This document shows positions 1 to 64,000 of a DNA stretch of 64,000 nucleotides, in pieces. The stretch comes from a virus. The position numbers and the translations under genes are program-made. The stretch is taken from IMG/VR virus record IMGVR_UViG_3300027759_000050, positions 64,001 to 128,000 of that record. One strand, given 5' to 3'. The notes beneath the pieces were generated by a model. It was not told where the DNA came from, did not search any database, and saw only the letters and a program-made list of their open reading frames with translations. How positions within the stretch are numbered: position 1 is the stretch's first letter; every line of letters starts with the position of its first letter.

Positions 1-83
1 ATCCTAAAATTAATGTTTATCATGGAGAGGCAAAGAACTATTGCGGAAACTACTATGCTGAAAAGTATTGGTTTACTTCGCAT
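1..83 (-). CDS. 5' end of a gene with an N-terminal signal/TM segment (truncated by window edge)
   Basis: ATG at 83 after AAAGGAAA RBS; reads MRSKPILFSIVVSAIVLCLSMININFR. Confidence 0.6.
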   Translation of the reverse strand, partial: MRSKPILFSIVVSAIVLCLSMININFR

Positions 84-159
84 GGGTTTCCTTTCGAAAA
101 ATTGATAGGTTATTTGGACGGGAATGCCGTCAGGGGAAACCTATTAAACCCTTTTTAGT

Positions 160-603
160 TTAGAAACTAAATTTAAGACCAGCAGTGATACGGCTTCCGT
201 TTTCTGCAACAACACGGTCTTGACCAGCTTGGTAACTGTAATCAAGTCCTGCTGAAACTGATTTAGTGATTGGCAAACGAGCACCAATACCAACTACAGC
301 GGCATAACCATCAGAAGATGGGCCTGATTGGCTATCAATAAAAAGAAGACCAAATTTAGCATCAACTGCTACAGGTCCCATTTTTGCTACCTCTACAGCA
401 TTTACCAAACTATAAGAGTCGGCTGTTGTAGAACGATTGAATCCTGCGGTTAGGTCATAACCTTTTACGGTTTCACCTACTGTAACACCCCAAACATTTT
501 GCGTTGAGCTAAGATTAGTGCCATCATTGATACCAACTTCTAAAGCTTGTGCGCTTGCAAATACACCCATAAGAGATGCGATAAGTACGAGTTTTTTAAT
601 CAA
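160..603 (-). CDS. Small outer-membrane beta-barrel protein (OmpA/OmpW/Lom-like)
   Basis: Signal peptide ending AQA, alternating hydrophobic strands, C-terminal beta-signal GLKFSF; AAGGAG RBS upstream. Confidence 0.75.
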   Translation of the reverse strand: MIKKLVLIASLMGVFASAQALEVGINDGTNLSSTQNVWGVTVGETVKGYDLTAGFNRSTTADSYSLVNAVEVAKMGPVAVDAKFGLLFIDSQSGPSSDGYAAVVGIGARLPITKSVSAGLDYSYQAGQDRVVAENGSRITAGLKFSF

Positions 604-629
604 AATTTTCTCCTTTTGTTGAACAAATT

Positions 630-929
630 GCCGACTGATTGGATAATAAGGACAGTCGGCGAAACCTCAGCTTAGCTTAAGCAGCTAGGCGATATGCGGA
701 GTCGTTTGCATTTACGTTTTTTTACTTTTATCGACTATCTGTGTCGGGTAGCCAATTAGTTTACTCATATGTCGGTCGATTACCGTATCATCCCCATCAA
801 AAGCATATTAGTTCTCAGTGACCGATGCCGTTAAATAACACCGATGTATCTAATATGCTTATGGTGGAGATGGAGGGAGTCGAACCCTCGTGTCGCCATC
901 GTTTCAAAAAATCAGTTTACTACCATTAC
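630..929 (-). ncRNA. ssrA: Circularly permuted (two-piece) tmRNA gene
   Basis: Acceptor piece with T-arm GAGGG-TTCGACT-CCCTC and CATCTCC-ACCA (3' end 862) lies upstream of the coding piece starting GGGGATG (795); 7-bp acceptor stem with G3.U; tag ANDSAYRLAA* at 709-677; terminal hairpin 630-660. Confidence 0.92.
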
Positions 930-1022
930 AACACACTTAGGGAGATTCTCACTCCCGTACCCACAATGTGGGAACTTAGTCTAATTGCACAGCCGAGCCA
1001 TGTCCCAGTTCATAAGTGTGTT
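930..1022 (-). ncRNA. Putative structured RNA or leader in front of the tmRNA
   Basis: 10-bp closing stem AACACACTTA/TAAGTGTGTT enclosing CCCAC-ATT-GTGGG and GGGAG-TGAGAAT-CTCCC hairpins. Confidence 0.5.
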
Positions 1023-1030
1023 AAGTATGT

Positions 1031-1059
1031 ATTATATCACAGGATTAGAGACTTGTCAA
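1031..1059 (-). promoter_or_regulatory. sigma70 promoter for the tmRNA locus
   Basis: TTGACA-17-TATAAT. Confidence 0.85.
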
Positions 1060-1077
1060 GCCCTTCTGTGAAATGTA

Positions 1078-1842
1078 TTATCCCAGCGTGCCGAGTCTGG
1101 TGCCTGTTGTTAACCAATTGATATATGCATTTGAACCGGTCGTTGTGCAATAACCAGCTGCGCCACCTGATGTACCTAGACCTGCACCGTTACTTCCAGC
1201 AGTACCTAAATTACCGCCTGAACCACCGGCCCAACCCCATCTATCATTACCGTACCCACCAAAAGAACCACCTGAACCACCTGCACCACCAGTTGTAAGT
1301 GTTCCTGCTGTTCCTGCTGTTTGGCCGTAATTCTGAGTTGAACCATTTTTATTCAATGGGCCACCAGCACCGACAATATTACCCGCGCCGCCGCCACCGC
1401 CGCCACCATAACCATCTATGCCACCATTACCACCAGCTCCGCCTCCGCCGCCACCACCACCGCCGGCGATTGTTCCATTGTTGGTAATACTTACTGAGAA
1501 GCTCGCCGTAAGTGCTGGGCCGCCCGGTCCACCGACACTGCCAGCTGAACCAGAACCGCCAATTGAACCTGTACCACCTGTGCCACCTGCACCAGCTATA
1601 GTTCCTGAATTGATTATTTCAACACGGTCACCTGTAGCAAATCCTGAGATTGTTAATGCTGGAGTGGAAATCGATGTACTTCCTATAACCACACCTGAAG
1701 GAATTATGTAAGTTACAACCGATGAACCACTAACATAATTCGGAAACATCGCCGGATTAACGGTCACATTGGTGGCACTAGATGCTGTCACCGATGCAAC
1801 TAATCGCCTCTTTGATAAGAAATAATTAAAAGAACTAAACAT
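1078..1842 (-). CDS. Glycine-rich tail-fibre adhesin (T-even gp38-like)
   Basis: Poly-G motifs (IAGGGGGGGGG, YGGGGGGGAG), gp38-like end GTRLGTLG; start 1842 overlaps upstream stop (TAATG). Confidence 0.65.
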   Translation of the reverse strand: MFSSFNYFLSKRRLVASVTASSATNVTVNPAMFPNYVSGSSVVTYIIPSGVVIGSTSISTPALTISGFATGDRVEIINSGTIAGAGGTGGTGSIGGSGSAGSVGGPGGPALTASFSVSITNNGTIAGGGGGGGGGAGGNGGIDGYGGGGGGGAGNIVGAGGPLNKNGSTQNYGQTAGTAGTLTTGGAGGSGGSFGGYGNDRWGWAGGSGGNLGTAGSNGAGLGTSGGAAGYCTTTGSNAYINWLTTGTRLGTLG

Positions 1843-2213
1843 TAAGCATAACCTTGAGAAAAGCTTCCATACCAATATGTTCCGTCACAAATGAATGAGA
1901 GTATGTCGTTTCTGCTGGCTGTTGTAGTTATTGTTGGTGCCGTTCCATAAGGCCATTTTACACCAGTAAAAGTTGCTGTAAAACCTCCAGCAACAGTGTA
2001 AAGCATCAGAATAAAAGAAACACCGGACGCAACAGAAGGCATTGTAAAAGTGCAACTTTGATTCAAAGTGCAAGTTTGATATGTCCCAGTTGCCAGTGAA
2101 AGTGTTTTTGATGTTCCAGAATTACCAATAGCCACGACACCTTCATTATAAGGACCACTTAGTGTTAGACCTGGTAAAGAAACTCCAGAAGTGCCATTAA
2201 TTGTAACAGGCAT
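1842..2213 (-). CDS. Virion structural / tail-fibre-associated protein
   Basis: Thr/Ser/Gly-rich with WP.GTAPT.T and D+LSF motifs typical of fibre tip modules; late promoter upstream. Confidence 0.55.
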   Translation of the reverse strand: MPVTINGTSGVSLPGLTLSGPYNEGVVAIGNSGTSKTLSLATGTYQTCTLNQSCTFTMPSVASGVSFILMLYTVAGGFTATFTGVKWPYGTAPTITTTASRNDILSFICDGTYWYGSFSQGYA

Positions 2214-2242
2214 TTTTTACCCCCCATTTTTTGTTTATACCC

Positions 2243-2250
2243 TATTTATA
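2243..2250 (-). promoter_or_regulatory. T4-type late promoter
   Basis: TATAAATA upstream of structural gene 2213. Confidence 0.7.
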
Positions 2251-2905
2251 AGGTTGTTTTATAGAATTCAATTGCTTTCACAAGTCCCTCAATGTGGTCT
2301 TCTGTCTTTTCAATAAACACCAATGGTTCTGAACCATCTACTGCCATAAGCGTAACAATCTGGTCAACAGGTGTACCAATCATTTCTTCCAACATCAATG
2401 CATACGCAGTTTCTTGCCAAAAGTAAGACATAACCTTATCTCTACTTTTTATTCTGCTACTTGTCTTAAAGTCAATGATGGATAGTTTACCGTTCCAATG
2501 TGCAATCAAGTCAACACGACCAGCAACACCAAGTTTCTTGGAGAACAATGCACACTCTTGATACCAAATATCGGTCACATTGTCATCTATGATTGGTTTG
2601 ATACTCTTGAACATTTCCAATGCATCCGGCATAGCCTTCTTTGAATACTCTAGGTTATTGTTTAGATATGCCTCACAAATACTATGCACATTAGTGCCAC
2701 GACCAGATGCTTTGCGTGAGATTTTGTTTGCTTCTTCTTCACCAACCCGCTTGCGCCATGCAAGTATGTCAGCTTTACTTAATGCACCCAGCACGGTCGT
2801 AATAGATGGCAACCTTGTGCCATCTTCCATAACATAGTATCGACCGTCTGGGAAAGTCTCAGCCTTAATATCTTTTAGTGTAGGTACATCACAATAGTTA
2901 AACAT
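2246..2905 (-). CDS. PD-(D/E)XK exonuclease (Cas4-like, T4-like phage exonuclease)
   Basis: PSITTVL, RGT.VH, AGRVD, IIDFKTS, Q..AY motifs. Confidence 0.85.
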   Translation of the reverse strand: MFNYCDVPTLKDIKAETFPDGRYYVMEDGTRLPSITTVLGALSKADILAWRKRVGEEEANKISRKASGRGTNVHSICEAYLNNNLEYSKKAMPDALEMFKSIKPIIDDNVTDIWYQECALFSKKLGVAGRVDLIAHWNGKLSIIDFKTSSRIKSRDKVMSYFWQETAYALMLEEMIGTPVDQIVTLMAVDGSEPLVFIEKTEDHIEGLVKAIEFYKTTL

Positions 2906-3669
2906 TATATTCCTAATTTATCGCAGGCAACAATCCATGATTTAACCAAACTGCTGCGAACAATATCGTCTGGTGTAAATCCAATTTCAGTAAACTCATT
3001 CATATGTCTCGCAACATTCAAAAACTCCGCAAGGCCTGATATATCATTCCTACTCTTAATTAGGTCATTCTGTTTCAGGTCGCCAACAAAGATAATCTTA
3101 GAACGGTGACCTACACGGGAGATAACAGAACTCAATTCGTGAAAGGTCATTGACTGACATTCATCTACAATAATGATAGAGTTATCAATAGAGATACCAC
3201 GAATAGCGGTAGTTGAAATGAATCTAGCGTAACCTTGTTCCTTTAATCTTTCCCATGCATCAGAACGACCAAAAAGTGTCTCACAAATTTCTTTGTAAGG
3301 CACTTCATAAATCTCCATCTTTTCTTCTAGTGTACCTGGAACAAAACCTTGGTCCCTTACCTGTACAGCAGAGCGAACAACTACAACATGAGTGAATGGA
3401 TTATCTTTGTTTAATACTTCTTCGATTGCACGATATAAGGCTAAAAATGTTTTACCTACACCTGGTGATCCTAATAGGCCAATAAAGTAATCACCTGTTT
3501 TGTATGCATCAAAGAACTTTTGTTGATTTTGTGTTAGTGCTTCAAATGTTTTTAAATGGTCTAATTTTATTTTTAGTGAGTTTGAAACGGGTTGATGTCT
3601 GTGTGTTGTTGAATCACCTTCAATTGAATCATCACGTTTTTGTATTGCTGTTTTTCTATTGGTTGCCAT
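2905..3669 (-). CDS. phoH: PhoH-like ATPase
   Basis: GSPGVGKT, GFVPG..EEK, RG.S, VDECQ, GD..QND, DIVRS motifs. Confidence 0.92.
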   Translation of the reverse strand: MATNRKTAIQKRDDSIEGDSTTHRHQPVSNSLKIKLDHLKTFEALTQNQQKFFDAYKTGDYFIGLLGSPGVGKTFLALYRAIEEVLNKDNPFTHVVVVRSAVQVRDQGFVPGTLEEKMEIYEVPYKEICETLFGRSDAWERLKEQGYARFISTTAIRGISIDNSIIIVDECQSMTFHELSSVISRVGHRSKIIFVGDLKQNDLIKSRNDISGLAEFLNVARHMNEFTEIGFTPDDIVRSSLVKSWIVACDKLGI

Positions 3670-3845
3670 TGAAACATCCTTGTTGTTGTTGCGGGATTAT
3701 TTGGAGGTTTTTGTTATCGCAGGATCCTTCTTCAATAAAGCAGCTACTTTGGTTTGTGGGACTTTCTTGGCTTGTGCTTGATGTTTTTGTGGCTGCTTGT
3801 AGAAGCCAGTACCAAGAAGTGCAGGAATGCGATAAGGACGATTGA

Positions 3846-4124
3846 TTACCATTCTCTGGGCAACTTTGTCTTATGACCTGACATTGTGTTTCCTGGAATG
3901 GTTTCTTTCATGCGTTGAATGACACCACGCTCAAAGGCCATGTGAGCTTGACCAATACCAGGAACAGACATGCGAGCACCGTCTGACATAATTGGAAGAT
4001 TGTGTGCTGTGTGATAGCGTTCAAGGTGTGGATTGTTTTGAGCAAACGAATCTAGTTCCGCAATTCTCATACGGTGTTCTTCTACTTCGTTTGTATCTTT
4101 ATTTAAGAAATCATAGCTGGGCAT
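3846..4124 (-). CDS. FmdB-like small regulatory protein
   Basis: MPSYDF.N..T.E..E N-terminus typical of T4-like phage FmdB family. Confidence 0.6.
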   Translation of the reverse strand: MPSYDFLNKDTNEVEEHRMRIAELDSFAQNNPHLERYHTAHNLPIMSDGARMSVPGIGQAHMAFERGVIQRMKETIPGNTMSGHKTKLPREW

Positions 4125-4677
4125 TATACCATCCTGGAACATTACGAGAGTTAATCTTACCACGCCATGAGGCTAGGTGCGTCTTATTATTTATATAGTA
4201 ATTGTGATAGGAGGCAATAGAATCACCGGCAATTTTTACCTCATCAGGCATTGCAGGAGTAGGTTGTGTAAAACCACTGTTCCCAATATTATGAGGAATG
4301 TTTTTAAGTAGTACATCAGCAAGTCCATCTCTTTCAACTTTATGAGTTTTGCCATAACGATAGGTGTATTCTTCACACAATGCAATCAACATGTTAGCTA
4401 ACCAAAGATAGTTTTCAATAGATTGTCTACACCAAATTGCTGATGGATGGTTAATATGAGTTGCCCGATAAAGCAAAGAATCACGATTATCAGAGAGTAT
4501 ATACGTGGTTCGTTGTCTACCAGTTGCACCTCCCCTATCAACAGTAGGGACGCCATCAAGATACCGATGGGCGGTAGAAAGTAGTTGAGCATATTCGATA
4601 ACCATTTTTGTTACATGACGATCCACATGCATTTTAGCACATTCAGCAGGATCATGGGAAAGATAAAAAATGTTAAT
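4111..4677 (-). CDS. Pyrimidine-dimer glycosylase-like (DenV-related) conserved protein, probable ATT start
   Basis: Family N-terminus NIFYL..DP..CA.MH.D.H..KM..E.AQLLSTAH is in frame upstream of the annotated ATG (4632); ATT at 4677 follows AAGGAG by 7 nt. Confidence 0.75.
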   Translation of the reverse strand: MNIFYLSHDPAECAKMHVDRHVTKMVIEYAQLLSTAHRYLDGVPTVDRGGATGRQRTTYILSDNRDSLLYRATHINHPSAIWCRQSIENYLWLANMLIALCEEYTYRYGKTHKVERDGLADVLLKNIPHNIGNSGFTQPTPAMPDEVKIAGDSIASYHNYYINNKTHLASWRGKINSRNVPGWYNAQL

Positions 4678-5203
4678 TTTGTTTCTCCTTCAAAGCTTTA
4701 TAAAAATTACCAATCATAATTAATTCATCTAATGTTGCATCTTTTTTAAGTTTATTTGCTCTTACGGACATAATCATAATGTTATTTTTAATGTAACCTT
4801 TACTATTGTCAATCCTATCGATACTTGGTGCATTTTGGTTGTTTCTTCTTGTACCTGTTTCCAATTTGATGTTTAGCACCGGACAAAAATCAGGAATAAT
4901 AATGTCATCTATTTGTATGTTATGTTCAATTCCAGATACTTTAGCTCTTTGTTTTGAATTATTCAACATATGTCTAGCTGGTTCATTTTTCCAATTTTCT
5001 TTTCTTTTTTCTCTTTCTTTTTTTGCTCTTTCACTACAACAAGATTTACAATTATCACGGATTCCTTGCGAAGGATCATTTTTTATTTTATACGAAAATA
5101 GATTTTGTGTCAACCATTTTTTACAACCAACACACATAACTTTTGGTCTTGCTGTACCATGTTGATTTTTACCATTTCTGGCCATTTGCGGCATCTTTAA
5201 CAT
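4673..5203 (-). CDS. Free-standing HNH homing endonuclease
   Basis: N-terminal CxxC...CxxC; CPVL...SIDRIDNSKGY...N...S.RAN..K. Confidence 0.85.
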   Translation of the reverse strand: MLKMPQMARNGKNQHGTARPKVMCVGCKKWLTQNLFSYKIKNDPSQGIRDNCKSCCSERAKKEREKRKENWKNEPARHMLNNSKQRAKVSGIEHNIQIDDIIIPDFCPVLNIKLETGTRRNNQNAPSIDRIDNSKGYIKNNIMIMSVRANKLKKDATLDELIMIGNFYKALKEKQN

Positions 5204-5215
5204 AAATCCTCCTGT

Positions 5216-5255
5216 GCATATTCTTATATATTATATTTATAAAAAAAGAATATGC
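5216..5255 (-). promoter_or_regulatory. Late promoter inside a hairpin just upstream of the HNH RBS
   Basis: GCATATTCTT/AAGAATATGC stem with TATAAATA (5234-5241) in the loop, followed by AGGAGG. Confidence 0.7.
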
Positions 5256-5263
5256 TAGAATAT

Positions 5264-5566
5264 TCATAATTGAATTTGTATCCGTGGCACTTCTTGCCAA
5301 ATTCCATGTAGTTTAATATTGCCGTATTGGTCATGTGTATGCATACAAACTTGTAAAGCAACCTTATCTATTTTTCCATCTTTCATATATTCAGCCACCC
5401 GAAACTCATAACTGATTGGTTCGGGGATTGTAACAGACCAACTTGGTGAAGGTGGCGGTGGAGGTGGTGGAAAAGGTGTTAGCTGGTTAACAGTGAATGT
5501 ATTTGTCGTTAATATCATAGTACCATTCTTAATAGTCCGATAAAGTCGATGGTGACCAATAGGCAA
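5264..5566 (-). CDS. Hypothetical protein
   Basis: ORF in tightly packed operon; start uncertain. Confidence 0.55.
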   Translation of the reverse strand: MPIGHHRLYRTIKNGTMILTTNTFTVNQLTPFPPPPPPPSPSWSVTIPEPISYEFRVAEYMKDGKIDKVALQVCMHTHDQYGNIKLHGIWQEVPRIQIQL

Positions 5567-5793
5567 TAATTAGCGAGCATACCAAAGGAACGCCGACTAT
5601 AAGCGCACCCAGCGTAAATAAAACAACCTGTAATCCAAACTGGGTACAAGAAAAGAAGGGGAGGATTAGGCACGGTGAGGGCCATAGTGATAGAACAACC
5701 AATAGATATAGCCCAAGCAAGGACCTCAAAACAAAAACGTATTCTATTACTTTTGTAATCATTACCAATCCATTTTAGAATGTTACTCATCAA
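5515..5793 (-). CDS. Small membrane protein (about 3 TM)
   Basis: Hydrophobic ORF overlapping neighbours. Confidence 0.7.
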   Translation of the reverse strand: MMSNILKWIGNDYKSNRIRFCFEVLAWAISIGCSITMALTVPNPPLLFLYPVWITGCFIYAGCAYSRRSFGMLANYCLLVTIDFIGLLRMVL

Positions 5794-6055
5794 ATACTGT
5801 AGACCATTTTTTTAGTTTGTGAATTTTGTTTTCTTGTGCTTCAAGCACCTTGACAGGATTAATAATTTTCAAATCGTAGCAAATGTAAACCATAGCCATT
5901 AGGTCACCTATTTCTTCTTCTAGGTGTTCACGATTAGTTTTAGTTGTATTTGGCTTGATGTTATCGAGGCCAAACCTAAAACATTTACTAATCGCTTGTA
6001 TTACCTCTGCACATTCTTCTTGTGCAATTAACAATACTTCTCGGTTATTATCCAT
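5783..6055 (-). CDS. MazG-like NTP pyrophosphohydrolase
   Basis: EECAEVIQA.SK and LEEEIGDL motifs. Confidence 0.8.
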   Translation of the reverse strand: MDNNREVLLIAQEECAEVIQAISKCFRFGLDNIKPNTTKTNREHLEEEIGDLMAMVYICYDLKIINPVKVLEAQENKIHKLKKWSTVFDE

Positions 6056-6375
6056 TATTCAAGACTCGCTGCGCCGCCAGCAACACTCATACCTTGTTTT
6101 GGTGGCCGACCTGGACCACGGCGTTCTTCTTGCGGTTGCATTTTTTGAATTCGTGCTGCAATATCTTCAGGTGATACTGTTTGTAGTGCAAATTGCAAAA
6201 ACATAGCATAAGAATCTGTAACTTTCATGGAGTTTTTACCACCAACAGCCGCAGCATCAGGGAAAAACAGATTACAACCACCTTCACGGAGTGGTGCAAT
6301 TTCTAGAATTGAATCTAGATTGATAATTACTTTGGTGTTTTTTTCAACAGAAAATACTTCGATAAATGTGCTCAT
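6055..6375 (-). CDS. Hypothetical protein with AT-hook-like RGPGRPPK
   Basis: Coupled ORF. Confidence 0.65.
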   Translation of the reverse strand: MSTFIEVFSVEKNTKVIINLDSILEIAPLREGGCNLFFPDAAAVGGKNSMKVTDSYAMFLQFALQTVSPEDIAARIQKMQPQEERRGPGRPPKQGMSVAGGAASLE

Positions 6376-6564
6376 AATATTCTTTCAGGTTAGTGGTTGG
6401 GTTGTATTTATTCGTCTTTATTCTTAGCATTCACACCCATCATATGTCGTTCGGATGTATCTGCTGCGTACTGAGCTTGAATCATGTTTTTCTTAAAAGC
6501 ATTTCGCTGTTCCTCAGTTTTGAAAGGTAACAGAGCAATCATAGTTTTATTTTTTTTCGACAGT

Positions 6565-6822
6565 TTAAAAGTGGAAGGGGTTTTCATATAATCCTAAAAA
6601 GTTATTAACAAAATACAGTATAACACAAAGACACATGATTGTCAAGGTCTTATATCCTAGGGATACCATTTCATCACGGTAATAATCAACTTCTAATTCC
6701 AAGAAGTCTCTTTGGCCTAGAAGCATAGGTTGACATTCATCCTCACCACCCATCATTAGGATAGTTTTTTTGGCTTCACGCAACCTATTCTTTGCCTCAA
6801 AATAATTAAATATAGATTTCAT
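6565..6822 (-). CDS. Hypothetical protein with C-terminal TM
   Basis: Coupled ORF. Confidence 0.6.
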   Translation of the reverse strand: MKSIFNYFEAKNRLREAKKTILMMGGEDECQPMLLGQRDFLELEVDYYRDEMVSLGYKTLTIMCLCVILYFVNNFLGLYENPFHF

Positions 6823-7334
6823 TAGATAAAACCATCTTCGTTTTGAAGAGCAATAGATCCATCTTCAACTGTGTGGCGATATTCATAGATTGGTTTATCT
6901 GGCACAGTATATGGAAATGTCACAGGCACACGGGAATCACGGGCAGTATAATATATTTTGATTGCTTGACCTGTTTCCAAATCTCTAAACCATTCCCAAA
7001 ATACCTTGCCATCAATATCATAACAAGAACCATCAGCATCTTTGAATACTGAACTATGTCGGTTATTTTGCCAGCGCATGGTAGTTCCATCTCCGTAGGA
7101 TGCTACATCATTCCATTCAGAATCTTCACCAGTCAATGGTGTCAATGGTTTAAAGTCCATCAATTTGGTTAGAATTTTTATTGCATATGGTGCAGAGAAA
7201 CCAGAATGTCCTTCATCAGCAAATTCTTTGACCATGTGTAGAATATGTTTACGCATCGCAGAATCATATTCACCATTATCAACAAGACCTAGAAGGTCCA
7301 TTTCTCTTTCGGCGTGCTTAACTAAATTACTCAT
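6822..7334 (-). CDS. Conserved phage protein (GHSGFSA family)
   Basis: F..EGHSGFSA and PLTPLTGED.EW motifs common in large phages. Confidence 0.7.
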   Translation of the reverse strand: MSNLVKHAEREMDLLGLVDNGEYDSAMRKHILHMVKEFADEGHSGFSAPYAIKILTKLMDFKPLTPLTGEDSEWNDVASYGDGTTMRWQNNRHSSVFKDADGSCYDIDGKVFWEWFRDLETGQAIKIYYTARDSRVPVTFPYTVPDKPIYEYRHTVEDGSIALQNEDGFI

Positions 7335-7621
7335 AGGTTTTCTTCATTTATATTCAAACCATTACTATGTTTGTTTGTTTGTGCATCGACATCCTGAAAC
7401 AGGCGTTTTTCCTGTTGTGTAGGTTCGTTGAATACTTTACGAGGATTACCACACATTACACAATTTGGATTGCCACAATTCAATGCATGTTTCTTGGCGA
7501 ACTTATGTGGTTCTTTAACCTGAACACCAAATGCTTTGGCAATTTTTGCCTGTTTGTTTACAGCATTCTCATCTTTGAGTAGGCGTTTGCTATGTTTGAA
7601 TTTGTCATCTTCATTGCTCAT
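7331..7621 (-). CDS. Conserved phage protein with CGNPNCVMCGNPRK zinc motif
   Basis: Cys motif, coupled ORF. Confidence 0.7.
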   Translation of the reverse strand: MSNEDDKFKHSKRLLKDENAVNKQAKIAKAFGVQVKEPHKFAKKHALNCGNPNCVMCGNPRKVFNEPTQQEKRLFQDVDAQTNKHSNGLNINEENL

Positions 7622-7788
7622 TTTGTAGTGCCTTTATATAACGATACAAATATATGTAGTAAGCGAACCTTCTAGGTTCATGCACATGGTTTGGTAAATC
7701 ATCACCAAACATTTCAATCAACTCAGCACCAATATTGTCGTAATCCATATATGTTAATCCCAAAAAGTTCGATATACTAAATACCTAT

Positions 7789-8439
7789 ATGATATACACA
7801 ATTTACAAGTCTGTCAATAGACAAAACGGCAAAGTTTATATAGGTTTTGATTCCAATTGGCCTAACCGAGTTAAAATACATAAATCTTCCTATAAAAAAC
7901 AAGATTATAAGTTCTACAGAGCCATCCAAAAATATGGATGGGAAGAATTCGAATGGTCTGTTGTATATCAATCTTTAGAAGAAGAACATACATTAAATAT
8001 TATGGAAAACTTTTTCATAAAAGAATACGATTCATATCAAAATGGATATAATTCAACATTGGGTGGTGATGGTACATTAGGTGTTGAAATGTCCAAAGAA
8101 AATAAATTGAAAATGAGTGTGTTGCATAGTGGTAAAAAATTAACGGCAGAACACATTGAAATACTTCGTGAAAAGGGTAAAAAATTAGTTGGTGATAAAA
8201 ATCCAATGTTTGGTAAAAAACTCACAGATGAACACAAAAAGAAGATTTCTAAATCCAGTAAAGGTGTATCGAAAGTTTTTACGGAAGAACATAAAAAAAA
8301 TCTAAAATGTCATAACAATAATTCATCCAAAGTTTTATGTCCCTATTGTGATAAAATTGGACAATTAACAAACATGAAGCGTTGGCATTTTGATAATTGT
8401 AAATTAAGTCCAAAGTCCTCTATAGTAACGGCCAAATAG
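7789..8439 (+). CDS. Free-standing GIY-YIG homing endonuclease with NUMOD3 repeats
   Basis: TIYK...NGKVYIG, GYNST.GGDG, repeated GKKLT.EH, NPMFGK; antisense to neighbours; late-like CTAAATA at 7777-7783. Confidence 0.9.
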   Translation: MIYTIYKSVNRQNGKVYIGFDSNWPNRVKIHKSSYKKQDYKFYRAIQKYGWEEFEWSVVYQSLEEEHTLNIMENFFIKEYDSYQNGYNSTLGGDGTLGVEMSKENKLKMSVLHSGKKLTAEHIEILREKGKKLVGDKNPMFGKKLTDEHKKKISKSSKGVSKVFTEEHKKNLKCHNNNSSKVLCPYCDKIGQLTNMKRWHFDNCKLSPKSSIVTAK

Positions 8440-9081
8440 AAGCATAGCATTGTCAATACGATCCGAATGGACCTTGTAACCTTCAACATCAAAGTGACTG
8501 GTATCTTTATCTGTTTTCCTCATTTCAAACATACCATCATCTTTTGGAATCCATTCGTGGTCATGTACACCTGTATGGTATTGAGCATCCCAATCATAAT
8601 CAGGTTGTTCTTGTTCAAAACCCCAAATGATTTCATCAAGTACCCAATCCCAACGCTTGAAATGGTTTTCATCGGTGTCCCATTCATTTTCTTTAGGTGG
8701 TGCTTCAGTAGAACGGAGATTCAAACCTTCAGGTACATCTTCATCACGGACATATGGTGCACCGTGTTTACGATCCTTTAGTTGTTTCAACATTGGCAGA
8801 ATAATCAAAGCCAATGTTCCATCCATGTTCCAAGTATCCCAACGGTCAATTTTTACCTCGACAGTTCGATTTCTTTTTGAATGTACCCAGTGGCAAAACT
8901 TAGACAGAAGCGATTCTTCACCTTTGCTGTTTTTACTTAAGCGTTTACCAAATTCGTGTACCCAATCTGGTTTATCTTTAAATCCGTGTTCATCTTTTAC
9001 TTCTTTAACCCAAAAGCAAAGCATATCTGCAATCTGATATGGGCCAATCCAGTTGATGTAGGGACCAATTTTGATTTTCAT
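8404..9081 (-). CDS. Conserved T4-like phage protein
   Basis: ID.WDTW.MD.TLA.II.PML.QL...KHG.P and RWDWVLDE motifs. Confidence 0.75.
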   Translation of the reverse strand: MKIKIGPYINWIGPYQIADMLCFWVKEVKDEHGFKDKPDWVHEFGKRLSKNSKGEESLLSKFCHWVHSKRNRTVEVKIDRWDTWNMDGTLALIILPMLKQLKDRKHGAPYVRDEDVPEGLNLRSTEAPPKENEWDTDENHFKRWDWVLDEIIWGFEQEQPDYDWDAQYHTGVHDHEWIPKDDGMFEMRKTDKDTSHFDVEGYKVHSDRIDNAMLLFGRYYRGLWT

Positions 9082-9347
9082 TACATACCTTTAATTTCAG
9101 GATTATCTTCGACAAAAGCAATCAATGCATGAGTAAGAAACTTAACTTGTTCTTCATTCATTTTTAGATTGTATGCATCACTGAGTATATGTAGGGTTTC
9201 ATGCCACAAAGCAATCTTTTTGGTTTGCTCTGAAAAATTGTTATTGATCCAAATCTCTTGGTCATTGAAACGAGCTAAGCCAATATTGCCTTGCATTTCT
9301 TCTGGTGTTTTGTACAACACCTCATAGTTTATTCCACAAATTTTCAT
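9081..9347 (-). CDS. Small zincin-like protein (HExxH)
   Basis: LWHETLH motif. Confidence 0.6.
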   Translation of the reverse strand: MKICGINYEVLYKTPEEMQGNIGLARFNDQEIWINNNFSEQTKKIALWHETLHILSDAYNLKMNEEQVKFLTHALIAFVEDNPEIKGM

Positions 9348-9595
9348 ATTTCTTCCCTGTTAGTCCAATTCTTCCTACATTCTTCTTCTGAGGATTTCAA
9401 ATACAACATACAATCAGAAATGTATTGTATTGGTGTAGTTTCAATTACAACTTCAACCGATTTGTCTTCAATCTTTACAATTGGAACAATTTCAACAATC
9501 TTTTGTTCTACAGGTACAATACAGGTTTTATTATCATCAGTGCAAGCATGAAGTAAAAAACAAATAAGCACAACGGCCAAAATTTTATCAAACAT
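9344..9595 (-). CDS. Putative lipoprotein
   Basis: Signal peptide with LHAC lipobox. Confidence 0.55.
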   Translation of the reverse strand: MFDKILAVVLICFLLHACTDDNKTCIVPVEQKIVEIVPIVKIEDKSVEVVIETTPIQYISDCMLYLKSSEEECRKNWTNREEI

Positions 9596-9597
9596 TT

Positions 9598-9948
9598 TTA
9601 GTTAATGTAAGGTTCACAGTTAACAGAAATGGGTACCAGAATTTTGCCAGCTTCTGCACGGACAGAAACATAGGTAACACGAGGACGCATTTTAGAAAGA
9701 ACACATTCACGGGAATGCATTGCTAGTTCGTTAGAGTCCATTGCTTCAGGACCTTTGTAGTTTTGCAACTTGTAGGTATCTGTTTCAACGGGCTTAGGCA
9801 TGTTGACAATAACGGTTGGTGCCGGTGCAGGCTTTGCAGGAACATTTACTTCCCATGCAGTCTTATTGGAAGCTGCACAACCAGTGATAAGAACAACAGC
9901 AGCAAGAGCTGACAACAATTTAACTTTCATAATATACTCACTTTTCAC
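9598..9948 (-). CDS. Putative lipoprotein
   Basis: ITGC lipobox. Confidence 0.65.
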   Translation of the reverse strand: MKSEYIMKVKLLSALAAVVLITGCAASNKTAWEVNVPAKPAPAPTVIVNMPKPVETDTYKLQNYKGPEAMDSNELAMHSRECVLSKMRPRVTYVSVRAEAGKILVPISVNCEPYIN

Positions 9949-10169
9949 AAAAAACGACCAGTATGGTCACTAACAAACTTTCGCACCATTTCATCATATG
10001 GTTTACCAAGATACATTGCTTCCCAAATCAAACGCAATTCATCTGTAGGATCACCCATTGGAAGACTACCAACAGATTGAAATACTGTATAACCTTTACG
10101 CTCAATGTAATCAATTATATCATCAGTATCAAAATCATCTAGATGAACTTCAACTTCAACATAAGCCAT
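9945..10169 (-). CDS. Hypothetical protein
   Basis: Coupled ORF. Confidence 0.6.
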   Translation of the reverse strand: MAYVEVEVHLDDFDTDDIIDYIERKGYTVFQSVGSLPMGDPTDELRLIWEAMYLGKPYDEMVRKFVSDHTGRFL

Positions 10170-10171
10170 GA

Positions 10172-10429
10172 TTATGCTCCGAATGTAATCGACTTAACAG
10201 ATTCAATACTGAATGCACGCCAGCCTTTAATATCCAAATCAAACACAGCAACTGATGTTTCAGATTTAGCACGCTGAGTAGTTTCAGTGGATTCAGGCAG
10301 GTCTTTGACCGGCAGCCATTCAGGCATAAGTGTACAACGCATATTGCGGTCAGTACCATCTTTCTTAACAAAAGCCACTGTCACAACTTGGTCAGTTAGC
10401 AATTCTTCAAACCATTTACGATTCATCAT
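10172..10429 (-). CDS. SH3/WYL_2-like beta-barrel protein
   Basis: V.F.KKDGT.R.M.CTL and VFDLD..GWRAF motifs. Confidence 0.75.
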   Translation of the reverse strand: MMNRKWFEELLTDQVVTVAFVKKDGTDRNMRCTLMPEWLPVKDLPESTETTQRAKSETSVAVFDLDIKGWRAFSIESVKSITFGA

Positions 10430-10440
10430 ATATCCTCAAT

Positions 10441-11529
10441 TTACAATTTACTCTTAATACTATTGATTAGGTCATTTGCCTGGGCAAAATCCCCGTCCTC
10501 GGGACCATCATAACACAAAACTCGACGATTGTCAAGCTCTTCGCTGTACATTTTCAAAAGTTCGGTTGCATATTCCCTGTCCTGCATAGGGGCCGACAAC
10601 CACCACGCAAGTAATGTCATTTCATCCAAACTCATTAGGTAATGTAGGTTTTTTCGGTCTCTTTTTTTCATGCCAATGTGTCCACTCTTTGTCCTGTAGG
10701 ACGGTTTAATTTACGATTCATTTCAACACGCTGAGCCTCATCAACTTTTCGCTGTTCTTTGTTTCTAATTTCCTCTTGCACCAATTCTGTATGTTCTTTT
10801 TCCATTCTTTTACAGTCTTGCAATCTATACAGCTCATTAGTATGTGTTTGGAGTGAATTGATTTTCATTTGCGGAATCCAGAACTGCGTAGAAAATAGTT
10901 AGCAAGCAAAAGGATAAAATTGATACCAGCAAACCAATAGTGACCCTTTGCAAGAGAATCCAGTGTACCCATTATCAAGATTCCTATTACAAGCCAAGTA
11001 ATCTCTACATTGTTTTCTTTGTACCATTCTGTAATGCTTTGAGATTCTGGTCGTGGCGGATTGGCAGGACAATCACGACCTTGATTGCAATCACCATGGC
11101 ATGGCGGGCAGGTCAATTCGTTCTCTATACTATCAGCAATCTGACGCTTTCTCCAACCACTCATACAGTCTCCAATTCTTCCGTTACGATAGTTGTTACA
11201 ATAGTTTCTCTTTCAGTAACAGGTGTCACAGTAGTGGGTCGACCAATATATCGTCCTTCTGCATTAAACTCGTTACAATTCTTTAGTTGATATGCGGTGA
11301 CATTGCGACCTGTCTTGAACACTTTAATCACGCCTCCATCACGACGGATATTGTATATATTAGTCGGCAACCGATACAGGACTGCCTCTTGGTCGGTGCC
11401 CTTGAAACAGGCCTTAATATCATCTGGTGATACAGGCAGGCCTGACAACAGGACAACAGTGATTTTTTCGTGGCGATTTTGTTTGCCGGTGCGTACTTTA
11501 AGTTTTGTAGCCATAATATATTCTTTCAA
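10441..11529 (-). other. Run of four small hypothetical genes (10441-10671, 10668-10868, 10865-11164, 11161-11529)
   Basis: ATGA-overlapped ORFs; 10865-11164 has CPPCHGDCNQGRDCP plus TM segments. Confidence 0.6.
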
Positions 11530-12708
11530 TTAAAAGGGAATCTCATCATCAAATGCCGGTGCAACCGGTTTTGCAGGTGTTGGCACTGGTTCAGGTTCAG
11601 GTGCATGGACTTTTGCATCAACCTTGCTATACAGGTCAAGGAATGCAGTCTTAGTTTCTTCATCGAAACGATTGACACAGAGTGTAATAGCCTTCATACG
11701 GTCATTGAAAATCGTATATGCTCGTGCAATGTGAACCAAACGGCGAGTAGAAATGATTTCATCTGTACCACCCTCTTTGAATGTCTTACGAACTGTATCA
11801 GCCCATGTAACCAAGCAGGTAACAAAATCTTCTTCAGCAATCAAAGGCTTCAGAATCTTTGTTTCAGTCTTAACATCAGGATAGTCCTGTTCGACTGTAA
11901 TAGGGAATCGTTCAAGGAATGCATCATCAAGAATTTGTGACAGATACTTACCCTCATCTGAACCACGACCTTTGGTGTTCGCAGTAGCAATGATATTGAA
12001 ACCGGTTTTAGGATGTACCAACTCACCAGATTTTTTGTTGTAGTAAGGTTTGCCCTCAAGGATGCCTTGCAAGCACATTAGTTTGTTTGAACCGCGGTCA
12101 ACTTCATCGATTAGAAGGACTGCACCGCGTTTCATAGCGATAATGACAGGACCATCACGGTTGACGACATTGCCGTTGACAAGAGTAGGACCACCCAGCA
12201 GGTCTGATTCATCAGTTTCAATAGAAATGTTAACACGGATGCACTCACGCTGGAGCTCAGCACATACTTGTTCAACCATAAGTGTTTTGCCGTTGCCAGA
12301 ATGACCAGTAACGAACACGGGATAAAACATAGAAGACTTAACAATATTGCGAAGGTCTTTAAAGAAACCAAAAGGGACATAATCAGGGTACTTTACGGGA
12401 ATAGAGGTGTCAGATTCATCAACCAGTTTAGGTTGGCGAAATGAAAGGACTTGACCAACTGCCATATCAACAGTTTCAAGCTCAGGTTCTTTTGCTTTCA
12501 CAGATACAAGACCTGGAATAAAGGGAACAATATACTGACCACGACCTGCACGGTGTTCAGTCTTAGTTACTAACCAGAAAGGATAGGTGCAACCAGATTC
12601 TTCTACAACATCAGAAATTTGGTCACGGGAAATAATTGCACCGACACCATACTTTTGTGTAGCTGCTGCAATAAACTCTTTTTGATTCTTATTCATCATT
12701 TTCTCCAT
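11530..12708 (-). CDS. cobS: CobS/MoxR-type AAA+ ATPase
   Basis: GHSGNGKT, LLIDEVD, ATANTKG.G, AFLERF, ISTRRL. Confidence 0.85.
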   Translation of the reverse strand: MEKMMNKNQKEFIAAATQKYGVGAIISRDQISDVVEESGCTYPFWLVTKTEHRAGRGQYIVPFIPGLVSVKAKEPELETVDMAVGQVLSFRQPKLVDESDTSIPVKYPDYVPFGFFKDLRNIVKSSMFYPVFVTGHSGNGKTLMVEQVCAELQRECIRVNISIETDESDLLGGPTLVNGNVVNRDGPVIIAMKRGAVLLIDEVDRGSNKLMCLQGILEGKPYYNKKSGELVHPKTGFNIIATANTKGRGSDEGKYLSQILDDAFLERFPITVEQDYPDVKTETKILKPLIAEEDFVTCLVTWADTVRKTFKEGGTDEIISTRRLVHIARAYTIFNDRMKAITLCVNRFDEETKTAFLDLYSKVDAKVHAPEPEPVPTPAKPVAPAFDDEIPF

Positions 12709-12860
12709 CTACTGTCAGGCCCAATGCAGCCTGCACTTGTTTAATATCAACTTCCAACATCAATGCAATGTCATCAGGTTCATAACCATTATCAGCCATA
12801 TCCTGAATATCTGCGTAAACATCTTTCATTTTTGCCATACAATCCTCAGTTAAAAATTAC

Positions 12861-12889
12861 ATTATACACCATTTTTCGGTATATGTCAA
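12861..12889 (-). promoter_or_regulatory. sigma70 early promoter
   Basis: TTGACA-17-TATAAT. Confidence 0.8.
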
Positions 12890-12903
12890 GCACTTTTTTG
12901 GTT

Positions 12904-13440
12904 TTAGCCCTTGACAATATCGAAACTCAGTATAGGATGGCGGTGTCCCTGATTGAACATAGGTGCTCTAGTGGTTTCTTTCCATGTCCAGATTTCATTA
13001 AAACCTTCCTCTAATTTAGGAGGTTCATATCCTTGGATCATGTTATCAATTACATCCACTGGAATAACTTTACCAGCACGAAGGCTTAATCTTTGATTCA
13101 ATTCTGACCTGTCAGGTGTAGGAAATACCACAGCAATAATATAGTAATCAGACAACATAGCGAACTTTTTACGCCGACTGTTTATAGTAGTGGAGGTTTG
13201 ATCCCAAATAATATCCTGATTGTTTTCGCGAGCATAGATAACTTCAGCAGCCATCAACTCTACGGCTGCTGGCATAAAAGTGGAGAAAATATCACTATAC
13301 TCCCGATACAATTCTCCAGCCCATTTTTCAATGTGTTTGTCTGTAGAAATGTAAGCACACTCACTAGCCCATTTTTGATTTTGTGCCCAAGAAGATTTAC
13401 CTGAACCTGGAACACCAACCAACATATACAAATAACTCAT
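12904..13440 (-). CDS. P-loop kinase (AAA_33, polynucleotide-kinase-like)
   Basis: GVPGSGKS, ISTD, IIWDQT. Confidence 0.8.
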   Translation of the reverse strand: MSYLYMLVGVPGSGKSSWAQNQKWASECAYISTDKHIEKWAGELYREYSDIFSTFMPAAVELMAAEVIYARENNQDIIWDQTSTTINSRRKKFAMLSDYYIIAVVFPTPDRSELNQRLSLRAGKVIPVDVIDNMIQGYEPPKLEEGFNEIWTWKETTRAPMFNQGHRHPILSFDIVKG

Positions 13441-13649
13441 TCTTCAACTCCGAAATGTTTTTTAATCTCTAGAATAGGATGTAGGTATTCTTCACCTGGT
13501 CTGCTCATTCTAACAGTATACGGAGCAATAATGTCAATACATTCCTGCACAATCAACTCGGCGAACTTTTCTTTGTCAAATGTTCGTTCTTGTCCGTTAC
13601 TATAACATTCAGTAGCCTGTTTGATAAGTTCTCGAATTCGTTCGTTCAT
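13437..13649 (-). CDS. Small phage protein, MNERI...KFAELIV family (copy 1)
   Basis: Paralogous to 18171-18398. Confidence 0.7.
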   Translation of the reverse strand: MNERIRELIKQATECYSNGQERTFDKEKFAELIVQECIDIIAPYTVRMSRPGEEYLHPILEIKKHFGVEE

Positions 13650-14413
13650 ATCTTCACCTTTTTTACCTCGACAAAGGTCCTATTCTTAAAGTTCATTATC
13701 AGGCCATTTTTGAAAAATGCTACCTCATCACTATCTTGCCGAATGTAACCTACAGCCTTCACCGTCTTACCTTTAGGTTTATCTTCAAACAAGTATAGAT
13801 GATTGCAGGCCGAACCTGCCATCTTCCAATCAGTTGTTTCTTTTAGAATGTGGTACATAACTTTTGATACCTTCAACGATAGCATTATAAACGGCACGAA
13901 CGGACATATAGTATTCGTAATTTACATTTTCCACATCTACATTTTCATATTGATTATAATCTTGAAGGTCGATAATATCACAGGCCAAATTCACTGGTGT
14001 TTTGTATGCAGCAGTGAAACTTTCACGGTCATTATGCCTAGTGAATCCATTTCTATTTGAAATAAACTCATACGACCTTTTGGTCATAAATTCAATATCA
14101 ATAGTTGCACAGACAATCAGGTTGCTAGCAATAAGCACCTGGTCTGCTTTTGATATAGGTTCTCTCATATTAGGTCCAACTGAATTTGATATGATTGCTC
14201 TTTCATTTCATGGTCGAATATTCGTATTGTAGTACCAACACCACCACAATTTTCATTTTTCATTATGTGCAGGACATTCAGCAATGCTGTAGTTTGTGTG
14301 CTAAAAGGACCACACACAAGGTCTTGAATTGTTGTATTATAACCAACACCATTGACGATAGCACGAACCCGTTGCTTGTTTTTGAAACCGGGAACAATTT
14401 GTTTAGTACGCAT
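13646..14413 (-). other. Three small hypothetical genes (13646-13858, 13830-14168, 14165-14413)
   Basis: Coupled ORFs downstream of the promoter at 14444-14471. Confidence 0.55.
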
Positions 14414-14443
14414 AAAAATCCTATTTACTGAGTCAATAGTGGT

Positions 14444-14496
14444 ATTATACACTATTCGGCATAAATGTCAATGGTATGTGTTGTTTTTAGGCAACA
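14444..14496 (-). promoter_or_regulatory. sigma70 early promoter with upstream TGTTG-N8-CAACA palindrome
   Basis: TTGACA-16-TATAAT; TGTTGCCTAAAAACAACA. Confidence 0.75.
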
Positions 14497-14663
14497 GTCC
14501 TAGGGAATGTTTTCATCCATTCCACTAGAATGTCTCGCGCTTCATACCGGCCGAGTCCATACTGTTCCTGGATCAATCGGCCACCCTCAAACATATTGAC
14601 AGCACCAGATTCTCGGACAGCGTCCAGGAAATCGAACATTTCATCTTTCATATCATTACTCAT
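14487..14663 (-). CDS. Small conserved phage protein (LD..RESG..NMF family), absent from ORF track
   Basis: MSNDMKDEMFDFLDAVRESGAVNMF...TVA*; AGGAG RBS. Confidence 0.7.
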   Translation of the reverse strand: MSNDMKDEMFDFLDAVRESGAVNMFEGGRLIQEQYGLGRYEARDILVEWMKTFPRTVA

Positions 14664-14675
14664 ATTAAACTCCTA

Positions 14676-15542
14676 TCAACCGCAGATAGCGTATTCCGCC
14701 AATTCTTTCCACTTACCATTCGGATTAGATTTCCGAATCTTAATCACTTGCATAAGAGTACGCAAGGACAATTCTTTGATTTTCTCGCACAGAGTATCAA
14801 TCAGCTCCATTGCATCCGACTTGTGAGTCATAGCAAAATCTTCCATGAAGTCTGGTTGAGTCAACAGGAAATGCATACGCTCGACCTTCTGCTTAGCAGT
14901 CATAGTCAAGTCAACAGCAAGCGAACGGGTAATGATTGCTTGGTCCATAGAACCTGAGGACAGGTTAGAGATAAACACCACACGGCCTTTGAATTCAAAG
15001 ACATTAGGCAGGTCTTCATCTTTAATATCTGCACGCCAAGAGATGATACGGCGAGAGTACGAATCGAGAGCAGCTTTGAGCAGATTCAAGGACACAGGAT
15101 CCTTGAGCACAGAGTCACAATCATCGAACACGATAACCGAATTGCGGTTCTCATACAGGACACGATACAGACCTTTAGGTGTAGAGTAACCTTTGATAAC
15201 ACGATACGAATTCTTGGGGATATTGTCGCCAACATCGAGCTCATCGAGCACAGATACATCATTGAAACCGGCGTCACGCAGAGCAGCCGACACAGTATGA
15301 GATTTACCAAGACCACCAGGACCAGTAACAACCACGGACGCTTGGTCGCCGTTAGCGAGCATAGTGACCATATCTTTCACAAAACCGAAACGCTGGTTGA
15401 TTGTGAATTTAGATTCAACGACAGGTTCTGCCGCATCGGTACGCTTGAGCATACGCTCTAGAGCACGGCGATTGGAACGCTTGACGGTTTTGCCGTCAAT
15501 GATAGCTGCAAATTTGTCGCCGAGAGTGAAAATGTTTGACAT
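14676..15542 (-). CDS. AAA-family ATPase
   Basis: GPGGLGKS, IVFDDCD, LLKAALD, F.GRVVFISN. Confidence 0.8.
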   Translation of the reverse strand: MSNIFTLGDKFAAIIDGKTVKRSNRRALERMLKRTDAAEPVVESKFTINQRFGFVKDMVTMLANGDQASVVVTGPGGLGKSHTVSAALRDAGFNDVSVLDELDVGDNIPKNSYRVIKGYSTPKGLYRVLYENRNSVIVFDDCDSVLKDPVSLNLLKAALDSYSRRIISWRADIKDEDLPNVFEFKGRVVFISNLSSGSMDQAIITRSLAVDLTMTAKQKVERMHFLLTQPDFMEDFAMTHKSDAMELIDTLCEKIKELSLRTLMQVIKIRKSNPNGKWKELAEYAICG

Positions 15543-15642
15543 AAAATCTCCAGTAGTCAATCAGTTAAAATGGCAATTATACACGATTGGGACGGAAAGT
15601 CAAGCAACCACAGTTGTGATTTTTGTTGTTTTTAGGCAACAG
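15543..15642 (-). repeat. About 100-bp early promoter/RBS cassette, copy 1
   Basis: Identical to 16026-16125 except 2 nt; contains TTGACT..TATAAT and GGAGA RBS. Confidence 0.95.
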
Positions 15643-16024
15643 ATTTTTCGGTGCAGAATTCACCGAATTCGGCCCAAGTGCCATAAAAAATAACGGCGTT
15701 TTTATAGTTTTTTACAAGTACGAATTCCTGATAGATGTGGTATTCGTATTCTTGGCCGGCATCATTCGTATTGGTGGGGTAGAGATAAAATGCACCAGTT
15801 CCAATTTTGAAATGTGCAATCATTTGAGCAGCCAGGCAACCCATGCCGTTTGCTGTTTTACGGGTTTCACCAACTTGGATGCCATTGGTTATGGCTTCAA
15901 ACTGATTCAGGAATTCAACCAGTTCGGCACCGTGGCCTGTAGGATAACCATCAAACTGGCGGTACATACAAACCAAAGGTTCATCATTTGAATCGTAAAC
16001 AAAAGTCAATGAACGAGTACCCAT
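15632..16024 (-). CDS. Conserved phage protein (MGTRS...Y...DGYP.GHG family)
   Basis: Motif recognition; lies between the two cassette copies. Confidence 0.75.
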   Translation of the reverse strand: MGTRSLTFVYDSNDEPLVCMYRQFDGYPTGHGAELVEFLNQFEAITNGIQVGETRKTANGMGCLAAQMIAHFKIGTGAFYLYPTNTNDAGQEYEYHIYQEFVLVKNYKNAVIFYGTWAEFGEFCTEKSVA

Positions 16025-16025
16025 A

Positions 16026-16125
16026 AAAATCTCCAGTAGTCAATCAGTTAAAATGGCAATTATACACGATTGGGACGGAAAGTCAAGCAACCACAGTTGT
16101 GATTTTTGTTGTTTTTATACAACAG
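16026..16125 (-). repeat. About 100-bp early promoter/RBS cassette, copy 2
   Basis: Direct repeat of 15543-15642, offset 483. Confidence 0.95.
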
Positions 16126-16347
16126 TTAGACTTGTCCTTTTAGGTCGTCCACTTTTGCATTGATACAGGTGCCTTCCAATGTCTCAATAGGAAATCCTGA
16201 TTTCTCGGCATTTTGAATCATCACTTTCTTTTGTGTATCGATAGATGCTCTGCATTGTACTTCACTCTTATAATGTGTTTGCGCCTGCATAAAATTGCAG
16301 CTTCCGTTTAGGCACATGAATAGTACCGGTATAAAAATTTCAATCAT
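16126..16347 (-). CDS. Small Cys-containing hypothetical protein
   Basis: Coupled ORF. Confidence 0.6.
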   Translation of the reverse strand: MIEIFIPVLFMCLNGSCNFMQAQTHYKSEVQCRASIDTQKKVMIQNAEKSGFPIETLEGTCINAKVDDLKGQV

Positions 16348-16739
16348 TTTGTTTCCTCTGCTAGTTTCCTATAACCCGACCAACTTGGATGTATTTTGTC
16401 TTTCGCAAGTTTTTCAATTGGTAATACAATATCACCATAATCTTTTGCTACCAATTGGACCATTTGCTGAACATAGGGTTTGTTTGCAGGCAATATCCAA
16501 AACACCCTGTCAGCATCAACTCTATTCCTTAGTTTCTGCAACTCCCACAGCGTCCTAACACCCTCATGGTCGTTTGATCCTAGGCTGATAATGACTGTTT
16601 TTGCATTCAGATTCTTATTCGCATTCCGTTTGTTCCATTGAGAACTATTGATACCACTTTCTGCATATGCAATACACCTAGGCCGAAACTGCTGTGTGCC
16701 TTCTGCAATACTATCACCAAGAATCAAACAATCAATCAT
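16344..16739 (-). CDS. SGNH/GDSL hydrolase
   Basis: GDSIA, LGSND, D.IHP blocks. Confidence 0.85.
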   Translation of the reverse strand: MIDCLILGDSIAEGTQQFRPRCIAYAESGINSSQWNKRNANKNLNAKTVIISLGSNDHEGVRTLWELQKLRNRVDADRVFWILPANKPYVQQMVQLVAKDYGDIVLPIEKLAKDKIHPSWSGYRKLAEETK

Positions 16740-16942
16740 TCTTCGATTTCCTCATTCCACATTCTTACAGGCATATAACCCATTGAGCTGTTTAACCAGT
16801 AATCAACTTCCGATTGGGGCATTCCTTCTGCGACCAACCATTTATAGAATTCATTTCCGACTAATGCTTCATCAGGCATTGCTTTTGGGAATCCCCATTT
16901 CCAACCACTTGGTGGGTCACATATAGTTACAGTTTTTTTCAT
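16736..16942 (-). CDS. Hypothetical protein (DPPSGWKWGFPK family)
   Basis: Conserved-looking motif, AAGGA RBS. Confidence 0.7.
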   Translation of the reverse strand: MKKTVTICDPPSGWKWGFPKAMPDEALVGNEFYKWLVAEGMPQSEVDYWLNSSMGYMPVRMWNEEIEE

Positions 16943-16976
16943 ATATTATCCTTATACTGAGTAAATAAAGTCCCTG

Positions 16977-17061
16977 TAGACACCATAGCGGCGTATCAGA
17001 ATCGTAATTAAAACGCCTATGGTCAGTTCCAATGCGAACAAAACCGCTAGTATGGTGCCTA
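16977..17061 (-). ncRNA. Putative intergenic structured RNA
   Basis: UAGGCACCAUA/UAUGGUGUCUA stem (one G.U), inner GCGG/CCGC stem and GUUC-GCAUUG-GAAC hairpin. Confidence 0.4.
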
Positions 17062-17186
17062 AAATTATCATTTTTTAGTAGTCATTTCGACCATCCAAGT
17101 CCTAAAATCACGGCGAGATATATTGGTTATAGGTATACCAGCCGTCTTACAGAAATGGTAAGCATCAAGATAAAATCCAAACTCTT

Positions 17187-17702
17187 TCATACTTTTTCTC
17201 CTTCGGAATCATCTTCATCCATATTTTCTTCTTCCCAATCTCGAATATAACCAACGATATTAAACATTTCATCCAATTCCTCAGGAATGGTTGCAGCAAC
17301 ATCATCGGCATCACCTTCAAGAGCATACTCATCATTCTGGCCATTTTCGTAGATACCAGCAAAGCCCATGCCAGATTCGTAGTAATAACCTTTGACAGTG
17401 TAACCTTGTTCAGTCAGATAATCATAGAATCGAACAGGAGGTGCCCATGCTGAATCAAATGAAAGGGTTACAGATTCATCGGTGTCCTCGGTGACATAAA
17501 CATCCACATCCCACTTGGTTCCCCAATTAGAAACATTCCAATCATACCAGCTTTCTTCTTCACCGGCAGGCCGAGGAAGCAGGACATTCATAAAATCAGT
17601 TGAAACCTTGGTTTGGTTATTCAGCACGGCCTGACGGAACTCATCCAATTTAGATTTATCGGCATGAGAAACAACAACAACATTAGCGCACCAATTAGGC
17701 AT
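17187..17702 (-). CDS. DUF1281/Api92-like ferredoxin-fold protein
   Basis: MPNWC.N, WYDW...NWGTKWD, FDSAWAPP, YYE.GM.FAG. Confidence 0.8.
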   Translation of the reverse strand: MPNWCANVVVVSHADKSKLDEFRQAVLNNQTKVSTDFMNVLLPRPAGEEESWYDWNVSNWGTKWDVDVYVTEDTDESVTLSFDSAWAPPVRFYDYLTEQGYTVKGYYYESGMGFAGIYENGQNDEYALEGDADDVAATIPEELDEMFNIVGYIRDWEEENMDEDDSEGEKV

Positions 17703-17724
17703 AATAATTCCTTAAAATATAAAA

Positions 17725-18174
17725 TTAACGATTACACAATTCACAGTCAGCACCATCAGGGCCAACCTTTACTTCGTCATACCATGACAAGTCCATCCCA
17801 TCAGTTAGCATGAAATCGACACGAGCTTGTGCTAATTCTGCTGTGGGATAAACACCAAAGATATAACTCTCAGGGCATCCCCGGGTCTCTGCACGGACAA
17901 TAAAAATTGAAGTCATAATAATCCTTTAACCAAAAATCTGAGCGTCCATCTCTTGGACTTGTAACTCTTTAGTGGTGTGGTCGATAATCTCCCAAATACC
18001 ACCTTTGACCGGCAAGGCCATCACAATATCATGCGAATAGACCGAACCCATTTCAGTGTAATAACCTTCTACCTCGACCATACGGGTCGTACCGCGTTGG
18101 TTATCCATCATAGTACCGTACCAGCCATTACGCATACGGACACGCATACCTTTTTTAATATCAGCAGTTTTCAT
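17725..18174 (-). other. Two small hypothetical genes (17725-17916, 17926-18174)
   Basis: ORFs with RBS in the early array. Confidence 0.6.
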
Positions 18175-18398
18175 TCTTTGACTCCAAAGTGTTCCATTAT
18201 AACATCAGACGATATGCCATAAGGTTCATCATTCCTTATACATTCATAATTGTATTTTCTCACCAATTTGGCACATTCCCACACAATCAACTCGGCGAAC
18301 TTGTTCAACTGTGCTGGCAATAATTTATCAGTTGCAGGGTTATCCCAATATTCTTCTGCCCAAATTTTATCAGCAAGTTCTTGGATTCGTTCGTTCAT
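18171..18398 (-). CDS. Small phage protein, MNERI...KFAELIV family (copy 2)
   Basis: Paralogous to 13437-13649. Confidence 0.7.
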   Translation of the reverse strand: MNERIQELADKIWAEEYWDNPATDKLLPAQLNKFAELIVWECAKLVRKYNYECIRNDEPYGISSDVIMEHFGVKE

Positions 18399-18487
18399 AT
18401 CAAGGTTCCAATAACATTCGTATAGTAATCAATATTACACACACTACAATGATCCAGGCTTGTGTTTCTGTCATCATTCATTACCTC

Positions 18488-19015
18488 TTACTTGTTATCA
18501 ACCACAACAAACTCGGTGATGCCATACTTTTTGGTCAGAAATGCTTTTGCAGCATCGACAGTAGGACGGGCCGCTTCAGATTTACCACCGAACCAGGCCA
18601 TATACTTTTGACGGTCTGCACGGAACACGATAGTACCATCTGCAAAGGTTTCTTTAGTAGATACTTTTGCTACCTTGACAGTCTTAGGTGCTTTCGGCGC
18701 TTTAGCAGGTTTTGCTACCTTGACAGGTTTGGTACCAGTGATATCCATACCTACAGAATCCATCAATTCTACAACGGACACTTCCTTGGTCGCTTTTGGT
18801 GTCAGCACCTTGACAGGACCACGCCACGGTAGGAAACCGAGAGCACCAGTCTTACCTTTGGCTTGCATCACATCTTCCATGAGATACTCGCAGCGTGACC
18901 ATTCCTGGGACTCGGCATCGAACCAGCGATACGGAGTGCCGAGTTTCTCACCACGGTCGACCACATACAAGCCAGAGTGAACAGGATTAACACCAGAATT
19001 AAATACTTTTTCCAT
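18488..19015 (-). CDS. Early protein with H1-like PAKAPKAPK linker
   Basis: GAGG RBS, own promoter, Lys/Ala/Pro repeat. Confidence 0.7.
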   Translation of the reverse strand: MEKVFNSGVNPVHSGLYVVDRGEKLGTPYRWFDAESQEWSRCEYLMEDVMQAKGKTGALGFLPWRGPVKVLTPKATKEVSVVELMDSVGMDITGTKPVKVAKPAKAPKAPKTVKVAKVSTKETFADGTIVFRADRQKYMAWFGGKSEAARPTVDAAKAFLTKKYGITEFVVVDNK

Positions 19016-19043
19016 AATTACCTCTATCAACAAATCAAACTAT

Positions 19044-19096
19044 ATTATAACAGAATCCAACGGATATGTCAAGCACACTGTTGTTTTTATACAACA
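19044..19096 (-). promoter_or_regulatory. sigma70 early promoter with upstream TGTTG-N8-CAACA
   Basis: TTGACA-17-TATAAT; TGTTGTATAAAAACAACA at 19079-19096. Confidence 0.85.
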
Positions 19097-19336
19097 TCAA
19101 TATTCATATGCCGAGAAAGCAACAGCATTCTGCTTCAGGCAGGTAGACTGACGGCAGGTACCGTTCCGATTAGGAAACGCATCGGCAGGAGTATTACGAG
19201 GACCACGGTATCGCAGTTTGTAATATTTACCAGTGATTTTAGATATTTCCCGAAATACAGGAAGATATTTAATTGGGATATTAGAATATTCAGCCCGTGC
19301 CGAGTAATTAGCAAAAGAATTAAAAGATATTTTCAT
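19097..19336 (-). CDS. Hypothetical protein
   Basis: LRYRGPR...CLK..A..FS.Y. Confidence 0.65.
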   Translation of the reverse strand: MKISFNSFANYSARAEYSNIPIKYLPVFREISKITGKYYKLRYRGPRNTPADAFPNRNGTCRQSTCLKQNAVAFSAYEY

Positions 19337-19360
19337 GATAATATAATAATTAAATAATAA

Positions 19361-20110
19361 TTATGCCGCTTTGAGCATAATTGAAGGGTATTTTACGAAA
19401 CCAGAGGTATCTTTTTTCGCTTTACCTTTTGCATAGAGACCGACCACAGAGTTTGCAGGGTCCAGAAAACGCAGGTCCGATTCATCGCCGTTAAATACAG
19501 GCATAAATTTATAGGTTTCAGGCATTGCTGAACCTTTTTTGATACCGAATACCACAGCAATATTATAACCTTGGGTCATCGCCGACATTACATCAGCATC
19601 ATTACCATCAGCAGCAGAAAATGTCAGGTGATAATTAGCAATATTATTTACTTTACGACCTAGCACCTTGGTGTAGTCATAGAATTGGACATTAGGAAAT
19701 GCCGCGAAAATATTGATATATGTCACACCGTCTACCTCGACAGTATATTTTTCCCATGATATATCAGAGGTACCATTGAGGCGGAACACAGGAACCAGAC
19801 CTTGTTTCGCTGCCTGCTTGATTGCTAATTTAATATCAGCGACCAACCACTCAAAGAAACCAGCACGCTCTTCGTAGAAAAACACCGTTTTGCGAATCCG
19901 TGCCTTTTGAATAACATTGGTATTTTCACCTTTTTTGAACATACCGCCGCGACCGGCAGTATTCAAGCAGGCAGCAATACAACCTGCCGTTGCTTTGGGG
20001 CAAGTATTATGTCCTGATAATGTAGCAGGAGCAAGGTGCAGAATATAGGTCATATAACCTTGAGTCATACCCTTGAGCGTTTTGGGATTACCGACTGATA
20101 ATAATTTCAT
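19361..20110 (-). CDS. GP88-like (radical-SAM-related Cys motif) protein
   Basis: CP.AT.GC...CL..AGRG, RLNGTSDI.W, QFYDYTK, GD.SDLRF.D. Confidence 0.75.
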   Translation of the reverse strand: MKLLSVGNPKTLKGMTQGYMTYILHLAPATLSGHNTCPKATAGCIAACLNTAGRGGMFKKGENTNVIQKARIRKTVFFYEERAGFFEWLVADIKLAIKQAAKQGLVPVFRLNGTSDISWEKYTVEVDGVTYINIFAAFPNVQFYDYTKVLGRKVNNIANYHLTFSAADGNDADVMSAMTQGYNIAVVFGIKKGSAMPETYKFMPVFNGDESDLRFLDPANSVVGLYAKGKAKKDTSGFVKYPSIMLKAA

Positions 20111-20113
20111 AAT

Positions 20114-20323
20114 TTACTCCACAGAAACAAAAATATCAACTACAGAGGACAAAAGCATCGACATTTCATAGTCGCCATTATTATCATCTTCGCATTCTGC
20201 CACCAATTCGAATTCGTTTAGAGCATCATAGATTAAATCTAATTGCTCTTGCGTGAATAATTGTTGCAACATTGCTTGCTGTTCTGCTTTTGTCATTTTG
20301 TTACTTTCAGTATCGTTTAACAT
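20114..20323 (-). CDS. Small acidic early protein (start 20323 leaderless, or 20296)
   Basis: ORF directly after the promoter. Confidence 0.6.
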   Translation of the reverse strand: MLNDTESNKMTKAEQQAMLQQLFTQEQLDLIYDALNEFELVAECEDDNNGDYEMSMLLSSVVDIFVSVE

Positions 20324-20330
20324 GAGTGCC

Positions 20331-20372
20331 ATTATACACGAATCCTAGGATTTGTCAAGCAACCTTAGTTGC
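20331..20372 (-). promoter_or_regulatory. sigma70 promoter plus GCAAC-N4-GTTGC operator
   Basis: GCAACTAAGGTTGC-TTGACA-16-TATAAT-GGCAC. Confidence 0.85.
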
Positions 20373-20845
20373 GATCCGGTCTTTCTTTACAGAATGATCC
20401 GAAAATACAGAATAAACTCCGTCGGGGGTAATAAATTTCCGCAATTTATGGTTATATTGACCATCCGATACTTTAGTATAACCGTATTGTGGGTGCTGCA
20501 AACGAATATCATCCGTTTTCAACATAAACAGGACATTTTTATATCCGTTATAAACGGCACAGTTTGCAATAATTTTCATTTTGGACTAATTCCGACTACC
20601 ATATTCATAGTAGAAAAAGATATATTAACCAGAAGCATATTACGGTCGTTCAATGCTGCTTCGATTTTATTCACAATATTATCCTTGAATTGTTGCTCTT
20701 CAAAGGATAGATTATGCCGCGCTTCATGGAGATGGGTATAACCATTATTATCAAAAGTAAATGGTACCAAATATACCTCTTTTGATCCACCTGCGGTAGT
20801 ACCATTCAGCAGTCTCCGAGAATTAAATAATATTTTATTCGCCAT
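20355..20845 (-). other. Two small early genes (20355-20579, 20576-20845)
   Basis: ATGA-coupled ORFs. Confidence 0.6.
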
Positions 20846-21063
20846 AATATCTACCTTTACAGTCCAGACTAATCAATATTCCGCCAGCATTTCATACTCC
20901 GATACCACAGTATCAAAAGCATCCTGCTCAGTAGCAGTTAAGCCCGCATATTCCAGTTCCATTGTTTCAATAGCGTCCATAAATGATTCGCATTTATTAG
21001 AGTAACCGAAGCGAGAAACTACCGCCATTGCTTGTCCGAATGTCATAATATAACCTTTTCCAA

Positions 21064-21336
21064 TTAAACCGTTATTAAATAATAATCTTTGATAATACGA
21101 ATAGCATCCTGAATATTATCAGCAGCATTATACAACCAACCAGTTTGAGTATCACCCAAATCAATATTAGAATGATATACTGATATTCCACCAGTTTTCA
21201 TATTATGCACAAATTTACCGATTAGTTTAGAACCATCGAATAAATTATAAGTATAATATTCGGGGTCAGTATCAGCAGTAAATTTGCTAGATTCAGCAAT
21301 AATATAAAAATTGCGCGCGGTAGTATCGTTTTTCAT
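21064..21336 (-). CDS. Early hypothetical protein, probably leaderless
   Basis: ATG 7 nt after TATAAT, no SD. Confidence 0.65.
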   Translation of the reverse strand: MKNDTTARNFYIIAESSKFTADTDPEYYTYNLFDGSKLIGKFVHNMKTGGISVYHSNIDLGDTQTGWLYNAADNIQDAIRIIKDYYLITV

Positions 21337-21343
21337 AGGTGCC

Positions 21344-21875
21344 ATTATACAGGTGCCATAGAGGATTGTCAAGCACTCATAGTTGCGATCCTAGGATTAT
21401 TGTGCAATATAGTGCATTTTTGTGTCATAAAAACAACAGCCCGCAGGATATGTCGCATTATCATGTAAATGAGAATGATTCTCATCCATATTGTCGCATC
21501 CAGAACATTTTAGCGGAGTTTAGTCTGTGTGTCCGATTTTCCTGTGAATAATCCAGCATTATATCAGAAAATCCGAAGGTTGTCAAGCGTTTTCCGCACA
21601 ATTTTCGCATATTTTTCGCTATTGCTTCGAGGTTCTTCATAGATAAAAACTATCGCGGGTCTCTGAGATGCTCTGAGAATATATCAACCACTCTCCACGT
21701 CCATCCCGCTCATTGCTTCGAATCATGCGTCCATTATACCAGAACCCCTGAGCATTGTCAAGCCCTCCTGCCTATTGTATTCCTCTATCAGCCTCTGAGG
21801 TCTCATAGAGGGACTCTATCGATTCGCCCACAGTCGGTGTGCCTCCATCCTATCACAATCCAGAGCCCCTGTCAA
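21344..21875 (-). promoter_or_regulatory. Four tandem leftward sigma70 promoters (21344-21372, 21558-21586, 21733-21761, 21847-21875)
   Basis: TTGACA-17-TATAAT three times and TTGACA-17-TAGGAT once. Confidence 0.85.
21467..21485. promoter_or_regulatory. Fur box
   Basis: AAATGAGAATGATTCTCAT; perfect 7-1-7 inverted repeat TGAGAAT-G-ATTCTCA (Fur consensus TGATAAT-N-ATTATCA). Confidence 0.7.
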
Positions 21876-21885
21876 GCCCCAGCTG

Positions 21886-21975
21886 GACACTACCTGGCCA
21901 CCTGTTTTTTCGGATAGCTTCGAAAAGCTGCAGCTTTCCGCTGGTTTTGACGGAATCAGGTGGCCAGGTAGTGTC
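21886..21975. repeat. 90-bp dyad element at the transcription divergence point
   Basis: Perfect 19-bp inverted arms (21886-21904, 21957-21975) centred on palindrome AAAGCTGCAGCTTT (21924-21937). Confidence 0.9.
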
Positions 21976-21985
21976 TCACCATTTC

Positions 21986-22037
21986 GCAACCATTGTTGTG
22001 ATTTTTCGCTTGACAATCCCACTGGTTCTGGTATAAT
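21986..22037 (+). promoter_or_regulatory. Rightward sigma70 promoter 1
   Basis: GCAACCATTGTTGT...TTGACA-16-TATAAT-GGCAC. Confidence 0.8.
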
Positions 22038-22044
22038 GGCACCT

Positions 22045-22191
22045 ATGAAAACGACACACCCTACACCACCAGCCACAGGATGCGACACCGGCCTTTGCCA
22101 GGACTATGATAGTGGATTGGCCCGCTGGTTCTCCAGCCGGTTGGGTGCTCTCTATTATTTGAGACTCCATTTCGCAACTAAGGTTGCTTGA
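22045..22191 (+). CDS. 48-aa leaderless ORF (MKTTHPTPP...FATKVA), absent from ORF track
   Basis: ATG 7 nt after TATAAT; stops in the -35 box of the next promoter. Confidence 0.55.
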   Translation: MKTTHPTPPATGCDTGLCQDYDSGLARWFSSRLGALYYLRLHFATKVA

Positions 22192-22216
22192 CATTCCTAC
22201 CAATCCATTGTATAAT
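22174..22216 (+). promoter_or_regulatory. Rightward sigma70 promoter 2 plus operator
   Basis: GCAACTAAGGTTGC-TTGACA-17-TATAAT. Confidence 0.9.
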
Positions 22217-22246
22217 GGCACCACTTAAACGAAACAAGGACGCAAA

Positions 22247-22558
22247 ATGATAATCTCCGAATATGATGCTCTGCAAAGCTACGACGAAATGCTGGATGAC
22301 GTATACCCTGAGGTTACTCTGGGCTTCTCCTCCTTCCTGCCTTCCCGTGTGCTGAAGGAAATGGACCGTACGGCCTACAATGAGGGTTTCCATGACTATG
22401 TAAATTCTATGGCTGACGACGGCACCTACGTTGAAGGCTACACCGATGACCTGGAAGAATCCGTCGATGATTCTATGGACGGTGACCACGATTCGGCCAT
22501 GGCCTCTGCGGGCTTTGGTACGGATGAGGATTATGGTTCTTTTGGTAATGAGGAATAA
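22247..22558 (+). CDS. Acidic early protein (DSMDGDHDSAMASAGFGTDEDYG family)
   Basis: AAGGA RBS; very acidic, possible DNA mimic. Confidence 0.8.
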   Translation: MIISEYDALQSYDEMLDDVYPEVTLGFSSFLPSRVLKEMDRTAYNEGFHDYVNSMADDGTYVEGYTDDLEESVDDSMDGDHDSAMASAGFGTDEDYGSFGNEE

Positions 22559-22559
22559 A

Positions 22560-22688
22560 ATGAAATTTTTAATTGGTATGGCTTTTGGTATCATAGTGGC
22601 TACGGTTGGTTTTACTGGCTTTGCTCAGTTGGCCGACCATGGTCTGGTCAAGGTCAAGGCTGCGGCCACTGAGGTGATTGCCAAATAG
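22560..22688 (+). CDS. Small single-TM protein
   Basis: MKFLIGMAFGIIVATVGF...; GAGGA RBS. Confidence 0.7.
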   Translation: MKFLIGMAFGIIVATVGFTGFAQLADHGLVKVKAAATEVIAK

Positions 22689-22697
22689 TTCCAAATC

Positions 22698-22739
22698 GCA
22701 ACTATAGGTTGTGACAGGAAAGACCAACTCTGGTATAAT
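22698..22739 (+). promoter_or_regulatory. Rightward sigma70 promoter 3 plus operator variant
   Basis: GCAACTATAGGTT-GTGACA-17-TATAAT. Confidence 0.8.
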
Positions 22740-22760
22740 GGCACCATCTAAACGAAACAA

Positions 22761-22846
22761 GGTTGATCCAAAAAGCAAGACACGCAAAACGGAACCCACG
22801 CGAAAGCAAAAAGGGAACCACGCAAAAAGTCAAGCACGGATCAACC
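22761..22846 (+). ncRNA. Structured A-rich leader or small RNA
   Basis: 9-bp stem GGTTGATCC/GGATCAACC enclosing three CACGC(A/G)AAA repeats. Confidence 0.5.
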
Positions 22847-22866
22847 ACCTAATTTAAGGACTCCAA

Positions 22867-23235
22867 ATGACCGAAATGACCCGCACCGAAGAGCTTCAAT
22901 CCATCCACTGGGATATGTACAAGGACGCTCATGGCTTCCGTCCTCGCCATGTAAATACCCTCCACTGGACCGAGGAAATGTTCTTGGCTGAATTTGAGGC
23001 TCTCGAGCTGGTCATCCGCCAAGAGGAGCTGCAGCGTGCCTTCGCTGAAGGTAAAGCCGCTGCTCGCTTCGAGGCTCGCGTGGATGACCTGATGGCCACT
23101 GGTGCTAAGGATGCCGAGACGGCCATCCGTTGGATCATGGACGCCGAAGGCGCTAATGGCGACCAAGGCTTCGCTGAGTACCTGCTGGGCCTGCCCTACG
23201 GTTACATTACCAAATTCGCAACCAAAGTTGCTTGA
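22867..23235 (+). CDS. Conserved early protein (D.YKDAHGFRPR family)
   Basis: AAGGA RBS; motif common in T4-like early regions. Confidence 0.8.
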   Translation: MTEMTRTEELQSIHWDMYKDAHGFRPRHVNTLHWTEEMFLAEFEALELVIRQEELQRAFAEGKAAARFEARVDDLMATGAKDAETAIRWIMDAEGANGDQGFAEYLLGLPYGYITKFATKVA

Positions 23236-23260
23236 CTTTTCTCTCAACCGGGTGTATAAT
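23218..23260 (+). promoter_or_regulatory. Rightward sigma70 promoter 4 plus operator
   Basis: GCAACCAAAGTTGC-TTGACT-17-TATAAT. Confidence 0.85.
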
Positions 23261-23293
23261 ACATCCATCGTAAACAAAAAAGGAAACTTTAAA

Positions 23294-23563
23294 ATGGCTA
23301 AATCAAAATCTTTTCTCGGTTCTGCTCTCGCACTCAAGCGTGAAGCTCTGAAGGCTCTCAAAGCTGAAGTCGCTCAAATGGCTAAACAATATGCTCATGA
23401 GCGTTTCGCTATCAAGCAAGATAAATTGGTTATGGCTGCTGCGCGCAAGGAAGCTGCTATCGCAAAAGCGAAAGCTAAACTGGAAAAGCTGACTGCTCCA
23501 GTCGGTGCGAAAGCTCTCAAAGCGAATCGCAAACCATCCGCAGTTATTGTGACCAAGGGCTGA
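23294..23563 (+). CDS. Lys/Ala-rich basic early protein (histone-like composition)
   Basis: AAGGA RBS; GCT/AAA/CGT-biased codons. Confidence 0.75.
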   Translation: MAKSKSFLGSALALKREALKALKAEVAQMAKQYAHERFAIKQDKLVMAAARKEAAIAKAKAKLEKLTAPVGAKALKANRKPSAVIVTKG

Positions 23564-23596
23564 TTATATCACAAGGGGCTTGCTTTGTCAAGCCCC
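23563..23596 (-). promoter_or_regulatory. Antisense sigma70 promoter overlapping a hairpin
   Basis: TTGACA-17-TATAAT on minus; GGGGCTTG/CAAGCCCC stem. Confidence 0.7.
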
Positions 23597-23694
23597 CATA
23601 TAGAAGCATACTGCTTGCCTGACCGAAAAAGTCGTGGTAAACTATAAGAGAAAGAGGTTCGAATCCTCGGGACTGGTAGTGTGCTTCTATATGG
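23596..23694 (+). ncRNA. tRNA-mimic-like small RNA (long closing stem plus T-arm)
   Basis: 19-bp stem with two G.U pairs; GAGG-TTCGAAT-CCTC at 23654-23668; GTGGTAA D-loop-like stretch. Confidence 0.65.
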
Positions 23695-23710
23695 TAACCA
23701 AGGACATAAA

Positions 23711-23941
23711 ATGAACGAAAATTACAAAGCTGACCTGATGCAACGCTTACAAGGACAAACCTTGACCCGTGCCGAACTATTCAAGGATGACCCTGCTTCC
23801 CTAATCGATGCCGTCCTGGATCAGATTAAAACCGACATAGCCATGGGTGACCTGATGGCCATCGAGGGGCTCCTGATGAATTGCCGCGAGGAGGCTCTGC
23901 TGGGATACCTGCCTGAAGAATTCCTAGGATCGCAACTATAG
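23711..23941 (+). CDS. Early hypothetical protein
   Basis: AAGGA RBS before ATG 23711. Confidence 0.7.
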   Translation: MNENYKADLMQRLQGQTLTRAELFKDDPASLIDAVLDQIKTDIAMGDLMAIEGLLMNCREEALLGYLPEEFLGSQL

Positions 23942-23973
23942 GTTGTGACATTCCGACCGAACCTGTGTATAAT
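23932..23973 (+). promoter_or_regulatory. Rightward sigma70 promoter 5 plus operator variant
   Basis: GCAACTATAGGTT-GTGACA-17-TATAAT-GGCAC. Confidence 0.8.
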
Positions 23974-24003
23974 GGCACCATCTAAACGAAACTAGGAAGC
24001 AAA

Positions 24004-24237
24004 ATGTTCAAGACACAATCCGCAGCAAGCAAAGTCCGTACCCTCCGTATGCAAAACCTCCTGAGGGACTTCGGTGACGCTTCGGTTAAAAAGCACAAGA
24101 CCTACGCCTTCTCGGCAGGTTACATGGAGAGCACGGTCCTGTCCATGTTCTCGGAGATGACCAAGGCACAGCAAGAGCATTGGCTTGAGTGCTTCGCGGC
24201 TCGTACCTCTGACGCTATCAAAGCTTTGGAGGCATAA
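24004..24237 (+). CDS. Early hypothetical protein (YAF.AGY.ES motif)
   Basis: AGGA RBS. Confidence 0.75.
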   Translation: MFKTQSAASKVRTLRMQNLLRDFGDASVKKHKTYAFSAGYMESTVLSMFSEMTKAQQEHWLECFAARTSDAIKALEA

Positions 24238-24458
24238 TATGGACAAGGACATGGAGAAGACCTTGACTGGTCTGGCATTCACCTTGACCTACCTGTTGGT
24301 CTTGGTGGTAGTGGTAATGGATACAGTTTACTGGAGGGCAGGATAATGGCATGGTTGGATATGGTTAATGTTCTGATGGGTTATGATATGGCTCGGAGGA
24401 TCGGGCTCGCTCTGGATTGCTCTGTGGCTGGCAAGCTAATCCACAAGGCTAATCAGGC

Positions 24459-24487
24459 AGTATAACACAGGTGGTGGGGGAGGTCAA
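24459..24487 (-). promoter_or_regulatory. Antisense sigma70-like promoter at the end of the rightward arm
   Basis: TTGACC-17-TATACT with extended TG. Confidence 0.55.
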
Positions 24488-24826
24488 GCCCCCACTGCTT
24501 GGAAGCACAGTGGTCGGCAGGGGCTGGCAGCAGTGCCGGCGACAGGCTATGGCGATATGGCGGTGCGTGCTAAGAAAAAGTTCTCCATGGCGAAACTCTT
24601 TTCTTTTCCATTTTATTTTCTGGCCCCTCCAAGCAGTTTTCGAATTTTCACTATTTTCGCCTCCTAATTTTTTTTCAGGAGGCCGCAGAGGCCCTAATGT
24701 TTTTTCCTCTTAGTGGTTCTAGCAACACCTGATGGTTTCACTCTCTTGGTCGATGTACTGACCTTACCTGTCTTTCTATTTGTGGTCTTTGTGGTTCTAA
24801 AAGAACCCGCAATCTTTACCATCTTC

Positions 24827-25587
24827 TCAAATAGTTTCATTCTTTATCTCCCACCTAGTCTTTATTTCCTCTAAGGCTTCTTCGAGCGCCTTCGTTCTTT
24901 GTTCCAAATTGGGGTTCGGATAACTATACTGAGTGGTTACTGTGGTGTTAATATTACTAATTGTACCACCTGATCCTATTGGTAACATAGTAACAGGTAA
25001 CATAGTACCAACGGCAACCGTAATAGCCGGCTGCGGCTGAAATTCATCATTAATAATAGTGGAAGCGAATTTACCTGATATACCGTTGGAACCTTTTTGA
25101 ACATCCTCTATGGTCTTTCTAGCCTTAATGGCTTTTATGCACCATGTTATCTCATCTAAATCAGTTCTGTCCTCATAGGACCCAATATAGTATCCTTCTA
25201 TTTCGTTCAAGCCTTTAAGTTGATTTGCATTACTAACATAGACGTACTCAGGAAAATATCCTTCTAATTCTCCACCATATTCGGTCCACTCATGGAGTTT
25301 CTTTCTTTGGTAATCTTCGAACTCTTTGGGGTTACCCGCCACTATAAAAATTTTCTTCTTGGGGGTCATTTAATCTCTAAGCGTTTGATTAGGTTAGTAA
25401 GCAAAGAACTTGGTGACCTAGGATTGGAAATCTGAAAACCACCACCAGGTGCTCGTTTGACTTTGACACCAGGATTCTGTTTCTTGATTTTCTTAATCAT
25501 CTCCTTATCTTTGGCTTTTTTCTCGGCCGGTGTAAGTTCAGGTTCTTTGTTGATTGGTTCAATATCTTCAATAATTTCTTCGGTCAT
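24827..25587 (-). other. Two hypothetical genes (24827-25369, 25366-25587)
   Basis: ATGA-coupled ORFs. Confidence 0.65.
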
Positions 25588-25614
25588 TCTTAAACTCCTA
25601 TTTGTCCTATTTGT

Positions 25615-26079
25615 TCATTTCCTATTTCTTTCAGCTTCCGCCACTCTCTTACGGAGACTGGAGGATGAAAAAGAATGGTCTCGGCCATTGTAAACAATTC
25701 CTATTCCTCTTTTTTGGCATATATCTCTACCAGTAAAGTCCTTATCCTTGTACTCTACTCCTAATATTCTAACATCAACAGGCAGAATAAGCAAGAGGTC
25801 CTCTAAATCTTTTTCTGTCTGATAAACTACCACTTCATCCACATTGCGATTCGTAGATAATTGAATCTGTCTTTCTACTATACTCTGAATGGGAGGATTC
25901 TTGGACTCAGGTCGGTCGATAGTCGGATCGGTCTGAAGTGCAGCAATCAGGTAATCACAATGGTTCTTCGCTTCAGCCAGCATAGCAATATGTCCAGCAT
26001 GTAATAGGTCAAAGGTCGAAAAGGTAATACCGATGGTCAGGCCTTGTTGTTTTAATTCTTTGATTCTATTGAATATCAT
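25615..26079 (-). CDS. TagD/RfaE-like cytidylyltransferase
   Basis: FDLLHAGH, ER, VDEV, SSS.LR. Confidence 0.85.
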   Translation of the reverse strand: MIFNRIKELKQQGLTIGITFSTFDLLHAGHIAMLAEAKNHCDYLIAALQTDPTIDRPESKNPPIQSIVERQIQLSTNRNVDEVVVYQTEKDLEDLLLILPVDVRILGVEYKDKDFTGRDICQKRGIGIVYNGRDHSFSSSSLRKRVAEAERNRK

Positions 26080-26976
26080 ACCATGTCCATAAAAAGTCTA
26101 CTACGAGCTTTCCGGCTAATCTGTGAATCTATGATTTCAGCTGACCGTTGCATCATAGCACAAGCCATCATTAGAAGTTCTTCTCGGCTATCACACATCA
26201 AAATTTGTTGTTCTACAGGAAACATTAGTTCATGCATCCTAATACGAACGGAATCTTTTTCATCTTCTGTCATTTCTTTTTCCTCTTAGGTGGAGGTTCA
26301 ATAGTCTCCTGAAACCTTGCAACCCATTCTTCGTGGTCTTTGTTGTTTTTATTGAATGTCACTTCATCAATCTCAACATCATTCCAGAAGTGCCTGTAAC
26401 CTTCGGTACTCAGGACTTCTACGACAAACGGTTCAGGCTTCTTGCTTCTGGTCGCCATTGTACATCCTCACACATTCACGGAGCCTCAGTTCTTTCTTAA
26501 TGAAAAAGGCTTTATCGTCATACTCCATGTGTTTGCTTTTGTGTTCAATAGACAATCCAGTATAATATTGAAAGTTGGCTTTCAGGGCCGCATCGGACAA
26601 CCGTTCAGTGGGTTCAGTAATCATATAAAGTTTTTCCATAATAAATTCATTTAACCTGTTTCAAGATTTGTACCATGTCCGAAGGAACAAGGAATGCTCG
26701 AGCTAGATAATCGGTGCCACCTATTATTTTATCTTCCCTTTTTGTAAACAAAACATGTTTAGACCGTAACAATTCTTCAGCAATCATATGACATAAATTT
26801 TTCTTAATCCAAGCTTCTGAATCTCCAACGTCGAGGCTTAATTTTTGAAATTCTGTTATTTTAAAATTAGCCGTCAACATTTCACCTTTGATTACATGTT
26901 GAGTTTCTAGCAATGGGTCATTTATGTTTTTGTGAAAATCGTCCCAAGAATTTATATTCCAATTTGTTTTTGCCAT
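26076..26976 (-). other. Four small hypothetical genes (26076-26273, 26270-26458, 26433-26639, 26647-26976)
   Basis: Coupled ORFs. Confidence 0.6.
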
Positions 26977-27237
26977 TTATTCCTCAAAAATCAAAACTAC
27001 ATCTTCTTCGGAAAGGATATAGAATGTGTTTCCTTCAACAACAGTCTTTGAAGCTGCATTCCAGTTGGTTAGTATAACATCACCAACAGAAATGTCAAGC
27101 ACTTCTGGACCAACAGAGATAACTTTACCGCGGTTAACTTCATCACGGTCAGTTCTGGTCAAAATAATACCACCTGGTGATACCTTTTCTTTTTCGATAA
27201 TTTCTACCACTAGTTTTTTGTTCAAAGGCTTTAGCAT
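26977..27237 (-). CDS. groES: Co-chaperonin GroES
   Basis: LKPL..K+VV, S.GGIIL, G.VISVGP, VGDV+, E.DV. Confidence 0.9.
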   Translation of the reverse strand: MLKPLNKKLVVEIIEKEKVSPGGIILTRTDRDEVNRGKVISVGPEVLDISVGDVILTNWNAASKTVVEGNTFYILSEEDVVLIFEE

Positions 27238-27247
27238 AATTTTCTTT

Positions 27248-28069
27248 CTATATTTTTAACATTTCTTCGTAAGTATAATTACGTTCCATGTAAGTTGAGG
27301 GATTCTTCAAATAATTTTCTACGGCATCACCCGGTCGCCTAGGAGAATGACTCACTTTGAAATCTACACCGTTGACTTTCTTAAAAATGTCAATAATCTC
27401 TTGGACTGTCCGAGTATCACCATAAGCTAAGTTCTCAATAGACATACTTGGTTTATCTATAGCTTTAATGAGCGCTCTGCAAATATCGTTCACATGGACA
27501 TATTCCCGGACAGCAGTACCATCCTTGGTTCGATAATCCGTTCCATTAAGAGTGAAATCTCTAGTTTGTATAGCGTTAGTCAGATTGTAGAACAGACCAT
27601 CTGGATTCGTTGCAGGATAACCTCCAGACCCAATAACATTATAGAATCGAAATATGGTGTAATCTCTTTCTCCCATATATTCTCTAATGATATGTTCAGC
27701 CATCAACTTACTATAACCATAAGGACTTGTTGGATTGTCTGCAGCACCGGTAGATGCAAAAATGAAGTTTTTATATTCCAAATTCTCCAGTAGATTGATT
27801 GTACCATTGACATTTGTTTTGCAATATTCGCTAGGTTTTTGAACCGATTCTCCCACACGGATAAGTGCGGCAAGATGGATTACGGCACCAAACTTAATAC
27901 CAAAAAAACTCTTGTAAAGAGCATTAGGATTACGAATATCAATACTGTTAGTCCACACAGGATCAGCATAGTCTAATCGCCAAATATCAATGTCAGGTCG
28001 AGTCTCGGTAAGCATCTTATACAAATGCTTACCGATGTACCCGTTTGAACCAGTGATTAATACTTTCAT
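27248..28069 (-). CDS. NAD-dependent epimerase (GalE-like)
   Basis: TGSNGYIG, HLAA, SPYGYSK, R.YNV.G, DGT.VR.YVHV.D, RRPGD. Confidence 0.85.
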   Translation of the reverse strand: MKVLITGSNGYIGKHLYKMLTETRPDIDIWRLDYADPVWTNSIDIRNPNALYKSFFGIKFGAVIHLAALIRVGESVQKPSEYCKTNVNGTINLLENLEYKNFIFASTGAADNPTSPYGYSKLMAEHIIREYMGERDYTIFRFYNVIGSGGYPATNPDGLFYNLTNAIQTRDFTLNGTDYRTKDGTAVREYVHVNDICRALIKAIDKPSMSIENLAYGDTRTVQEIIDIFKKVNGVDFKVSHSPRRPGDAVENYLKNPSTYMERNYTYEEMLKI

Positions 28070-28263
28070 TCTGATAGGAATGTAGGACGGCTATTACCAA
28101 CAAAATCATCAGCCAATTTCTCAGCTTCTTCTTTTACATAACTCCGTGAAGAATGTGAAAACATTTCATTCATATAGAAAGCGATAGTGTATACACCCAT
28201 TGCATCCTTGCGAACTTCACTTTTCTTATTATCTACTTGTGCAGTATAACATAAATCAAACAT
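28066..28263 (-). CDS. Hypothetical protein
   Basis: AAGGAG RBS, coupled. Confidence 0.6.
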   Translation of the reverse strand: MFDLCYTAQVDNKKSEVRKDAMGVYTIAFYMNEMFSHSSRSYVKEEAEKLADDFVGNSRPTFLSE

Positions 28264-28272
28264 ACTAACTCC

Positions 28273-30477
28273 TTATGTAATCAAATCAATAAACCGGTTC
28301 AAAACAACACGGCTACTTTTCCTTGAAGAACTGAATTTATTAAATTCAGAAGCAATCTTTTTCAAAGATGCAGATTCTTCTACTTCAAATTCAGAATCTT
28401 CATCAGTATCTAGGCCTTCGGAACGGAGCAAATAATATTCATCAAAACCACCGTTGGTGATAACCTGAAATTTGTTAGTACGAAAATCTTTTTTCATTTT
28501 GTCAACATGAACAGTGTCAAGGTCTGGCATGTATTTTGATGCAACATAACTAAATTGGCGACCTGGAAGAACATAGAAACCAATGATGTTACAACCTGTA
28601 CGAACTTTCAAAAGTTTGATATAAGCTGAAGTCAGTTCATTGTCGGACATAGTTGAAATCATCACTTCATACTTTGTAATTGGATCACGGATAACCAATC
28701 TTTGATTCTTACTACCATAACCTTGAGCTGACCACAGATAACGGCCATAACCATCAGCAACAGCAGTCCATTTGTTTCCTTCACCATCAGTCAAGAATAC
28801 GGTATTAACAATTTGCAGTCTATTTTCTTTTTTGAATTTAGGAACAATTTTCATTGCAGCAACAATAGATTCATTCAAAGGAGTTCCGCCAAGTTTAAAC
28901 CAATCAGGCATTGTCCAACGCCCATGTTGTTCATATCTTAAAAGAGCACCAGCAGCTTTAGTGAATTGAACGGCACTCATTTTGTTTGAAAGAAGATTCA
29001 ATAATCTAAAATCAGAAAGACACATATCTCCACGTTTTAAACTATTTTGATGTTGCCAACCTTTATCAATGTCTTCATATTCTGTACTGAAAGCATACAC
29101 TTCATAAGGAATATTAATCTTCTTGCAAAACATCACAAGGTTCAATAATTGCTTTACGGTGTTTCCAATGTTATCAGACATGGAACCTGACCAATCAATG
29201 AACATAACCAGACCATGTGATTTACCACCAGGTACAACAGTAATCTTCTTGAAAATATCTTCACTGAATTGATAAGAGAAAATCTTACTCATGTTCAGTT
29301 CACCAGTTTTTGAAATGCTTGCACGTTTCATTTGGTCAGCATTCTTACGCAGCTCAAATTCTTTTACAAGATAAGAAACCACTTTCTTAGAATCTTCACG
29401 AAATTTAAGAAATTCTTCTTTATCTTTTACTAAGAATTCTTTCCATTCGGATTTGGGTCCACCCAATTCTTTATACTTAAAAGTAACATCATCTTCATAA
29501 CGAGACCAAACTACACTGTGGTCCACGATAATTCTATCAGTGTTCAGATTTGGAACATTACCATATCCATATTCTAAGGAACTAGAAGAAAACATTCGGC
29601 TTTCGTTTTTACGGTAAGCTTCATCTGTTTCTGAAACAGGTTCTTCAACTTGTTTTGTTTTACGGCCGCCGGCACCACCACCTTGATTTTTACCAGATTT
29701 ATCATCAACACCTTCAGCTCCGCCACTTTCAGGTTTAGAAGATTTTGTTCCTTCTTCATTTACACCTTCTTCATCAGAAGTTTTGCCTTTTTTACTTTCT
29801 TCTTCTTTGGAATTTTCATCAGATTTTTCACCAAGGATTTCTTCAAGAATTTGATCCATTTCTTCATCGGATAAATCAACTTCGCCTTTTTCAGTTCCAC
29901 TTTCTTCTTCCGGATTTTCTTCTTCTTGGCTTTTCATGTAATCAGAAACTTTTTTATAAACTTCAATTACATCATCATAGGTTTGTGTATTTTCGATTTC
30001 TTCCAGAAGTTCGGTTTCAACATCATCGAATTTAATACCAGTAGATGCACCACCTTTGCAGTAAAGGTTAACACGGTCGATGAAATTTAGTTCATTTAGG
30101 TCTTTGCCTGCGGTACCAAAGAAATCTTGGTCAACCAATTCTCTGTAAGCACGAATGAAAGACTGGCGAATGCCAGGATATTTTGTTTTGATTTTACGTT
30201 CAATACGGGAATCTTCCAGTACATTCATAACACTCATGGAGTATTTTAGGTCGTAGGCCTTTTTCATACCATCTTCTGGTGTATAAAGTGCATGACCGAC
30301 TTCGTGACCCATGAATAGGTCGTACAGGTAAGATGATATTCCGTTTTCCAGGATAGGAATGGTTAGAATACGATTTTTAACATCAAAGGATGCTGTTGGA
30401 ACCTTGCGTTGTTCGATATGAAGGTTCTCGGTTGCCATAAGTTTGGCTAGAATTGACTTGGATTCGATTAGTTCCAT
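28273..30477 (-). CDS. CobT-like metallopeptidase-VWA protein (likely partner of the CobS-like ATPase)
   Basis: HEVGHAL, N.LED.RIE, acidic linker, DWSGSM, GGTPL, FLTDGE. Confidence 0.85.
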   Translation of the reverse strand: MELIESKSILAKLMATENLHIEQRKVPTASFDVKNRILTIPILENGISSYLYDLFMGHEVGHALYTPEDGMKKAYDLKYSMSVMNVLEDSRIERKIKTKYPGIRQSFIRAYRELVDQDFFGTAGKDLNELNFIDRVNLYCKGGASTGIKFDDVETELLEEIENTQTYDDVIEVYKKVSDYMKSQEEENPEEESGTEKGEVDLSDEEMDQILEEILGEKSDENSKEEESKKGKTSDEEGVNEEGTKSSKPESGGAEGVDDKSGKNQGGGAGGRKTKQVEEPVSETDEAYRKNESRMFSSSSLEYGYGNVPNLNTDRIIVDHSVVWSRYEDDVTFKYKELGGPKSEWKEFLVKDKEEFLKFREDSKKVVSYLVKEFELRKNADQMKRASISKTGELNMSKIFSYQFSEDIFKKITVVPGGKSHGLVMFIDWSGSMSDNIGNTVKQLLNLVMFCKKINIPYEVYAFSTEYEDIDKGWQHQNSLKRGDMCLSDFRLLNLLSNKMSAVQFTKAAGALLRYEQHGRWTMPDWFKLGGTPLNESIVAAMKIVPKFKKENRLQIVNTVFLTDGEGNKWTAVADGYGRYLWSAQGYGSKNQRLVIRDPITKYEVMISTMSDNELTSAYIKLLKVRTGCNIIGFYVLPGRQFSYVASKYMPDLDTVHVDKMKKDFRTNKFQVITNGGFDEYYLLRSEGLDTDEDSEFEVEESASLKKIASEFNKFSSSRKSSRVVLNRFIDLIT

Positions 30478-30502
30478 GGTATTTCCTAAAAGTAATGTAT
30501 GT

Positions 30503-30530
30503 ATTATACACTATTTTCGTTATTTGTCAA
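30503..30530 (-). promoter_or_regulatory. sigma70 promoter
   Basis: TTGACA-16-TATAAT. Confidence 0.75.
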
Positions 30531-30719
30531 GCTTTTGTCAGTAATAATTAGTGTGCCTTCTTCGGTCACCTCTAAATGTAGTGTTGTTCCTTCTTTCCAA
30601 CCCATTTTTTCGATTAGCTCTGGTGGAAAAGTCAGAATTCCATCGCCGGATCCGTCTTCGGCTTCTTGAATGTATGTAATCCAAGTGTTTTCAGTTGGTA
30701 TATTGTCGTAGTTGTTCAT
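30504..30719 (-). CDS. AbrB/MazE-like DNA-binding protein
   Basis: GD.IL.FP.E+...+GW.EG..L.+.V. Confidence 0.75.
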   Translation of the reverse strand: MNNYDNIPTENTWITYIQEAEDGSGDGILTFPPELIEKMGWKEGTTLHLEVTEEGTLIITDKSLTNNENSV

Positions 30720-30845
30720 AATTTTCTTGATCCTGTTCGAATTGTGTCATAACAGCCCATCGGCAAACTGCTTGATTGAGTTCATTTAGTGATTCCGCAG
30801 TGAATTTTGGTTTTTTATTGTCAATTTCTGTATTTTCTGTCATTT

Positions 30846-30995
30846 TTATTGCTCTCCGAGAAGAATTCGTGACAGTTTCTGCGGATGTTTGACTTTCCGG
30901 TCGTGCTCTGACACAATTTTGTGCTTTTGCACGGGTTTTATGGGAGTCCGGCAGTGCGGACGTGCTAGTTTTAGTGTAAAATTGAGTTTTTTCAT
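30846..30995 (-). CDS. 49-aa basic protein, weakly ArfA-like (absent from ORF track)
   Basis: MKKLNF...PVQKHKIVSEHDRKVKHP; GAGG RBS. Confidence 0.5.
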   Translation of the reverse strand: MKKLNFTLKLARPHCRTPIKPVQKHKIVSEHDRKVKHPQKLSRILLGEQ

Positions 30996-30996
30996 G

Positions 30997-31341
30997 TTAA
31001 CGCCTCATACTTGAAATGTCTTTTGCTTGTTCATCAGTAAAAACAGGTACGGCATTAGATTTATGCATTGTTGCAATACCTTTGACCATAGAACCAGTGT
31101 ATATTTTAGCTGGAGCTTTAGTTGCATCACCTGGTCCCGTATCTAAAGACTTAAATTTGGCCGTTTCACGGACATAAACACTGGTCACAACAGGAGTTTT
31201 AACTTCCATTGTTTTAGAGTATTTACTTAATGACTTAGGCTTCATATCCTCGATGGATTTGAGCCATTCTTCATACTGTGCCTGTTGGTTCTTAGGCACT
31301 TTCCGTTTTTTAGATTTGGGAACTTTACAGTGGATAAACAT
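30997..31341 (-). CDS. Conserved T4-like protein (GIATMHKSNAVPV...ISSMRR family)
   Basis: Motif recognition; own promoter. Confidence 0.75.
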   Translation of the reverse strand: MFIHCKVPKSKKRKVPKNQQAQYEEWLKSIEDMKPKSLSKYSKTMEVKTPVVTSVYVRETAKFKSLDTGPGDATKAPAKIYTGSMVKGIATMHKSNAVPVFTDEQAKDISSMRR

Positions 31342-31365
31342 AATATATTTCCGTACAAGATTCAC

Positions 31366-31418
31366 ATTATACAGAACTTTCAAGTAATTGTCAAGTTATT
31401 TGTTGTTTTAATACAACA
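31366..31418 (-). promoter_or_regulatory. sigma70 promoter with upstream TGTTG-N8-CAACA
   Basis: TTGACA-17-TATAAT; TGTTGTATTAAAACAACA. Confidence 0.85.
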
Positions 31419-31614
31419 CTTAACGTCTAAATTTCATTTTATCGGCACCCCAATCGGTTTCGTACTTATCAAATTGAGATGGTCTAGTAAAACTCTTTTG
31501 TTTGTCTCGCTTCTTACGTTTATCGTATTGGTTTTTTTCAAAACCATAATCTTCGTTGTAGTTTCTATCTTTGCGAAACTTCTCTACATCTTTTGACACC
31601 TAAAACTCCTATAG

Positions 31615-32037
31615 TTATGGCAACATTGCCGGGAAAGCCTCTTTAACGAACTTATAATTAAGTCCAATTACACCGAAATCTTTTCTGAAAATACCCATTA
31701 CAACTTCCGCTTCACGGGGTTCCAAATTCTGCAACAACTCAACCAAAAGTTGTTCACGTTTTTTATCTGTTAGTTTATCAGCGGTTTCGTTACCCTTTTG
31801 GAACATATACAGTTTTCGCATCTCGGTTGAAAGGCTCGCATAACTCATTCCTGGAGGAACATTTTTAACCACATATCCAGCAGGCATTTCATTAAAGTAC
31901 CATTTTGGTTCTGGATGAAATCCTAGCTTTAACACATCAGCCAATACTTGTGATAGATTTTTTCCAATTACATCCATTCGTTGTTGCTTAGTTACAGCAA
32001 GTTCAAATTGGTCGAATATTTCATATATATTTTTCAT
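31615..32037 (-). CDS. Conserved T4-like protein downstream of rnh
   Basis: KRE.L...LL..L.P.EA, VKEAFP. Confidence 0.75.
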   Translation of the reverse strand: MKNIYEIFDQFELAVTKQQRMDVIGKNLSQVLADVLKLGFHPEPKWYFNEMPAGYVVKNVPPGMSYASLSTEMRKLYMFQKGNETADKLTDKKREQLLVELLQNLEPREAEVVMGIFRKDFGVIGLNYKFVKEAFPAMLP

Positions 32038-32897
32038 TAAAAGTCCTCAATTACTTCCATTAAATTTTTCAGCCTGTACTGAATAAAATAGTTAAACATC
32101 TTTTGTTTAGATGCAGGTTTAGAATCATCATAGGTATTTATGATTTTCTCTTTGATTTCAACAGGTATGCAAGTAAGGTCAATTAATGTCCTATTGCGTG
32201 AGAACCCCGTCAAAGCATTACTGTCAATTAAGTCACTGGTTTTATCCATATCTTCTTTTAACAGTTTATTCAATTTATCTTCTGATATACTCTTTTGTCG
32301 AACACCTCGGACAAAGCAATCTGATGGTGAAAAGATGTTTGGAATGCCATCACCTTTATCACCACGAATGATTTTCTCTTTTAACTCAATCAATGGGTTC
32401 TGTGATTTAATATATTTCTTTTGTGCTGGATTGTATTGTTTAATATTTGGTCCATATTGTTGCAACTGGAGAAAATCTCCATCACTGGACAAAATCAATA
32501 CTTTTTGGTGTGCTGCATATCTTGGTGCAAGTGTACCAATAATGTCATCAGCTTCTGCTCCGTCAACATCAATAACTTTGTATGGAAAGTTTTCTTTAAG
32601 CTCTTGTTTGAGTTTGGTCAACAATTCGAAAATCAGGTGCCAATCAAGTGCAGATTTTTCACGGGTTGCTTTACGACCTGCCTTGTAGAATGGAAAGAAC
32701 TCCTTACGCCAATACTTGCGGTTGTCACAACAGAGTACAACTTCACCATATTCGTTACGGAAAGTCTTTAGGTGCATCCTAAGAATATTTAGGACCAAGT
32801 GGCGAATTAAGTCTTCTTCCAACTTAACTCCTTTTTGGTTTGATAGTTGAGCCATTAAGCCTGCTAAAAGAACCTGGTTCAGGTCGACAAGAATCAT
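32037..32897 (-). CDS. rnh: RNase H / 5'-3' exonuclease
   Basis: LVDLNQ, YWR...FP.YKA.R, EADD, SSDGDF.QL, GD.GDGIPN. Confidence 0.93.
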   Translation of the reverse strand: MILVDLNQVLLAGLMAQLSNQKGVKLEEDLIRHLVLNILRMHLKTFRNEYGEVVLCCDNRKYWRKEFFPFYKAGRKATREKSALDWHLIFELLTKLKQELKENFPYKVIDVDGAEADDIIGTLAPRYAAHQKVLILSSDGDFLQLQQYGPNIKQYNPAQKKYIKSQNPLIELKEKIIRGDKGDGIPNIFSPSDCFVRGVRQKSISEDKLNKLLKEDMDKTSDLIDSNALTGFSRNRTLIDLTCIPVEIKEKIINTYDDSKPASKQKMFNYFIQYRLKNLMEVIEDF

Positions 32898-32929
32898 TAT
32901 AAATCCATAAGTTATAAAACTACACTATA

Positions 32930-33271
32930 TCACGTTTCTTGAAATTTGTCAAATATTCCATCCATAAGTCTACCAGATGTTGTTGTTTTTTTGCAAATGA
33001 CTCCATAAAAATCCAACGGAATTAACATGGACATATATTCCAACGGTGCGGCCAGAATTGCATCAAATCTCTCTAAATCATCAATGTCTCCGTCTTCAGT
33101 TTCTCTGAACAATATAACATCATAACAATCACCTAAAACACTGCCAGGTACTTTTTCACCAGCTTCTTTCAATTCATTAACTTCAATGTGAAGTGAATCT
33201 TCTTCTTCACCTGGCAGAAACATAAATGTGTGAAAATTTGCCTTATCAAATTTCTTTAAGTAGTCTAGCAT
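32930..33271 (-). CDS. Hypothetical acidic protein
   Basis: ORF in operon. Confidence 0.65.
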   Translation of the reverse strand: MLDYLKKFDKANFHTFMFLPGEEEDSLHIEVNELKEAGEKVPGSVLGDCYDVILFRETEDGDIDDLERFDAILAAPLEYMSMLIPLDFYGVICKKTTTSGRLMDGIFDKFQET

Positions 33272-33677
33272 TATAATCCTTAATGTGTGATTTTCTTACT
33301 CTAACCATAATCCAGCTATTGTAATATTCTTCACTCTCCATAACTTTGTGTGCAAATTGTTCTTTTGCTTCAACATAACTACATTCACCTTTTGATTTAC
33401 ATAGATGTAGTATTTCTCTTTTGAATTTATCTTTTCCATAGAGTACAACATCTTTTTGTAATTCTTCACTACTTCCATAATAAGTTGGCCAGTCACTAGC
33501 CACTTTATATTTTTTCTTTTTGCCTTTTACTTGTCTTGTTTTGGAGAAATAGAAAAGTTTCTTACCAATGTATTTTCTATTTGTTTCTAGGTTTGTTATC
33601 ATGTATACAAACCCGTAACTATCTCCAATCAAATCTTCTGCAAAGTCTGAGTCTTTATATAACCAGTTTATTCCCAT
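33246..33677 (-). CDS. Short GIY-YIG nuclease (Seg-like catalytic domain only)
   Basis: GFVY.ITN....KYIGKK, YYGSS, F.REIL, YYN. Confidence 0.8.
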   Translation of the reverse strand: MGINWLYKDSDFAEDLIGDSYGFVYMITNLETNRKYIGKKLFYFSKTRQVKGKKKKYKVASDWPTYYGSSEELQKDVVLYGKDKFKREILHLCKSKGECSYVEAKEQFAHKVMESEEYYNSWIMVRVRKSHIKDYNARLLKEI

Positions 33678-33856
33678 TTTAAGTCATCTTCATCAATGTC
33701 ATCATCCTCTATATATTCTTCGGATAATTCTTCGATGGGTTCGCCACAAAATGGACAAAACTCTGGCATTTCTTGTGAGGTTAGTTCCTCATAAAACTCA
33801 ACTTCGTATGTTGATTCACAGTTTAGACATTCTCCTGATACTATCTTGTTTTTCAT
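33668..33856 (-). CDS. Zinc-ribbon protein
   Basis: CLNC...CPFCG, acidic tail. Confidence 0.7.
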   Translation of the reverse strand: MKNKIVSGECLNCESTYEVEFYEELTSQEMPEFCPFCGEPIEELSEEYIEDDDIDEDDLKWE

Positions 33857-33877
33857 TTTTATCTCCCATTTTTGTTA

Positions 33878-34864
33878 TTAGTTTGCCCATACATCACCCC
33901 AATCTCCAGACAAAGCACCTTTTGCATAATCGGTTGCTCTGTTCTCAAAAAAGTTTGTATGCGTTGGAGCATTAATCATTTCTTCAACCCATGGTAATGG
34001 GTTTTTCTTAACTTTAAAGATACCTTTCAAACTCAACGAAATCAATCTACGGTCAGCAATGTAACGAATGTACTTCTTAACATCTTCCGCAGATAGACCT
34101 TCCATAGCACCCATATTGAAAGCTAAATCAATAAACTTATCTTCAAGTTCAACCATCTTTTCTGCGATAGTATAGATACGAGATTTCAGTTCATCATTCC
34201 AAATTTCTGGATTCTCACCTATGTATGTTCTAAACAATTTAATCATGTTCTCAGCATGTTGTGTTTCATCAACGATGGACCAAGTAACAATCTGACCCAT
34301 ACCTTTCATTTTGCCGTGGCGTGGGAAATTCAATAACATAATGAATGAAGAAAACAACTGCATGCCTTCGGTGAATGCAGAGAATACAGCAATGTGTGTT
34401 GCTGTATTTTGTTTAGTTGTATTCTGTTTAGATATGTCGATTACATAATCATGTTTCTCACGCATTTCAGCATACTCAGAGAATTCATTGTATGTTGTTT
34501 CTGGTAGACCAAGAGTTTCAATCAAGTGTGAGTAAGCAGCAACGTGTAGAGCTTCACGAGCAGCAAAACCCAACAACATCATACGCATTTCTGGTTGTGG
34601 GAAATATGGCAAGTAGTTGTTTACATAACCACCAGCAACGTCAATATCTCCTTGTGTGAAGAATCTAAAGATGTGTGTCAAGAATTGTTTTTCTTCGGTC
34701 GATAGTTTGTTTTTCCAATCTTTAACATCTTCCGACATTGGAACTTCTGTATGCAACCAATGTGATTGTTCATGTTTCAACCATGCATCATAAGCCCATG
34801 CGTAGTTGAATGGTTTAAAGTATGTTCGTTCTTGTGTAACGTCTTGTTTTGTTTTTTTAATCAT
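33878..34864 (-). CDS. nrdB: Class Ia ribonucleotide reductase beta subunit
   Basis: FFTQGDIDV, REALH..AY, EGMQLFSSF, DETQH, NFFENRATDY. Confidence 0.95.
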   Translation of the reverse strand: MIKKTKQDVTQERTYFKPFNYAWAYDAWLKHEQSHWLHTEVPMSEDVKDWKNKLSTEEKQFLTHIFRFFTQGDIDVAGGYVNNYLPYFPQPEMRMMLLGFAAREALHVAAYSHLIETLGLPETTYNEFSEYAEMREKHDYVIDISKQNTTKQNTATHIAVFSAFTEGMQLFSSFIMLLNFPRHGKMKGMGQIVTWSIVDETQHAENMIKLFRTYIGENPEIWNDELKSRIYTIAEKMVELEDKFIDLAFNMGAMEGLSAEDVKKYIRYIADRRLISLSLKGIFKVKKNPLPWVEEMINAPTHTNFFENRATDYAKGALSGDWGDVWAN

Positions 34865-34876
34865 TTCTTTCTTTCT

Positions 34877-35587
34877 TTAATTCCAGTATTTTGAGTGATT
34901 TATGTTGTCCCAGTATTTTTTATTATTTCTATTCCAAAAATTCTTGATTAGGTATAAAGCCATACCAAAGTAACCCATTTTTTGAAATCTTCTACTATCT
35001 TGGCCAACATAATGATTGACTAATTTAAACTTCTTTGTATCATACATCTTTGACAGGAAAAAGTCTTCACTTGTTCCATACTTCTCAGCAAAGCCACCAT
35101 ATTCTTCAAATTTATCTCGGCGTGTAAGCATGAATGCACCAACAGCAAAAGGAACTTTGTAACTCATTATACGGTTTACAAAATTGAATGTCATAAATCC
35201 AATCTGTGCTGTTTTGTTCTTATCATAACACTTTATATAGAGTCCAACAAGGTCGAGGTTGTTTGATTCCAATTCATCAACTGCATCACGAATAACCATG
35301 TCACTAAAAAATCTCACATCGGCGTCAATAAACAAAATGTAAGGAGTAGTGACTAGTTTTGCACCATTATTCTTGGCAATTGAAACTGGTCCACCTTCAA
35401 TAACTTCAACATTTAAATTACCTTTATAAAAATCGATAGTATCTCTTGTGGCGTCCGTAGAACAATCAGCAATAATAATTCTTGTATTACCTATGTTCTG
35501 TCTCTTTAGGTTGAGTAACAGATGAAAAATATATCTTTCTTCATTCTTGCAAGGAATAACAATAGTAATTTTATCACTCAGCATCAT
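34877..35587 (-). CDS. GT2 glycosyltransferase
   Basis: IVIPCKNE, AD.STD.T, A.N.GA, FIDAD, GGF, SED. Confidence 0.88.
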   Translation of the reverse strand: MMLSDKITIVIPCKNEERYIFHLLLNLKRQNIGNTRIIIADCSTDATRDTIDFYKGNLNVEVIEGGPVSIAKNNGAKLVTTPYILFIDADVRFFSDMVIRDAVDELESNNLDLVGLYIKCYDKNKTAQIGFMTFNFVNRIMSYKVPFAVGAFMLTRRDKFEEYGGFAEKYGTSEDFFLSKMYDTKKFKLVNHYVGQDSRRFQKMGYFGMALYLIKNFWNRNNKKYWDNINHSKYWN

Positions 35588-36338
35588 TATCTGATCCTTT
35601 TGTCCAAGTGATTATTTCCCATTTACCGTCATGGTGTTCTACCAATGCAGTACAACTTTCAACCCAATCACCATCATTCATATAAACAACACCATTAATA
35701 TCCTTAATTTCCGCCTTGTGTATATGGCCACAAATTATACCATCATATCCACGTTTTTTGCAATAGTTAGATAGATTATACTCAAACTTGAACATAAAGT
35801 CAACAGCTTTTTTCACACGCTGTTTCAGATACTGACTTAAACTCCAATATCCAAAACCAAACTTATGTCTGAACCAATTAAATTTGGAATTTAAACTCAA
35901 AATTAAATCGTATGCTCTATCACCTAAGAATGCTAACCAAGGAGCCAATCTTGTGATACCATCAAACAAATCTCCATGAACAACAAGGTAATGTTTACCG
36001 TCAGCACCAATATGTTCTATTTGATTATGTATTTCAACTAGACCAAAACTGAATCCATAGGGAATCATAGGTCTTAGGAATTCATCGTGATTACCTGCCA
36101 CATACACTACTCTAGTCCCGCGCTTGGCATGGCCAAGAATTCTACGAACAACATTAGTGTGGCTTTGTTTCCACCTCCATTTGTTCTGTTGTATTCTCCA
36201 TGCATCAATAATGTCACCCACAAGATAAAGAGTGTCGCAACTATTATGTTTTAAAAAGTTATTCAATCTATCTGCTTGACAATCTTTGGTTCCTAAGTGA
36301 ACATCAGAAATGAATATACTTCTATATGTCTTTTGCAT
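35574..36338 (-). CDS. PlcP/LpxH-like metallophosphoesterase
   Basis: ISDVHLG, GDIID, GNHD, HGD, CGHIH, NDGDWVESCTALVE. Confidence 0.8.
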   Translation of the reverse strand: MQKTYRSIFISDVHLGTKDCQADRLNNFLKHNSCDTLYLVGDIIDAWRIQQNKWRWKQSHTNVVRRILGHAKRGTRVVYVAGNHDEFLRPMIPYGFSFGLVEIHNQIEHIGADGKHYLVVHGDLFDGITRLAPWLAFLGDRAYDLILSLNSKFNWFRHKFGFGYWSLSQYLKQRVKKAVDFMFKFEYNLSNYCKKRGYDGIICGHIHKAEIKDINGVVYMNDGDWVESCTALVEHHDGKWEIITWTKGSDNDAE

Positions 36339-36347
36339 TTTTTAAAT

Positions 36348-36593
36348 TTATGTTGTTAACCAAATTTCCAAATCGTTCTTAGTTTTCAAACCGGTCATTC
36401 TCTTAACTTCAATATTTTCATTCATCATTACAAGAGTCGGCACAGACCTAATACCAAACTCAACTGCAATATCAGAATATTTGTCAATGTCGATTATCTC
36501 AATTAAAGTATCTCCTTTGACTTCTTCTAAAATAGCAGCCATTGATTTACATGGCCTGCACCACTCTGCTGTGAATCTTAAAATTCTTTTCAT
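36348..36593 (-). CDS. Thioredoxin
   Basis: WCRPC, IRSVPT. Confidence 0.9.
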   Translation of the reverse strand: MKRILRFTAEWCRPCKSMAAILEEVKGDTLIEIIDIDKYSDIAVEFGIRSVPTLVMMNENIEVKRMTGLKTKNDLEIWLTT

Positions 36594-36594
36594 T

Positions 36595-37239
36595 TTATTT
36601 CTCCGTTAATTTATTAACAAATTCCAATAATAACTTATGGTGTCTGCCCTCATGCCAATATTGTTTTAATTTCTTGTTATCATACCACCATTCCAAAGAA
36701 TCTAAACAGGCACCCATAACACCAATTTTACCTTGTCTAATACACATTGGTTCTTTATTATAATATGTGCTTACTATTTCTGAATGACTAAGGTCTCCTA
36801 CAAACGTACAGCCGTCACGGAAGAATATTTGTTCTTCTTCACCTTCCCACATACAATGTGCAGCAATGTTAAAACTTCTCATGATGTCGGCGGTAGGCCT
36901 TTTGATATATTGTACAGGTTCTGCACCTTTTAAGATGTCAAAATAGTTTGGACCAGCCCAATAAGCACCAACACATATACCAAGATATGCGCCACCATTT
37001 TCAACAAATTTAGCTACTGCGTTTGCTCTTTTCCTAGGAAACATATGAAAATAATCATCTGCATCACCAACACCTCCAGGAAATGCCAACATATCAACAC
37101 ACTCAAATGTTTCTTCTGTACATTGTTCTTTTTTAAAGATTTTAATATTAAAATGTGGTGACAGTGCTTCAATCACACCATCAACACAAGATAGTGATTC
37201 TTTATTTCGGTCATCTTGGAATAGAGCTATAGTTTTCAT
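36595..37239 (-). CDS. Stand-alone BPL_N / class I GATase-like domain protein
   Basis: FPGG.G, FV..GG.YLGIC.GAY.A. Confidence 0.75.
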   Translation of the reverse strand: MKTIALFQDDRNKESLSCVDGVIEALSPHFNIKIFKKEQCTEETFECVDMLAFPGGVGDADDYFHMFPRKRANAVAKFVENGGAYLGICVGAYWAGPNYFDILKGAEPVQYIKRPTADIMRSFNIAAHCMWEGEEEQIFFRDGCTFVGDLSHSEIVSTYYNKEPMCIRQGKIGVMGACLDSLEWWYDNKKLKQYWHEGRHHKLLLEFVNKLTEK

Positions 37240-37481
37240 TTTATTAATCTCCGTCTTAAAATCATACCAACGAAAGTACCACAAAATGCACCTGCACCGG
37301 CGGGAATTAATAACCAATGGTCAACTGTATAATTTATAACTGCAACACAAGCAATAACGAAAACTATAGAAGCCCATATACTGGCATTAATTACTTTTTC
37401 TTCTTGTACCGATTTCAAATAGTAAGTATAAAATATGTCGGTAAAAAATACAGCAAAAAATGTCAGTATATACTCAAACAT
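37236..37481 (-). CDS. Small membrane protein
   Basis: Three hydrophobic segments, GAF.GT. Confidence 0.7.
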   Translation of the reverse strand: MFEYILTFFAVFFTDIFYTYYLKSVQEEKVINASIWASIVFVIACVAVINYTVDHWLLIPAGAGAFCGTFVGMILRRRLIK

Positions 37482-37483
37482 AA

Positions 37484-39268
37484 TTAACCTTCACAAGCTA
37501 TACAATCGTTACCTTGTGCAATTTGTGTCATATCTATTTCTTTAATGACTTGTCTTTCAATTCTCTTTGAAACTTTATCAGCTTTGCCAATCTTCTCTGA
37601 ACGGCAGTAGTACAATGTCTTCAATCCTTTTTTCCATGCCATAAAATGGATAGCATGAAGATATTTGATGTTAACGTCTGGCCTGAAGAATAGATTCAGT
37701 GACTGTGCTTGGTCAATGTATACCTGTCTATCGGCAGCCAAATCAATTACCCAACGCTGGTCAATTTCCATAGATGTTTTGAATACCGCTTTTTGATTTT
37801 CATCTAAGATATTCAAATGTTGGACAGAACCATCATTAGCAATAATAGAAGACCACACTTCATTATATTCTTCTTCTGTTTGTGTCAATCCTTTAATGAT
37901 TATATCAAGCCATCTGTTCTTATTTAAAAATGATCCAGATAAAGTGTCCTGACGGTAAGCGTTAGCACGGTAAGGCTCTATACTAGGACTAGTATTTCGC
38001 ATAATGATAGATGAAGAAGCATTTGGAGCAATAGCCATAAGATGACTGAAACGCTTGCCAGTACCAAGAGCATCTGGAGCTTCACCACGTTCTTTACCCA
38101 AAGTGAGATTAGCTTCATCTAATTTCTCTCTTATTGACTTAAAGATTCTATTGTTTGCGACCTTGGCCATAACTCCTTCAAAAGCGATTCCGTTTCGTTG
38201 GAGGTAGGCATGAAAGCCCAAGGCGCCAACGCCAATAGAGCGTTCACGAGCGGCAGAATACCTAGCACGTTGAATTGTATCAGGAGCATTATCAATAAAA
38301 TACTGCAAAACATTATCCAGCATTTCTGCAACATCTCTGAGAAATAATGGTTCATCTTTCCATTCATCGTAGTTCTCCAGATTTAACGAGGAAAGGCAAC
38401 AAACAGCTGTTCTTTCTTTATCTGTCGGTAAAATGATTTCTGAACAAAGATTAGATTGGTGTACTTTTAGTCCTTTGTCCTTCAACCATTGCGGAAGCAT
38501 TCTATTACTTGTATCAATGAAGTGGATGTAAGGTTCACCTGTGTGCATACGCAATTCAAGAATCTGTTGCCAAAGGTGTTTAGCTGAAACAGTTTCACGA
38601 ATTACACCACTATATGGATCAACTAGATTCCAAGAATCATCCGCTGTTGGATCCAACATACAGTTTTCAATCAACTGCATAAAGTCATCTGTGATATTTA
38701 TTCCGTGATGGAGATTCAAGCAACGAACATTTGGGTCACCTGTGGGCTTACGCATTTCTAGAAAAGCTGTAATATCTGGATGAGAAATATCAAGATAAGC
38801 GGCATAACTACCACGGCGAGTCCTACCTTGTCTATAAGCGAGAGATGATGCATCATAGATTTTAAGGTGGGGCATAACTCCAGTAGATTTATCATCCGCT
38901 GAGCGAATGCCAAAGCCGATGCCGACACCGCCGCCGAACATTGAGAGCCAATTTGTTTCAGATAGGTTGTCAACTAGACCCTCCGCTGTATCATCGATAA
39001 AATTAAGGAAACACGATATTGGAAGTCCTTTTTTAGAACGACCATAAGATAAAATAGGAGTTGAATAAGATAACCAGTGTTTTGAGGAATAGTCGTACAA
39101 TCGTTGAGTGTGAGCTGGGTCAGTTCCGAAGGCTGCGGAAACGAAGGCAAATCTTTCTTGTGGTGAAGTTTCATCATCTTTCATGTAAGACTCTTTAAGT
39201 CTTTTTATTCCTAATTCATCAAAGAGTTTATCTCTTTCTAAATCTATATTTATACCCATGTATTCCAT
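37484..39268 (-). CDS. nrdA: Class Ia ribonucleotide reductase alpha subunit (no ATP cone)
   Basis: PISC, GGGVG, RRG, SNLCSEI, APNASSS, LKTLYY, C-terminal CIAC. Confidence 0.95.
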   Translation of the reverse strand: MEYMGINIDLERDKLFDELGIKRLKESYMKDDETSPQERFAFVSAAFGTDPAHTQRLYDYSSKHWLSYSTPILSYGRSKKGLPISCFLNFIDDTAEGLVDNLSETNWLSMFGGGVGIGFGIRSADDKSTGVMPHLKIYDASSLAYRQGRTRRGSYAAYLDISHPDITAFLEMRKPTGDPNVRCLNLHHGINITDDFMQLIENCMLDPTADDSWNLVDPYSGVIRETVSAKHLWQQILELRMHTGEPYIHFIDTSNRMLPQWLKDKGLKVHQSNLCSEIILPTDKERTAVCCLSSLNLENYDEWKDEPLFLRDVAEMLDNVLQYFIDNAPDTIQRARYSAARERSIGVGALGFHAYLQRNGIAFEGVMAKVANNRIFKSIREKLDEANLTLGKERGEAPDALGTGKRFSHLMAIAPNASSSIIMRNTSPSIEPYRANAYRQDTLSGSFLNKNRWLDIIIKGLTQTEEEYNEVWSSIIANDGSVQHLNILDENQKAVFKTSMEIDQRWVIDLAADRQVYIDQAQSLNLFFRPDVNIKYLHAIHFMAWKKGLKTLYYCRSEKIGKADKVSKRIERQVIKEIDMTQIAQGNDCIACEG

Positions 39269-39280
39269 CTTTATTCCTTA

Positions 39281-39643
39281 TTATTTTTTCAAAATACTTT
39301 TAATATCAGGCGGAGTCCAACCTTCAGGTTTTAGAACTTTTCCATCTGCTCTTTTTAATACTTTTCCAGTTTCATCGTCAATTTTGGCCAAATTACTTCT
39401 TGCAACTTCATTCCAAACATCTTGTTGTGGAATTTGCAAAGTGTGTTCTAATCCCTCAATTACCCATTTTAAATCTGCACAACCATCTGCAATATCCACC
39501 ATATTTCCGCGAAAAAAGGCATTCATTAATTCATCAAACTCTTCCCGAATTAAGGCCATATAAAGGTTTGATTGTTTTCCAAATCCTGTTTCTTTTTGGT
39601 CACAAGCGTCCATAAATCGTTTAACATCATCAGAACTATTCAT
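39281..39643 (-). CDS. MazG/PRA-PH-like NTP pyrophosphatase
   Basis: LI.EE..E, D...DL, EV.RSN..K, DGKVLKP. Confidence 0.85.
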   Translation of the reverse strand: MNSSDDVKRFMDACDQKETGFGKQSNLYMALIREEFDELMNAFFRGNMVDIADGCADLKWVIEGLEHTLQIPQQDVWNEVARSNLAKIDDETGKVLKRADGKVLKPEGWTPPDIKSILKK

Positions 39644-40283
39644 TTGTATACTCCATAATCATTGGGAAAATTGGTTCAATTGCGGCCGCACATGCAAGAG
39701 CTATTTCTTGGTGTTCTTTCTGTGTTCCGTTTGCGCTTCGGAGTTGTATATAGTGGACCCATGACCTAAGGGTTCCGTTCATATACATGCGTGATTTTGT
39801 CATGCCTTCCGGTAAAATTGCACGAGCCTGTTCCTTTGCAATACCGTTGTCGAGGGCCCATTTGTATGTTTTTTGCACTTGTTCTAAAAGTTTATTTTGT
39901 TGAATTTGCCACATATCATCCAGTGTGAAGTCTGTACTAGGCAAACTATTTTGCCGATTTTTGGTATCTTGCAATCTTGCTTCACGCAATTCAAAACCAA
40001 GTTGTGATGCATCAGCATATCGTTGTGAAAACTCTTGGAATGAAAAAGAACGGTGACGCAAAATCTGCCTTGCAATGTCACGGGTTGTTTCAATCTCCAA
40101 ACACACCGAAACCACCTCCAACGGTGACCAGTGTTGATTGTTAATCAAGTATCTAACCAATTTCTCAGCAGTCTCTGAGTTGTTCTGGTTCGCTGGATTA
40201 GACACACGGGCCGCGTAGGCAACCTGGTCCATTAAACTTTTACCATCTACTCCCTGAGAGTATGAAATCAAATTTACATTCAT
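39636..40283 (-). CDS. thyX: Flavin-dependent thymidylate synthase
   Basis: H.SPLE, RHRSFSFQEFSQRY, KEQAR..LP. Confidence 0.95.
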   Translation of the reverse strand: MNVNLISYSQGVDGKSLMDQVAYAARVSNPANQNNSETAEKLVRYLINNQHWSPLEVVSVCLEIETTRDIARQILRHRSFSFQEFSQRYADASQLGFELREARLQDTKNRQNSLPSTDFTLDDMWQIQQNKLLEQVQKTYKWALDNGIAKEQARAILPEGMTKSRMYMNGTLRSWVHYIQLRSANGTQKEHQEIALACAAAIEPIFPMIMEYTNE

Positions 40284-41281
40284 ATTTTTTTCCAATTCAC
40301 AAATTCCATTTTAGCCCTAAGATTCACAAAGGTGTGTTTCTCCATTATATCATGTAATTCTTCAATGTCAAATCCAGTTAATACCATATCATTAATGTCT
40401 TTGTCTGTTATGATTCCTGGCCAGACAACGACATTGAAATGGTTATCGACTGCATGTTCCATCAATTTTACGATTTCTTTATTCCTAGGTTCATTGTCGA
40501 AAACTAGTACAATTTTTGATTTGTCCAAATACTCTGCGGCCGATTCCAGTGACGAACTGGCGACAGCTACAGAATTTTTAATAAACATTGAATCGATTGG
40601 TCCTTCAAAGACATATATTGGTTTGTCTTCGTTTACACGGTTGATACCAAACATGCGTGGAACATCGTCCATGAGTTTGATTGTGATGTAACGAATCTTT
40701 GACTGTCCAAGTGCTCGGCCTTGAAATCCAGTCAGGTTCCCTTCTTTATCATAGAAAGGGATGATTAGGCGTTTGTCGCCTTCCATAATATCTTTTTCAA
40801 CTTCAAACGAATCCACAAAAGCCTTGAAGTCATCCGAATAATATAACTGCGAATACATATTTCTTGGTATCATTCTACCCATAACATATTTCTTAGCATA
40901 GTGTTCATCTGGCAACGATTCAATTGTCGGCAAGTCCAATTTCTTGGAAAATACAGGTTTGACCTTCAGTTCTGAAAACTCAGGTTCAGGCGAATTGGTA
41001 TTTGCAGAGTTTTTATACCGTTCCATCTGGTATTCCTCAAGTAGATTAGGATCAACTTGTTTTAGGAAATTATAGAACGATGTGGATACACCACAATTGT
41101 GACACATATAGAAGTAGTCATTCTTCTTGCGATAGACATAACCACGGCATTTGCTTTTGTTTTTCTGTGAGTCTCCACAGAGAGGACACCGAAAATTATA
41201 GAGGTCATCTTTCTTCTTGGAGAACTTCTGTAATTTGGGTGATAGTTGTAATAGAAAATTTCTGTCAATGAAGACGCTCAT
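40280..41281 (-). CDS. 61: DNA primase (gp61)
   Basis: FRCPLCGDS, CHNCG, QGR, EGPIDS, FDNEPRN, KDINDM. Confidence 0.95.
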   Translation of the reverse strand: MSVFIDRNFLLQLSPKLQKFSKKKDDLYNFRCPLCGDSQKNKSKCRGYVYRKKNDYFYMCHNCGVSTSFYNFLKQVDPNLLEEYQMERYKNSANTNSPEPEFSELKVKPVFSKKLDLPTIESLPDEHYAKKYVMGRMIPRNMYSQLYYSDDFKAFVDSFEVEKDIMEGDKRLIIPFYDKEGNLTGFQGRALGQSKIRYITIKLMDDVPRMFGINRVNEDKPIYVFEGPIDSMFIKNSVAVASSSLESAAEYLDKSKIVLVFDNEPRNKEIVKLMEHAVDNHFNVVVWPGIITDKDINDMVLTGFDIEELHDIMEKHTFVNLRAKMEFVNWKKI

Positions 41282-41300
41282 AATAAACCAGGAAGTTAAG

Positions 41301-41726
41301 TTACTTTAAATTTCCTAGTAGTATATCAGGTCCTACATGAGAAAGCAACCATGTAACGACAATTATGCCACCAACAATCATCCACTTCCAATCTAGAAGT
41401 TGTTGGAGCTTTTCTTTTTCCTTGGCATTGTGAGCTTGCATTTCTGCTCGAAGGCCTTTAATTTCATCTAATAAAGTTTTTTCGGTATGTTGAACTTTAT
41501 CTAAAACTGTATCAATACGTCCATGTATCTCTTTAATGTCCATATCGGTCTCCACGCGCCTTTTATCAATATCATCATAGACCTTAGCTATGTGGCGGTC
41601 ATGTTGATCCACCAATTTTTCTATTACTTGGTCCATTTTGTTACAGAGTGTACAAATAGTTGTGACTTGCGTCTTTAAAATGCCCACATCTACTTGGACA
41701 TTCCTTAAATCGTCTGGTGTTGCCAT
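41301..41726 (-). CDS. Coiled-coil protein with C-terminal TM
   Basis: WKWMIVGG then TM; between lysis genes and primase. Confidence 0.7.
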   Translation of the reverse strand: MATPDDLRNVQVDVGILKTQVTTICTLCNKMDQVIEKLVDQHDRHIAKVYDDIDKRRVETDMDIKEIHGRIDTVLDKVQHTEKTLLDEIKGLRAEMQAHNAKEKEKLQQLLDWKWMIVGGIIVVTWLLSHVGPDILLGNLK

Positions 41727-41926
41727 TATTTTTTCTTTTTCTCTGGAACTTTAGTGCCATCCAATTTCTTATGAACTTTGATTTTTTTGCAAACACTTTT
41801 GATTTTTCCTTGAGCATTTTTTACTGTTCTGCAAACTTCTTTGGTTGCAGCCATTGTTGGTGTTACTGTTATAAGCAAGAAACATGCAAGGAAAAATAAA
41901 CTGACATAGTGTTTAATATTTTTCAT
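41726..41926 (-). CDS. Small secreted basic protein with two Cys
   Basis: Signal peptide; EVC...VCKKIKVHKK. Confidence 0.65.
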   Translation of the reverse strand: MKNIKHYVSLFFLACFLLITVTPTMAATKEVCRTVKNAQGKIKSVCKKIKVHKKLDGTKVPEKKKK

Positions 41927-41932
41927 AGGACC

Positions 41933-42319
41933 TCAAAGCATTGGTTGACTGGATTCAGGAACTGGACTTTTACGACCAACAACTGCTGTTGGTGTTTGAT
42001 TATTTATAATTGGTTGATTGTTAGGTGTTGGTGGTACAGGCGGAGCAACATAATTTGTTCCGCTTATTTTTTCCTGTGTTCTACCAAAAGCTGCAACACC
42101 TAATACAGCACCCATAGCGAGATGAAACAAACCTGCGCCTTGAAGTGTTAATGGTTGCCATTGACTTGTAACTTGGCCATGACTAAATGCTTGTAATAGA
42201 CTCCAGAGAATTGGAAATATTACAAAGTCACAGGTACACACCAACATGTACATCCATCCCATGGCTGGACGCCATTTAGCGTTCATCCAATCTTCTTTTT
42301 TATGAGTGTGTCGAGTCAT
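41933..42319 (-). CDS. Holin (3TM, GTA-type)
   Basis: WRPAMGW, LG..A.GRT.EK. Confidence 0.75.
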   Translation of the reverse strand: MTRHTHKKEDWMNAKWRPAMGWMYMLVCTCDFVIFPILWSLLQAFSHGQVTSQWQPLTLQGAGLFHLAMGAVLGVAAFGRTQEKISGTNYVAPPVPPTPNNQPIINNQTPTAVVGRKSPVPESSQPML

Positions 42320-43057
42320 TTAAACCTTCGTGTCTTGTGGTTTTTTTACAGGTGCCTTTTTAGCAACTATTCTTTTAACAGGTTTTTTATCAAGTACTTC
42401 TTTGTGTTTGATAACCATTACTAGTAAAATTAAACTTAAATTTATAACAATAATCATTGTCCATGCTGCTGTCATATAGAACAGATATTCCGATTGCAAT
42501 CTGTTCACTACCATTACATAGAATTCATTTGTAGTGTCAACAATTTCTTTCTTGTATTTTTTGTAATCATCTCCAAACATCAACATCTGTGCTTCTGTGT
42601 AGTGATGCATCATTATGTCAAAATTTGGTTCGGGTTTACCTTTGTCAATCCATGCAAACGCTTCAACCTCAAGTTTAGCAAGATTATTGCTTAATTGTTC
42701 CGCTTTCAATAACTTATCCAATTCAGTCTGTGAGAACGGTACTTCATTTACTCTGACTTTGAATGATTTTGTGATTCCGTTGTCATCTGCTAGTTCTCCT
42801 TTGCGAATTTTGAGGACATTGTTAAACTCTGTTCTCCATTGTTCGTTCTTGGTTGTTACGAAAAATCTAGCATAATTAGTTAAATCGTCTGATGATTTAG
42901 CCATAACATGACTAAGTGAAGCTGCATGGTTAAGAGTAGTCAGTTGCGTTTCAGCACTTTTGAAACAACTAAGAACAACCAAACTGCTTATGAATATAAC
43001 CCCCGCAATAACATATGGAGTTCTTTTAAATTCTAAAATTTCATCTAATATTTTCAT
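42320..43057 (-). CDS. 2-TM protein with MCP/histidine-kinase-type periplasmic sensor domain, no signalling domain
   Basis: SSDDLT..AR.+V.T, IR.G, E...L.KA...SN.LA.LE..AF, FG..Y...K..I; basic tail of about 30 aa only. Confidence 0.7.
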   Translation of the reverse strand: MKILDEILEFKRTPYVIAGVIFISSLVVLSCFKSAETQLTTLNHAASLSHVMAKSSDDLTNYARFFVTTKNEQWRTEFNNVLKIRKGELADDNGITKSFKVRVNEVPFSQTELDKLLKAEQLSNNLAKLEVEAFAWIDKGKPEPNFDIMMHHYTEAQMLMFGDDYKKYKKEIVDTTNEFYVMVVNRLQSEYLFYMTAAWTMIIVINLSLILLVMVIKHKEVLDKKPVKRIVAKKAPVKKPQDTKV

Positions 43058-43231
43058 GTTAATGTCTTCATTATTAAAGATAGTATCTGTTTGACTTCTG
43101 CTTGATAATTGGTAAGAATAACCATACCCACACCTAGCAACGCGGTTGGGAAACTTTTTGTAGCCGGCGATGGTGCCGGTGCTGGTTCAACTACTTTTCG
43201 TCTAGTAGTAACCTTTTTTGAAACCATTTTA

Positions 43232-43837
43232 TTAACCTAATACATGCAGAGCATGTTCATAGTGTTTAATTCTATCTTCTAGACCAATAGTTCCTCCATT
43301 GATTCTTTTTGTCAGTGTAACAATGTCACCTTTATCTGCCCATTGGTTTAAGTTATTGCTTTCCCAGAACCAGCATGCTGATTGTACTGCACCTTCAAAT
43401 GTACCAAGATACTCTGGCAATTCTTCAATATTCATTTCAAGACTATCAGCAAAATTCTGATAGTTATCTTTACCTGTCAACTGAATTAGTCCACGGCCAC
43501 AGTAACGATAACCATCACCAGATTCTTCAGGACCATTACCCATTCTATTTGCGTATACACGATTTGCAATAGCTTCTTGTTTACCTGCAAATTGTTGAGC
43601 TGATGATTCTGTGAAATATTTTGGAAATACTTTGCAAAGTGTTGCAGCTCTATAATTTAGATTCTCTTTTAACGCAGTGAAACCACCAGACTCATGTGAG
43701 CATTGAGCAATAAATGCTGCGATCCGATGTGGTGTATTAATCTCATAGTCAGGCAATAGTTGCTCTAATGCTTCATGCCATTGTTGAACATATTGATTGT
43801 TTGGAAGAAGTTGTTGTAGTTGTTCTAGTGTAATCAT
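43232..43837 (-). CDS. GH19 (chitinase-like) endolysin
   Basis: AAFIAQ..HESGGF..L.ENLNY, GRGLIQLTG..NY, T+RINGG. Confidence 0.92.
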   Translation of the reverse strand: MITLEQLQQLLPNNQYVQQWHEALEQLLPDYEINTPHRIAAFIAQCSHESGGFTALKENLNYRAATLCKVFPKYFTESSAQQFAGKQEAIANRVYANRMGNGPEESGDGYRYCGRGLIQLTGKDNYQNFADSLEMNIEELPEYLGTFEGAVQSACWFWESNNLNQWADKGDIVTLTKRINGGTIGLEDRIKHYEHALHVLG

Positions 43838-44118
43838 TGTAACTCCTCAAATATTTTCTTTTGTTTATTAAACCATTCAATCAATCCACTATTATTAGCA
43901 GAACAATCTTTGTATTGTTTGTAGTTTTCTGTTATTGTTTTTGAAATGTCACTTAGTTTTGATTCATCTGGTATTTTCTTCAACGGAGGACATTGTACAT
44001 TCAGTTCTTCCGGAATAGAAGGAAAATTAACTGTTACAGGAACAGTTGTTGAGCATCCTGTAATAAGAATCAGTATTGTGATAAAAATATAAATGGTGAA
44101 TAATCTAACTAAGTTCAT
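43834..44118 (-). CDS. o-spanin (Rz1-like lipoprotein)
   Basis: ITGC lipobox, Pro-rich, NY..Y..C. Confidence 0.8.
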   Translation of the reverse strand: MNLVRLFTIYIFITILILITGCSTTVPVTVNFPSIPEELNVQCPPLKKIPDESKLSDISKTITENYKQYKDCSANNSGLIEWFNKQKKIFEELQ

Positions 44119-44540
44119 TCTGCGGCCTTATTCAAAGATTCAATGAATTCTTTAGGCATTTCACAAGGTCCACCTGGCAGAAATTTGGTATCATATTTGA
44201 CAACTTCTTTGTCAATGTACTTTATAATTTCTGCACCTTTTTGTTTGATGAATTGTTTTTGATAAACAACTTTCTCAACAACTTTGACTGTCTCTATTGC
44301 AGATTTATTTTCAGCTACAACAACTTTAGCTTCCAATTCGGCGACACGTTCTTTCCATTTTTTGTTTTCAGAAATGCCACCAAACATATACACAGAAAAC
44401 AATAAAACAACCACACAAACAACTTGTATGAGTGTCTTATGCATTGGTGCAAAAATGGATAAGATTAATCCAAATAGACTCAGAAAGAATGGAACATAAA
44501 AAACCCAATCAGGTAAGAAATCCAATAACCACATAAACAT
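44115..44540 (-). CDS. i-spanin (Rz-like)
   Basis: N-terminal TMs, coiled coil, C-terminal C.+P. Confidence 0.75.
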   Translation of the reverse strand: MFMWLLDFLPDWVFYVPFFLSLFGLILSIFAPMHKTLIQVVCVVVLLFSVYMFGGISENKKWKERVAELEAKVVVAENKSAIETVKVVEKVVYQKQFIKQKGAEIIKYIDKEVVKYDTKFLPGGPCEMPKEFIESLNKAAE

Positions 44541-44542
44541 GA

Positions 44543-44920
44543 TTACATCCTTGGTGGAGCTCTATGACCCATTGGTTGAAGGACCACTTTTCTTTTCTTT
44601 TTCAGATAAACACCAGGTTCACCACCTTTGCCACCTGAACCTGCAATAGCACCAGTACCTACAACATTGGTAGGACCCGGAACAGCTATACCGTCTTCTT
44701 TCATATAGCTTTCTTTGATGTTTGCAATGTAATTATAATCATCCATTGTTAGAGTTCCTTTATTGCGTATATCAATAAGTCTCTCTACGACACGGTGTAG
44801 GTCCATGTCTGATTTAATATCTTCTCTTGCTAATTCTAAAACACGAATCATCAAAGGAATATCTAATGCGATTGTGTCTTTCTTGTCAGCTTCAGTTACA
44901 AATTGTTTGAATGATTTCAT
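44543..44920 (-). CDS. Putative internal head protein
   Basis: N-terminal MKSFKQFVTE resembles the T4 capsid-targeting sequence. Confidence 0.65.
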   Translation of the reverse strand: MKSFKQFVTEADKKDTIALDIPLMIRVLELAREDIKSDMDLHRVVERLIDIRNKGTLTMDDYNYIANIKESYMKEDGIAVPGPTNVVGTGAIAGSGGKGGEPGVYLKKKRKVVLQPMGHRAPPRM

Positions 44921-45435
44921 TAGCAATTCCATTTTCTTAATGCTAATGCTTTGCGTGAAGGTTCACCATTAGGTTTTTTCATTGCACCTTTCATACCACC
45001 CATTCTAGCACAAAATGATTTACGGCGGTTGGCTGCTTTAGAACCTGGTTTCAATTTTGATGGCTTTGTAGTCACTGCCATACTTAACTTTGAACCTGGA
45101 TTTTCACGGCGGTATGATGCAATACCTTTGCGGTTTAAACCACCTTTTGGATCTTTTCCTTCTTTACGGCGCCATGCCGCAGATTCATATAGTTCTTCAT
45201 CCGATACATCTGCAAGTTCTTCCCAAATGATTTCAGGATCAATATGGTGTACTTCTGAGATTTCCATGACCAGTTCTTCAATAATATCAAACATTGCTTC
45301 CACTTCTTCTGGAACACAATTAGGAACTGTTCGACCACCCTTTTCTTTAGTGCCGACTGGATGATAACCAGTCCAACAAGGGTTTGTGTTTTTTAAGGTC
45401 TTTTTTTCTTCCAGGAATTGTTTGAATGATTTCAT
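44920..45435 (-). CDS. Putative internal head protein (PCW.GY...VPNC plus RRKSFCARM domains)
   Basis: MKSFKQFLEE start; motifs common in T4-like late genes. Confidence 0.7.
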   Translation of the reverse strand: MKSFKQFLEEKKTLKNTNPCWTGYHPVGTKEKGGRTVPNCVPEEVEAMFDIIEELVMEISEVHHIDPEIIWEELADVSDEELYESAAWRRKEGKDPKGGLNRKGIASYRRENPGSKLSMAVTTKPSKLKPGSKAANRRKSFCARMGGMKGAMKKPNGEPSRKALALRKWNC

Positions 45436-45821
45436 ATATTTCTTAGTATGTCTGCTATTTTCATGTCTACTGATATTAAATCTGTATCTATGTCTTTACC
45501 TCTTATACCCTTTACTACCTTTGGCAATATATTTAAGAATAATAAAAATGTCTTTAAGGAATCATAATCCTTTTCATCGATTCTAAAAAATAATATTCTG
45601 GAGGTTGCTTCAGGTCCAAATACATTATTTAAGAGAATGATATGATTAAGAATTAGTCTTTCTTTTATGTTTTTGGTTGCCTTGTATCTACGAAATAACC
45701 TTTTTAGGTATTTTGTTCTTTTTAAGTCTCCCTCAAACTCAGACATTAAACAACTAGGTGATGTATAACATTTTACTGCATACATCACAAAGTTGTCTTC
45801 GTTTAGTTCATCAAAATTCAT
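45432..45821 (-). CDS. Conserved T4-like protein (ERLILNHII.L.NVFG family)
   Basis: Motif recognition. Confidence 0.75.
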   Translation of the reverse strand: MNFDELNEDNFVMYAVKCYTSPSCLMSEFEGDLKRTKYLKRLFRRYKATKNIKERLILNHIILLNNVFGPEATSRILFFRIDEKDYDSLKTFLLFLNILPKVVKGIRGKDIDTDLISVDMKIADILRNI

Positions 45822-45836
45822 TATAAAGAGAATACA

Positions 45837-46463
45837 TTAGGTATTAGCGAATGCTCTACCCCATGAAGTGTTACCACCAGCAGTGTTTACGGATGACGCA
45901 TCAGTCAAACAAACTAGAGTTTCACGCAAATAACGGACTGATCCATCAGCGTTTGTTTTCTTTCTAACGTGAACCCATCCTGTGTTAACTGATCCAAGAA
46001 TTTTGTTATTGGCAGCAGTAATTCTAGTATCTGTTGCAAGAACTGTGTCGGCATAGTAAGTAGCAGAAACTTCACCTGTTGGTCGTACAATAGGTGAATC
46101 AAAACCAATAATTGAACCAGCTGCAATATTGCCTGTTGTTCCCGTTGACATAGTTACTAGATTTCCAGCTGAAACAGCTGTTGTAGTAACATTCGAAAAG
46201 AACATACCAGGTGAACCGTTTGATGATAGGTTAGCAACAGCTGAACCACCACTCAAAAGATTTACATATAAACCACCTGTAACACCGACATTTGCTACGT
46301 TTGCAGCATAAGTAAATTTAATGGTTGTAGCGCCGGCGACGGTTAAATTAGCTGTAACTAGTTGTGTGACAGTTCTAACTTGGCGTTCATATGGCCATTC
46401 AGGATGTCCAAATCCACCTGGTGTTTGTGGGGTGTCGTTATTATTCCATGTTTCGTAAGCCAT
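45837..46463 (-). CDS. Virion structural protein
   Basis: Thr/Ala/Gly-rich, GWV....R...ETLV; late-like ATAAATA upstream (about 46496-46502). Confidence 0.65.
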   Translation of the reverse strand: MAYETWNNNDTPQTPGGFGHPEWPYERQVRTVTQLVTANLTVAGATTIKFTYAANVANVGVTGGLYVNLLSGGSAVANLSSNGSPGMFFSNVTTTAVSAGNLVTMSTGTTGNIAAGSIIGFDSPIVRPTGEVSATYYADTVLATDTRITAANNKILGSVNTGWVHVRKKTNADGSVRYLRETLVCLTDASSVNTAGGNTSWGRAFANT

Positions 46464-46497
46464 TTTTTCTCCTTGGGTAGAAAGGTATTCTATCTAT

Positions 46498-47703
46498 TTA
46501 TTGTTCTTGTGGTTTCTGCTTGATTTTGTCCATACTCTTGTAGTCTGGCATCTTACTGCGATTCTTCATCATAGGATCAAGTTCAACGGTATCTCTTGGT
46601 TCACCAGTCAATGTTTTACCACCTTTTAGTATTAACCTTGCATTTGGTTTATCGTCACCTATGTTATTTACACCGTCTATTTTTTGTACAGTTGGTTTTT
46701 TACCATAAGGCTTTGCGGCCTTATCGTCTTTCTCCCAATCATATAAATCTTCCTGTACTTGGCGGGAAGCTGAATGGAATTCTTTTACAATTCTCTTAAT
46801 AGACTTCTTTGGAGGTGCAAGTGTTTCACCACCATTTGCACCATCAGCTGGAGATTGTGTTGCAGCTTGTGGATCAACGGAATCTTCATTTGTTCTACTT
46901 CTTTTTTGACTTGCATAATAAGCAGCAAGAGCCATTTGCATACGTTGTGCTTTAGATTTTCCATCAAACTTTGGATTGTCTGAATGGACAAAATCATGGA
47001 TCCAATTGTAAGCAGTTGAATTTTTAGATAAAGCTTCATCTAAACTGATTTCTTCTTCCAATTCATCAGTAGACTTTAAGTAATCCAATGATGTTGTGAT
47101 ATAGTCTTCAGCTTTTGTGATTTTTGCTTGTACCCATTCTGGAAGATTCTCATCATCTTCAAGCATATCTTTTAGAGCTTCAGCATTTCTACAAATTGTT
47201 TGAAGTTGTGTTTTGGCCATTGCACCTTCATAATCATATTCACCAGAATCTTTGGCTTCAGACACACGTTTATCATCGTTTGCAAATTGTTTCTTGGTTG
47301 CCTTGACAATACCGGAGAAACGCTTGTTAGCTTTCTGAATGTTTTCTCTACCACCAGCTTTATCCAATTCTGATGCTTGACTTCCTGCAGCAGTCTTGTA
47401 GCGACCTAGTAATTCATTTGAAACTTCATCGATTTGGTCATCTTCATAGATGCCATGGTCTCTTTTCCATTTTTCATAATCACCAGTCTTAGATTGAGAC
47501 ACTCTTTTATTCTTAGTAATGTAATTCACATTCCAACCCTTCGACTTGTAAAATTGTTTTAGTAAATCTGAACGCTTTGATGTAATATTTTCAGCAACAT
47601 TAGCCTTTGCTGACCAAGGATCATTTGGGTCAGTAAAACTACTTTTAGGTGAAATGGATGTAGGTTTTATTACATCCTTGATTACATTTTTTTTACTTTT
47701 CAT
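46498..47703 (-). CDS. Putative internal head polyprotein
   Basis: Short modules separated by hydrophobic-X-E sites; EG.MA..QL, LPEWVQ.KI. Confidence 0.6.
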   Translation of the reverse strand: MKSKKNVIKDVIKPTSISPKSSFTDPNDPWSAKANVAENITSKRSDLLKQFYKSKGWNVNYITKNKRVSQSKTGDYEKWKRDHGIYEDDQIDEVSNELLGRYKTAAGSQASELDKAGGRENIQKANKRFSGIVKATKKQFANDDKRVSEAKDSGEYDYEGAMAKTQLQTICRNAEALKDMLEDDENLPEWVQAKITKAEDYITTSLDYLKSTDELEEEISLDEALSKNSTAYNWIHDFVHSDNPKFDGKSKAQRMQMALAAYYASQKRSRTNEDSVDPQAATQSPADGANGGETLAPPKKSIKRIVKEFHSASRQVQEDLYDWEKDDKAAKPYGKKPTVQKIDGVNNIGDDKPNARLILKGGKTLTGEPRDTVELDPMMKNRSKMPDYKSMDKIKQKPQEQ

Positions 47704-47706
47704 TTT

Positions 47707-48540
47707 TTATTCCGAAGTTCCTGTTTTTCCCAACATTTCTTTGATTCTCTTGAATGTAGGTTTAACAGCTTTATTGATTTCTCTGTGTGTTGCAGAATCG
47801 GTAACAAAAGGTACAGCAGTATCTGTGCCTTTACCTTCAGCTTTCAATGTTGCTTTTTTACCAGAGAAATGAGCATTTGCATTTTTCACTTCTGGATCAT
47901 TGGAGAGTGTAGGTCCTTTAAGTGTATCAACTCTTACAGCTTTCTTTCCTTTGTTTTCTCCAACGACACTTTGCATTGCACCAATGTCTTCTTTGGTTAA
48001 ACGGTCAATTGCTTTTTCAACACCATCTCTGCGTTTCCAAGACGTTTGTTTATATTTACTGGATAGTTGAGTGTTGGAATCTTTCATACCTGGACTTCTT
48101 GCTCTGTCAGCCCTGTTTTCAAAATCTGCGCCAATTTTACGCATAATTGTAGCATCACGGGATGCTTTCTTAGCATACGAACCAAGAGTGGACTTTGACA
48201 ATTCATCAAGTTCTTCAACTTCTTCTTTTTTCATTCTTAGTAATTTGAAATCGTGGGAATCTAATTTACCATTGCGATTCTTGTCCAACTTGTGTTGGTC
48301 GCCTTTTAATTCTTCCGACACATCTTCTTCTTTAACGTCCTTAGGAATAGCCATTTTAGCTAAATGTTTAACTCTAGAAGCATCACCATGGCCAGGTTTT
48401 GTATCTGGTTTTTTGTATGGACCATCAAATGGAGGAGTTTCTTTTTTCTTTCCAGGTTCAAGGAGCAATTTTTTGTCTTCAGCTAAAACAGATTCAACTG
48501 CGTCTATCATTGATTGTGAAACACTATTCTTAGTAAACAT
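47707..48540 (-). CDS. Putative internal head polyprotein
   Basis: EELKGDQHKLDKNRNGKLD (EF-hand-like) and DELSKSTLGSY module. Confidence 0.6.
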   Translation of the reverse strand: MFTKNSVSQSMIDAVESVLAEDKKLLLEPGKKKETPPFDGPYKKPDTKPGHGDASRVKHLAKMAIPKDVKEEDVSEELKGDQHKLDKNRNGKLDSHDFKLLRMKKEEVEELDELSKSTLGSYAKKASRDATIMRKIGADFENRADRARSPGMKDSNTQLSSKYKQTSWKRRDGVEKAIDRLTKEDIGAMQSVVGENKGKKAVRVDTLKGPTLSNDPEVKNANAHFSGKKATLKAEGKGTDTAVPFVTDSATHREINKAVKPTFKRIKEMLGKTGTSE

Positions 48541-50303
48541 TATTTTGCTCCTGATTTTTTGTTTTGTATTTTAGGTGTAATACCTGATTTTATGTATTTA
48601 TCTGTAGGCTTAACTAGAGGTTCTTTGTTCATTGCACCACCCATAACACCTGCAACTCCCATTTCATTGCCTGTTTCACCGGAGTATACGGATTCTTTGA
48701 AACCTTTGAGTTTTTTCTTTTCACCTAGTGGATTTGGATTGACATTTTTAGGTCTAGAATCTAAACCAGCACCGGCAACATTTATGTTATCGAATTCTTC
48801 CGCTTCACTGTAGGTCTGATTACCCAATCCTGCACCACCAATGCTTGCTGCATCACCGCCGCCGCCACTTCTTGCATTCGTTGTTTGGCCAATACCAGTT
48901 CCGTCAGAAACTCTATTATTTGTTAATGCAGTCTTTTTCTTGCCAGTTTCTTTGTCTTTATTGAAATTGGCTTCCGCATAGGTTCTAAATGCGTATGTAC
49001 TATTTGATTTTACATCACCGTCCCGAACATCATCTTGTTTACCCATCTTATATTGAGCTTGCATAAAAGGACTGTTATTATCTTTTAGAATTTTAACTTT
49101 TTTAATCTTAGAACTTTCATACAAACCCCTGAAACGATTTCCATTCTGTAGAGATTCGATGATGGAACTAGATGACAGGAACTCTTTTGTTAGTTTGTAA
49201 GTTTCTGTAATATCTTCTTCTTTAGATTCTAAGTCACCGGAATTGTCAAATCTTACAAAATCAGTAAACATTTCTGAAAGTTGTTCAGCATTATTTTGTG
49301 CTTTTTCCCACTTTTGTTGGCGAATAGATTCCATCATCATCTTGGACAACAATGTGTTTCTTTCTTGACTGACTGAATTGGTTGTATCTACAAAGACCAT
49401 CATTGTCTTGTAACCCAAATCTTCCAATTCTTCCTTGATTTGACCAATCTTCTCCAAATCATCTGCCGGTCCATTGATAATCAATGGTGCGCGGGTGCGT
49501 ATGGATTCGAATTTTGGACTCATGGATCTCATTGCAAGTTTGTGTTTATCGTTTAGAATATCAACAACTTGTTGGAAATTATGTTCAACAATTTTTTGTG
49601 AAGCAATACATTCACGAACGATAATGTCTTTACCAGAACCAGGGCCACCAGTTACAAAGATTGCTTTGTGGCGGCCATAACTGTAATCTTCATGTAATCC
49701 CATTCCTTTGCGGACATCATGCATCAATTCTTTTGCATGGTGTTCAGGTACATGAGAGGGAACACCTTTACGGAATTCTCCGAAGTTACTATTCTTGGCA
49801 TGTTCACGCATCTTGGTGCCAGACATTCCTTCTGTACCCTCTGCGTCAGGATCTCTTTGTCCCGCAGAATGAACAGTTATCTTCTTGAAATGATACAGAG
49901 CTCCAGGATGATTTCCATTGTATTGGTGTAACTTGTCGTGCATTTCTTTCACGCGGTCAGAACCAACAACCATGTGCAAGTGTGTCACACCTTTTTTATT
50001 TAATTCAGCTGCGTGTTGTAGAAAAGTTGGTTTCTCTTTAGAAGAAGCTTCAAAATGTGTACCAGGCGAATATCTTTTCAGGTGTTTAATCTTCTGTTGA
50101 GAAGAAAGTGGGTTCTTTTTTGAATCCTGTGAATGTGAAACAACCACAGCGGAATGATCCGCATGTTGTTTTTTTGCAACTTCTTTTACTTTGTCTATAA
50201 GCTTTAGATGACCAGTAGTCGGAGGATTCATCCGACCAAAGGACATTACATGGTGAACATCACCAGATGCTTTTTCTTGTATAACTTCTAAAAAGGATTT
50301 CAT
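48540..50303 (-). CDS. Cytidylyltransferase/NMNAT-like domain fused to a P-loop kinase-like domain
   Basis: FGRMNPPTTGH, VGSDR, MSGTKMR; GGPGSGKD; MKSFLEVIQE start; His-rich N-terminal half. Confidence 0.8.
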   Translation of the reverse strand: MKSFLEVIQEKASGDVHHVMSFGRMNPPTTGHLKLIDKVKEVAKKQHADHSAVVVSHSQDSKKNPLSSQQKIKHLKRYSPGTHFEASSKEKPTFLQHAAELNKKGVTHLHMVVGSDRVKEMHDKLHQYNGNHPGALYHFKKITVHSAGQRDPDAEGTEGMSGTKMREHAKNSNFGEFRKGVPSHVPEHHAKELMHDVRKGMGLHEDYSYGRHKAIFVTGGPGSGKDIIVRECIASQKIVEHNFQQVVDILNDKHKLAMRSMSPKFESIRTRAPLIINGPADDLEKIGQIKEELEDLGYKTMMVFVDTTNSVSQERNTLLSKMMMESIRQQKWEKAQNNAEQLSEMFTDFVRFDNSGDLESKEEDITETYKLTKEFLSSSSIIESLQNGNRFRGLYESSKIKKVKILKDNNSPFMQAQYKMGKQDDVRDGDVKSNSTYAFRTYAEANFNKDKETGKKKTALTNNRVSDGTGIGQTTNARSGGGGDAASIGGAGLGNQTYSEAEEFDNINVAGAGLDSRPKNVNPNPLGEKKKLKGFKESVYSGETGNEMGVAGVMGGAMNKEPLVKPTDKYIKSGITPKIQNKKSGAK

Positions 50304-51341
50304 TTAGTTTGTGTGGCCCAAAGTTTTTTTGAATTTTTCCATATGTTCATCGTGGTCTAAATTAACGTGACTGTGATTTAGACCTTTTTTACCATCTGGA
50401 TGGAAAGCTACTGTACGAGCTGATTTATTACCTTTTTGTTTTTCTCTAATTCTCCAGACACCTTTGCCTGAAATTTTAGGCAGGCCATGACCTGTTTCAT
50501 CATGTTCACCAACTCTATAAGTACCGTGGCCACCAACTTGCAATACGTGTACATGATGGTCTTTTAGATAACCTTCTGCTGGATGTAGATTTGGATGTTT
50601 AATTTCAATAGTTTTAGCACGACCAGATTCTGTTGAAACTGCCTTATCAGGATGTGGTTCATGTTTGTTCATGTGGTCAAGAATACCTGATTTTTCAATA
50701 TGTTTTGCATATTCAGGTCTTTTCTTTTTGGCTGCATCACCAACATGCCAACCTTTTTCTTTTGTATGGTGAATTGTCAATTGACCCATTGCAGCGGTAA
50801 CACCGTTCTTTGTTTCACCGTTAAGTAATCCGCCTGTAACTGAACCTGCGTGGAATTTACCTTTTTTCTTATTTTCGACAGCAAAATCTGTACCGCCAGT
50901 AGAACCTGCACCGGACATATGATGTGGCATAACTCCATGATGTTTTAATCTTGCAACAAATTTATTCTCATAGTCATGCCCTTTGTTTTCTGGAGCTTCA
51001 CCTGGCTTATGCAACTTTGAAGCAAGCATTGTGTGGTGATTACCAACTTCATCTTCAACATGAACATGAGTTTGATGTTTACCCGTAACAAGATTATAAT
51101 GTTTTTCAACACCATGAATTTTTACCGAAGAACCTTTAGGTAAATCATCATGTTCAGAAGCTAATGTGTGAGTAGGAGTTTTTGAACCAACATGTGGTAG
51201 TATGTACTTTTTTACATGAGCTTCAGCATCTGCACCTGACGCAGAAATTTTACCTCGACCCTCAGAAAGGATTGGTATACCATCTTCATCGACTTCTATG
51301 CCAGCTCTTTCCCAATAAATTTGTTTTTGTCTATCTATCAT
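50304..51341 (-). CDS. His-rich PD-(D/E)XK-like protein
   Basis: G.DYE, GTDF, GETK; about 39 His in 345 aa by hand count. Confidence 0.55.
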   Translation of the reverse strand: MIDRQKQIYWERAGIEVDEDGIPILSEGRGKISASGADAEAHVKKYILPHVGSKTPTHTLASEHDDLPKGSSVKIHGVEKHYNLVTGKHQTHVHVEDEVGNHHTMLASKLHKPGEAPENKGHDYENKFVARLKHHGVMPHHMSGAGSTGGTDFAVENKKKGKFHAGSVTGGLLNGETKNGVTAAMGQLTIHHTKEKGWHVGDAAKKKRPEYAKHIEKSGILDHMNKHEPHPDKAVSTESGRAKTIEIKHPNLHPAEGYLKDHHVHVLQVGGHGTYRVGEHDETGHGLPKISGKGVWRIREKQKGNKSARTVAFHPDGKKGLNHSHVNLDHDEHMEKFKKTLGHTN

Positions 51342-51343
51342 TT

Positions 51344-52345
51344 TTATGCCCTTTCGTCCGATTTTACATTTCCGGATCTTCCTTCACCCTTAGGTAGTGC
51401 AATTCTAGGACGAGGTCCTTCATAGTTTTGTTGATCCACATGTGAAACTTTTGCTTCTTTACCCGCAGTTGATGATTTTACTAAATGAGAAGCTGCTTGA
51501 GCTGAACCTTTTCCAAATTTACCTTCACCTGTAGTAGCTTCTTTTCTAACAAAATGGTTCAATTCAGGATGTCTATCGTGAGCTGAATTCATAGCTTTTT
51601 GAGCTTCATCACGATGATGTTCCATTTCTGACCTAGAAGAAGTTTTCATAGAATTTAAATGTTTAGCCACCGAACCCATATCTTTCATAATACCGGAATG
51701 GATTTCATCTTTCTTTTTTTGCGGTAAATTTTTATATTTTGGATGGTTGTTTAACATTTCTCTCGCAGCATGGTCATGTACTGCATTATTTTCTTCTGGT
51801 CCACCTGACATTAATTGTGAACCGCCGCCCTTTTTCATTGAAAGTCTAATTCCTGAATGATTATTATCATTAGGATTATGGATTGAAACATCAGCTTTAG
51901 ATGTTGCACCTTTAGTCGCTCCATGCTTTTTCCATGTATCCGTAACAGTTCCTCTATCACCACCCATAACTTTTGCTTTATGTTTTTCTTTTATTGCTTT
52001 TTTGAAATCTGGATGATTGGCTAGTGCATGAATTGTATGTACTGCTGTTTCATGTTCTGAATGATAACTATGTTCTGCTTCTTTTGTTTTTTTGCCGCCG
52101 GTGAAACCTTTATCCTCAGCATTGTTGAAATGTAAAGGATGAGTTTTATCGTTTTTTGATTTTTCTAATTCTTTCATCATAGAAGGCTTATCATGAGCAA
52201 TTCCTTTGCCAACCATGTGATTCCATATATTGGCATGAGCGTGTTCATCATTATAACTCACACCACTTTGTGCTTCATCTAATGGACCAATTTGTTCCAT
52301 TAGACCAGCTCTATCCAACCAAATTTTTCTCTGTAGAGAAATCAT
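51344..52345 (-). CDS. His-rich restriction-endonuclease-like protein
   Basis: TSKADV...IRLSMKKGG..QLMSG; about 28 His in 333 aa. Confidence 0.55.
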   Translation of the reverse strand: MISLQRKIWLDRAGLMEQIGPLDEAQSGVSYNDEHAHANIWNHMVGKGIAHDKPSMMKELEKSKNDKTHPLHFNNAEDKGFTGGKKTKEAEHSYHSEHETAVHTIHALANHPDFKKAIKEKHKAKVMGGDRGTVTDTWKKHGATKGATSKADVSIHNPNDNNHSGIRLSMKKGGGSQLMSGGPEENNAVHDHAAREMLNNHPKYKNLPQKKKDEIHSGIMKDMGSVAKHLNSMKTSSRSEMEHHRDEAQKAMNSAHDRHPELNHFVRKEATTGEGKFGKGSAQAASHLVKSSTAGKEAKVSHVDQQNYEGPRPRIALPKGEGRSGNVKSDERA

Positions 52346-53097
52346 TTTCTCACCTTTAGTCTGTTTTGTTTTGCGAACTCTGCTCTATTTACTAGCTTTG
52401 TTGGTTCAGATTTTCCAGATTCTGGAGTATGATGAACCACAAATCCTTCGGGTTTAGATTTAACACCGCTGATGTGGTGTTCATAATGGCCTTCGTGGCC
52501 CTCTAGATGTTTAACTAGAGTATTCTTAGCTTGTGCTAAATGGTGGTGCATCGTCAAAAGATTCTGATAATGCTCTTTATTTTTCTCAATATGGTCGATA
52601 TGTTCTTGTCCTGCAGCAGTTTTTGCATTCTTTGACGCATCTGTTTTGACTTTATCTGCCATCTTGGCGTGTTGAGACTTGATGTGATTCTTCAATCCTG
52701 TGACATTTGGAACTTCGCCTGTGTCAACGGTTTTGTTGATATAGGTCGTTAAATGAGTATTTTCACCTCTGTGCTTGGAGGTTGCAGGATACATTTTTGC
52801 ACCATGTGTGTCATGGATTTCTTTTGCCGCAGCCATGTGCTTGTGAAATTCATCCTGAGCGTGTACTGGGTAATCAACTTTTGCTGTGTCATGTCCTGCG
52901 CCGTGGTGGTGAACATCTTTGTGCTGTTTAAAGTTGTGTAGGTCAACATCATGGTGTGCGGACATATTACTAATGTCGGAACCATGATATTTTGTGTGGA
53001 CTACTACGCCGACTTTAGATGCACCAATCTTTTTAGCCTCATCACCGTGTGCGGTGTATGTGATTGTATTTGGAGTAAATGATACTTTTTTAGTCAT
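52342..53097 (-). CDS. DUF6267-like ligase-fold protein, C-terminal part
   Basis: FTPNTITY, PEGFVV, KLVNR.EF; about 33 His in 251 aa. Confidence 0.7.
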   Translation of the reverse strand: MTKKVSFTPNTITYTAHGDEAKKIGASKVGVVVHTKYHGSDISNMSAHHDVDLHNFKQHKDVHHHGAGHDTAKVDYPVHAQDEFHKHMAAAKEIHDTHGAKMYPATSKHRGENTHLTTYINKTVDTGEVPNVTGLKNHIKSQHAKMADKVKTDASKNAKTAAGQEHIDHIEKNKEHYQNLLTMHHHLAQAKNTLVKHLEGHEGHYEHHISGVKSKPEGFVVHHTPESGKSEPTKLVNRAEFAKQNRLKVRK

Positions 53098-53536
53098 GGT
53101 GGTGTAAATCCTCTGAGGAATGCATCATATCGCCTTGGTAAACACCATGTTTTGGTGTGACTTTTGGCAAATGTTTCAAAGCAGCTTTAAGTTTTGATGC
53201 AAGTCCTGGTGCGTGGCCATGGTTCTTGTCAACATCAGCTTCTGTGTGATTGATTTTTGGTGTCTTATTGAACGCGGATTTACTTGCGACAAAGAATTTA
53301 CCTGTTTTTGGGTGGTGTCCAAAGATAATTGCAGGTGAACCATCGTATTTCATGGTCAAATTACTGCTGTTTGCTTTGGCTTTCATGTGTTCGTGAGCTT
53401 GCATCAAAGCACCATGTGCATGTTCAAAACCTTCGGCACCGTGCATTAATGGACGGTCTTCCGCGTGATGAATATGTTTTAAAGCCGAACCTTCTGGTTC
53501 TGCCTCTTCTTTTAAGAAGGAAATAAAAGTTTTCAT
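53090..53536 (-). CDS. DUF6267-like ligase-fold protein, N-terminal part
   Basis: H+.H.ED, KYDGSPA, FFVASKS.FN, YQGD; MKTFISFLKEE start. Confidence 0.7.
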   Translation of the reverse strand: MKTFISFLKEEAEPEGSALKHIHHAEDRPLMHGAEGFEHAHGALMQAHEHMKAKANSSNLTMKYDGSPAIIFGHHPKTGKFFVASKSAFNKTPKINHTEADVDKNHGHAPGLASKLKAALKHLPKVTPKHGVYQGDMMHSSEDLHHHD

Positions 53537-53578
53537 TGATTGCCCTTAGAATTGTAACACACTCTGGTTACCATCAGT

Positions 53579-53586
53579 TATTTATA
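53579..53586 (-). promoter_or_regulatory. T4-type late promoter
   Basis: TATAAATA in the intergenic gap upstream of 53536. Confidence 0.8.
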
Positions 53587-53638
53587 CAACTTTTTAATTC
53601 AAACTCCTAAATCCACAAAGATTGAGGAGAATACATAG

Positions 53639-54310
53639 TCAATCAAATTGAATATAACCGGTTGCCGAAATTTGACATTTAAACCCCATAACGTCCCATT
53701 CAACAAGTTTTTCTTTATCTACCAATTCTAAAATGCAATGTTCCAAGTCTCGGGTTGTGGATAAACAATGTTTTACCAATTTACCCATCAATTCTTTTGC
53801 TTCTGGAGTAATACTGTGGCAGAATGAAAAAATTCTAGTGTCCAGTACCCGCAAATCATCGGATATCCAAGATGGACCTCGTTTTTTGAAAACATATTTA
53901 CCAAATAAGTTTGGATCATCATAATTTTCGATGTGAAAATCATCCGTTAACTCACCCCTACCGGTTAGTTTAAAGATTCTCTGAATATTTGGTATATTCA
54001 TTTTTTCAACAGCATCAATCGTCACAAATAAACTATATGCTTCAGCCGGACTCTTTAGGCCCATTTGGCCAAGTTTAGCCACATCAGGTATGTTTGAGTT
54101 GATTAACAAGTAATCGACTTTTTTTGATAAGTCATCCAACATGTATTGTGGAACAGGATTTGGAGAAGATTCAGCCAATACAATTATGGAATTTTTATCT
54201 TTTAATCTAATCGATTCCAAATCTTTTAGTGTTTGTTCATATCTGTTTTCTATTGATATAATGCTTGTAAAAGAGTTGATTGCCGAAGTTAAAATAAATA
54301 CATTACTCAT
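53639..54310 (-). CDS. Putative glycosyltransferase-like protein
   Basis: F+LTSAI, R..QT...+.SIR, FKLTGR motifs. Confidence 0.55.
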   Translation of the reverse strand: MSNVFILTSAINSFTSIISIENRYEQTLKDLESIRLKDKNSIIVLAESSPNPVPQYMLDDLSKKVDYLLINSNIPDVAKLGQMGLKSPAEAYSLFVTIDAVEKMNIPNIQRIFKLTGRGELTDDFHIENYDDPNLFGKYVFKKRGPSWISDDLRVLDTRIFSFCHSITPEAKELMGKLVKHCLSTTRDLEHCILELVDKEKLVEWDVMGFKCQISATGYIQFD

Positions 54311-54870
54311 TATTTGTACCAATACCAAACATCACATTCAGTTTCCAAAATTTCTTTACCAACAAGAGCTGCAAATTCTAAAACGGCTTTGTTGACGCCT
54401 GGGATAACTCTAAAGTCGTGACCGGAGAATACACCACCAGGTTTAACTTTTGAATAATAGTTATGACAATCAATTAGTACCTGTTCATAGGTGTGTAGAC
54501 CATCGATGAAAAGTAAGTCTACAGAATTATCATCGAATCTATCAACAACATTGTCGGAATAGTCTCTAATCATTTCAAATCGGTTACTATAACCAGAAAG
54601 ACGATGCATTGTTTCTTCAAAAAATTCTTGGCGGTCGTTTAAAGAAACGCCATTCCAATCAACATAGTTAGCATATGGATCAATAGAAACAATTTTCAAT
54701 TCAGGGTTACATTGTAGTAACCATTCAGTTGTGTGTCCTTCAGAACAACCAATTTCAACAACAAAAGGGTTCTTCATAGGTTTAACTAACTCACCTAGCC
54801 CGTGGCCAGAACTTTTCCTAAAGTTGTAAACATTTTGTGTCATAGTGTTAAATGTGATTGTATCACTCAT
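54310..54870 (-). CDS. Class I SAM methyltransferase (Methyltransf_24)
   Basis: VEIG...G.T, D++FIDG.H.YE, V+PGG+..GHD. Confidence 0.88.
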   Translation of the reverse strand: MSDTITFNTMTQNVYNFRKSSGHGLGELVKPMKNPFVVEIGCSEGHTTEWLLQCNPELKIVSIDPYANYVDWNGVSLNDRQEFFEETMHRLSGYSNRFEMIRDYSDNVVDRFDDNSVDLLFIDGLHTYEQVLIDCHNYYSKVKPGGVFSGHDFRVIPGVNKAVLEFAALVGKEILETECDVWYWYK

Positions 54871-54900
54871 AGTATTTCTCCGTTGTATTAATTTAATAGA

Positions 54901-55581
54901 TTATTTCACACCATTTATATGTATCTGTGAAGGATAAACAAATTCCTTATCTGATGTTTTTTGTAGAATACAATGTACATAACAAGGCCTCAAAGACATA
55001 CTATTCATTTCAAAATAATTTTGGAGTGGTGCTTCTTCAAAACTTTCTTTTATATACAATCCTATTATGTTATACTCGTTATATTTGGCCAAACTTTCAA
55101 AGAAAACAGGATTATAACAAAAGAATCCGTGATTGTAATCTATACACGGCAAAACATTTAACAAAGCTCCACCTGGTTTCGTTAAATCATGCATCAGTTT
55201 AAAAGACGTTGCTTGGCCTATCAAGTGTTCAGTTGTTCCATGGTTTGTACATAGGTCATATTTATTTTTATGTTCTTCTGGGCAACTCTGAACATTTAAG
55301 TCCCAGAAGTATGATTTTGGATCTAATGGATCCAAATCTATACAATCATATGTGTGACCCATCATTTCGTGAGCTGAACGATTGCTTATGTGATAATAAA
55401 ATCCATCAGAAAGATTTTCATCCAAATCTAGATGTTTTAAATATTCTTTAACATAACCTTTATCGTCGAAATGGATTGTTTGAGCTCCCAATTCCATCAC
55501 TTTAATGTTTTTTCTGAAATCAATAACACCTTCATCTTTTAATTTTTTATAGTGTTTAAATGTTTCTCTAGTTGCACCCAT
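54901..55581 (-). CDS. Methyltransferase-like protein
   Basis: ELGAQ, YD+.TN.GT.EH, H...KPGG, HGF. Confidence 0.65.
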   Translation of the reverse strand: MGATRETFKHYKKLKDEGVIDFRKNIKVMELGAQTIHFDDKGYVKEYLKHLDLDENLSDGFYYHISNRSAHEMMGHTYDCIDLDPLDPKSYFWDLNVQSCPEEHKNKYDLCTNHGTTEHLIGQATSFKLMHDLTKPGGALLNVLPCIDYNHGFFCYNPVFFESLAKYNEYNIIGLYIKESFEEAPLQNYFEMNSMSLRPCYVHCILQKTSDKEFVYPSQIHINGVK

Positions 55582-55582
55582 A

Positions 55583-56392
55583 TCATTTCTCCAATGTGTT
55601 AAAGTTTTTAAAAATTACAAAAGCATCAAGACCAAATTGATGGTCTGGAATTCTATGTTGTTGGAATAAATTAGGATATTGAGTTGCACACATCAACATC
55701 ATTGATTGGTCATCATCTGTCAATCCTTCACTATACAGTTGTTCAAAAGCTTCAAACATTTTAGTTCTCATAAATGGCCAAAGTTTTTTATCTGCCACCA
55801 TTTTTGCACCTAAGATATGCACATCATTGGTTACTACAACTTGTTTAAAGGATACATTAGGTTTCAAATCTTTATAAGAAAACAAATGAATCTTTTCTGG
55901 ATCGAAATCATAACACCACTCAAGACTTTTTGGTAGTGTTTGTTCACTCCTACAATAACCAAAGTCTAACCAAGCAACAGTATCATTTGTTACCAAACCT
56001 TTATCTATTGCCAGATTTACAAAAGTGGATTTCAACAAATTAACCAAAACATATTTCTCACTCCAATATTCTGGATTTTTAATTTGACTTGGTTCAATCA
56101 TCCGTTTATAAGCTTCATTATTATGGATAGAAACTATCTTTTTTGAAACATCTGAAAATTCAGTAAATGGATCGTATTCAATAACTTTAATCCTGTCACT
56201 TACTTTTTTAAGTTTTTCAGCAATGTCAGGTGAAGTTATTACAATGATTTCATTCTTTAACTTAGTTAGATGTGTGAATCTTTCAATATATGTGTCTGTT
56301 GTTCTATGTAAATAGTGTGGATGACCTTTATCCATAGACCAATCACCACGACCAATATCAAAGAATGCTGTTACAATACTAATGTTTTTCAT
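55583..56392 (-). CDS. HtrL/YibB (WlaTC)-family glycosyltransferase-like protein
   Basis: IVTAFFDIGRG.W, PEYW...Y, AW+DFGY, DDDQ. Confidence 0.85.
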   Translation of the reverse strand: MKNISIVTAFFDIGRGDWSMDKGHPHYLHRTTDTYIERFTHLTKLKNEIIVITSPDIAEKLKKVSDRIKVIEYDPFTEFSDVSKKIVSIHNNEAYKRMIEPSQIKNPEYWSEKYVLVNLLKSTFVNLAIDKGLVTNDTVAWLDFGYCRSEQTLPKSLEWCYDFDPEKIHLFSYKDLKPNVSFKQVVVTNDVHILGAKMVADKKLWPFMRTKMFEAFEQLYSEGLTDDDQSMMLMCATQYPNLFQQHRIPDHQFGLDAFVIFKNFNTLEK

Positions 56393-56415
56393 TTTATTCC
56401 ATTTCAAATAATCTA

Positions 56416-57429
56416 TCAATAAGAATTGATTGTATGTGTTATTACTTTTTTCAGGCCTTCTGTGAAATCAATTTTTTTGGTCCAACCTAAAGATTTCAAA
56501 TAATCACCGGAAATCAAATACTTAAAATCGTGTCCTGGTCTATCAATGCTAGGGTCAACCATTTCATATGAAGTATCTTTACCCATGAATGCGGATACTA
56601 GTTTAACAATCTCCAAATTATCGTATTCATCATCACTTGAGATGTTGAATTTGAAACAATTTCCACCCCTATGATTCTCTGGTTGTTTTGGATTTTTCAA
56701 GTTAATCAAAAATAACAAAGCATCCGCAACATCAACTGCATGTAAATAACATCTGCTTCCAATTAGACCTGTTTTACTATCAAAGTGAACAATAACTTTT
56801 TCATTCTTATAAATTTTCTTTATAATCATTGGAATGTATTTTTCATCACTTTGTCTTTCTCCATAAACATTCATTGTGTGTGTTATGTAAATTGGAAGTT
56901 TATAAGTATTTTCATAGGCTACACACAATTCTTCTCCTGCTGCTTTTGAAGCTGAATATGGATTGCAAGCATTGAATCTATCCCATTCAGAAAACTTAAC
57001 ATTATCAATTGCTGGACCAAAAACTTCATCTGTGGAAAAATAAATCATTCTTTCTAAGTTTTTTAGTTTTCTAGCATACTCAAGTACATTAGCAGTACCA
57101 ATAATGTTATCATTGATAAATTCCATTGGGTACTTAATAGAACGAGTAACGTGAGATGCGGCCGCCATATGCAAAATGATGTTAACATCACCTAGCTTAT
57201 TGATTATGTAATCATTGAATTCAGCTTTCAAATCATGGTGTACAATACTGACTCTTTTCTTAGTTGCAGTATCAACATCTTTGAGTATTGAACTCAATCT
57301 GTTTAAATCACCAGAAAAATCCAATCTGTCTAAACAGACAATATCATAATCTGTATTTTGTAAAAAATAATAGACTACATGATGAGCAATAAAACCGGCA
57401 GAACCAGTTATCATAATTTTTTTAGCCAT
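56416..57429 (-). CDS. dTDP-glucose 4,6-dehydratase-like SDR
   Basis: TGSAGFI, H.AA.SHV.RSI, STDEVFG, PYSASKA, DRPGHD. Confidence 0.88.
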   Translation of the reverse strand: MAKKIMITGSAGFIAHHVVYYFLQNTDYDIVCLDRLDFSGDLNRLSSILKDVDTATKKRVSIVHHDLKAEFNDYIINKLGDVNIILHMAAASHVTRSIKYPMEFINDNIIGTANVLEYARKLKNLERMIYFSTDEVFGPAIDNVKFSEWDRFNACNPYSASKAAGEELCVAYENTYKLPIYITHTMNVYGERQSDEKYIPMIIKKIYKNEKVIVHFDSKTGLIGSRCYLHAVDVADALLFLINLKNPKQPENHRGGNCFKFNISSDDEYDNLEIVKLVSAFMGKDTSYEMVDPSIDRPGHDFKYLISGDYLKSLGWTKKIDFTEGLKKVITHTINSY

Positions 57430-57437
57430 TAATCACC

Positions 57438-58292
57438 TCAGTTTGTTTTGTAAATAAAGAAATTTTGTGGATCTTCTTGTTTATATTTTTTAGAAATATA
57501 ATCTTTCCATTCAGGAACCCTATCATACTGATGCACGATAGCAAAAGGTTTTCCTGTTGATGTATAAACAATATTATCCTTGTAGTAAGGTTCTGCTTCC
57601 AACAATTTAGGTCTAAACGAATCTATCTTTAGTGGGTCTGCTACAACACCAGCTTGACAAGCCCATCCATCTTTCTGTTTAGCAAACAAAACTATGTCTT
57701 TATAGGGATGAGTGTGCATTAGTAAGTTGAATGTTCCTTGGTCAAGAGCACCAGGAATTCTTAAAGCTAATAGGTAATTGTGTAAGAACAAGTCTCGCAA
57801 ATATTCAATTTTACCTCCAAGAACTCCAACATTAAACACTTCAAAATCTTTAAATTTTTCGTAAATATAAGGTCCAAAAGTGTCAATTAAATTTTGATTG
57901 TTCCAAGGTTCATCTTTGTATTTGATGCATTCAGCACCTGCAACAATTTTTTTGTCACCTAAGTTTTCAGTTAGCCATTTAAACGGGTCTGTTTGAAAAT
58001 AAACATCTTTCAAATCAGTCATTATTACATTGTCATACTTGTCGCTGTGTTCCAACAAAAAGTCATAAACAACAATCCAACGAGCAATGTGTGGTGGTAA
58101 GTTTGTTGTAGGTGGCATTCTTTTTATAATGAATCCCTTTTCTTCCAGTTTGTTTAATGTATCTGGATCGGTTTGACCAGCAATCATACATCTTTCAGCT
58201 GTTATACCTGCATCGTCAATTGATTCAACCCAAGGTTTGAGTTGATTATAATTGTAACCTGAGAATGCACCAATGATTAAATTTTTTTTCAT
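57438..58292 (-). CDS. GT-A fold glycosyltransferase-like protein
   Basis: TDLKDVYFQ.DP, N.G, DQ..+N, IVHQYDR. Confidence 0.7.
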   Translation of the reverse strand: MKKNLIIGAFSGYNYNQLKPWVESIDDAGITAERCMIAGQTDPDTLNKLEEKGFIIKRMPPTTNLPPHIARWIVVYDFLLEHSDKYDNVIMTDLKDVYFQTDPFKWLTENLGDKKIVAGAECIKYKDEPWNNQNLIDTFGPYIYEKFKDFEVFNVGVLGGKIEYLRDLFLHNYLLALRIPGALDQGTFNLLMHTHPYKDIVLFAKQKDGWACQAGVVADPLKIDSFRPKLLEAEPYYKDNIVYTSTGKPFAIVHQYDRVPEWKDYISKKYKQEDPQNFFIYKTN

Positions 58293-58327
58293 TTCAATAC
58301 TCCAATAGTCTTAGACAAATTCATAAA

Positions 58328-59047
58328 TTATTTCCTCCAAGGTAAATCACCATTATATTTTTGTTTCATCATTTCATTACCTTTTATGAAAAACTCAGCT
58401 TGAACGGAGTCTGACCGGCTAGCAACTCTATAATTTATTGTGTATTTGAAATTTGTATCAAACTGTTTCATATTCTGCATCATAAAAGGTGATAGTATCC
58501 TGTCAATTTCCGGTTGGTCATCGGGGTGTCTAGCTCTACGATACCAATAAGGTGAAAAACCTAATGCGGCTCGTTTTGGAATCATAAAACAGTTAACATC
58601 GACAAAATTATCATTAATAACTGAAATCCATTTACCCAATGATTCACAATCATCATTACATATGTATTCACCCTCCTGATTAACAATTTTTCGAAATGAG
58701 TAAGCCCAGTCATTTCCTTTTCTTATAACATCAACAAGAGTTTCTATGTGATTTTCTTCATACCAATTGTCTTCATCTAGGAAACAAAAGAAATCACCTT
58801 TAGCTAGATATGTCATAGCTCCATAAATTCGGTGACCATTATATTGTTCTTTTCCTGTAGCATACGGCAACTTGATTAAATCAATATTGGGATACTCTTG
58901 CATTATTGGATTGGCTTTTGCATGGTCACCATCAATCACCACAAGATGTTGTATGTTTTTATATGTTTGATTCTTAACACCATCAAGTGCTTGACGGACG
59001 CAAGATGCTCCGGTTGTTGGAGTTATCACTGTTATCATAGGATTCAT
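58328..59047 (-). CDS. GT2 glycosyltransferase
   Basis: VITPT, QTY, VV+DG, FLDEDNW. Confidence 0.85.
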   Translation of the reverse strand: MNPMITVITPTTGASCVRQALDGVKNQTYKNIQHLVVIDGDHAKANPIMQEYPNIDLIKLPYATGKEQYNGHRIYGAMTYLAKGDFFCFLDEDNWYEENHIETLVDVIRKGNDWAYSFRKIVNQEGEYICNDDCESLGKWISVINDNFVDVNCFMIPKRAALGFSPYWYRRARHPDDQPEIDRILSPFMMQNMKQFDTNFKYTINYRVASRSDSVQAEFFIKGNEMMKQKYNGDLPWRK

Positions 59048-59050
59048 AAT

Positions 59051-60157
59051 TTACCTCATAATGTCAATATTTTTACCTGAAGTCCAGACCTCAAGTTCCG
59101 TTCTGAGTCTAAGTTCATCTGTCAGTGTCAGATAACGATTTGTTGCTTTCTTTTTCCACCATTTAATAATATTTTCAAGGCTAAACTTATCATAGTTTTC
59201 ATCTTTAATCAAAATATCAGTTTCACCATTGACAACATCGATAAAATTCTCAAAGCCATAGTTAGATATGTAGTATCTCTTTTGTTCAGTTAAATTCTTT
59301 GCATTCTCAATTACCTCATTGAATCTTTTGAGTTCTTCTGTTCCTTTTAGTCCAGCTTTTGTTAAAGCAATGATTCTCATGCTTGTTTTTAGTTTCTTGC
59401 TTGATATGTCATCTTCAACAATTTTACCAACTTTAGATTCTACAAAATTACGCAAATTCTCATAAGGTTTTCCGTGCATCATTGGCAGAAAATCACTTTC
59501 AGTTTCACCTTTATGTCTTATATATGGCTTCATACCATCATACTGTGAAGATGACTTGGAAGAACCATAAAGACTTGTGGTTTCAAACATACACAAGTTC
59601 ATATCATACTTTTTGTTAATGATTTCACGGACTTCATGGGAACAACAGATAGCTGCAAGTAACTTTCCTCCCAAGTAATTGAAACCAAAAGGTTGTGCAG
59701 GTACAATAACAAACCCCATCATTGTGGTGTTATTGAATGCTTTTGCAGTCTCCGGCTTTTGTGTGAATACTTGTCCAAGCATTTCATTTCTAGGTTTGCA
59801 GTTGATAACTGGAGAACCAATGCGAATGAATCCAAGGAACTTGTTTGTCTTTTTCTCTTTGACACCTAAACGAATTTGGCGACCAACAGGTGAAATGTTA
59901 ATGTGTGATGAAGTGATATTCAGTAAAGTTTCCCATGTCTTGGTGTTACATTCAATAACATCAATTTCCATGTCATTTGGATGCATAGAAAAATCAGAGA
60001 ACAAATCATCTTCAACCGGGAATAATGGGTTTGTTGTCATTTCAGACAACGAGGCCAATTTTTGGTCTCGCATATATTCATCAATGCGTTCAAAGTTACT
60101 AAAGTAATCTTCAAATACTTTGGCACAATGAATAGCATCTTCCTTAGACAACATCAT
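59051..60157 (-). CDS. DUF4338-like (Mom/GNAT-related) protein
   Basis: GFI..GSP, PR, IVP.QPFG+NYLGGKLLA..C.S, ETTSLYG, SQY. Confidence 0.75.
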   Translation of the reverse strand: MMLSKEDAIHCAKVFEDYFSNFERIDEYMRDQKLASLSEMTTNPLFPVEDDLFSDFSMHPNDMEIDVIECNTKTWETLLNITSSHINISPVGRQIRLGVKEKKTNKFLGFIRIGSPVINCKPRNEMLGQVFTQKPETAKAFNNTTMMGFVIVPAQPFGFNYLGGKLLAAICCSHEVREIINKKYDMNLCMFETTSLYGSSKSSSQYDGMKPYIRHKGETESDFLPMMHGKPYENLRNFVESKVGKIVEDDISSKKLKTSMRIIALTKAGLKGTEELKRFNEVIENAKNLTEQKRYYISNYGFENFIDVVNGETDILIKDENYDKFSLENIIKWWKKKATNRYLTLTDELRLRTELEVWTSGKNIDIMR

Positions 60158-61545
60158 ATTTTAAATCCATCAAACGATTTCTTAGCTTTCAATTCTCGTT
60201 CACCAAAAGTGTTAATTGGTTTGTCTTGACCTGCATCAGCCAGTCCATCTTGACCGGATTGTTCTACATCATACAAACGCATTTTACTTCTGTCAACACC
60301 AAGGGTGAACCTCTTGTAATATGTAGGATCGTTGTAACGGTTCTTTAATTGTTTGACCATAATCTGGCCAAGTTCTTCCAGTTCTTCGGAAGAAATCAAG
60401 GCAAACATCAAGTCGGCTGTTGCAGGCAGACCAAAAGATTCACTGGTGTCTTCAAGACCAGGATCGGAACTACTGAAACCACTTCTTGTAGTTTGTGTAG
60501 CCGAAACAACAGGAACTTTGAATTCAACAGCTAAACCCCTAAGTTCTTCTGCAATAGATTTCACATAAGTGTAAGAGTTGATGTTTGAACCAGGTTTAAT
60601 CCTGGAAGAACAACAGATGTTCAGATAATCAATGAAGATAATATCTGGTCTAAATGACTTCTTCAAATATAGTTCATTTAGCAATGTTCTGAAATGAGTT
60701 GCAGATGCTGATGCGGTTGGATACTCTTTGATGATTAGTTTACCAGTTGTTTTAGATTTAACTTTTGCAACTTTCTTATCATACATTTCTTTAGACAAAT
60801 CTGTCAAATCATCCAATGATACATTCAATAAATTAGCATCAATACGTTCTGCTATCTTTTCTTCGGCCATCTCCATTGTGATATACAATACGTTACGGCC
60901 TTGAGACATAGCACCAGCGGCAACATGACACATAAACAAAGACTTACCGACACCAGTACCAGCCAAAGCAATATTAAGGGTTTTTGCTGGAAGACCACCT
61001 TTTGTGATTTTGTTGAAATAGTCGAGGTCGAATGGAATTCTTTCTTCCTTTCGGTGATAGAATTCATATCGTTCATCGGAATTCTCAAGATAATCGTGTC
61101 CAACAGATGTATCAAAGCTTACTCCAAGTGCGTCCGATAGTATCTTGGGAATCTGACCTTTGTCATGCGTTTTGTCTTTTCCATCGAGTATAGAAATCGA
61201 CCCCAATACTGCGTTGTATATGGCTTTTTCTTGGCAGAATTTTTCTGTCTTGTCAACAAGCCATTGAATCTGCGATTGTTCTGACTTAGTTTGCTCAATT
61301 TCTTTGAGATATTCTTCGCACTTCTCCACTTCTGCATCTGTGATATTGCGTAGGTCTTTGACGGCCAAACCAAGAGCTTCAACCGACGGTGGTACATTGT
61401 AAGTGCTTGTGAACGATGTAATCTCATTATAAATTGCTTTCTCTGTTCTGTCTGAAAAGTATTCTTCTTTTAAGAATGGAAGAACTTTCCTAAGATAGTC
61501 TTCCGAGTAAATCAGGTGTTTCAGAATCGTTGTCTCTAGTTTCAT
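60154..61545 (-). CDS. 41: Replicative helicase gp41
   Basis: AGTGVGKSL, EMAEE, KEYPT, DYLNIC, SATQT.R, KQLKNRY. Confidence 0.96.
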   Translation of the reverse strand: MKLETTILKHLIYSEDYLRKVLPFLKEEYFSDRTEKAIYNEITSFTSTYNVPPSVEALGLAVKDLRNITDAEVEKCEEYLKEIEQTKSEQSQIQWLVDKTEKFCQEKAIYNAVLGSISILDGKDKTHDKGQIPKILSDALGVSFDTSVGHDYLENSDERYEFYHRKEERIPFDLDYFNKITKGGLPAKTLNIALAGTGVGKSLFMCHVAAGAMSQGRNVLYITMEMAEEKIAERIDANLLNVSLDDLTDLSKEMYDKKVAKVKSKTTGKLIIKEYPTASASATHFRTLLNELYLKKSFRPDIIFIDYLNICCSSRIKPGSNINSYTYVKSIAEELRGLAVEFKVPVVSATQTTRSGFSSSDPGLEDTSESFGLPATADLMFALISSEELEELGQIMVKQLKNRYNDPTYYKRFTLGVDRSKMRLYDVEQSGQDGLADAGQDKPINTFGERELKAKKSFDGFKI

Positions 61546-61825
61546 CAATTATTTCCTCATCTATATTGGCAGACATAAGTTCTACCAACAAATCGCCTGC
61601 ATATTGTTTGAAATCCGAGTCTTTCTCCAAAAGTTTCGGCTTCATCACAGGACATTCTAACACATAATAAGCAAAAAGTAAATGGGGCCCTTCGGCATAC
61701 TCTCTAAAAGATACCTTACCATATTTGAATAAGGTATCCTTATAGTCGCCAGTTAGAATTTTGATATGTGCCGTTTCTTTATCATCCTTAGGATAAATGA
61801 AACAGTAGTCTATTCCTTCAATCAT
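61490..61825 (-). CDS. Conserved protein between uvsX and 41 (gp40 position)
   Basis: I.IL.G.Y....+.YGKV; synteny with T4 uvsX-40-41. Confidence 0.6.
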   Translation of the reverse strand: MIEGIDYCFIYPKDDKETAHIKILTGDYKDTLFKYGKVSFREYAEGPHLLFAYYVLECPVMKPKLLEKDSDFKQYAGDLLVELMSANIDEEIIDETRDNDSETPDLLGRLS

Positions 61826-62856
61826 TCCGATTCTTGCATAATGTCACCTGACGTAACACTATACTTCTCCTCAACGAATTTCATAAATGTTGGATCTTCC
61901 AAAATAGAGGTCCAGAAATCTTTGGTATCAGTGTCTTTGATTCGGTATTTTTTATCTTCAATTTCACCAGTTTTAGGATCAACTTTAGAATACCAACCAT
62001 TTGTAGGTTTCACTACATGTTTTGATTCAAGGGCAATGTCAAGTAAGCCAGACCACTTGCTAATACCGCCATCAAAAGATACAGAAACAGGAATTTTAGA
62101 TTTTTCTTTAACATAACGTGATTTTTCTACATTGATAATGAAATTGTAACCGACAATCTCGGTGCCTTCTTTTTCTTGTTGGCGACCAAGAATGAAAATA
62201 TTATCGGCAGAATAATAAGAACCTGTACCACCACCTACAATATCTTTAGGAAACATTCCAATTTCTTTGTAAGTATGATTTACTACAACCATTGGAATAT
62301 CTTTCAATGACAGGTGTGGAGTCACCATACGAAACAAGGATTTAACTTGTTTAGCACGGCTCATATCTGCTACTGATTTTCCATCCAATGCATCCTCAAC
62401 TTCTTTCTTTGAAGCAAGATTACCAATAGAATCGATAACGATGATAAGGTGTTCACCACGTTCCAATTCTGTCAGTTGTTTCATAATATCAAACTTTAAC
62501 TGTTCAATGTCGGTAAGAGGAGTATGCAACACCCTATCGGTATCAATACCGAATGAATCAAAGTAAGATTGAGGAGTGCCAAACTCAGAATCATAAAATA
62601 GTAAAGCTGCGTCATCATATTTGTCCATGTAAGATTTTGCCATCAATAAACTGAATGCTGTCTTAAAGTGTTTTGATGGACCTGCCCACATTGTAAGACC
62701 TGGTGTTAAACCGCCGTCGAGTTTTCCCGATAGTGCAACATTGACAATAGGCACTCCAGTTGGAATCATATCTTTGTTTAGAAAGAATTTTGATTTTGAT
62801 AGAATTGCAGAATCTTTGATGCTGCTGTTCTTTTTGATTTTATCTAATATACTCAT
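61822..62856 (-). CDS. uvsX: RecA-like recombinase UvsX
   Basis: AGPSKHFKT, YDSEFG, DSIGNLAS, VNHTY, GGTG.YYSA. Confidence 0.96.
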   Translation of the reverse strand: MSILDKIKKNSSIKDSAILSKSKFFLNKDMIPTGVPIVNVALSGKLDGGLTPGLTMWAGPSKHFKTAFSLLMAKSYMDKYDDAALLFYDSEFGTPQSYFDSFGIDTDRVLHTPLTDIEQLKFDIMKQLTELERGEHLIIVIDSIGNLASKKEVEDALDGKSVADMSRAKQVKSLFRMVTPHLSLKDIPMVVVNHTYKEIGMFPKDIVGGGTGSYYSADNIFILGRQQEKEGTEIVGYNFIINVEKSRYVKEKSKIPVSVSFDGGISKWSGLLDIALESKHVVKPTNGWYSKVDPKTGEIEDKKYRIKDTDTKDFWTSILEDPTFMKFVEEKYSVTSGDIMQESE

Positions 62857-62864
62857 ATTGTTCC

Positions 62865-64000
62865 TTAATTAAAAAAGTCATCTAGTGTCGTTTGTTTCTC
62901 TGTTGACCAACCCATGCAATCCAGAATAATCTTAATTGGTTCCAAGAAAGTCTTTTCGAATTGTGTATTGTAATCGATATATTTTGAAATGTCAAATTCT
63001 TTTGGCAATCTTGTTGGATAGGAGATAACCGTATCTTTGAATGGATTTGGCATAATCAAATATGAAAACTTAATCTTCTCACCTTCTTGAATCAAAGGAT
63101 ACTTCTTGGTCAACTTCATTTCTCTGAGATAATGATTGTAAAGAATTGCGCCCTTGACATGAATTGGTGTACCAGATTTGTATAAACTATTACTATCGGA
63201 GTATTTACTTAGGCCATTTAATCCGCGAGGGAATGAAATGTCTTCAGGTGGAAGTCCAGTAAAGTATTTTTTAAAGTCTGCAATAAACTTATGCATGTCC
63301 AACTCTGTGCCAGAAATCATAATTTGAATAGACTCTCGCATCTTTGACCGAACGGCCGCAGGCGTGGAAGACTTAATCATTTCAAGACCCATAACTTTCA
63401 AGTCAGGTTCATTGTAACGAACACCTTCATTATCATATACATTCATAATGTAACGCTTCTTGGCAGTCCAGATACCTTTGTCTGCAAGAGCTTCACGTTT
63501 CATCTGCATCTTCTGTGCATAACCATGGACATATTCGGCCAATTCATTGAATGACTTATCAATATGTGGTTCAATCTTATCTTTACAAACTTTGTCCATA
63601 AAATCAATAACTTTGGTCTTAGGCATAGAAACTACACCATCAACACCATATACTTTATTGACCAATGGCCCAAGTTTCAAGTAAATCGAATCTGTGTCGG
63701 ATGCAATGACATAATCTTTATCTTCCGTTGACAGAATCTTGTTCATGTATTGATTAATTTTGTTTTCAATCCATCGAATCGATAACTGACCAGCGGTAGT
63801 AACACCCAAAGCCATCCGTAAGTCATAGAATCTAAAATACTGAGAACCAAGGGCACCATAAGCAGAGTTAAGTGAAACTTTCTTCGCCAATTGTAGATTA
63901 TTGAATCGTGCAATTCGTTTTTCGATTTCATACTTTTTGGAAACATCTTTTTCATTTTCATAATCCTGCTTGGCATTCAACATCATCTTCTTGAATTTTT
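62865..64000 (-). CDS. 43: Family B DNA polymerase gp43, 3' part (truncated by window)
   Basis: K+.LNSAYGALG, ASDTDSIY, KKRY, G+E...SSTP, clamp-binding tail LDDFF. Confidence 0.97.
   Translation of the reverse strand, partial: KFKKMMLNAKQDYENEKDVSKKYEIEKRIARFNNLQLAKKVSLNSAYGALGSQYFRFYDLRMALGVTTAGQLSIRWIENKINQYMNKILSTEDKDYVIASDTDSIYLKLGPLVNKVYGVDGVVSMPKTKVIDFMDKVCKDKIEPHIDKSFNELAEYVHGYAQKMQMKREALADKGIWTAKKRYIMNVYDNEGVRYNEPDLKVMGLEMIKSSTPAAVRSKMRESIQIMISGTELDMHKFIADFKKYFTGLPPEDISFPRGLNGLSKYSDSNSLYKSGTPIHVKGAILYNHYLREMKLTKKYPLIQEGEKIKFSYLIMPNPFKDTVISYPTRLPKEFDISKYIDYNTQFEKTFLEPIKIILDCMGWSTEKQTTLDDFFN

Follow-up and report, generated by a model that had tools for sequence, protein, structure and literature searches.

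The locus and its phage

The window analysed here, 64,000 nucleotides long, comprises bases 64,001–128,000 of a 160,679-bp IMG/VR virus record and carries a genuine, intact, circularly permuted tmRNA gene on its minus strand (Table 1). ARAGORN called a permuted tmRNA (“tmRNA*”) at 586..954(−), returning the very tag, ANDSAYRLAA, that an earlier note on this DNA had read from the sequence. The Rfam covariance model of the permuted form (RF04321, tmRNA_permuted) aligned over its full length (model positions 1–213) with 99.7 bits (E = 3e-18), a score far beyond chance and well above the gathering score of 47 that defines membership. In the sequence, the T-arm (GAGGG-UUCGACU-CCCUC, 889–873) and the 3′ strand of the acceptor stem with its CCA come before the acceptor 5′ strand. 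CAUCUCC (872–866) pairs with GGGGAUG (795–789) across 66 nt to form a 7-bp acceptor stem, which contains the alanine identity pair G3:U70 (G793:U868) and is followed by the discriminator A865 and an encoded CCA (864–862). The tag frame opens with the alanine resume codon GCA at 709 and closes with UAA at 679–677. The earlier note had described T-arm and CAUCUCC-ACCA coming first and ending at 862, a 66-nt intervening segment (861–796) with an 11-bp stem, a GGGGAUG start at 795 (G1), the acceptor stem with its G3:U determinant and the tag; read on the minus strand, all of its coordinates are exact.

Table 1. Features of the permuted tmRNA locus in window coordinates
Feature	Position	Strand	Basis or remark
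Sigma-70 promoter TTGACA-17-TATAAT with TG extension	1031..1059	−	12/12 consensus matches
Leader, about 100 nt, multi-hairpin cassette	925..1024	−	MFE −33.5 kcal/mol, z = −3.1
Acceptor piece	862..924	−	RF04321 alignment starts at 924; 5′ end approximate
Intervening segment, 66 nt	796..861	−	Fold −17.8 kcal/mol, z = −4.0
Coding piece	620..795	−	RF01850 alignment 975–620, ARAGORN, co-fold; 3′ end approximate
Tag frame GCA AAC GAC UCC GCA UAU CGC CUA GCU GCU UAA = ANDSAYRLAA*	677..709	−	ARAGORN
3′ hairpin, 8-bp stem GCCGACUG/CAGUCGGC, conserved 15-nt loop UCCUUAUUAUCCAAU	630..660	−	Covariation and fold
Downstream ORF, 147 aa, signal peptide, C-terminal ...GLKFSF	160..603	−	

The acceptor piece consists of the 5′ strand of helix P2 (GGUAG...), the T-arm, the acceptor 3′ strand, the discriminator and the CCA. 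The coding piece begins with the acceptor 5′ strand, a D-loop analogue (GGUAAUCGA) and the P2 3′ strand, and continues with a small hairpin (CGAC-ACAGAUA-GUCG), the tag frame and the 3′ hairpin. The two pieces co-fold into the acceptor stem, the T-arm and a long P2 helix; the RF04321 alignment flags a few non-canonical P2 pairs, and co-folding yields an alternative, continuous P2. No clear pseudoknot, neither PK1 nor a pairing of the 3′-hairpin loop with upstream sequence, could be assigned in the window tmRNA, and the candidates were left uncounted because they comprise 3–4 bp, are nearly invariant and are ambiguous in register. Between the pieces lies the intervening segment, which is closed by an 11-bp stem pairing AAGCAUAUUAG (860–850) with CUAAUAUGCUU (811–801) and ends in UUGAU directly before G1; none of 200 shuffled sequences folded as well. 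By analogy with known two-piece tmRNAs this segment would be excised from the precursor.

Upstream of the tmRNA precursor lies the best promoter site of the region. The leader that follows it is closed by an 11-bp stem (UAACACACUUA/UAAGUGUGUUG) and ends a few nucleotides ahead of the acceptor piece, from which it is presumably removed by processing. Promoter and leader together are 94–97% identical in two relatives (L140 and L142), yet in the alignment the leader is missing from most relatives, in which the TATAAT box sits directly upstream of the acceptor piece. Leader and intervening segment are closed by similar stems, each of which ends a few nucleotides short of the G that starts a mature piece.

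On the other side of the gene, the 3′ hairpin was considered as a terminator and rejected, as it corresponds to the conserved hairpin of beta-type tmRNAs and is followed by a weak U-run only. The ribosome-binding site of the 147-aa ORF lies 17 nt past this hairpin, no terminator was called in between, and the ORF may be co-transcribed with the tmRNA. Its start is 97–100% identical in the relatives L140 and L141. No Pfam or PHROG family was found for the protein, which from its sequence looks like a small outer-membrane beta-barrel.

The source of the window is a complete 160.7-kb genome of an uncultured T4-like myophage: the record has a 127-bp terminal overlap and a CheckV completeness of 100%, and encodes a T4-type major head protein, scaffold, portal, sheath, baseplate wedge and terminase next to a DnaB-like helicase, ribonucleotide reductase, PhoH and further proteins. 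Its capsid protein shares 65% identity with the counterparts in Methylophilales phage Melnitz, Synechococcus phage S-SKS1 and Pelagibacter phage Mosig. At the DNA level, neither the tmRNA nor the first 20 kb of the window matched any cultured phage in blastn and megablast searches. The 28 tRNA genes of the genome together serve all 20 amino acids. Searches of the phage for SmpB (PF01668) and for an integrase found neither, so that trans-translation with this RNA would need the SmpB of the host. Reading the locus as the attP fragment of a temperate phage was rejected in view of the completeness of the gene and the lack of an integrase.

Beta-like architecture of the permuted gene

Scored against the Rfam models of the three permuted subtypes, the gene aligned to all positions (1–331) of beta_tmRNA (RF01850) with 80.1 bits, missing the gathering cut-off of 84 by 3.9 bits. 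By comparison, alpha_tmRNA (RF01849) gave a partial alignment (model positions 40–272) with 36 bits, below its cut-off of 50, and cyano_tmRNA (RF01851) gave 16.4 bits, below its cut-off of 70. The window tmRNA differs from the beta model in its long intervening segment and in lacking the terminal 9-bp GC-rich hairpin, and it possesses the elements specific to the beta type, namely the closing stem of the intervening segment and the 3′ hairpin after the tag with its CCUUxUUAxCxAA-type loop. Because 80.1 bits fall below the curated cut-off, we speak of a beta-like architecture rather than of a curated member of RF01850. Close relatives exceed the cut-off (L140 with 101.4, L141 with 99.0 and L145 with 85.7 bits), as do 31 of the 50 phage records scored in a wider permuted set (85.7 to 158.6 bits).

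The earlier note had raised the possibility of an independent permutation, of which the sign would be that none of the three permuted models fits well. This sign is absent because the beta model aligns along its full length, including the conserved hairpin that corresponds to window positions 660–630, and the idea of a new lineage finds no support in view of this end-to-end alignment and the scores of the three models. The type of the gene is variable at this place in the genome: alpha- and beta-type genes share one locus among related phages, since in two relatives (L207 and L208) the gene sits at the same locus yet is alpha-type (alpha 112 and 95 bits, beta 58 and 19 bits).

Conservation and covariation among related phages

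Relatives were fetched by way of the gene for a PD-(D/E)XK exonuclease located 1.3 kb upstream of the tmRNA, which gave a set of 80 IMG/VR loci with exonuclease proteins 50–92% identical. ARAGORN identified a permuted tmRNA downstream of the exonuclease gene in 32 of the 80 loci, and the Rfam covariance model found one in 21 of the 47 remaining records. Altogether, a permuted tmRNA is present in no fewer than 53 of the 79 related contigs (about two thirds), and most of the relatives scored as negative are fragments of 4–25 kb. With a generic pattern for the tRNA-like domain alone, 30 permuted tmRNAs were obtained among the first 119 IMG/VR matches.

For the covariation analysis, 29 phage genes were aligned with MAFFT, that is, in an alignment fitted to no structure. 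RNAalifold recovered four helices (a P2-proximal helix, the T-arm, the acceptor stem and the 3′ hairpin), with the acceptor stem extending via ACCA/UGAU to include the stem that closes the intervening segment. In this alignment 95% of the cells are paired compared to 41–48% when the partners are slid by 1–3 columns, compensatory changes occur in 32 of 40 pairs, and none of 500 shuffles attained any of the observed covariation measures. T-arm and acceptor pairs covary among the relatives, the 3′ hairpin shows compensatory changes at all seven stem pairs tested, and in the closing stem of the intervening segment up to 11 of the sequences had changed on both sides of a pair. G3:U70 is invariant in the 29 genes and present in all 151 permuted genes that could be parsed.

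The intervening segment is not junk, the maintenance of its closing stem by compensatory changes pointing to a role in precursor folding or processing. It may help the two acceptor strands to meet or mark processing sites, and there is a hint, so far speculative, that leader and intervening segment share the same processing logic.

The tag peptide, too, is conserved. L143 and L183, two relatives that encode the identical tag, depart from the window sequence by synonymous changes only (GAC/GAU, UCC/UCU, UAU/UAC, GCU/GCC), and the stop codon alternates between UAA and UGA among genes encoding ANDSAYRLAA. Across the relatives the tags are diverse but keep an AND... start and a ...[LMIV]AA end, 50 of 58 phage tags ending in LAA.

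The tRNA-like part is exchanged as a module

A mosaic became apparent when the window was compared with L140 and L141, whose exonucleases are 89–92% identical. The tag module with the 3′ hairpin is 95% identical between the window and these two relatives, whereas the acceptor piece is only 58–59%, the 5′ part of the coding piece 49% and the intervening segment 33–35% identical. Because the flanks formed by the tag and the ORF are near-identical and the acceptor, intervening and 5′ coding parts divergent, we conclude that the tRNA-like module was replaced as a unit, with one breakpoint at the boundary of the leader and another immediately 5′ of the resume codon. The window version of this module is at most 75% identical to that of any relative in the set and sits on a long branch in the tree.

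Permuted tmRNAs in cultured phages

The earlier note took the phage tmRNAs it knew of to be one-piece, a premise that is outdated: 53 two-piece genes are listed among 133 unique phage tmRNAs, mostly from aquatic phages (Buchholz et al, 2022; PMC9004378), with the phiCbK group, pelagimyophages, cyanophages, Pseudomonas phage SM1 and others in Table S1 of that study. Permuted tmRNAs were reported there for 17 of 47 contigs that cluster with Melnitz by gene content, and a tmRNA database of 2025 holds 79 phage sequences (PMC11915505). The two-piece class is thus already known from aquatic phages, including the nearest cultured relatives, and as it is already catalogued, the window gene opens no new category.

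Melnitz (host OM43) and Mosig/HTVC008M (host SAR11), marine phages of the Kyanoviridae, are of the same T4-like kind as the window phage. The tmRNAs of Melnitz and Mosig have the same permuted form (113 and 94 bits with RF04321) and, as here, stand behind an early-type promoter (PMC9004378); likewise, no integrase was reported for Melnitz (PMC9004378). The subtype is different, however, since both are alpha-type (alpha 106.7 and 67.6 bits, beta 25 and 50.7 bits) and the window gene is beta-like. In Melnitz, a glutamine riboswitch follows directly 3′ of the tmRNA, as we could confirm, whereas no riboswitch was found near the window tmRNA. The Caulobacter two-piece tmRNA, the precedent established by experiment for a permuted gene giving rise to two base-paired RNAs active in trans-translation (Keiler, Shapiro and Williams, 2000, as cited in PMC9004378 and PMC11915505), and the copies of the phiCbK group are alpha-type too, unlike the window gene, which stays below the alpha cut-off.

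Cultured phages with the same beta type as the window belong to unrelated phage types: Pseudomonas phage SM1 (93 kb, listed as a siphophage and its tmRNA as “Permuted” in PMC9004378, Table S1; 111.2 bits with RF01850), the 385-kb jumbo phage XacN1 of Xanthomonas (107.8 bits) and Stenotrophomonas phage BUCTxx99 (109 kb; 81.3 bits). Similarity at the DNA level to these three is confined to the tRNA-like part, and the tmRNA of a high-scoring relative (L200) likewise gave partial matches to cultured phages in the tRNA-like domain only. In the database records of SM1 and XacN1, no feature is annotated over the tmRNA matches.

Bacterial beta-type genes and the question of the host

Bacterial species genomes were scanned with a generic beta-type pattern, which matched mainly high-GC Rhodocyclales (Azonexus/Dechloromonas, Thauera, Azoarcus, Accumulibacter, Propionivibrio) and otherwise Advenella, Pelistega, Cupriavidus and Oxalobacteraceae. 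The bacterial RF01850 genes resemble the window gene in gene order, break point, G3:U70, closing stem, 3′ hairpin and an ANDxxFALAA-type tag, and differ from it in that the window gene has a longer intervening segment, an encoded CCA and no terminal GC-rich hairpin. Bacterial intervening segments measure 23–45 nt (median 28), those of phages have a median of 67 nt (window, 66 nt). An AAGC...GCUU-type closing stem is common to both, the homologous stem of the bacterial beta-type genes being shorter (AAGCGCAU.../...GUGUGUUU, AAGCRCAU/GUGYGUUU). CCA is encoded in all phage genes, including 29 of 29 from the protein-anchored set, which is therefore unselected for CCA, compared to 18 of 93 bacterial genes.

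The exact tag module of the window is absent from 185,579 species genomes, and the best bacterial BLAST matches to the window span only about 35–53 nt in the tRNA-like domain or the tag region; with the mainly Rhodocyclales loci from the pattern scan, the window shares short stretches of about 31–53 nt. The closest low-GC bacterial gene was found in a Burkholderiales genome of 2.0 Mb (G118); it is 70–82% identical over 84–200 nt to several relatives of the window but not to the window itself. Among 151 sampled Burkholderiales genomes, one of which (the unpublished G079) has a sub-threshold match only, four reach the beta cut-off. In Cupriavidus and Herbaspirillum, permuted copies coexist with a standard tmRNA, whereas Advenella, Pelistega and G118 have the permuted gene only. 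The permuted copy of Herbaspirillum lies 2 kb from an integrase.

In a quick tree of 151 permuted genes, which is unrooted, built from a short RNA and rich in long branches, the window falls within a phage-only clade. The bacterial genes form separate tight clusters (Rhodocyclales, part of the Alcaligenaceae, and the Cupriavidus and Oxalobacteraceae copies) that are interleaved with far more diverse phage lineages.

Reading the host of the phage from the type of its tmRNA was dropped as an approach in view of the beta-type genes of Pseudomonas and Xanthomonas phages. Bacteria of these two genera are known for a one-piece tmRNA, and on this basis the form of a phage tmRNA need not mirror that of its host.

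These comparisons raise the broader idea that phages, not bacteria, are the main reservoir and vehicle of beta-type permuted tmRNA, with the tRNA-like part and the tag as two exchangeable cassettes. We consider this rather unlikely. If it holds, the “third lineage” of two-piece tmRNA in bacteria would go back to a phage gene that took the place of the one-piece ssrA of the host. Compatible with such a history are the diversity of phage lineages in the tree, the few Burkholderiales genomes above the cut-off, the genera with both gene forms, the integrase in Herbaspirillum and the module swap.

Proposed function and alternative explanations

Taken together, the gene is very probably a functional permuted ssrA of betaproteobacterial-type architecture and a long-standing accessory gene of a clade of T4-like myophages, a reading built on gene structure, fit to the family model, conservation, covariation and the promoter consensus. 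From the consensus early-type sigma-70 promoter, a single precursor would be transcribed, comprising the leader hairpin, the acceptor piece, the intervening hairpin, the coding piece and perhaps the ORF. Host tRNA-processing enzymes would excise the intervening segment, presumably RNase P cutting at G795 and 3′ trimming proceeding to the CCA at 862, and the two RNAs would stay paired through the 7-bp acceptor stem and helix P2. Host AlaRS would then charge the RNA by way of G3:U70, host SmpB and EF-Tu would bring it to stalled ribosomes, and translation would resume at GCA (709), appending A-ANDSAYRLAA. Judged by its sequence, the peptide is a canonical ...LAA degradation tag in which ANDxxY is kept.

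Processing, charging, tagging and a benefit to the phage are inferred here from established tmRNA biology, and compatibility with the SmpB, AlaRS and RNase P of the host is assumed. The likely benefit, by the same analogy, would be extra capacity for ribosome rescue at a stage when the host no longer transcribes and mRNAs are being broken down, and sustained rescue during infection is a plausible role for the gene.

Alternatively, the RNA might act on the host by competing with the host tmRNA for SmpB and stalled ribosomes, thereby altering tagging or degradation (the tag ends in RLAA, not ALAA) or amino acid recycling. The wide variation of tags among related phages within conserved ends speaks for this explanation, as do the beta-type genes in phages of the one-piece genera Pseudomonas and Xanthomonas. 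Selective tagging of host proteins has been raised as a possibility (PMC9004378), and a tmRNA-like RNA of mycobacteriophage DS6A inhibits the host tmRNA, as cited in PMC11915505. However, the canonical features of the tag (ANDxxY and LAA) are retained, as are the full tRNA-like domain, G3:U70 and CCA that normal rescue requires, and the sequence holds nothing that separates a decoy from a working tmRNA. We regard such an action on the host as unlikely.

Very unlikely, in our view, is that the gene was recently picked up as a passenger from a permuted-tmRNA host and serves no selected role in the phage. Its architecture does match the bacterial beta type, and some relatives carry tags that also occur in bacteria (ANDESYALAA in Advenella and Pelistega, ANDEKFALAA in Cupriavidus). 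A passenger would nevertheless hardly be expected in two thirds of the related contigs and, at 32 loci, following one and the same exonuclease gene, with its own consensus promoter, strong covariation and purely synonymous tag changes; moreover, the window lies in a phage-only clade of the unrooted tree, and the bacterial genomes scanned yielded short BLAST matches and no exact match of the tag module. Direct capture from a permuted-tmRNA host, one of the two origins proposed in the earlier note, is also unnecessary as an explanation, the gene being inherited within a large phage clade and beta-type permuted tmRNAs being found in phages isolated on Pseudomonas and Xanthomonas as well.

An independent permutation that founded a fourth lineage of two-piece tmRNA would fit the score slightly below the beta cut-off, the intervening segment of more than twice the bacterial median and the consistently encoded CCA of the phage genes. 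It is extremely unlikely given that all beta_tmRNA positions are aligned, that most of the phage records scored, L140, L141 and L145 among them, surpass the beta cut-off, and that break point, closing stem and 3′-hairpin loop are also those of the bacterial beta-type genes. Finally, although the contig is a metagenomic assembly, an assembly artefact or false gene call has a practically negligible probability, as the identical permuted order recurs with covarying stems on dozens of independent contigs, which come from different samples, and two independent programs (ARAGORN and the Rfam model) concur.

Implications

To the known two-piece class, the window gene adds a large uncultured clade of T4-like phages that bears the beta-type permuted tmRNA. 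Modestly new are the exchange of the tRNA-like module between near-identical phages and the occurrence of alpha and beta types at one locus. Together with the copies in Pseudomonas and Xanthomonas phages, these observations make the phage tmRNA type a weaker marker both of the host and of earlier changes of host, a use for which Melnitz has been the argued case. The interest of the gene accordingly lies in the module swapping, in the structured intervening segment and in the caution it imposes on host histories drawn from phage tmRNA types. The tmRNA and the 28 tRNAs for 20 amino acids also show the extent of the translation capacity encoded by this phage.

Gene neighbourhood of the permuted tmRNA

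The features surrounding the phage tmRNA gene, and those located elsewhere, are collected in the table below. On the upstream side, two ORFs with weak similarity to tail fibres separate the tmRNA promoter from the PD-(D/E)XK exonuclease gene. In L140, a related phage locus, the exonuclease gene is followed by the promoter within 5 nt, so the two-ORF stretch is an insertion or deletion polymorphism of 1.2 kb between the two phages.

The ORF directly downstream of the tmRNA belongs to no Pfam or PHROG family. It looks like a small outer-membrane beta-barrel, and this resemblance suggests a Gram-negative host for the phage. Several relatives also carry a signal-peptide-like ORF (MKKL...) right 3′ of the tmRNA. 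Just 3′ of the tmRNA of phage Melnitz, we confirmed the glutamine riboswitch reported earlier (PMC9004378; L223:1886-1934, RF01739, 52.8 bits), whereas the window tmRNA has no counterpart beside it.

Location of features within and outside the window
Feature	Location	Strand or source	Details
147-aa ORF	160-603	minus	directly after tmRNA; signal peptide, C-terminal GLKFSF
Two ORFs, 265 and 123 aa	1078-2213	minus	weak PHROG tail-fibre matches
Stem-closed cassette, ~100 nt	23600-23700	both	closing stem GAAGCAUACUGC / GGUAGUGUGCUUC, read on plus strand
28 tRNA genes	genome 130,533-138,445, outside window (L006)	minus	all 20 amino acids covered
Beta-type permuted tmRNA copies	L295:771-1116, L312, L317	Oxalobacteraceae genomes	tags end in ...AYGT or ...AFGT

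Permuted copies in bacterial genomes

The tags of the three Oxalobacteraceae copies end in ...AYGT or ...AFGT in place of ...LAA. The Herbaspirillum genome of L295, the one of the three that was checked, also contains a standard tmRNA, and a phage-type integrase lies 2 kb from its permuted copy. A single Cupriavidus genome (L297, G052) combines three separate beta_tmRNA matches (281, 184 and 125 bits) with one standard tmRNA (217 bits).

tRNA array and genome ends

The tRNA array is separated from the tmRNA by 66 kb. At the genome ends, the portal gene is truncated by the contig end (L007:19057-19983), leaving a fragment of 308 aa that matches positions 253-501 of a profile of length 528. Given this truncation, the 127-bp “direct terminal repeat” most likely represents the overlap of a circular assembly and not a physical end of the genome.

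A stem-closed cassette

The cassette yielded neither an Rfam match nor an ARAGORN call. Next to it, the minus strand carries a promoter of consensus form, TTGACA-17-TATAAT. Its closing stem is similar to that of the tmRNA intervening segment, and it encloses a T-arm-like hairpin, GAGGTTCGAATCCTC (plus strand), which is preceded by GGTAAAC, reminiscent of how the acceptor piece of the tmRNA begins.

Follow-up and report, generated by a model that had tools for sequence, protein, structure and literature searches.

A 90-bp palindrome with conserved arms in the early-promoter hub of an uncultured T4-type phage is a candidate accessory DNA site

Results

Genome context and the early-promoter hub

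The analyzed stretch of DNA (the window, 64,000 nucleotides) comprises bases 64001-128000 of a 160,679-bp IMG/VR virus record. Proteins encoded by this genome include a T4-type Gp23 major capsid protein (E = 5e-144), a family B DNA polymerase, a DnaB-like helicase, and a ribonucleotide reductase. The CobT-like protein has its nearest counterparts, at about 34% identity, in pelagimyoviruses and cyanomyoviruses of the T4 type, which are distant relatives. The assembly ends show a 127-bp direct repeat at coordinate 1, which suggests a circular or permuted assembly, as is expected for a T4-type phage with headful packaging. The source is the complete genome of an uncultured phage, of T4 type by its Gp23 capsid protein. 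ARAGORN additionally called a tmRNA gene on the minus strand (window 586-954; tag peptide ANDSAYRLAA), whose flag, tmRNA*, we take to mean the permuted form; a tmRNA gene in a T4-type phage may hint at the host lineage.

Nearly all genes are carried by the minus strand. In their midst lies a small plus-strand module of elevated GC content at 22.2-24.3 kb, so that transcription diverges at its border. Measured over 22000-24500, this early module has 48% GC as compared to 35-39% in the adjoining DNA, a contrast that suggests a different origin or different constraints. The 2 kb surrounding the palindromic element described below contain 21 sigma-70 promoter-like sites, versus 7.2 expected, including five with 12/12 consensus positions. 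Many of the sigma-70 promoters of this hub are abutted by a GCAAC-N4-GTTG(C) stem-loop, which adjoins -35 boxes on both strands (21984-22037, 22172-22216, 23218-23260, and others), and we read these repeated stem-loop/promoter units as terminator/promoter cassettes of the PeSL (promoter-early stem-loop) type and not as operators. The promoter arrays to the left and right of the element are inverted repeats of each other.

Other small features were noticed in and around the hub. A promoter-to-promoter unit of about 145 nt on the plus strand (22044-22187) holds at most a 48-aa leaderless ORF; it is absent from G001, a complete relative, where the first promoter directly drives an ORF starting MI(I/L)SEY.... 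After leftward early promoters, three lineages share a conserved 5' transcript segment, ATTCGAA(A)GCA...GGGATGGAC (21640-21735 on the minus strand of the window, 9455-9500 in the related locus L006, and 1512-1560 in the related locus L031), a candidate for a small RNA or short-peptide leader. Three other elements of 94-99 nt with perfect stems of 13-18 bp (genome 133212-133305 and 136489-136585, window 23596-23694) adjoin tRNA-like sequence, and the last of them includes the T-arm-like GGTTCGAATCC; their interiors are asymmetric and they are unrelated to the 90-bp dyad.

Anatomy of the palindromic element

The element occupies positions 21886-21975. An original prediction, made from the sequence letters, had claimed perfect 19-bp inverted arms and a co-axial central palindrome, and both are confirmed. 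A repeat search returned a left arm at 21886-21904 and a right arm at 21957-21975 that is its reverse complement, each 19 nt long and perfectly complementary to the other; lengthened to 22 nt, the arms are 95% complementary and separated by 46 nt. The 52-bp centre (21905-21956) harbors a perfect 14-bp core palindrome (21924-21937) centred on CTGCAG, which extends to 20 bp (21921-21940) with one mismatched pair and shares its axis, 21930/21931, with the arms. Among inverted repeats with a spacer of at most 120 nt, this is the longest in the whole genome, and the longest arm in each of 40 block-wise, composition-preserving shuffles reached 11-15 nt versus the 19 nt of the element. As single-stranded DNA, either strand of the element folds at about -29 kcal/mol versus -9.5 +/- 2.3 kcal/mol for shuffles (z about -8). 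The palindrome is real and not a product of chance.

By inspection, the arms are more GC-rich than the genome, and their motif has no further occurrence in it. The centre contains large unpaired stretches, which should make cruciform extrusion costly for this version of the element (type A, below); its mismatches are A-C in the top strand and G-U in the bottom strand. By eye, no convincing DnaA box, parS, dif, attC-like end, or sigma-54 or other alternative promoter was found in the element.

The nearest -35 boxes flank the element and point outward, as originally described. To the left, the -35 box (21875-21870) of a promoter-like site on the minus strand (21847-21875, TTGACA-17-TAGGAT) is 10 nt away from the element. 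To the right, a consensus promoter on the plus strand (22010-22037, TTGACA-16-TATAAT), preceded by a PeSL-like GCAAC-N4-GTTG stem-loop at 21984-22001, has its -35 box at 22010, 34 nt from the element.

Copies in related phages

Arm scans of viral and metagenome collections located the element at eight loci, two of which (L006 and L021) are the same contig, giving seven distinct further copies. Every copy is 90 bp long, occurs once per contig, and lies within the same promoter hub. Type A comprises this window and L027, with centres that differ by 3 substitutions. In L031 (type A'), the centre matches that of the window at 37/52 positions and one arm carries 3 uncompensated changes. Type B is divided into B1 (L006, L024, and L026) and B2 (L022 and L025). 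Conserved genes of type-B phages have about 70% nucleotide identity to those of the present genome, and the flanks of type-A and type-B elements align at 57-63% only.

The 18-nt arm core (21887-21904 in the left arm) is invariant across all type-A and type-B copies. Arm cores of the two types are identical at 36/36 positions as compared to 30/52 positions of the centres (Fisher P = 1.6e-6), and no compensatory substitutions were found in the arms between type A and type B. Since the cores are invariant without compensatory change, they are probably read out as sequence and not just as a pairing stem, and selection acts on the arm sequence itself rather than on mere pairing. The centre diverges fast and retains its dyad symmetry: mirrored positions pair in 14/26 cases here and in 18-19/26 in type B (P from 3e-3 to 1e-6), on the same axis in every lineage. 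The type-B core is 16 bp long, is centred on CTCGAG, and shares its axis with the CTGCAG core. At the two innermost positions altered between these cores, both sides have changed together (GCTGCAGC versus CCTCGAGG).

A motif starting ATACTTGACC adjoins the element in type B and in L031; it is not enriched in this window. No neighboring gene is common to all element contexts. The metagenome contig L023 carries a 98-bp palindrome (1237-1334) with perfect 33-nt arms, whose inner 12 nt it has in common with the element arm, in an unrelated GC-rich context; it is probably a chance hairpin. L023 and L119 were both taken for chance hairpins and not for copies, as only the inner 10-12 nt of the arms match in GC-rich, unrelated contexts.

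Placement relative to promoters

In both type-A copies (the window and L027), 7-10 nt separate the element from the -35 box of the leftward TTGACA-17-TAGGAT promoter, upstream of which it lies. In L031, the homologous promoter is found on the opposite side and is directed into the element; 7 nt separate the end of its -10 box from the arm, and transcription diverges some 40-80 bp away. Leftward, the distance to the -35 box is 10 nt here versus about 26 nt in type B, and rightward it varies between 24 and 34 nt among the copies. Three junction contexts of the element can thus be told apart, among them both sides of one and the same TAGGAT promoter, and the element, or the cassettes around it, has been shuffled. 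Because promoter spacing is not fixed, there is no conserved geometry of a classical activator or repressor. The view that the element marks the exact point of divergence holds for the window and for type B, where the nearest promoter-like sites point outward, but not for L031, whose copy sits inside a transcribed promoter array. Likewise, the expectation that the element is unlikely to be transcribed from the nearest -35 boxes agrees with the absence of any predicted promoter reading into it in the window and in type B, yet the L031 promoter does read in.

Inversion of the centre

The 52-bp centres of B2 (L022/L025) and B1 (L006/L024/L026) agree at 51/52 positions when one is inverted and at 37/52 in direct comparison, with flanks in the same orientation. 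Since the B2 centre is the reverse complement of the B1 centre within unchanged flanks, at least one inversion between the arms has happened within type B. L022 and L025, which derive from two samples, are identical and of one orientation, and L006 and L024, whose left flanks are 99% identical, likewise have a single orientation; the flip looks like a rare evolutionary event and not like a fast phase switch. The phage genome lacks genes for a serine recombinase (PF00239), a tyrosine recombinase (PF00589), a protelomerase (PF16684), and a Y1 (RAYT) transposase (PF01797), and a search of it for the endonuclease VII family was negative. The suggestion of a resolvase-type site finds no backing in a genome that has neither a serine or tyrosine recombinase nor a protelomerase. 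In chloroplast DNA, the spacer between short inverted repeats can flip without a dedicated enzyme, as is well known from hairpin-associated small inversions (PMC12371153), and T4-type recombination operates on homology patches under 50 bp (PMC2839356).

Absence from relatives

The complete 170.5-kb relative G001 covers 76% of the present genome at 86.7% nucleotide identity, and a nearby 249-aa protein is identical in the two genomes. In the alignment, window positions 21700-21880 match G001 at 94% and 21979-22037 at 97%, and both blocks directly abut in G001. The 99 bp at 21881-21979 are therefore present here and absent there, with boundaries ambiguous by one C. No target-site duplication was found at the empty site of G001, which shows at most one or two C of microhomology, and no arm-like sequence with up to 3 mismatches exists in the complete G001 genome. 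We further retrieved 80 loci of more distant relatives via the neighboring 249-aa gene (72-100% amino-acid identity). Arms within 4 mismatches were present in 0/80 of these loci, and none of the six long inverted repeats that they contain in total was similar or similarly placed. Near and distant DNA searches with a 1.1-kb region yielded no match among public phage records. A paired-arm scan of the genomes of 185,579 species gave 0 matches, and the seven matches of a single-arm scan of bacterial genomes, about as many as chance predicts, are unrelated and lie in GC-rich, apparently coding sequence.

Absence from complete G001 and from the loci of 80 relatives implies that the element is dispensable and rare, and it is restricted to a small clade of uncultured T4-type phages. 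Conservation of symmetry among relatives had been put forward as a check on the original prediction. The dyad is kept in all element-bearing lineages, yet the element as such is missing from G001 and occurs in 0/80 of the wider loci. Two further checks, for an inflection of GC skew and for genome ends at the element, were likewise negative: the skew shows no inflection there, and the assembly ends are far away.

A comparison for genes that element-bearing genomes have and G001 lacks yielded 12 ORFs, only one of which (DUF1281_C) is common to both the genome of L031 and a type-B locus. In the window, this gene (17187-17702, minus strand) encodes a 171-aa DUF1281_C (Api92-like ferredoxin-like) protein, which is also found in the element-bearing relatives G005 and L025 and has no counterpart in G001. 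As a cognate factor it is a weak candidate, the association being too thinly sampled to count. A coding role of the element was also considered and rejected: a minus-strand ORF crosses it here, in L006, and in L031, with arms giving similar peptides, and by inspection a TGA closes the frame in the flipped B2. This reading is further weakened by ORF starts that differ and overlap promoters.

Discussion

It is tempting to regard the palindrome as a protein-recognised, non-essential accessory DNA site of the early-promoter hub, with the arms as its putative recognition elements. We favor this reading tentatively and with somewhat less than even confidence. It best fits the combination of invariant arms, a centre that is free to change within its symmetry, a single copy at a single locus, and dispensability. 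The two 18-bp arm cores would be paired, inverted recognition sites for a putative DNA-binding protein of the phage or its host, which might read them in duplex form or within the stem of an extruded hairpin, and sequence-specific selection would keep them constant. The 52-bp centre would be a quickly evolving spacer, whose dyad symmetry may be kept or restored by conversion between its halves and which would occasionally be flipped through recombination between the arms. The site might serve to modulate or insulate the divergent early promoters, for example by absorbing negative supercoils of the outward-firing promoter arrays or by binding a regulator or a structure-specific factor; starting replication or packaging would not belong to its role. 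One argument against a protein-recognised site is that the genome contains no arm motif outside the element, an uncommon situation for a regulator. In addition, conserved terminal repeats, a variable interior, and presence/absence polymorphism also fit a mobile element. A site acting at the level of DNA, the class originally proposed, is still the likeliest, and recombination across the arms is real, given the centre that is inverted between sister lineages. The more specific proposals of an essential origin, packaging site, terminus, or resolvase site are, however, unsupported.

The main rival to a protein-recognised site is a mobile palindrome that is selfish and non-autonomous (MITE- or REPIN-like) and hops within the hub and between phage lineages by means of a transposase acting in trans. 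Such an element would explain the 18-19-bp terminal inverted repeats and the constant size of 90 bp, the identical ends around a variable interior, the empty site in G001, the different junctions on both sides of the same TAGGAT promoter, and the patchy spread among relatives, and MITEs are known to occur in phages (PMC11602168). We nevertheless consider it unlikely, as a target-site duplication is absent at every junction, each genome or contig has one copy and none elsewhere, and the phage genome lacks a Y1 or any other recombinase gene. The 6/6 phage-derived metagenome matches share one hub and one phage clade (a seventh match, L023, is the chance-like hairpin), and the paired arms occur in 0 bacterial genomes among 185,579 species and the seven single 18-mer matches in bacteria lie in unrelated, GC-rich, apparently coding sequence. 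An origin as a MITE or REPIN of the host was rejected on these paired-arm and chance-level single-arm results together with the missing junction duplication. Alternatively, the element could be a neutral by-product, i.e., an inverted duplication that arose during exchange between divergent promoter cassettes and is now decaying. That the flanking promoter arrays are mutual inverted repeats, that the centre is degenerate, and that G001 has lost the element without obvious cost would agree with this scenario. It is very improbable, however, in view of arm cores that are identical at 36/36 positions across lineages with largely unalignable centres and flanks, a length of exactly 90 bp in all lineages, and an arm sequence unrelated to the promoter cassettes.

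Other explanations assign a function to the hairpin itself. A dedicated hairpin or cruciform site could be extruded by supercoiling from the outward-facing early promoter arrays and have its arms read by protein; it would then provide an accessory site of initiation or recombination, or insulate the early hub topologically, with the flip as a footprint of processing. We regard this as distinctly unlikely. An accessory replication origin or recombination hotspot, at which divergent transcription generates negative supercoiling and the extruded hairpins are nicked or cut to start recombination-dependent replication, would be in keeping with a position between strong divergent promoters, a co-axial core palindrome that could nucleate extrusion, and highly mosaic surroundings. 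In T4, each single origin can be dispensed with, and origins vary among T4-type phages, so that absence from relatives alone does not disprove an accessory origin. Yet most relatives are devoid of the element, its placement relative to promoters varies, no iterons were seen in it, and no endonuclease VII family gene was found. T4-type origins such as oriF and oriG consist of a promoter followed by an AT-rich R-loop element, while by inspection the palindrome has no AT-rich unwinding element, its arms are GC-richer than the genome, and there is no skew signal. An accessory origin, perhaps of an unconventional kind, keeps a low probability. A slim chance remains for an RNA function, in which a transcribed 90-nt hairpin would stabilise a 5' end, offer a site to RNase III, or act as a small RNA. 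The TTGACA-17-TAGGAT promoter of L031 ends 7 nt before the element, which would start the transcript at the base of the hairpin, either strand folds strongly, and the A-C mismatches of the type-A centre become G-U on the bottom strand. But no predicted promoter reads into the element in the window and in type B, and the sole transcribed copy, in L031, has a degraded arm with three uncompensated changes. Moreover, a flip of the centre would alter the RNA, conservation of the arms without compensatory change favors sequence read-out over structure, and no Rfam covariance model matched the element at E <= 1. Finally, conserved arms around a palindromic core resemble telRL- or res-type sites and a centre in both orientations recalls flip-flop hairpin telomeres, which could point to an essential role in packaging (pac/cos), as a terminus of replication, or as the target of a protelomerase or resolvase. 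This view is largely refuted and is left with hardly any probability. The element is absent from complete G001, whose flanks match at 94-97%, and from 80 relatives, its position relative to promoters is not fixed, the 127-bp direct end repeat is far from it, and protelomerase, serine recombinase, and tyrosine recombinase genes are lacking. A classical invertase synapse requires a segment longer than 52 bp, and orientation is stable within a strain across samples (L022 is identical to L025, and L006 is close to L024).

To our knowledge, hardly any work has addressed non-coding DNA signals of T4-type hyperplastic regions other than PeSL promoter/terminator cassettes. The element described here is clearly under selection, yet dispensable and narrowly distributed, and the functions proposed for it are putative. 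It is compact and well delimited, and with a natural knockout relative and one documented flip it offers an easy experimental target. Should a protein read its arms, this would be a new regulator or structure-specific factor acting in the early transcription or recombination of the phage; should the element prove mobile, it would be a rare example of a palindromic element that is carried by a phage and leaves no duplicated target. More generally, a striking palindrome at a point of transcription divergence is by itself no evidence for an origin or a packaging site.

Comparison with known systems

The element falls outside the PeSL, MITE, REPIN, telRL, invertase-switch, and terminator families, and partially resembles several of them. 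PeSL cassettes were described from hyperplastic regions of T4-type phages by Arbiol et al. 2010 (PMC2839356) and Comeau et al. 2014 (PMC4122927), where recombination between cassettes causes indels and shuffling of small non-essential units. The present locus is similar in that indel boundaries coincide with the edges of cassettes and that relatives differ by the shuffling of small non-essential units. However, a PeSL combines a sigma-70-like early promoter with a short terminator stem-loop, whereas 21886-21975 contains no promoter-like site and no short GC stem-loop; it is a single-copy 90-bp dyad with invariant arms that lies between cassettes, and PeSL-like units flank it. Intrinsic terminators combine a GC-rich stem of a few to about 20 bp with a small loop and a 3' U tract, whereas the element has a 52-nt loop and no T run after the right arm, and only a weak 5-bp sub-hairpin was flagged.

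By definition (PMC11602168), MITEs measure 50-800 bp and carry terminal inverted repeats no shorter than 10-15 bp, which agrees with the perfect 19-bp arms and 90-bp length observed here. With bacterial MITEs and REPIN/BIME palindromes the element shares terminal inverted repeats of 18-19 bp, a size below 100 bp, a variable interior, and presence/absence polymorphism, and like a REPIN it can form a long hairpin. In contrast to these families, it is non-repetitive, with a single copy per genome or contig at one locus of one phage clade and no paired arms in bacteria that could mark a source element. The target-site duplication of 2-10 bp typical of MITEs is missing from the junctions of the window, L027, L031, and type B when compared to the empty site of G001. 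Unlike in REPIN/RAYT systems, no RAYT (PF01797) or other transposase is present in the phage genome.

Outer inverted repeats around a palindromic core, with a centre that exists in two inverse-complement forms, are also features of telRL of N15 and PY54 and of the flip-flop termini of poxviruses and parvoviruses. Here, however, such an arrangement is an internal site in a circularly assembled T4-type genome that has its end repeat at coordinate 1 and encodes neither PF16684 nor PF00589, and the complete relative does without it. Invertible switches of the Hin/Gin or FimB/E type likewise have a segment between inverted repeats in both orientations, as seen for B1 and B2 (51/52), but they come with a cognate recombinase and mixed orientations, whereas this genome lacks PF00239 and PF00589 and each strain shows one orientation in two samples. 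Hairpin-associated small inversions of chloroplast non-coding DNA (Kelchner & Wendel 1996, cited in PMC12371153) resemble the flip in that a spacer occurs in both orientations among close relatives without a dedicated recombinase; they differ from it in that the flipped segment here is 52 bp long, is itself quasi-palindromic, and resides in a recombination-proficient phage.

What the first reader, a model, noticed from the sequence alone, without database searches (positions are those of the whole stretch)
23596..23694. tRNA-elbow mimic: canonical T-arm inside a 19-bp closing stem
Seen: CCAUAUAGAAGCAUACUGC pairs with GUAGUGUGCUUCUAUAUGG (two G.U pairs fix the plus strand). It encloses a small hairpin, GUGGUAA and GAGG-UUCGAAU-CCUC, with no anticodon arm or acceptor end. 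The AAGCAUA/URUGCUU core resembles the tmRNA intervening stem. Known: bacterial Y RNAs (YrlA) combine a long terminal stem with D/T-like arms. Inference: a Y-like or decoy RNA against tRNA-targeting defences, possibly cut by the same activity as the tmRNA precursor.
Basis: partly seen in the sequence, partly recalled or inferred. Interest (0 to 1): 0.7.

Follow-up and report, generated by a model that had tools for sequence, protein, structure and literature searches.

The report
Phage tRNA top-half mimic RNA
This 99-base phage RNA gene copies the upper half of a tRNA (acceptor-type helix, T arm and elbow) but has no anticodon arm and no free end; it belongs to a conserved, unannotated family that also occurs in coliphage N4, and its function is unknown.

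Summary
Window 23596-23694 (+) folds into a 20-bp closing stem that encloses a small hairpin and a canonical T arm (-40.3 kcal/mol, z -6.1).

It is not a chance hairpin or a decayed tRNA. I found 60 homologous loci (44 distinct sequences) in uncultured phage contigs. Weaker but clear homologues occur in cultured phages: N4, G7C, Pylas, FSL SP-076 and the Yersinia T4-like phages TG1 and phiR1-RT.

Covariation supports one continuous helix that runs from the ends up to the T arm, a 3-bp hairpin, and the T stem. A tRNA-type elbow pair is also supported (second G of GG with T-loop C56: G-C, G.U or A-U).

The RNA is single-copy in six large phage genomes. It usually sits in tRNA arrays, with its first bases overlapping the CCA of the preceding tRNA. 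In this phage it has moved into an early operon; a close relative lacks it at that site and keeps it in the tRNA array.

It is not a YrlA-type Y RNA. Rfam gives no hit, the topology is wrong, and the phage's Ro-like system lies elsewhere with its own RNAs.

Most likely it is a processed, trans-acting tRNA top-half mimic with an unknown target.

This scan had already flagged the same family on other DNA (N4, and the relative's tRNA array).

The parts
23596..23694 (+). Whole RNA element (99 nt), a member of a conserved phage RNA family; covariance model R1 scores it 117.6 bits
23596..23620 (+). 5' strand of helix P1: outer stalk (23596-23615) plus inner acceptor-like part (CUUGCCU, 23614-23620)
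   Evidence: Covariation in 13 pairs within the family and 17 pairs when enteric homologues are included
23669..23694 (+). 3' strand of helix P1: it starts immediately after the T stem (GGGACUGG, with bulged A23672 and a U-U mismatch), then the stalk
23621..23633 (+). P2: 3-bp hairpin GAC/GUC with a 7-nt loop of conserved pattern YGNAAAN
   Evidence: Two compensatory pair types (GUC/GAC, GAG/CUC), 100% of cells paired
23634..23653 (+). J2/3: single-stranded joiner with invariant GG (23636-23637), AAACUA and AGA; stands in for the D loop and variable region
   Evidence: Invariant columns; G23637 is the partner of T-loop C23660
23654..23668 (+). T arm: 4-bp stem and loop UUCGAAU
   Evidence: The loop is invariant in 43 sequences; two stem pairs covary
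23575..23596 (+). Upstream 8-bp GC-rich hairpin that abuts the stalk; also present in the relative that lacks the element, so it is context and not part of the RNA family
23232..23260 (+). Nearest upstream plus-strand sigma-70-type promoter (11 of 12); the likely source of the transcript that carries the 89-aa gene, the element and the 76-aa gene
   Evidence: consensus match only

Best explanation
This is a single-copy phage gene for a small structured RNA of about 100 nt that mimics the top half of a tRNA. One continuous helix (P1) runs from the paired 5' and 3' ends up to a canonical T arm and stacks under it, as an acceptor stem does. A GG-containing joiner closes a tRNA-type elbow on the T loop. 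There is no anticodon arm and no free CCA end. Shown: the structure, its conservation, its single-copy status, its usual place in tRNA arrays, and its relocation here into an early operon. Inferred: it is transcribed with the neighbouring early genes (in other phages, with the tRNA array). Host endonucleases acting on the long stalk then cut it out (RNase III, possibly RNase P at the tRNA-like core). The same style of paired spacer joins a 3' CCA to the next 5' end in tRNA arrays and in two-piece tmRNA precursors. The released RNA then acts in trans by occupying a host factor that reads the tRNA elbow and acceptor/T helix. The family is shared by phages as different as N4 and T4-like myoviruses, so the partner should be a universal host factor. 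My first guess is RNase P. TruB, TrmA, the CCA-adding enzyme and SmpB are alternatives.
For: The fold is far better than chance and is strand-specific. The family has 60 loci and 44 distinct sequences; 45 columns are invariant while the stalk sequence drifts. Covariation: 17 of 31 pairs change on both sides, 96% of cells are paired, 0 of 500 shuffles reach this, and slid controls reach only 34-43%. With the enteric homologues, 21 of 32 pairs change on both sides. G.U outnumbers A.C by 139 to 34 in helices, which points to selection on the plus-strand RNA. The acceptor-like helix beside the T arm covaries between groups. The elbow pair is G-C x6 and A-U x2 in A3, plus G.U in L147 copy 2. There is one copy in each of six genomes of 152-300 kb. 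After relocation, 9 of the 10 differences from the relative's copy lie in the stalk, and 7 of those 9 preserve or restore pairing (two fully compensatory pairs plus three wobble transitions). The 74-nt interior differs at one base. Same-strand tRNAs lie within 300 nt in 54 of 60 loci, and the start overlaps the upstream CCA in 23. Precedent: the tRNA-like module of M. smegmatis YrlA is cut by RNase P and receives CCA (PMC4201824).
Against: There are no expression or end-mapping data. The target is a guess. The helix continues past the 12-bp distance at which RNase P normally cuts, and the -1/+1 nucleotides there are not conserved between groups (my reading). The stalk sequence is shared with cassettes that carry unrelated cargo, which would also fit a purely cis-acting processing role. 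Pairing of GUGG with CUAC as a mini-hairpin cannot be fully excluded; it has 10 unpaired cells and no compensation.
Confidence: 0.5

Rival explanations
1. Purely cis-acting processing module. The long stalk pairs the trailer after a 3' CCA with the leader of the next RNA and is cut (RNase III and/or RNase P) to release the neighbours. The tRNA-like core only recruits or positions the processing enzymes, and the excised piece is waste.
For: The first bases overlap the upstream tRNA's CCA in 23 of 60 loci, and the next tRNA starts within 20 nt in 29. The same stalk consensus carries other cargos. Intervening segments of three phage permuted tmRNAs, which must be excised, have the same build with a T arm. 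Here and in TG1/phiR1-RT the element lies between cistrons.
Against: There is only one copy per genome, while 20-35 tRNA junctions do without it. The 45 invariant core positions and the elbow pair are more than a cleavage signal needs. The RNA was kept intact after moving away from any tRNA.
Confidence: 0.25
2. Decoy for a host anti-phage enzyme that attacks tRNAs. The mimic soaks up a nuclease or modifying toxin that recognises the acceptor/T-arm or the elbow.
For: It is a tRNA-shaped RNA with no decoding function, carried by tRNA-rich phages and here expressed from an early operon. The elbow is conserved.
Against: As far as I know, the characterised anti-phage tRNA nucleases cut anticodon loops, which this RNA lacks. 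Its spread from enterobacterial N4-like phages to freshwater-type contigs argues for a universal partner rather than a sporadic defence system.
Confidence: 0.1
3. Y RNA of a Ro60-like protein (a YrlA analogue). The stalk would bind the phage DUF2828/DUF7788 protein, and the tRNA-like head would tether another factor.
For: The phage encodes a DUF2828/DUF7788 protein. So do four of four large contigs with the RNA, at 1.3 to 17 kb from it.
Against: No YrlA or Y RNA model hit. The topology is not permuted. There is no GNCGAA motif and no CAGCAA handle like the three RNAs directly upstream of the DUF2828 gene. The gene is 43 kb away here. N4 has the RNA without DUF2828 or TROVE. The four contigs are related phages, so their co-occurrence is not independent evidence.
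Confidence: 0.07
4. Not a functional RNA: a decayed tRNA gene, or a selfish MITE-like DNA insertion with terminal inverted repeats.
For: There is a presence/absence difference with clean borders between two close relatives. The arms look like inverted repeats.
Against: Strong strand-specific RNA covariation, an invariant core across 43 sequences, one copy per genome, and homologues in distant phage families.
Confidence: 0.03

Closest known systems
Unannotated RNA in the phage N4 tRNA island (EF056009 32932-33044) and its copies in N4-like and Yersinia T4-like phages; labelled 'tRNA-Undet' in a few GenBank records
   Same: A homologue by covariance model (49.7 bits, E 6e-13; 31.7-47.2 bits in the others). 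It has the same long helix running into the T arm, the same G(G)...AAACUAC joiner, the same placement after a ...CCA end and before a tRNA, and no anticodon arm.
   Different: The enteric copies hold the GG loop inside a 5-bp D-like stem (GAAGU/ACUUC or GGAGU/ACUCC) in place of the 3-bp hairpin. Their stalk sequence is unrelated. No blastn similarity to the window copy.
tRNA-like domain (TLD) of tmRNA
   Same: An acceptor/T-arm stack plus a stemless D-loop analogue with GG, and no anticodon arm. This phage and others carry two-piece tmRNAs whose intervening segments use the same kind of stem.
   Different: No free 3' CCA, no G3.U70, no P2 helix leading to a message, and no match to any tmRNA model. 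It therefore cannot be charged as it stands.
YrlA-type bacterial Y RNAs (Chen et al. 2014, PMC4201824)
   Same: A long terminal stem plus a tRNA-like module with T-loop and D-loop features, also found in phages.
   Different: YrlA is circularly permuted (T arm, closed acceptor stem-loop, D arm), carries the GNCGAA Rsr site and lies within 4 kb of rsr. None of these holds here.
Phage T4 species 1 RNA (rnaC), the stable RNA of the T4 tRNA cluster
   Same: A stable RNA of unknown function from a phage tRNA cluster, with a canonical T arm preceded by an AACUAC motif. Model R1 gives a local match of 20.1 bits over that part.
   Different: Only the T-arm region matches. rnaC is 139 nt with a large extra arm and no long closing stalk. 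From memory, not checked here, it was reported as an RNase III substrate in vitro.
Plant mitochondrial t-elements and the mascRNA type of tRNA-like processing signals (from general knowledge)
   Same: tRNA-like folds embedded in longer transcripts and read by tRNA-processing enzymes to define RNA ends. This matches the element's position between two early cistrons here.
   Different: Eukaryotic or organellar systems with no sequence relation. Those elements have a normal-length acceptor stem with free flanks.

Membership tests
YrlA / bacterial Y RNA | Matches the Rfam Y RNA or YrlA covariance models | tested here: not met
   cmscan of 23400-23900 at E<=10 returned only one irrelevant lncRNA fragment
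YrlA / bacterial Y RNA | Permuted order: T arm, loop-closed acceptor stem, D arm, with the ends in the Ro-binding stem | tested here: not met
   The order here is end helix, hairpin, GG joiner, T arm, end helix; the ends lie in the acceptor-like helix
YrlA / bacterial Y RNA | GNCGAA(N)G Rsr-site motif near the 5' end (PMC4201824) | tested here: not met
   The motif is absent on reading the 99 nt and the family consensus
YrlA / bacterial Y RNA | Encoded within about 4 kb of a Ro60/TROVE gene on the same strand | tested here: not met
   No TROVE in the phage. The DUF2828 protein is 43 kb away on the other strand. N4 has neither
tRNA (RF00005) | Cloverleaf with anticodon arm and a 7-bp acceptor stem with free ends | tested here: not met
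   No call from ARAGORN and no Rfam tRNA hit; there is no anticodon arm, and the helix continues for about 25 bp
tRNA-like elbow (T loop closed by a D-loop GG) | Canonical T loop and a G19-C56-type tertiary pair that covaries | tested here: met
   The UUCGAAU loop is invariant in the family. The pair is G-C x6 and A-U x2 in A3, and G.U in L147 copy 2. This rests on few independent events
tmRNA TLD / TLD-only variants | Chargeable acceptor end (CCA, G3.U70) and a match to tmRNA models | tested here: not met
   No CCA after the helix, U.G rather than G.U at the equivalent position, and no tmRNA model hit
New phage family defined here (model R1) | Long P1 continuous with the T arm, GG...AAACUA joiner, T loop; scores with R1 | tested here: met
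   117.6 bits, full length
RNase III processing stem | About 20 bp or more of near-perfect dsRNA; cleavage by RNase III | not testable with these tools
   The length criterion is met. Cleavage needs an enzyme assay or rnc-mutant RNA-seq

The most novel reading that the evidence does not exclude
Phages carry a modular 'stalk-and-cargo' RNA system. A shared paired stalk bridges a 3' CCA to the next 5' end in tRNA arrays and in two-piece tmRNA precursors, and it carries interchangeable cargos that can move between loci. This cargo, an anticodon-less tRNA top half, would be matured by RNase P and CCA addition (as shown for M. smegmatis YrlA) into a mini-tRNA or TLD-like RNA. That RNA would engage the translation or ribosome-rescue machinery (SmpB, EF-Tu or a synthetase), so the phage would tune trans-translation or tRNA processing alongside its own tmRNA.
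Probability: 0.1. Interest if true: 0.85.

Novelty: new variant of a known kind. Interest (0 to 1): 0.58.

Why it matters
Phage tRNA clusters have long been known to hold stable RNAs of unknown function (T4 species 1 and 2). This work defines one such family precisely. It gives a covariation-backed structure and a tested tertiary pair. It shows that each genome keeps exactly one copy, even when the copy moves out of the tRNA array. It also shows that the family reaches from uncultured tRNA-rich phages to the laboratory phage N4. The family is missing from Rfam and from almost all GenBank annotations. Because N4 and E. coli are tractable, the questions of what reads a tRNA top half that can neither decode nor be charged, and of how the paired spacers in tRNA arrays and two-piece tmRNA precursors are removed, become directly testable.

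Tried and rejected
- Rfam at gathering and at E<=10: nothing for this region.
- blastn of the window element against 50,697 GenBank phages: no match. Homologues appeared only through a motif scan and the covariance model.
- Scan of bacterial and archaeal genomes with the joiner-plus-T-loop motif: three hits. All matched only the joiner/T-arm part of R1 (14.6 and 12.1 bits; the third did not score), so they are not family members. From the motif, they may be variable arms of class II tRNAs.
- The single-sequence fold that pairs UGCC with GGUA (model B): rejected. It has five unpaired cells in the family, and N4 and G7C do not support it, whereas they compensate in the acceptor-like pairing.
- GUGG/CUAC mini-hairpin: 10 unpaired cells and no compensation, so left open but disfavoured. 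CUUG/CAAG pairing: 26 unpaired cells, rejected.
- RNase P -1/+1 consensus at 12 bp from the T loop: U/R in the family and U/U in N4, but A/U in G7C, so not conserved and dropped (reading).
- Hammerhead-type core: absent.
- 7-nt P2 loop as an anticodon loop: position 33 is G and the stem has 3 bp, so rejected.
- Literature: no paper in the library holds both 'N4-like' and 'tRNA-like'. Other searches found nothing on this RNA.
- Correction to my notebook entry 4: only L147 has two family copies. In L132 the preceding element is a different cassette.

Full report
**The observation.** Window 23596-23694 (+) lies between an 89-aa basic-protein gene (23294-23563) and a 76-aa gene (23711-23941). Both sit in a plus-strand block rich in sigma-70-type promoters.
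- The plus strand folds to -40.3 kcal/mol. Shuffles give -20.4 +/- 3.3 (z -6.1, 0 of 200 as good). The minus strand reaches only -30.0.
- ARAGORN finds no tRNA here. Rfam 15 finds nothing even at E<=10.
- The window belongs to a complete 160,679-bp phage record. That phage has 28 tRNAs at 130.5-138.4 kb on the other strand and a permuted tmRNA.

**A conserved family.**
- A motif scan of IMG/VR, refined once, gave 60 loci with 44 distinct sequences; 43 sequences, the window's copy among them, were aligned.
- In that alignment 45 columns are invariant: the T loop, GG, AAACUA, AGA and the segments flanking the T arm. The stalk sequence drifts.
- Of 31 pairs, 17 show changes on both sides and 96% of cells are paired. 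None of 500 shuffles reaches this, and shifted controls fall to 34-43%.
- G.U pairs outnumber A.C mismatches by 139 to 34, so selection acts on the plus-strand RNA and not on a DNA palindrome.
- This excludes a decayed tRNA gene.

**The structure.**
- RNAalifold pairs GCCY with GGG-C immediately after the T stem. This makes one helix (P1) from the termini to the T arm.
- The single-sequence fold pairs UGCC with GGUA instead. That alternative has five unpaired cells in the family.
- Model R1 then found homologues in cultured phages:

| Phage | R1 score (bits) |
|---|---|
| N4 | 49.7 (E 6e-13) |
| phiR1-RT | 47.2 |
| TG1 | 45.7 |
| G7C | 38.2 |
| FSL SP-076 | 35.5 |
| Moonfish | 32.7 |
| Pylas | 31.7 |

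- In these phages the segment next to the T arm reads UGGUU/AACCA or UGGC/GCCA. That compensates for the acceptor-like pairing and is incompatible with the alternative fold.
- With these sequences included, 21 of 32 pairs change on both sides.
- The 3-bp hairpin P2 and the T stem each have two covarying pairs.
- The enteric copies enclose the GG loop in a covarying 5-bp D-like stem instead of P2.

**The elbow.** In tRNA, G19 pairs with C56.
- Here the second G of GG and T-loop position 56 are G-C in the family, in N4 and in the G7C group.
- They are A-U in TG1 and phiR1-RT.
- They are G.U in the second copy in L147.
- The number of independent events is small, but the changes fall exactly where the tRNA model predicts.
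- The RNA is therefore a tRNA top half: an acceptor/T stack plus an elbow. It has no anticodon arm, and its acceptor-like helix continues into a stalk instead of ending in CCA.

**Context.**
- In 54 of 60 loci a same-strand tRNA lies within 300 nt.
- In 23 loci the first two or three bases are the CCA of the upstream tRNA.
- In 29 loci the next tRNA begins within 20 nt.
- N4 shows the same arrangement.
- The RNA is single-copy in this genome and in five other contigs of 152-300 kb. One contig (L147) has two copies.

**Relocation.**
- A close relative (170.5 kb; its 76-aa protein is 93% identical) has the same hairpin and downstream gene but lacks the element at that site.
- The relative keeps its copy in the tRNA array between tRNA-Gln and tRNA-Ser.
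- At that array slot this phage has a different long-stem cassette.
- The two copies differ at 10 positions. Nine lie in the stalk, and seven of those nine preserve or restore pairing (two fully compensatory pairs and three wobble transitions). Only one of the 74 interior bases differs.
- The RNA therefore stayed under selection after leaving the tRNA array. This points to a product needed in its own right.

**The stalk.**
- Stalks with the same consensus carry unrelated cargos in this genome, in N4 and in other contigs.
- In three phage contigs, the intervening segment of a permuted tmRNA is such a cassette with a T arm stacked on the closing stem. That segment lies between the CCA end and the 5' end of the coding piece.
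- This phage's own tmRNA intervening stem shares a 7-nt core with the element, but the pattern was derived from those two sites.
- The stalk therefore looks like a general paired spacer that is removed during maturation. Which nuclease removes it is not known.

**Not a Y RNA.**
- No TROVE gene is present.
- A DUF2828/DUF7788 protein exists 43 kb away. It is preceded by three RNAs with a CAGCAA handle, one of which has a permuted tRNA-like module. The element lacks that handle and the GNCGAA motif of YrlA.
- Four large contigs with the RNA also have DUF2828, but they are related phages and the distance varies from 1.3 to 17 kb. N4 has the RNA without DUF2828.

**Function.**
- My preferred reading (0.5) is a processed, trans-acting tRNA top-half mimic aimed at a universal host factor that reads the elbow and acceptor/T helix. 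RNase P is my first guess. [quoted passage not shown]
- A cis-only processing role (0.25) fits the placement. It does not fit the single copy, the invariant core, or retention after relocation.
- The defence-decoy reading (0.1) and the Y RNA reading (0.07) have little support.

**Prior art.**
- No paper in the searched library describes this RNA.
- A few N4-like GenBank records call it 'tRNA-Undet'.
- Earlier notes of this scan had flagged the N4 copy and the relative's array copy. I re-derived both here.

Noticed in passing
window 23563-23591 (-): A perfect TTGACA-17-TATAAT promoter with a TG extension on the minus strand. Its -35 lies inside the hairpin at 23575-23596, and it points antisense into the 89-aa gene. 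The sequence is identical in the relative (L176).
   Followed up: partly
window 21500-25000: 19 sigma-70-type promoter matches against 3.9 expected, five of them 12 of 12, facing both ways. This is an early-region promoter array.
   Followed up: no
window 586-1030 (-): A permuted two-piece tmRNA (tag ANDSAYRLAA) behind a consensus promoter. Its leader forms a stem (AACACACUU/AAGUGUGUU) that resembles the stalk consensus of the cassettes, and its intervening segment is closed by an 11-bp stem.
   Followed up: partly
own genome 136481-136582 (-), outside the window: A long-stem cassette with a 17-bp stalk that starts in the CCA of tRNA-Gln and carries an unrelated 63-nt cargo. It fills the slot where the relative has the tRNA-like RNA.
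   Followed up: partly
L169 361-2150 (own genome 130860-132650, -): A 476-aa DUF2828/DUF7788 protein preceded by three small RNAs, each with an (A/U)CAGCAA handle. The middle RNA has a T arm in the permuted, YrlA-like order. This is a separate Ro-like system in the same phage.
   Followed up: partly
L005, L021, L026, L029, L035, L037 and about 15 more loci; N4 L171 32800-32934: Another recurrent phage RNA with an AGUCCAGAC motif, GUGGUAAG and a T arm, ending in CCA. I did not identify it.
   Followed up: no
L023 7667-7942, L074 72-334, L102 1115-1534: Phage permuted tmRNAs whose intervening segment is a long-stem cassette containing its own T arm.
   Followed up: partly
L171 32705-32790 (phage N4): A second N4 cassette directly after tRNA-Thr. 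Its 3' arm (CUGGUAGUGUGUU) matches the freshwater family's stalk, but it carries a different cargo.
   Followed up: no

What the first reader, a model, noticed from the sequence alone, without database searches (positions are those of the whole stretch)
34877..36338. PlcP-like phospholipase plus glycosyltransferase between nrdA and nrdB
Seen: overlapping phosphoesterase (GNHD, not the GNRD of E. coli LpxH; NDGDWVESCTALVE) and GT2 genes within the dNTP-supply operon; phoH is also in the window. Known: PlcP removes phospholipid head groups under P starvation and partner glycosyltransferases convert the diacylglycerol to glycolipids (the usual partner Agt is GT4, not GT2). Inference: the phage may mine membrane phosphate for DNA synthesis while refilling the membrane with glycolipid.
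Basis: partly seen in the sequence, partly recalled or inferred. Interest (0 to 1): 0.7.

Follow-up and report, generated by a model that had tools for sequence, protein, structure and literature searches.

The report
Phage PlcP phospholipase with GT2 partner
A freshwater T4-like phage carries a true relative of the bacterial enzyme PlcP, which cuts the phosphate head off membrane lipids, coupled to a small sugar-adding enzyme, so it probably turns host phospholipids into phosphorus-free glycolipids; here the pair sits inside the phage's DNA-precursor operon.

Summary
Two overlapping minus-strand genes lie between trx and nrdB of a complete 160.7-kb T4-like lake phage: a 254-aa metallophosphoesterase (35574-36338) and a 236-aa GT2 glycosyltransferase (34877-35587).

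The phosphoesterase is not LpxH. It scores 49 and 37 bits against NCBIfam cut-offs of 134 and 190, and has GNHD where LpxH has GNRD. A profile built only from bacterial copies followed by an Agt-type GT4 gene gives it 383 bits, against 41 for an LpxH profile. Genomes carrying such copies also have LpxI or a true LpxH.

The pair behaves as a mobile cassette:
- About 58 of 80 related viral loci have MPE+GT2 and 21 have MPE+GT4 (Agt-like). None has both, and one swap replaces only the glycosyltransferase gene.
- GT2 relatives down to 35% identity still sit beside the phosphoesterase in 62 of 63 loci, in either gene order.
- About a third of distinct upstream regions in relatives carry a Pho-box-like repeat plus a late-promoter motif. 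This window has none, and the nrd placement is specific to its lineage.

The likeliest function is phospholipid-to-glycolipid renovation that frees membrane phosphorus. No activity has been tested. I found no paper describing this, and surveys list viral "lpxH" as an LPS gene. This scan has noted the same module on other DNA, in at least 69 genomes.

The parts
35574..36338 (-). PlcP-type (LpxH-like) metallophosphoesterase, 254 aa; predicted phospholipase C
   Evidence: ORF. Pfam Metallophos. LpxH equivalog scores are far below cut-off. All metal-ligand motifs are invariant. Scores 383 bits against a profile of agt-linked cellular copies and 41 bits against an LpxH profile. Nests in the alphaproteobacterial PlcP-like clade. 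The AF2 model has an LpxH-like fold with a helical cap at residues 122-196.
34877..35587 (-). GT2 (GT-A fold) glycosyltransferase, 236 aa; predicted diacylglycerol glycosyltransferase
   Evidence: ORF. PF00535 71.6 bits and PF13506 (GT21) 37.5 bits. D88-x-D90 and D175 are invariant in 82 family members. AF2 pLDDT 96, GT-A fold. The tail at residues 196-236 is rich in aromatic and basic residues. Always found beside the MPE in viral loci.
35574..35587 (-). 14-nt overlap of the MPE stop with the GT2 start, with an AAAGGA motif 9-14 nt upstream of the ATG (likely translational coupling)
   Evidence: Sequence read.
36348..36593 (-). Thioredoxin gene directly upstream (9-nt gap), leaving no room for a promoter or Pho box of the cassette's own; context
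33878..34864 (-). nrdB directly downstream (12-nt gap); context
37484..39268 (-). nrdA, upstream gene of the same tightly packed co-directional block (thyX, mazG-like, nrdA, TM, GATase-like, trx, MPE, GT2, nrdB); context
40344..40371 (-). Perfect sigma-70 consensus (TTGACA-16-TATAAT with TG) before thyX; the only strong promoter-like site heading the block, function untested
2932..3543 (-). phoH, elsewhere in the window; context only

Best explanation
The two genes form a phage-borne membrane lipid renovation cassette. The 254-aa protein is a member of the PlcP family of LpxH-like, metal-dependent phospholipases C. In the infected cell it should cut the phospho-head group from glycerophospholipids, leaving diacylglycerol (DAG) in the membrane. 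The translationally coupled 236-aa GT2, a soluble GT-A enzyme with an aromatic and basic C-terminal tail suited to the membrane surface, should then glycosylate the DAG. This would keep the bilayer intact with phosphorus-free glycolipid. Host phosphatases would release phosphate from the freed head groups, making it available to the phage, whose 160,679-bp genome needs about 321,000 P atoms per copy. In most relatives the cassette has a Pho-box-like repeat and a late-type promoter of its own. In this phage it has neither and is inserted between trx and nrdB, so it is probably transcribed with the nucleotide-supply genes whatever the phosphate status. Shown: family membership, the gene linkage, the GT2/GT4 exchange, and the presence or absence of the regulatory motif. 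Inferred: substrates, products, timing and benefit.
For: 1. Not LpxH. NCBIfam LpxH models give 48.8 and 36.7 bits against cut-offs of 134 and 190. GNHD replaces the LpxH GNRD. In 5 alphaproteobacterial genomes the homologue is the only LpxH-model match (41-62 bits), and 4 of the 5 have LpxI. In 5 gammaproteobacterial genomes a true LpxH (281-339 bits) coexists with this paralogue (28-53 bits).
2. PlcP-type. Cellular homologues (50-59% identity) are followed directly by a GT4. This is the plcP-agt arrangement of Sebastian et al. 2016 (PMC4796936), whose Table S2 lists Kordiimonas and Caulobacter. A profile of 19 such cellular copies scores the window protein at 383 bits, against 41 for an LpxH profile. 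All 146 phage copies score at least 198 against the first and at most 51 against the second. In the tree, LpxH splits off with support 100 and the phage clade (support 98) nests among alphaproteobacterial copies.
3. Fold. The top 25 PDB matches are all LpxH, over the whole length including the helical cap that holds lipid in LpxH.
4. Partner. Of 80 viral loci, 58 have MPE+GT2 and 21 have MPE+GT4; none has both. The phage GT4 is 36-42% identical to the GT4 next to cellular plcP. L097 and L119 are about 80% identical in DNA on both sides, and only the glycosyltransferase gene differs.
5. Deep linkage. GT2 relatives at 35-67% identity have an MPE adjacent in 62 of 63 loci, in both gene orders.
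6. Phosphate context. pstS lies beside the MPE in Pelagibacter phage Mosig and in uncultured relatives. A TGTMAY-N5-TGTMAY repeat plus TAAATA lies at -38 to -50 in 32 of 102 distinct upstream regions, against a background of 0.001 per 120 nt.
Against: - No enzyme activity, lipid analysis or expression data exist, and no RNA run holding the stretch was listed.
- I could not compare the protein directly with an experimentally characterised PlcP, because no tool gave me those sequences.
- The GT2 has no characterised close relative. Its fold matches are generic GT-A enzymes. It was not found in 401 alphaproteobacterial genomes. Its nearest cellular relatives, roughly 245-aa GT2s in 40 of 300 sampled Bacteroidota genomes, lie beside lysS and not beside plcP in the loci I read.
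- This phage has no pstS and no Pho-box-like site at the cassette.
- PlcP releases a phospho-head group, not phosphate, so a phosphatase that I did not identify is needed.
- Mosig carries the MPE without any glycosyltransferase nearby, so the sugar step is not obligatory.
- S. meliloti PlcP was reported active only on zwitterionic phospholipids (PMC4796936).
Confidence: 0.7

Rival explanations
1. The chemistry is the same (PlcP-type cleavage followed by glycosylation of DAG), but the benefit lies in the changed membrane itself rather than in phosphorus. Possible benefits are exclusion of competing phages, altered lysis timing or envelope stability, or protection of the infected cell.
For: In this window the cassette has no Pho-box-like site and the genome has no pstS, so expression need not follow phosphate status. 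PlcP-dependent glycolipids change bacterial surface phenotypes: polymyxin protection in P. aeruginosa (PMC8528852) and susceptibility to predators (PMC9457565); both papers are listed and I did not read them in full. Pelagimyophage authors propose surface alteration as the role of phage glycosyltransferases (PMC7029224).
Against: In relatives the cassette is linked to pstS and to Pho-box-like repeats. Those links point to phosphate stress as the selective setting.
Confidence: 0.14
2. The MPE is a PlcP-type lipid phosphoesterase, but the GT2 acts on something other than diacylglycerol, such as a polyprenyl phosphate, an LPS or capsule intermediate, a released head group, or a carotenoid or hopanoid-like lipid.
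For: The GT2 hits only generic or below-cut-off models: TIGR04283 64 bits against 182, and weak HpnB and CruG matches. Structural neighbours are TarS, a DPMS-like mannosyltransferase and others. Cellular relatives are not plcP-linked in the loci I read.
Against: The GT2 occupies exactly the slot of the Agt-like GT4 and is never present together with it. It stays glued to the MPE down to 35% identity and through inversion of gene order. That pattern is hard to explain unless the two enzymes share a pathway.
Confidence: 0.1
3. The MPE is a real LpxH (UDP-2,3-diacylglucosamine diphosphatase) and the pair modifies lipid A or LPS. This is how automatic annotation and AMG surveys file it.
For: Source databases and GenBank phage records call the homologues LpxH. 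A virome survey lists viral lpxH under LPS biosynthesis (PMC10653327). LpxH is the nearest solved fold.
Against: The protein scores far below both LpxH cut-offs and has GNHD instead of GNRD. It separates from true LpxH with support 100 and a 10-fold difference in profile score. Cellular members coexist with LpxH or LpxI.
Confidence: 0.03
4. The pair serves nucleotide or DNA metabolism, as its place in the nrd operon might suggest. The MPE would be a nucleotide pyrophosphatase or phosphodiesterase and the GT2 would glycosylate modified DNA bases.
For: In this phage the pair sits between trx and nrdB in a thyX-mazG-nrdA block.
Against: This placement occurs only in the closest relatives. Most relatives have the cassette elsewhere. 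Orthology runs to lipid-pathway genes, and the fold has the LpxH-type lipid cap.
Confidence: 0.03

Closest known systems
Bacterial PlcP-Agt lipid renovation pathway (S. meliloti SMc00171; Phaeobacter sp. MED193 MED193_17359; Pelagibacter HTCC7211 PB7211_983/PB7211_960; B. cenocepacia BCAL2364/2365), as in PMC4796936 and PMC13691135
   Same: The enzyme family is the same LpxH-like metallophosphoesterase, judged through its agt-linked cellular orthologues. The gene order, phosphoesterase then glycosyltransferase, is the same. Sister phages carry the Agt-like GT4 itself, and relatives are linked to pstS and Pho-box-like sites.
   Different: The cassette is encoded by a lytic T4-like phage. In this window the partner is a 236-aa GT2 and not the GT4 Agt. 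There is no Pho box, and the cassette is embedded in the nrd operon. Activity is untested.
PlcP-Pgt arrangement (processive GT21 glycosyltransferase mlr5650 of Mesorhizobium loti; 'Pgt' neighbours of plcP in Citreicella, Pelagibaca, Rhodobacter; Table S2 of PMC4796936)
   Same: This is a precedent for a GT-A-fold (GT2-clan) glycolipid synthase as the neighbour of plcP. The window GT2 passes the Pfam GT21 threshold over residues 79-189.
   Different: I could make no direct comparison with mlr5650. The phage enzyme is best matched by generic GT2 models and forms a short family of its own, with a conserved C-terminal RRF...GYW tail.
LpxH, UDP-2,3-diacylglucosamine diphosphatase (PDB 5K8K, 5B49, 6PH9)
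   Same: Both have the calcineurin-like fold with a helical lipid-binding cap inserted at the same place. LpxH is the nearest solved structure.
   Different: LpxH is a distinct paralogue: GNRD against GNHD, a profile score of about 40 bits against about 390 bits for true LpxH, and coexistence in the same genomes.
Phosphate-stress auxiliary genes of T4-like cyanophages and pelagiphages (pstS, phoA, phoH; host PhoB-controlled expression). This comparison rests on my own knowledge of the literature, which I did not re-read here.
   Same: The ecological logic is the same, a phage easing phosphorus limitation of its own replication. Relatives have a Pho-box-like repeat before the gene and pstS beside it.
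   Different: The cassette draws on the cell's own membrane rather than on external phosphate. The phage in this window lacks pstS and lacks the box.

Membership tests
PlcP (LpxH-like metallophosphoesterase phospholipase C) | Calcineurin-like metallophosphoesterase with intact metal-ligand motifs (DxH, GD, GNHD, HGD, GHxH) | tested here: met
   Pfam Metallophos 47.2 bits. D12, H14, D42, N83, H84, D85, H121, D123, H205 and H207 are invariant in 34 diverse members.
PlcP (LpxH-like metallophosphoesterase phospholipase C) | Groups with cellular proteins encoded directly upstream of agt-type GT4 genes, apart from LpxH | tested here: met
   383 bits against a profile of 19 agt-linked cellular copies and 41 bits against an LpxH profile. 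In the tree, the LpxH split has support 100 and the phage clade nests in the alphaproteobacterial group.
PlcP (LpxH-like metallophosphoesterase phospholipase C) | Strong similarity to an experimentally characterised PlcP (the criterion of Sebastian et al.: BLASTP against MED193_17359 at E<1e-40 for metagenomes, E<1e-20 for isolate genomes) | not testable with these tools
   No tool returned the characterised sequences. The link is indirect. The homologue in Kordiimonas sp. (55% identity, GT4 downstream) matches the 'Agt' entry for Kordiimonas in their Table S2. The Caulobacter control genome matches the LpxH model only below cut-off and has LpxI.
PlcP (LpxH-like metallophosphoesterase phospholipase C) | Genomic link to a gene for a phosphorus-free lipid (agt, pgt, btaAB, olsF) | tested here: inconclusive
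   In the window the partner is a GT2 of unknown acceptor. In 21 of 80 related loci the partner is an Agt-like GT4, 36-42% identical to the neighbours of cellular plcP, and the two partners exchange in place.
PlcP (LpxH-like metallophosphoesterase phospholipase C) | Phosphate-starvation (Pho box) control | tested here: not met
   There is no box at the window cassette: the gap after trx is 9 nt, and the only pattern match in the window (49682) lies inside an unrelated gene. Relatives do have the repeat, in 32 of 102 upstream regions. PhoB binding is untested.
PlcP (LpxH-like metallophosphoesterase phospholipase C) | Phospholipase C activity releasing diacylglycerol from glycerophospholipids | not testable with these tools
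   This needs an enzyme assay or lipidomics.
LpxH (UDP-2,3-diacylglucosamine diphosphatase) | Score over the curated equivalog cut-offs | tested here: not met
   NF003743 gives 48.8 bits against 134, and TIGR01854 gives 36.7 against 190.
LpxH (UDP-2,3-diacylglucosamine diphosphatase) | GNRD motif (Arg in place of the usual His) | tested here: not met
   The window protein has GNHD, aligned to GNRD of Klebsiella and E. coli LpxH. GNHD is invariant in the family.
LpxH (UDP-2,3-diacylglucosamine diphosphatase) | Serves as the genome's lipid A pyrophosphatase | tested here: not met
   Cellular genomes carrying the homologue also have LpxI (4 of 5 alphaproteobacterial genomes) or a true LpxH (5 of 5 gammaproteobacterial genomes).
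Agt (GT4 bifunctional MGDG/GADG synthase) | GT-B fold, GT4 family (PF00534 with PF13439) | tested here: not met
   The window enzyme is GT2 with a GT-A fold. Sister phages do carry the GT4.
GT2 glycosyltransferase (PF00535) | GT-A fold with a DxD motif and a catalytic acidic residue | tested here: met
   PF00535 71.6 bits. D88-A-D90 and D175 are invariant in 82 members. AF2 pLDDT 96, with the best matches to GT-A enzymes.
Pgt / GT21 processive diacylglycerol glycosyltransferase | Membership of PF13506 and similarity to mlr5650 | tested here: inconclusive
   PF13506 gives 37.5 bits against a cut-off of 21.7, but only over residues 79-189 and below the generic GT2 score.

The most novel reading that the evidence does not exclude
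Membrane-phosphorus mining by a virus-encoded PlcP is a common trait of lake and marine T4-like phages that has gone unrecognised. Over 599 viral contig hits were found with the MPE query alone, and the gene is filed in surveys as 'lpxH'. The 236-aa GT2 would define a new, minimal, largely phage-borne family of diacylglycerol glycosyltransferases that has repeatedly displaced Agt. In this lineage the cassette has lost phosphate control and become part of the constitutive dNTP-supply programme.
Probability: 0.45. Interest if true: 0.75.

Novelty: new variant of a known kind. Interest (0 to 1): 0.62.

Why it matters
If the reading is right, infection by abundant aquatic phages rewrites the host's membrane lipids and opens a phosphorus pool that virus models ignore.

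A rough estimate from general cell geometry (my own, not a tool result) shows the scale. The three phospholipid leaflets of a cell with about 1 square micrometre of surface hold on the order of 2 million P atoms. That is roughly the phosphorus of six copies of this 160.7-kb genome.

Three consequences would follow:
- Part of the glycolipid measured in phosphorus-poor waters could be made under viral control.
- A widespread "lpxH / LPS biosynthesis" auxiliary gene would need re-annotation.
- The GT2 could be a new, very small glycolipid synthase.

The question is directly testable: Pelagibacter phage Mosig, a cultured relative, carries a homologue next to pstS.

Tried and rejected
- The long contigs (336-360 kb) that first looked cellular proved to be IMG/VR viral records. 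I dropped the idea of a recent capture from a host at 88% identity.
- The five best 'genome' hits are MAGs labelled Haliscomenobacter, Polynucleobacter, Fischerella, Gammaproteobacteria and Bacteroidia. They carry phage-type cassettes and look like mis-binned phage contigs, so they give no clue to the host.
- Class- and phylum-wide genome searches return no taxon names. I therefore could not pick out Sinorhizobium, Phaeobacter or Pelagibacter orthologues.
- The GT2 was not found in 401 alphaproteobacterial genomes at E<=1e-12.
- Scans for distant GT2 relatives gave little. P0245 and P0253 found nothing in viral contigs. The single metagenome scan returned one 2.5-kb contig of use.
- Bacteroidota GT2 relatives gave no clue to function.
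- Cluster names were only 'LpxH' or 'glycosyltransferase involved in cell wall biosynthesis'.
- Promoter-like sites in the operon are no more frequent than in shuffled sequence.
- No RNA holder was listed among sequencing runs, and I did not lay reads.
- Literature searches for a phage PlcP found nothing.
- The careful tree search did not finish, so I used the quick IQ-TREE tree.
Full report
WHAT IS THERE. The window is bases 64001-128000 of a complete IMG/VR virus record of 160,679 bp with direct terminal repeats. It is a T4-like myovirus, and its DNA is held by freshwater and lake metagenomes from many studies. On the minus strand a tightly packed, co-directional block reads:
- thyX (39636-40295)
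- a MazG-like gene (39281-39643)
- nrdA (37484-39268)
- an 81-aa membrane protein (37236-37481)
- a BPL_N/GATase-like protein (36595-37317)
- thioredoxin (36348-36593)
- the 254-aa metallophosphoesterase, MPE (35574-36338)
- the 236-aa GT2 (34877-35587)
- nrdB (33878-34864)
- a SegE-type GIY-YIG endonuclease (33246-33677)

The MPE starts 9 nt after the trx stop. The GT2 starts 14 nt before the MPE stop, behind an AAAGGA motif. nrdB follows after 12 nt. The only strong promoter-like site heading the block is a perfect sigma-70 consensus before thyX, although such sites are no more frequent here than in shuffled sequence. phoH lies at 2932-3543. The genome has no pstS.

THE PHOSPHOESTERASE IS PlcP-TYPE, NOT LpxH. 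The two NCBIfam LpxH equivalogs score 48.8 and 36.7 bits, against cut-offs of 134 and 190. The alignment to solved LpxH chains is weak (E about 2e-4) and shows GNRD in LpxH where the phage protein has GNHD. Across 34 members down to 37% identity the DxH, GD, GNHD, HGD and GHxH motifs and a C-terminal YxNxGDWxE block are invariant, so the enzyme looks active.

Cellular relatives at 50-59% identity are all Alphaproteobacteria, with Gammaproteobacteria at 39-46%. In a sample of 401 alphaproteobacterial genomes, 144 have a homologue, none above 57% identity (the tally includes one unpublished genome, G245, on which nothing rests). In five alphaproteobacterial genomes this gene is the only match to the LpxH model (41-62 bits), and four of the five have LpxI. 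In five gammaproteobacterial genomes a true LpxH (281-339 bits) coexists with this paralogue (28-53 bits).

In 20 of the cellular loci the gene is followed directly by a GT4 glycosyltransferase. That is the plcP-agt arrangement ('type 2') of Sebastian et al. 2016 (PMC4796936). Their Table S2 lists Kordiimonas and Caulobacter among PlcP carriers with Agt nearby, and names BtaBA, Agt, Pgt and OlsF as the known neighbours.

A profile built only from 19 agt-linked cellular proteins scores the window protein at 383 bits, and a profile of six true LpxH scores it at 41. All 146 phage copies score at least 198 against the first and at most 51 against the second, while true LpxH show the reverse. In a quick maximum-likelihood tree, LpxH separates with support 100. 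The 68 close phage copies form one clade (support 98) nested among alphaproteobacterial sequences, next to a group that holds Hyphomonadaceae, Parvularcula and Pelagibacter phage Mosig. The AlphaFold model (pLDDT 85) has a helical insertion at residues 122-196. Its 25 best PDB matches are all LpxH, aligned over the whole length and about four orders of magnitude better in E-value than any other metallophosphoesterase. That fits a diacyl-lipid substrate.

I could not compare the protein directly with an experimentally characterised PlcP, because no tool returned those sequences. This one membership criterion remains indirect.

THE PAIR IS A MOBILE CASSETTE WITH AN INTERCHANGEABLE GLYCOSYLTRANSFERASE. 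The MPE query found more than 599 stretches in IMG/VR, and I examined the 80 best loci. In 58 of them the MPE is followed by the GT2. In 21 it is followed by a GT4 of about 335 aa (PF00534 plus PF13439) that is 36-42% identical to the GT4 next to cellular plcP. No locus has both. The two earliest-branching phage copies are GT4-linked, and the partner label changes at least 4-5 times on well-supported branches.

One swap can be read directly. L097 (GT2) and L119 (GT4) are about 80% identical in DNA up to the end of the MPE gene, and again from a few hundred bases after the glycosyltransferase. Only that gene differs.

Starting instead from a distant GT2 relative (P0430), I retrieved 63 viral loci with a full-length GT2 at 35-67% identity to the window's. 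In 62 of them an MPE at 37-50% identity lies directly adjacent, in the order MPE-GT2 or GT2-MPE; the one exception is cut off by the end of its contig. Linkage that survives this much divergence and an inversion of gene order argues that the two enzymes work in one pathway. Occupation of the Agt slot argues that the pathway is glycosylation of diacylglycerol.

WHAT THE GT2 IS. It is a compact GT-A enzyme (pLDDT 96). D88-x-D90 and D175 are invariant, as is a C-terminal RRF...G motif. Its 41-residue tail has 10 aromatic, 8 basic and only 2 acidic residues. I read that tail as a membrane-interface anchor, which is an inference.

The GT2 passes the Pfam GT21 threshold over part of its length; GT21 is the family of the plcP-linked processive glycolipid synthase Pgt. 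Otherwise it matches only generic models or models below cut-off. Its relatives in the protein atlas are mostly viral. It was not found in 401 alphaproteobacterial genomes. The nearest cellular relatives I found are single-copy GT2s of about 245 aa in 40 of 300 sampled Bacteroidota genomes (108-138 bits, against 288 bits for the phage copies). They lie beside lysS and have no known function. The acceptor and the sugar therefore remain unknown.

PHOSPHATE CONTEXT AND WHAT IS SPECIAL HERE. In Pelagibacter phage Mosig the homologue (51% identity) lies back to back with a phosphate-binding protein gene. In uncultured relatives pstS lies directly upstream. Following a lead in earlier notes of this scan, I found an 11-bp-phased direct repeat, TGTMAY-N5-TGTMAY, which resembles the enterobacterial Pho box (my own knowledge of the consensus). 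It lies at -38 to -50 in 32 of 102 distinct MPE upstream regions, each time followed by TAAATA, the core of T4-type late promoters. In the rest of the same loci the repeat occurs 16 times in 1.9 Mb.

The window has no such element at the cassette. Its only pattern match lies inside an unrelated gene on the other strand. The cassette has three kinds of placement:
- between trx and nrdB, in the window and its nearest relatives (96-98% identity);
- 0.1-1.3 kb after nrdB, in five others, where trx and nrdB are adjacent;
- elsewhere, in the majority.

So the 'dNTP operon' position is a recent insertion specific to this lineage. It has exchanged phosphate-responsive late control for co-transcription with the nucleotide-supply genes.

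MECHANISM PROPOSED. The MPE cuts the phospho-head group from host glycerophospholipids. The coupled GT2 converts the diacylglycerol into a bilayer-forming glycolipid, so the cell stays intact until lysis. Host phosphatases release phosphate from the head groups, and the phosphate supports synthesis of phage nucleotides. A rough estimate from general cell geometry (my own, not a tool result) puts membrane phospholipid phosphorus in a cell with about 1 square micrometre of surface at around 2 million atoms. One phage genome needs about 321,000.

Points against:
- There are no activity or expression data.
- The GT2 is uncharacterised.
- The phosphatase step is not identified.
- Mosig lacks a glycosyltransferase next to its copy.
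- S. meliloti PlcP was reported active only on zwitterionic lipids.

Rivals are the same chemistry for a surface or envelope benefit rather than phosphorus (0.14), a different acceptor for the GT2 (0.10), a true LpxH/LPS role (0.03), and a role in nucleotide or DNA modification (0.03).

NOVELTY. The bacterial pathway is well known. In the paper library I found no description of a virus-encoded PlcP. The pelagimyophage survey discusses glycosyltransferases only as LPS modifiers, and a virome study lists viral lpxH under LPS biosynthesis. GenBank records of Mosig and S-SRM01 call the gene a UDP-2,3-diacylglucosamine hydrolase. This scan has noted the same module before on other DNA: 78 notes in at least 69 genomes. 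Those notes are not independent evidence, and I re-derived the points I use here. I rate the finding a new variant of a known kind.

Noticed in passing
window 36595-37317 (-): A 240-aa protein with a partial BPL_N / class-I glutamine-amidotransferase-like match (45.9 bits) recurs within a few kb of the MPE cassette in about 24 of 80 related viral loci. It appears on either strand and on either side, also where no nrd genes are near. Its function is unknown, and it may be a third travelling companion of the cassette.
   Followed up: partly
window 37236-37481 (-): An 81-aa predicted membrane protein lies between nrdA and the GATase-like gene. It is conserved (53-100% identity) at the same place in relatives and overlaps the annotated start of the next ORF.
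   Followed up: no
P0115, P0012, P0087; L055:6001-6885, L089:1621-2505: Most relatives encode a 294-aa MPE with an extra Ser/Thr/Arg-rich C-terminal tail of about 40 aa, and the glycosyltransferase then starts about 165 nt downstream. The window's protein (254 aa) lacks the tail, and the GT2 overlaps it instead.
   Followed up: partly
L071:6901-7791, L088:6901-7791: In two relatives a RimK-type ATP-grasp ligase gene (PF08443, 156 bits) is inserted between the MPE and the Agt-like GT4.
   Followed up: no
L003, L004, L005, L006, L007 (genome contigs): Contigs carrying the phage cassette are binned into MAGs labelled Haliscomenobacter, Polynucleobacter, Fischerella, Gammaproteobacteria and Bacteroidia. 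These are probably mis-binned phage contigs in public MAGs.
   Followed up: partly
window 33246-33677 (-): A SegE-type GIY-YIG homing endonuclease (PF19835, 136 bits) lies just downstream of nrdB, close to the point where the cassette was inserted in this lineage. Such endonucleases could help local gene shuffling, which is speculation on my part.
   Followed up: no
L001 (Pelagibacter phage Mosig, MT647606.1 94129-94866): This cultured pelagimyophage carries a 51%-identical MPE divergent from pstS and with no glycosyltransferase nearby. Its host HTCC1062 is said to lack plcP (PMC4796936), which makes it a ready experimental system.
   Followed up: partly
L231-L239 (Bacteroidota genomes): A single-copy GT2 of about 245 aa, the nearest cellular relative of the phage GT2 that I found, occurs in 40 of 300 sampled Bacteroidota genomes. 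It often lies next to lysS and an unannotated 320-aa gene. Its function is unknown.
   Followed up: partly
window 40344-40371 (-): A perfect extended sigma-70 consensus promoter (TTGACA-16-TATAAT with TG) lies directly before thyX. It is the likely early promoter of the whole nucleotide-metabolism block.
   Followed up: no
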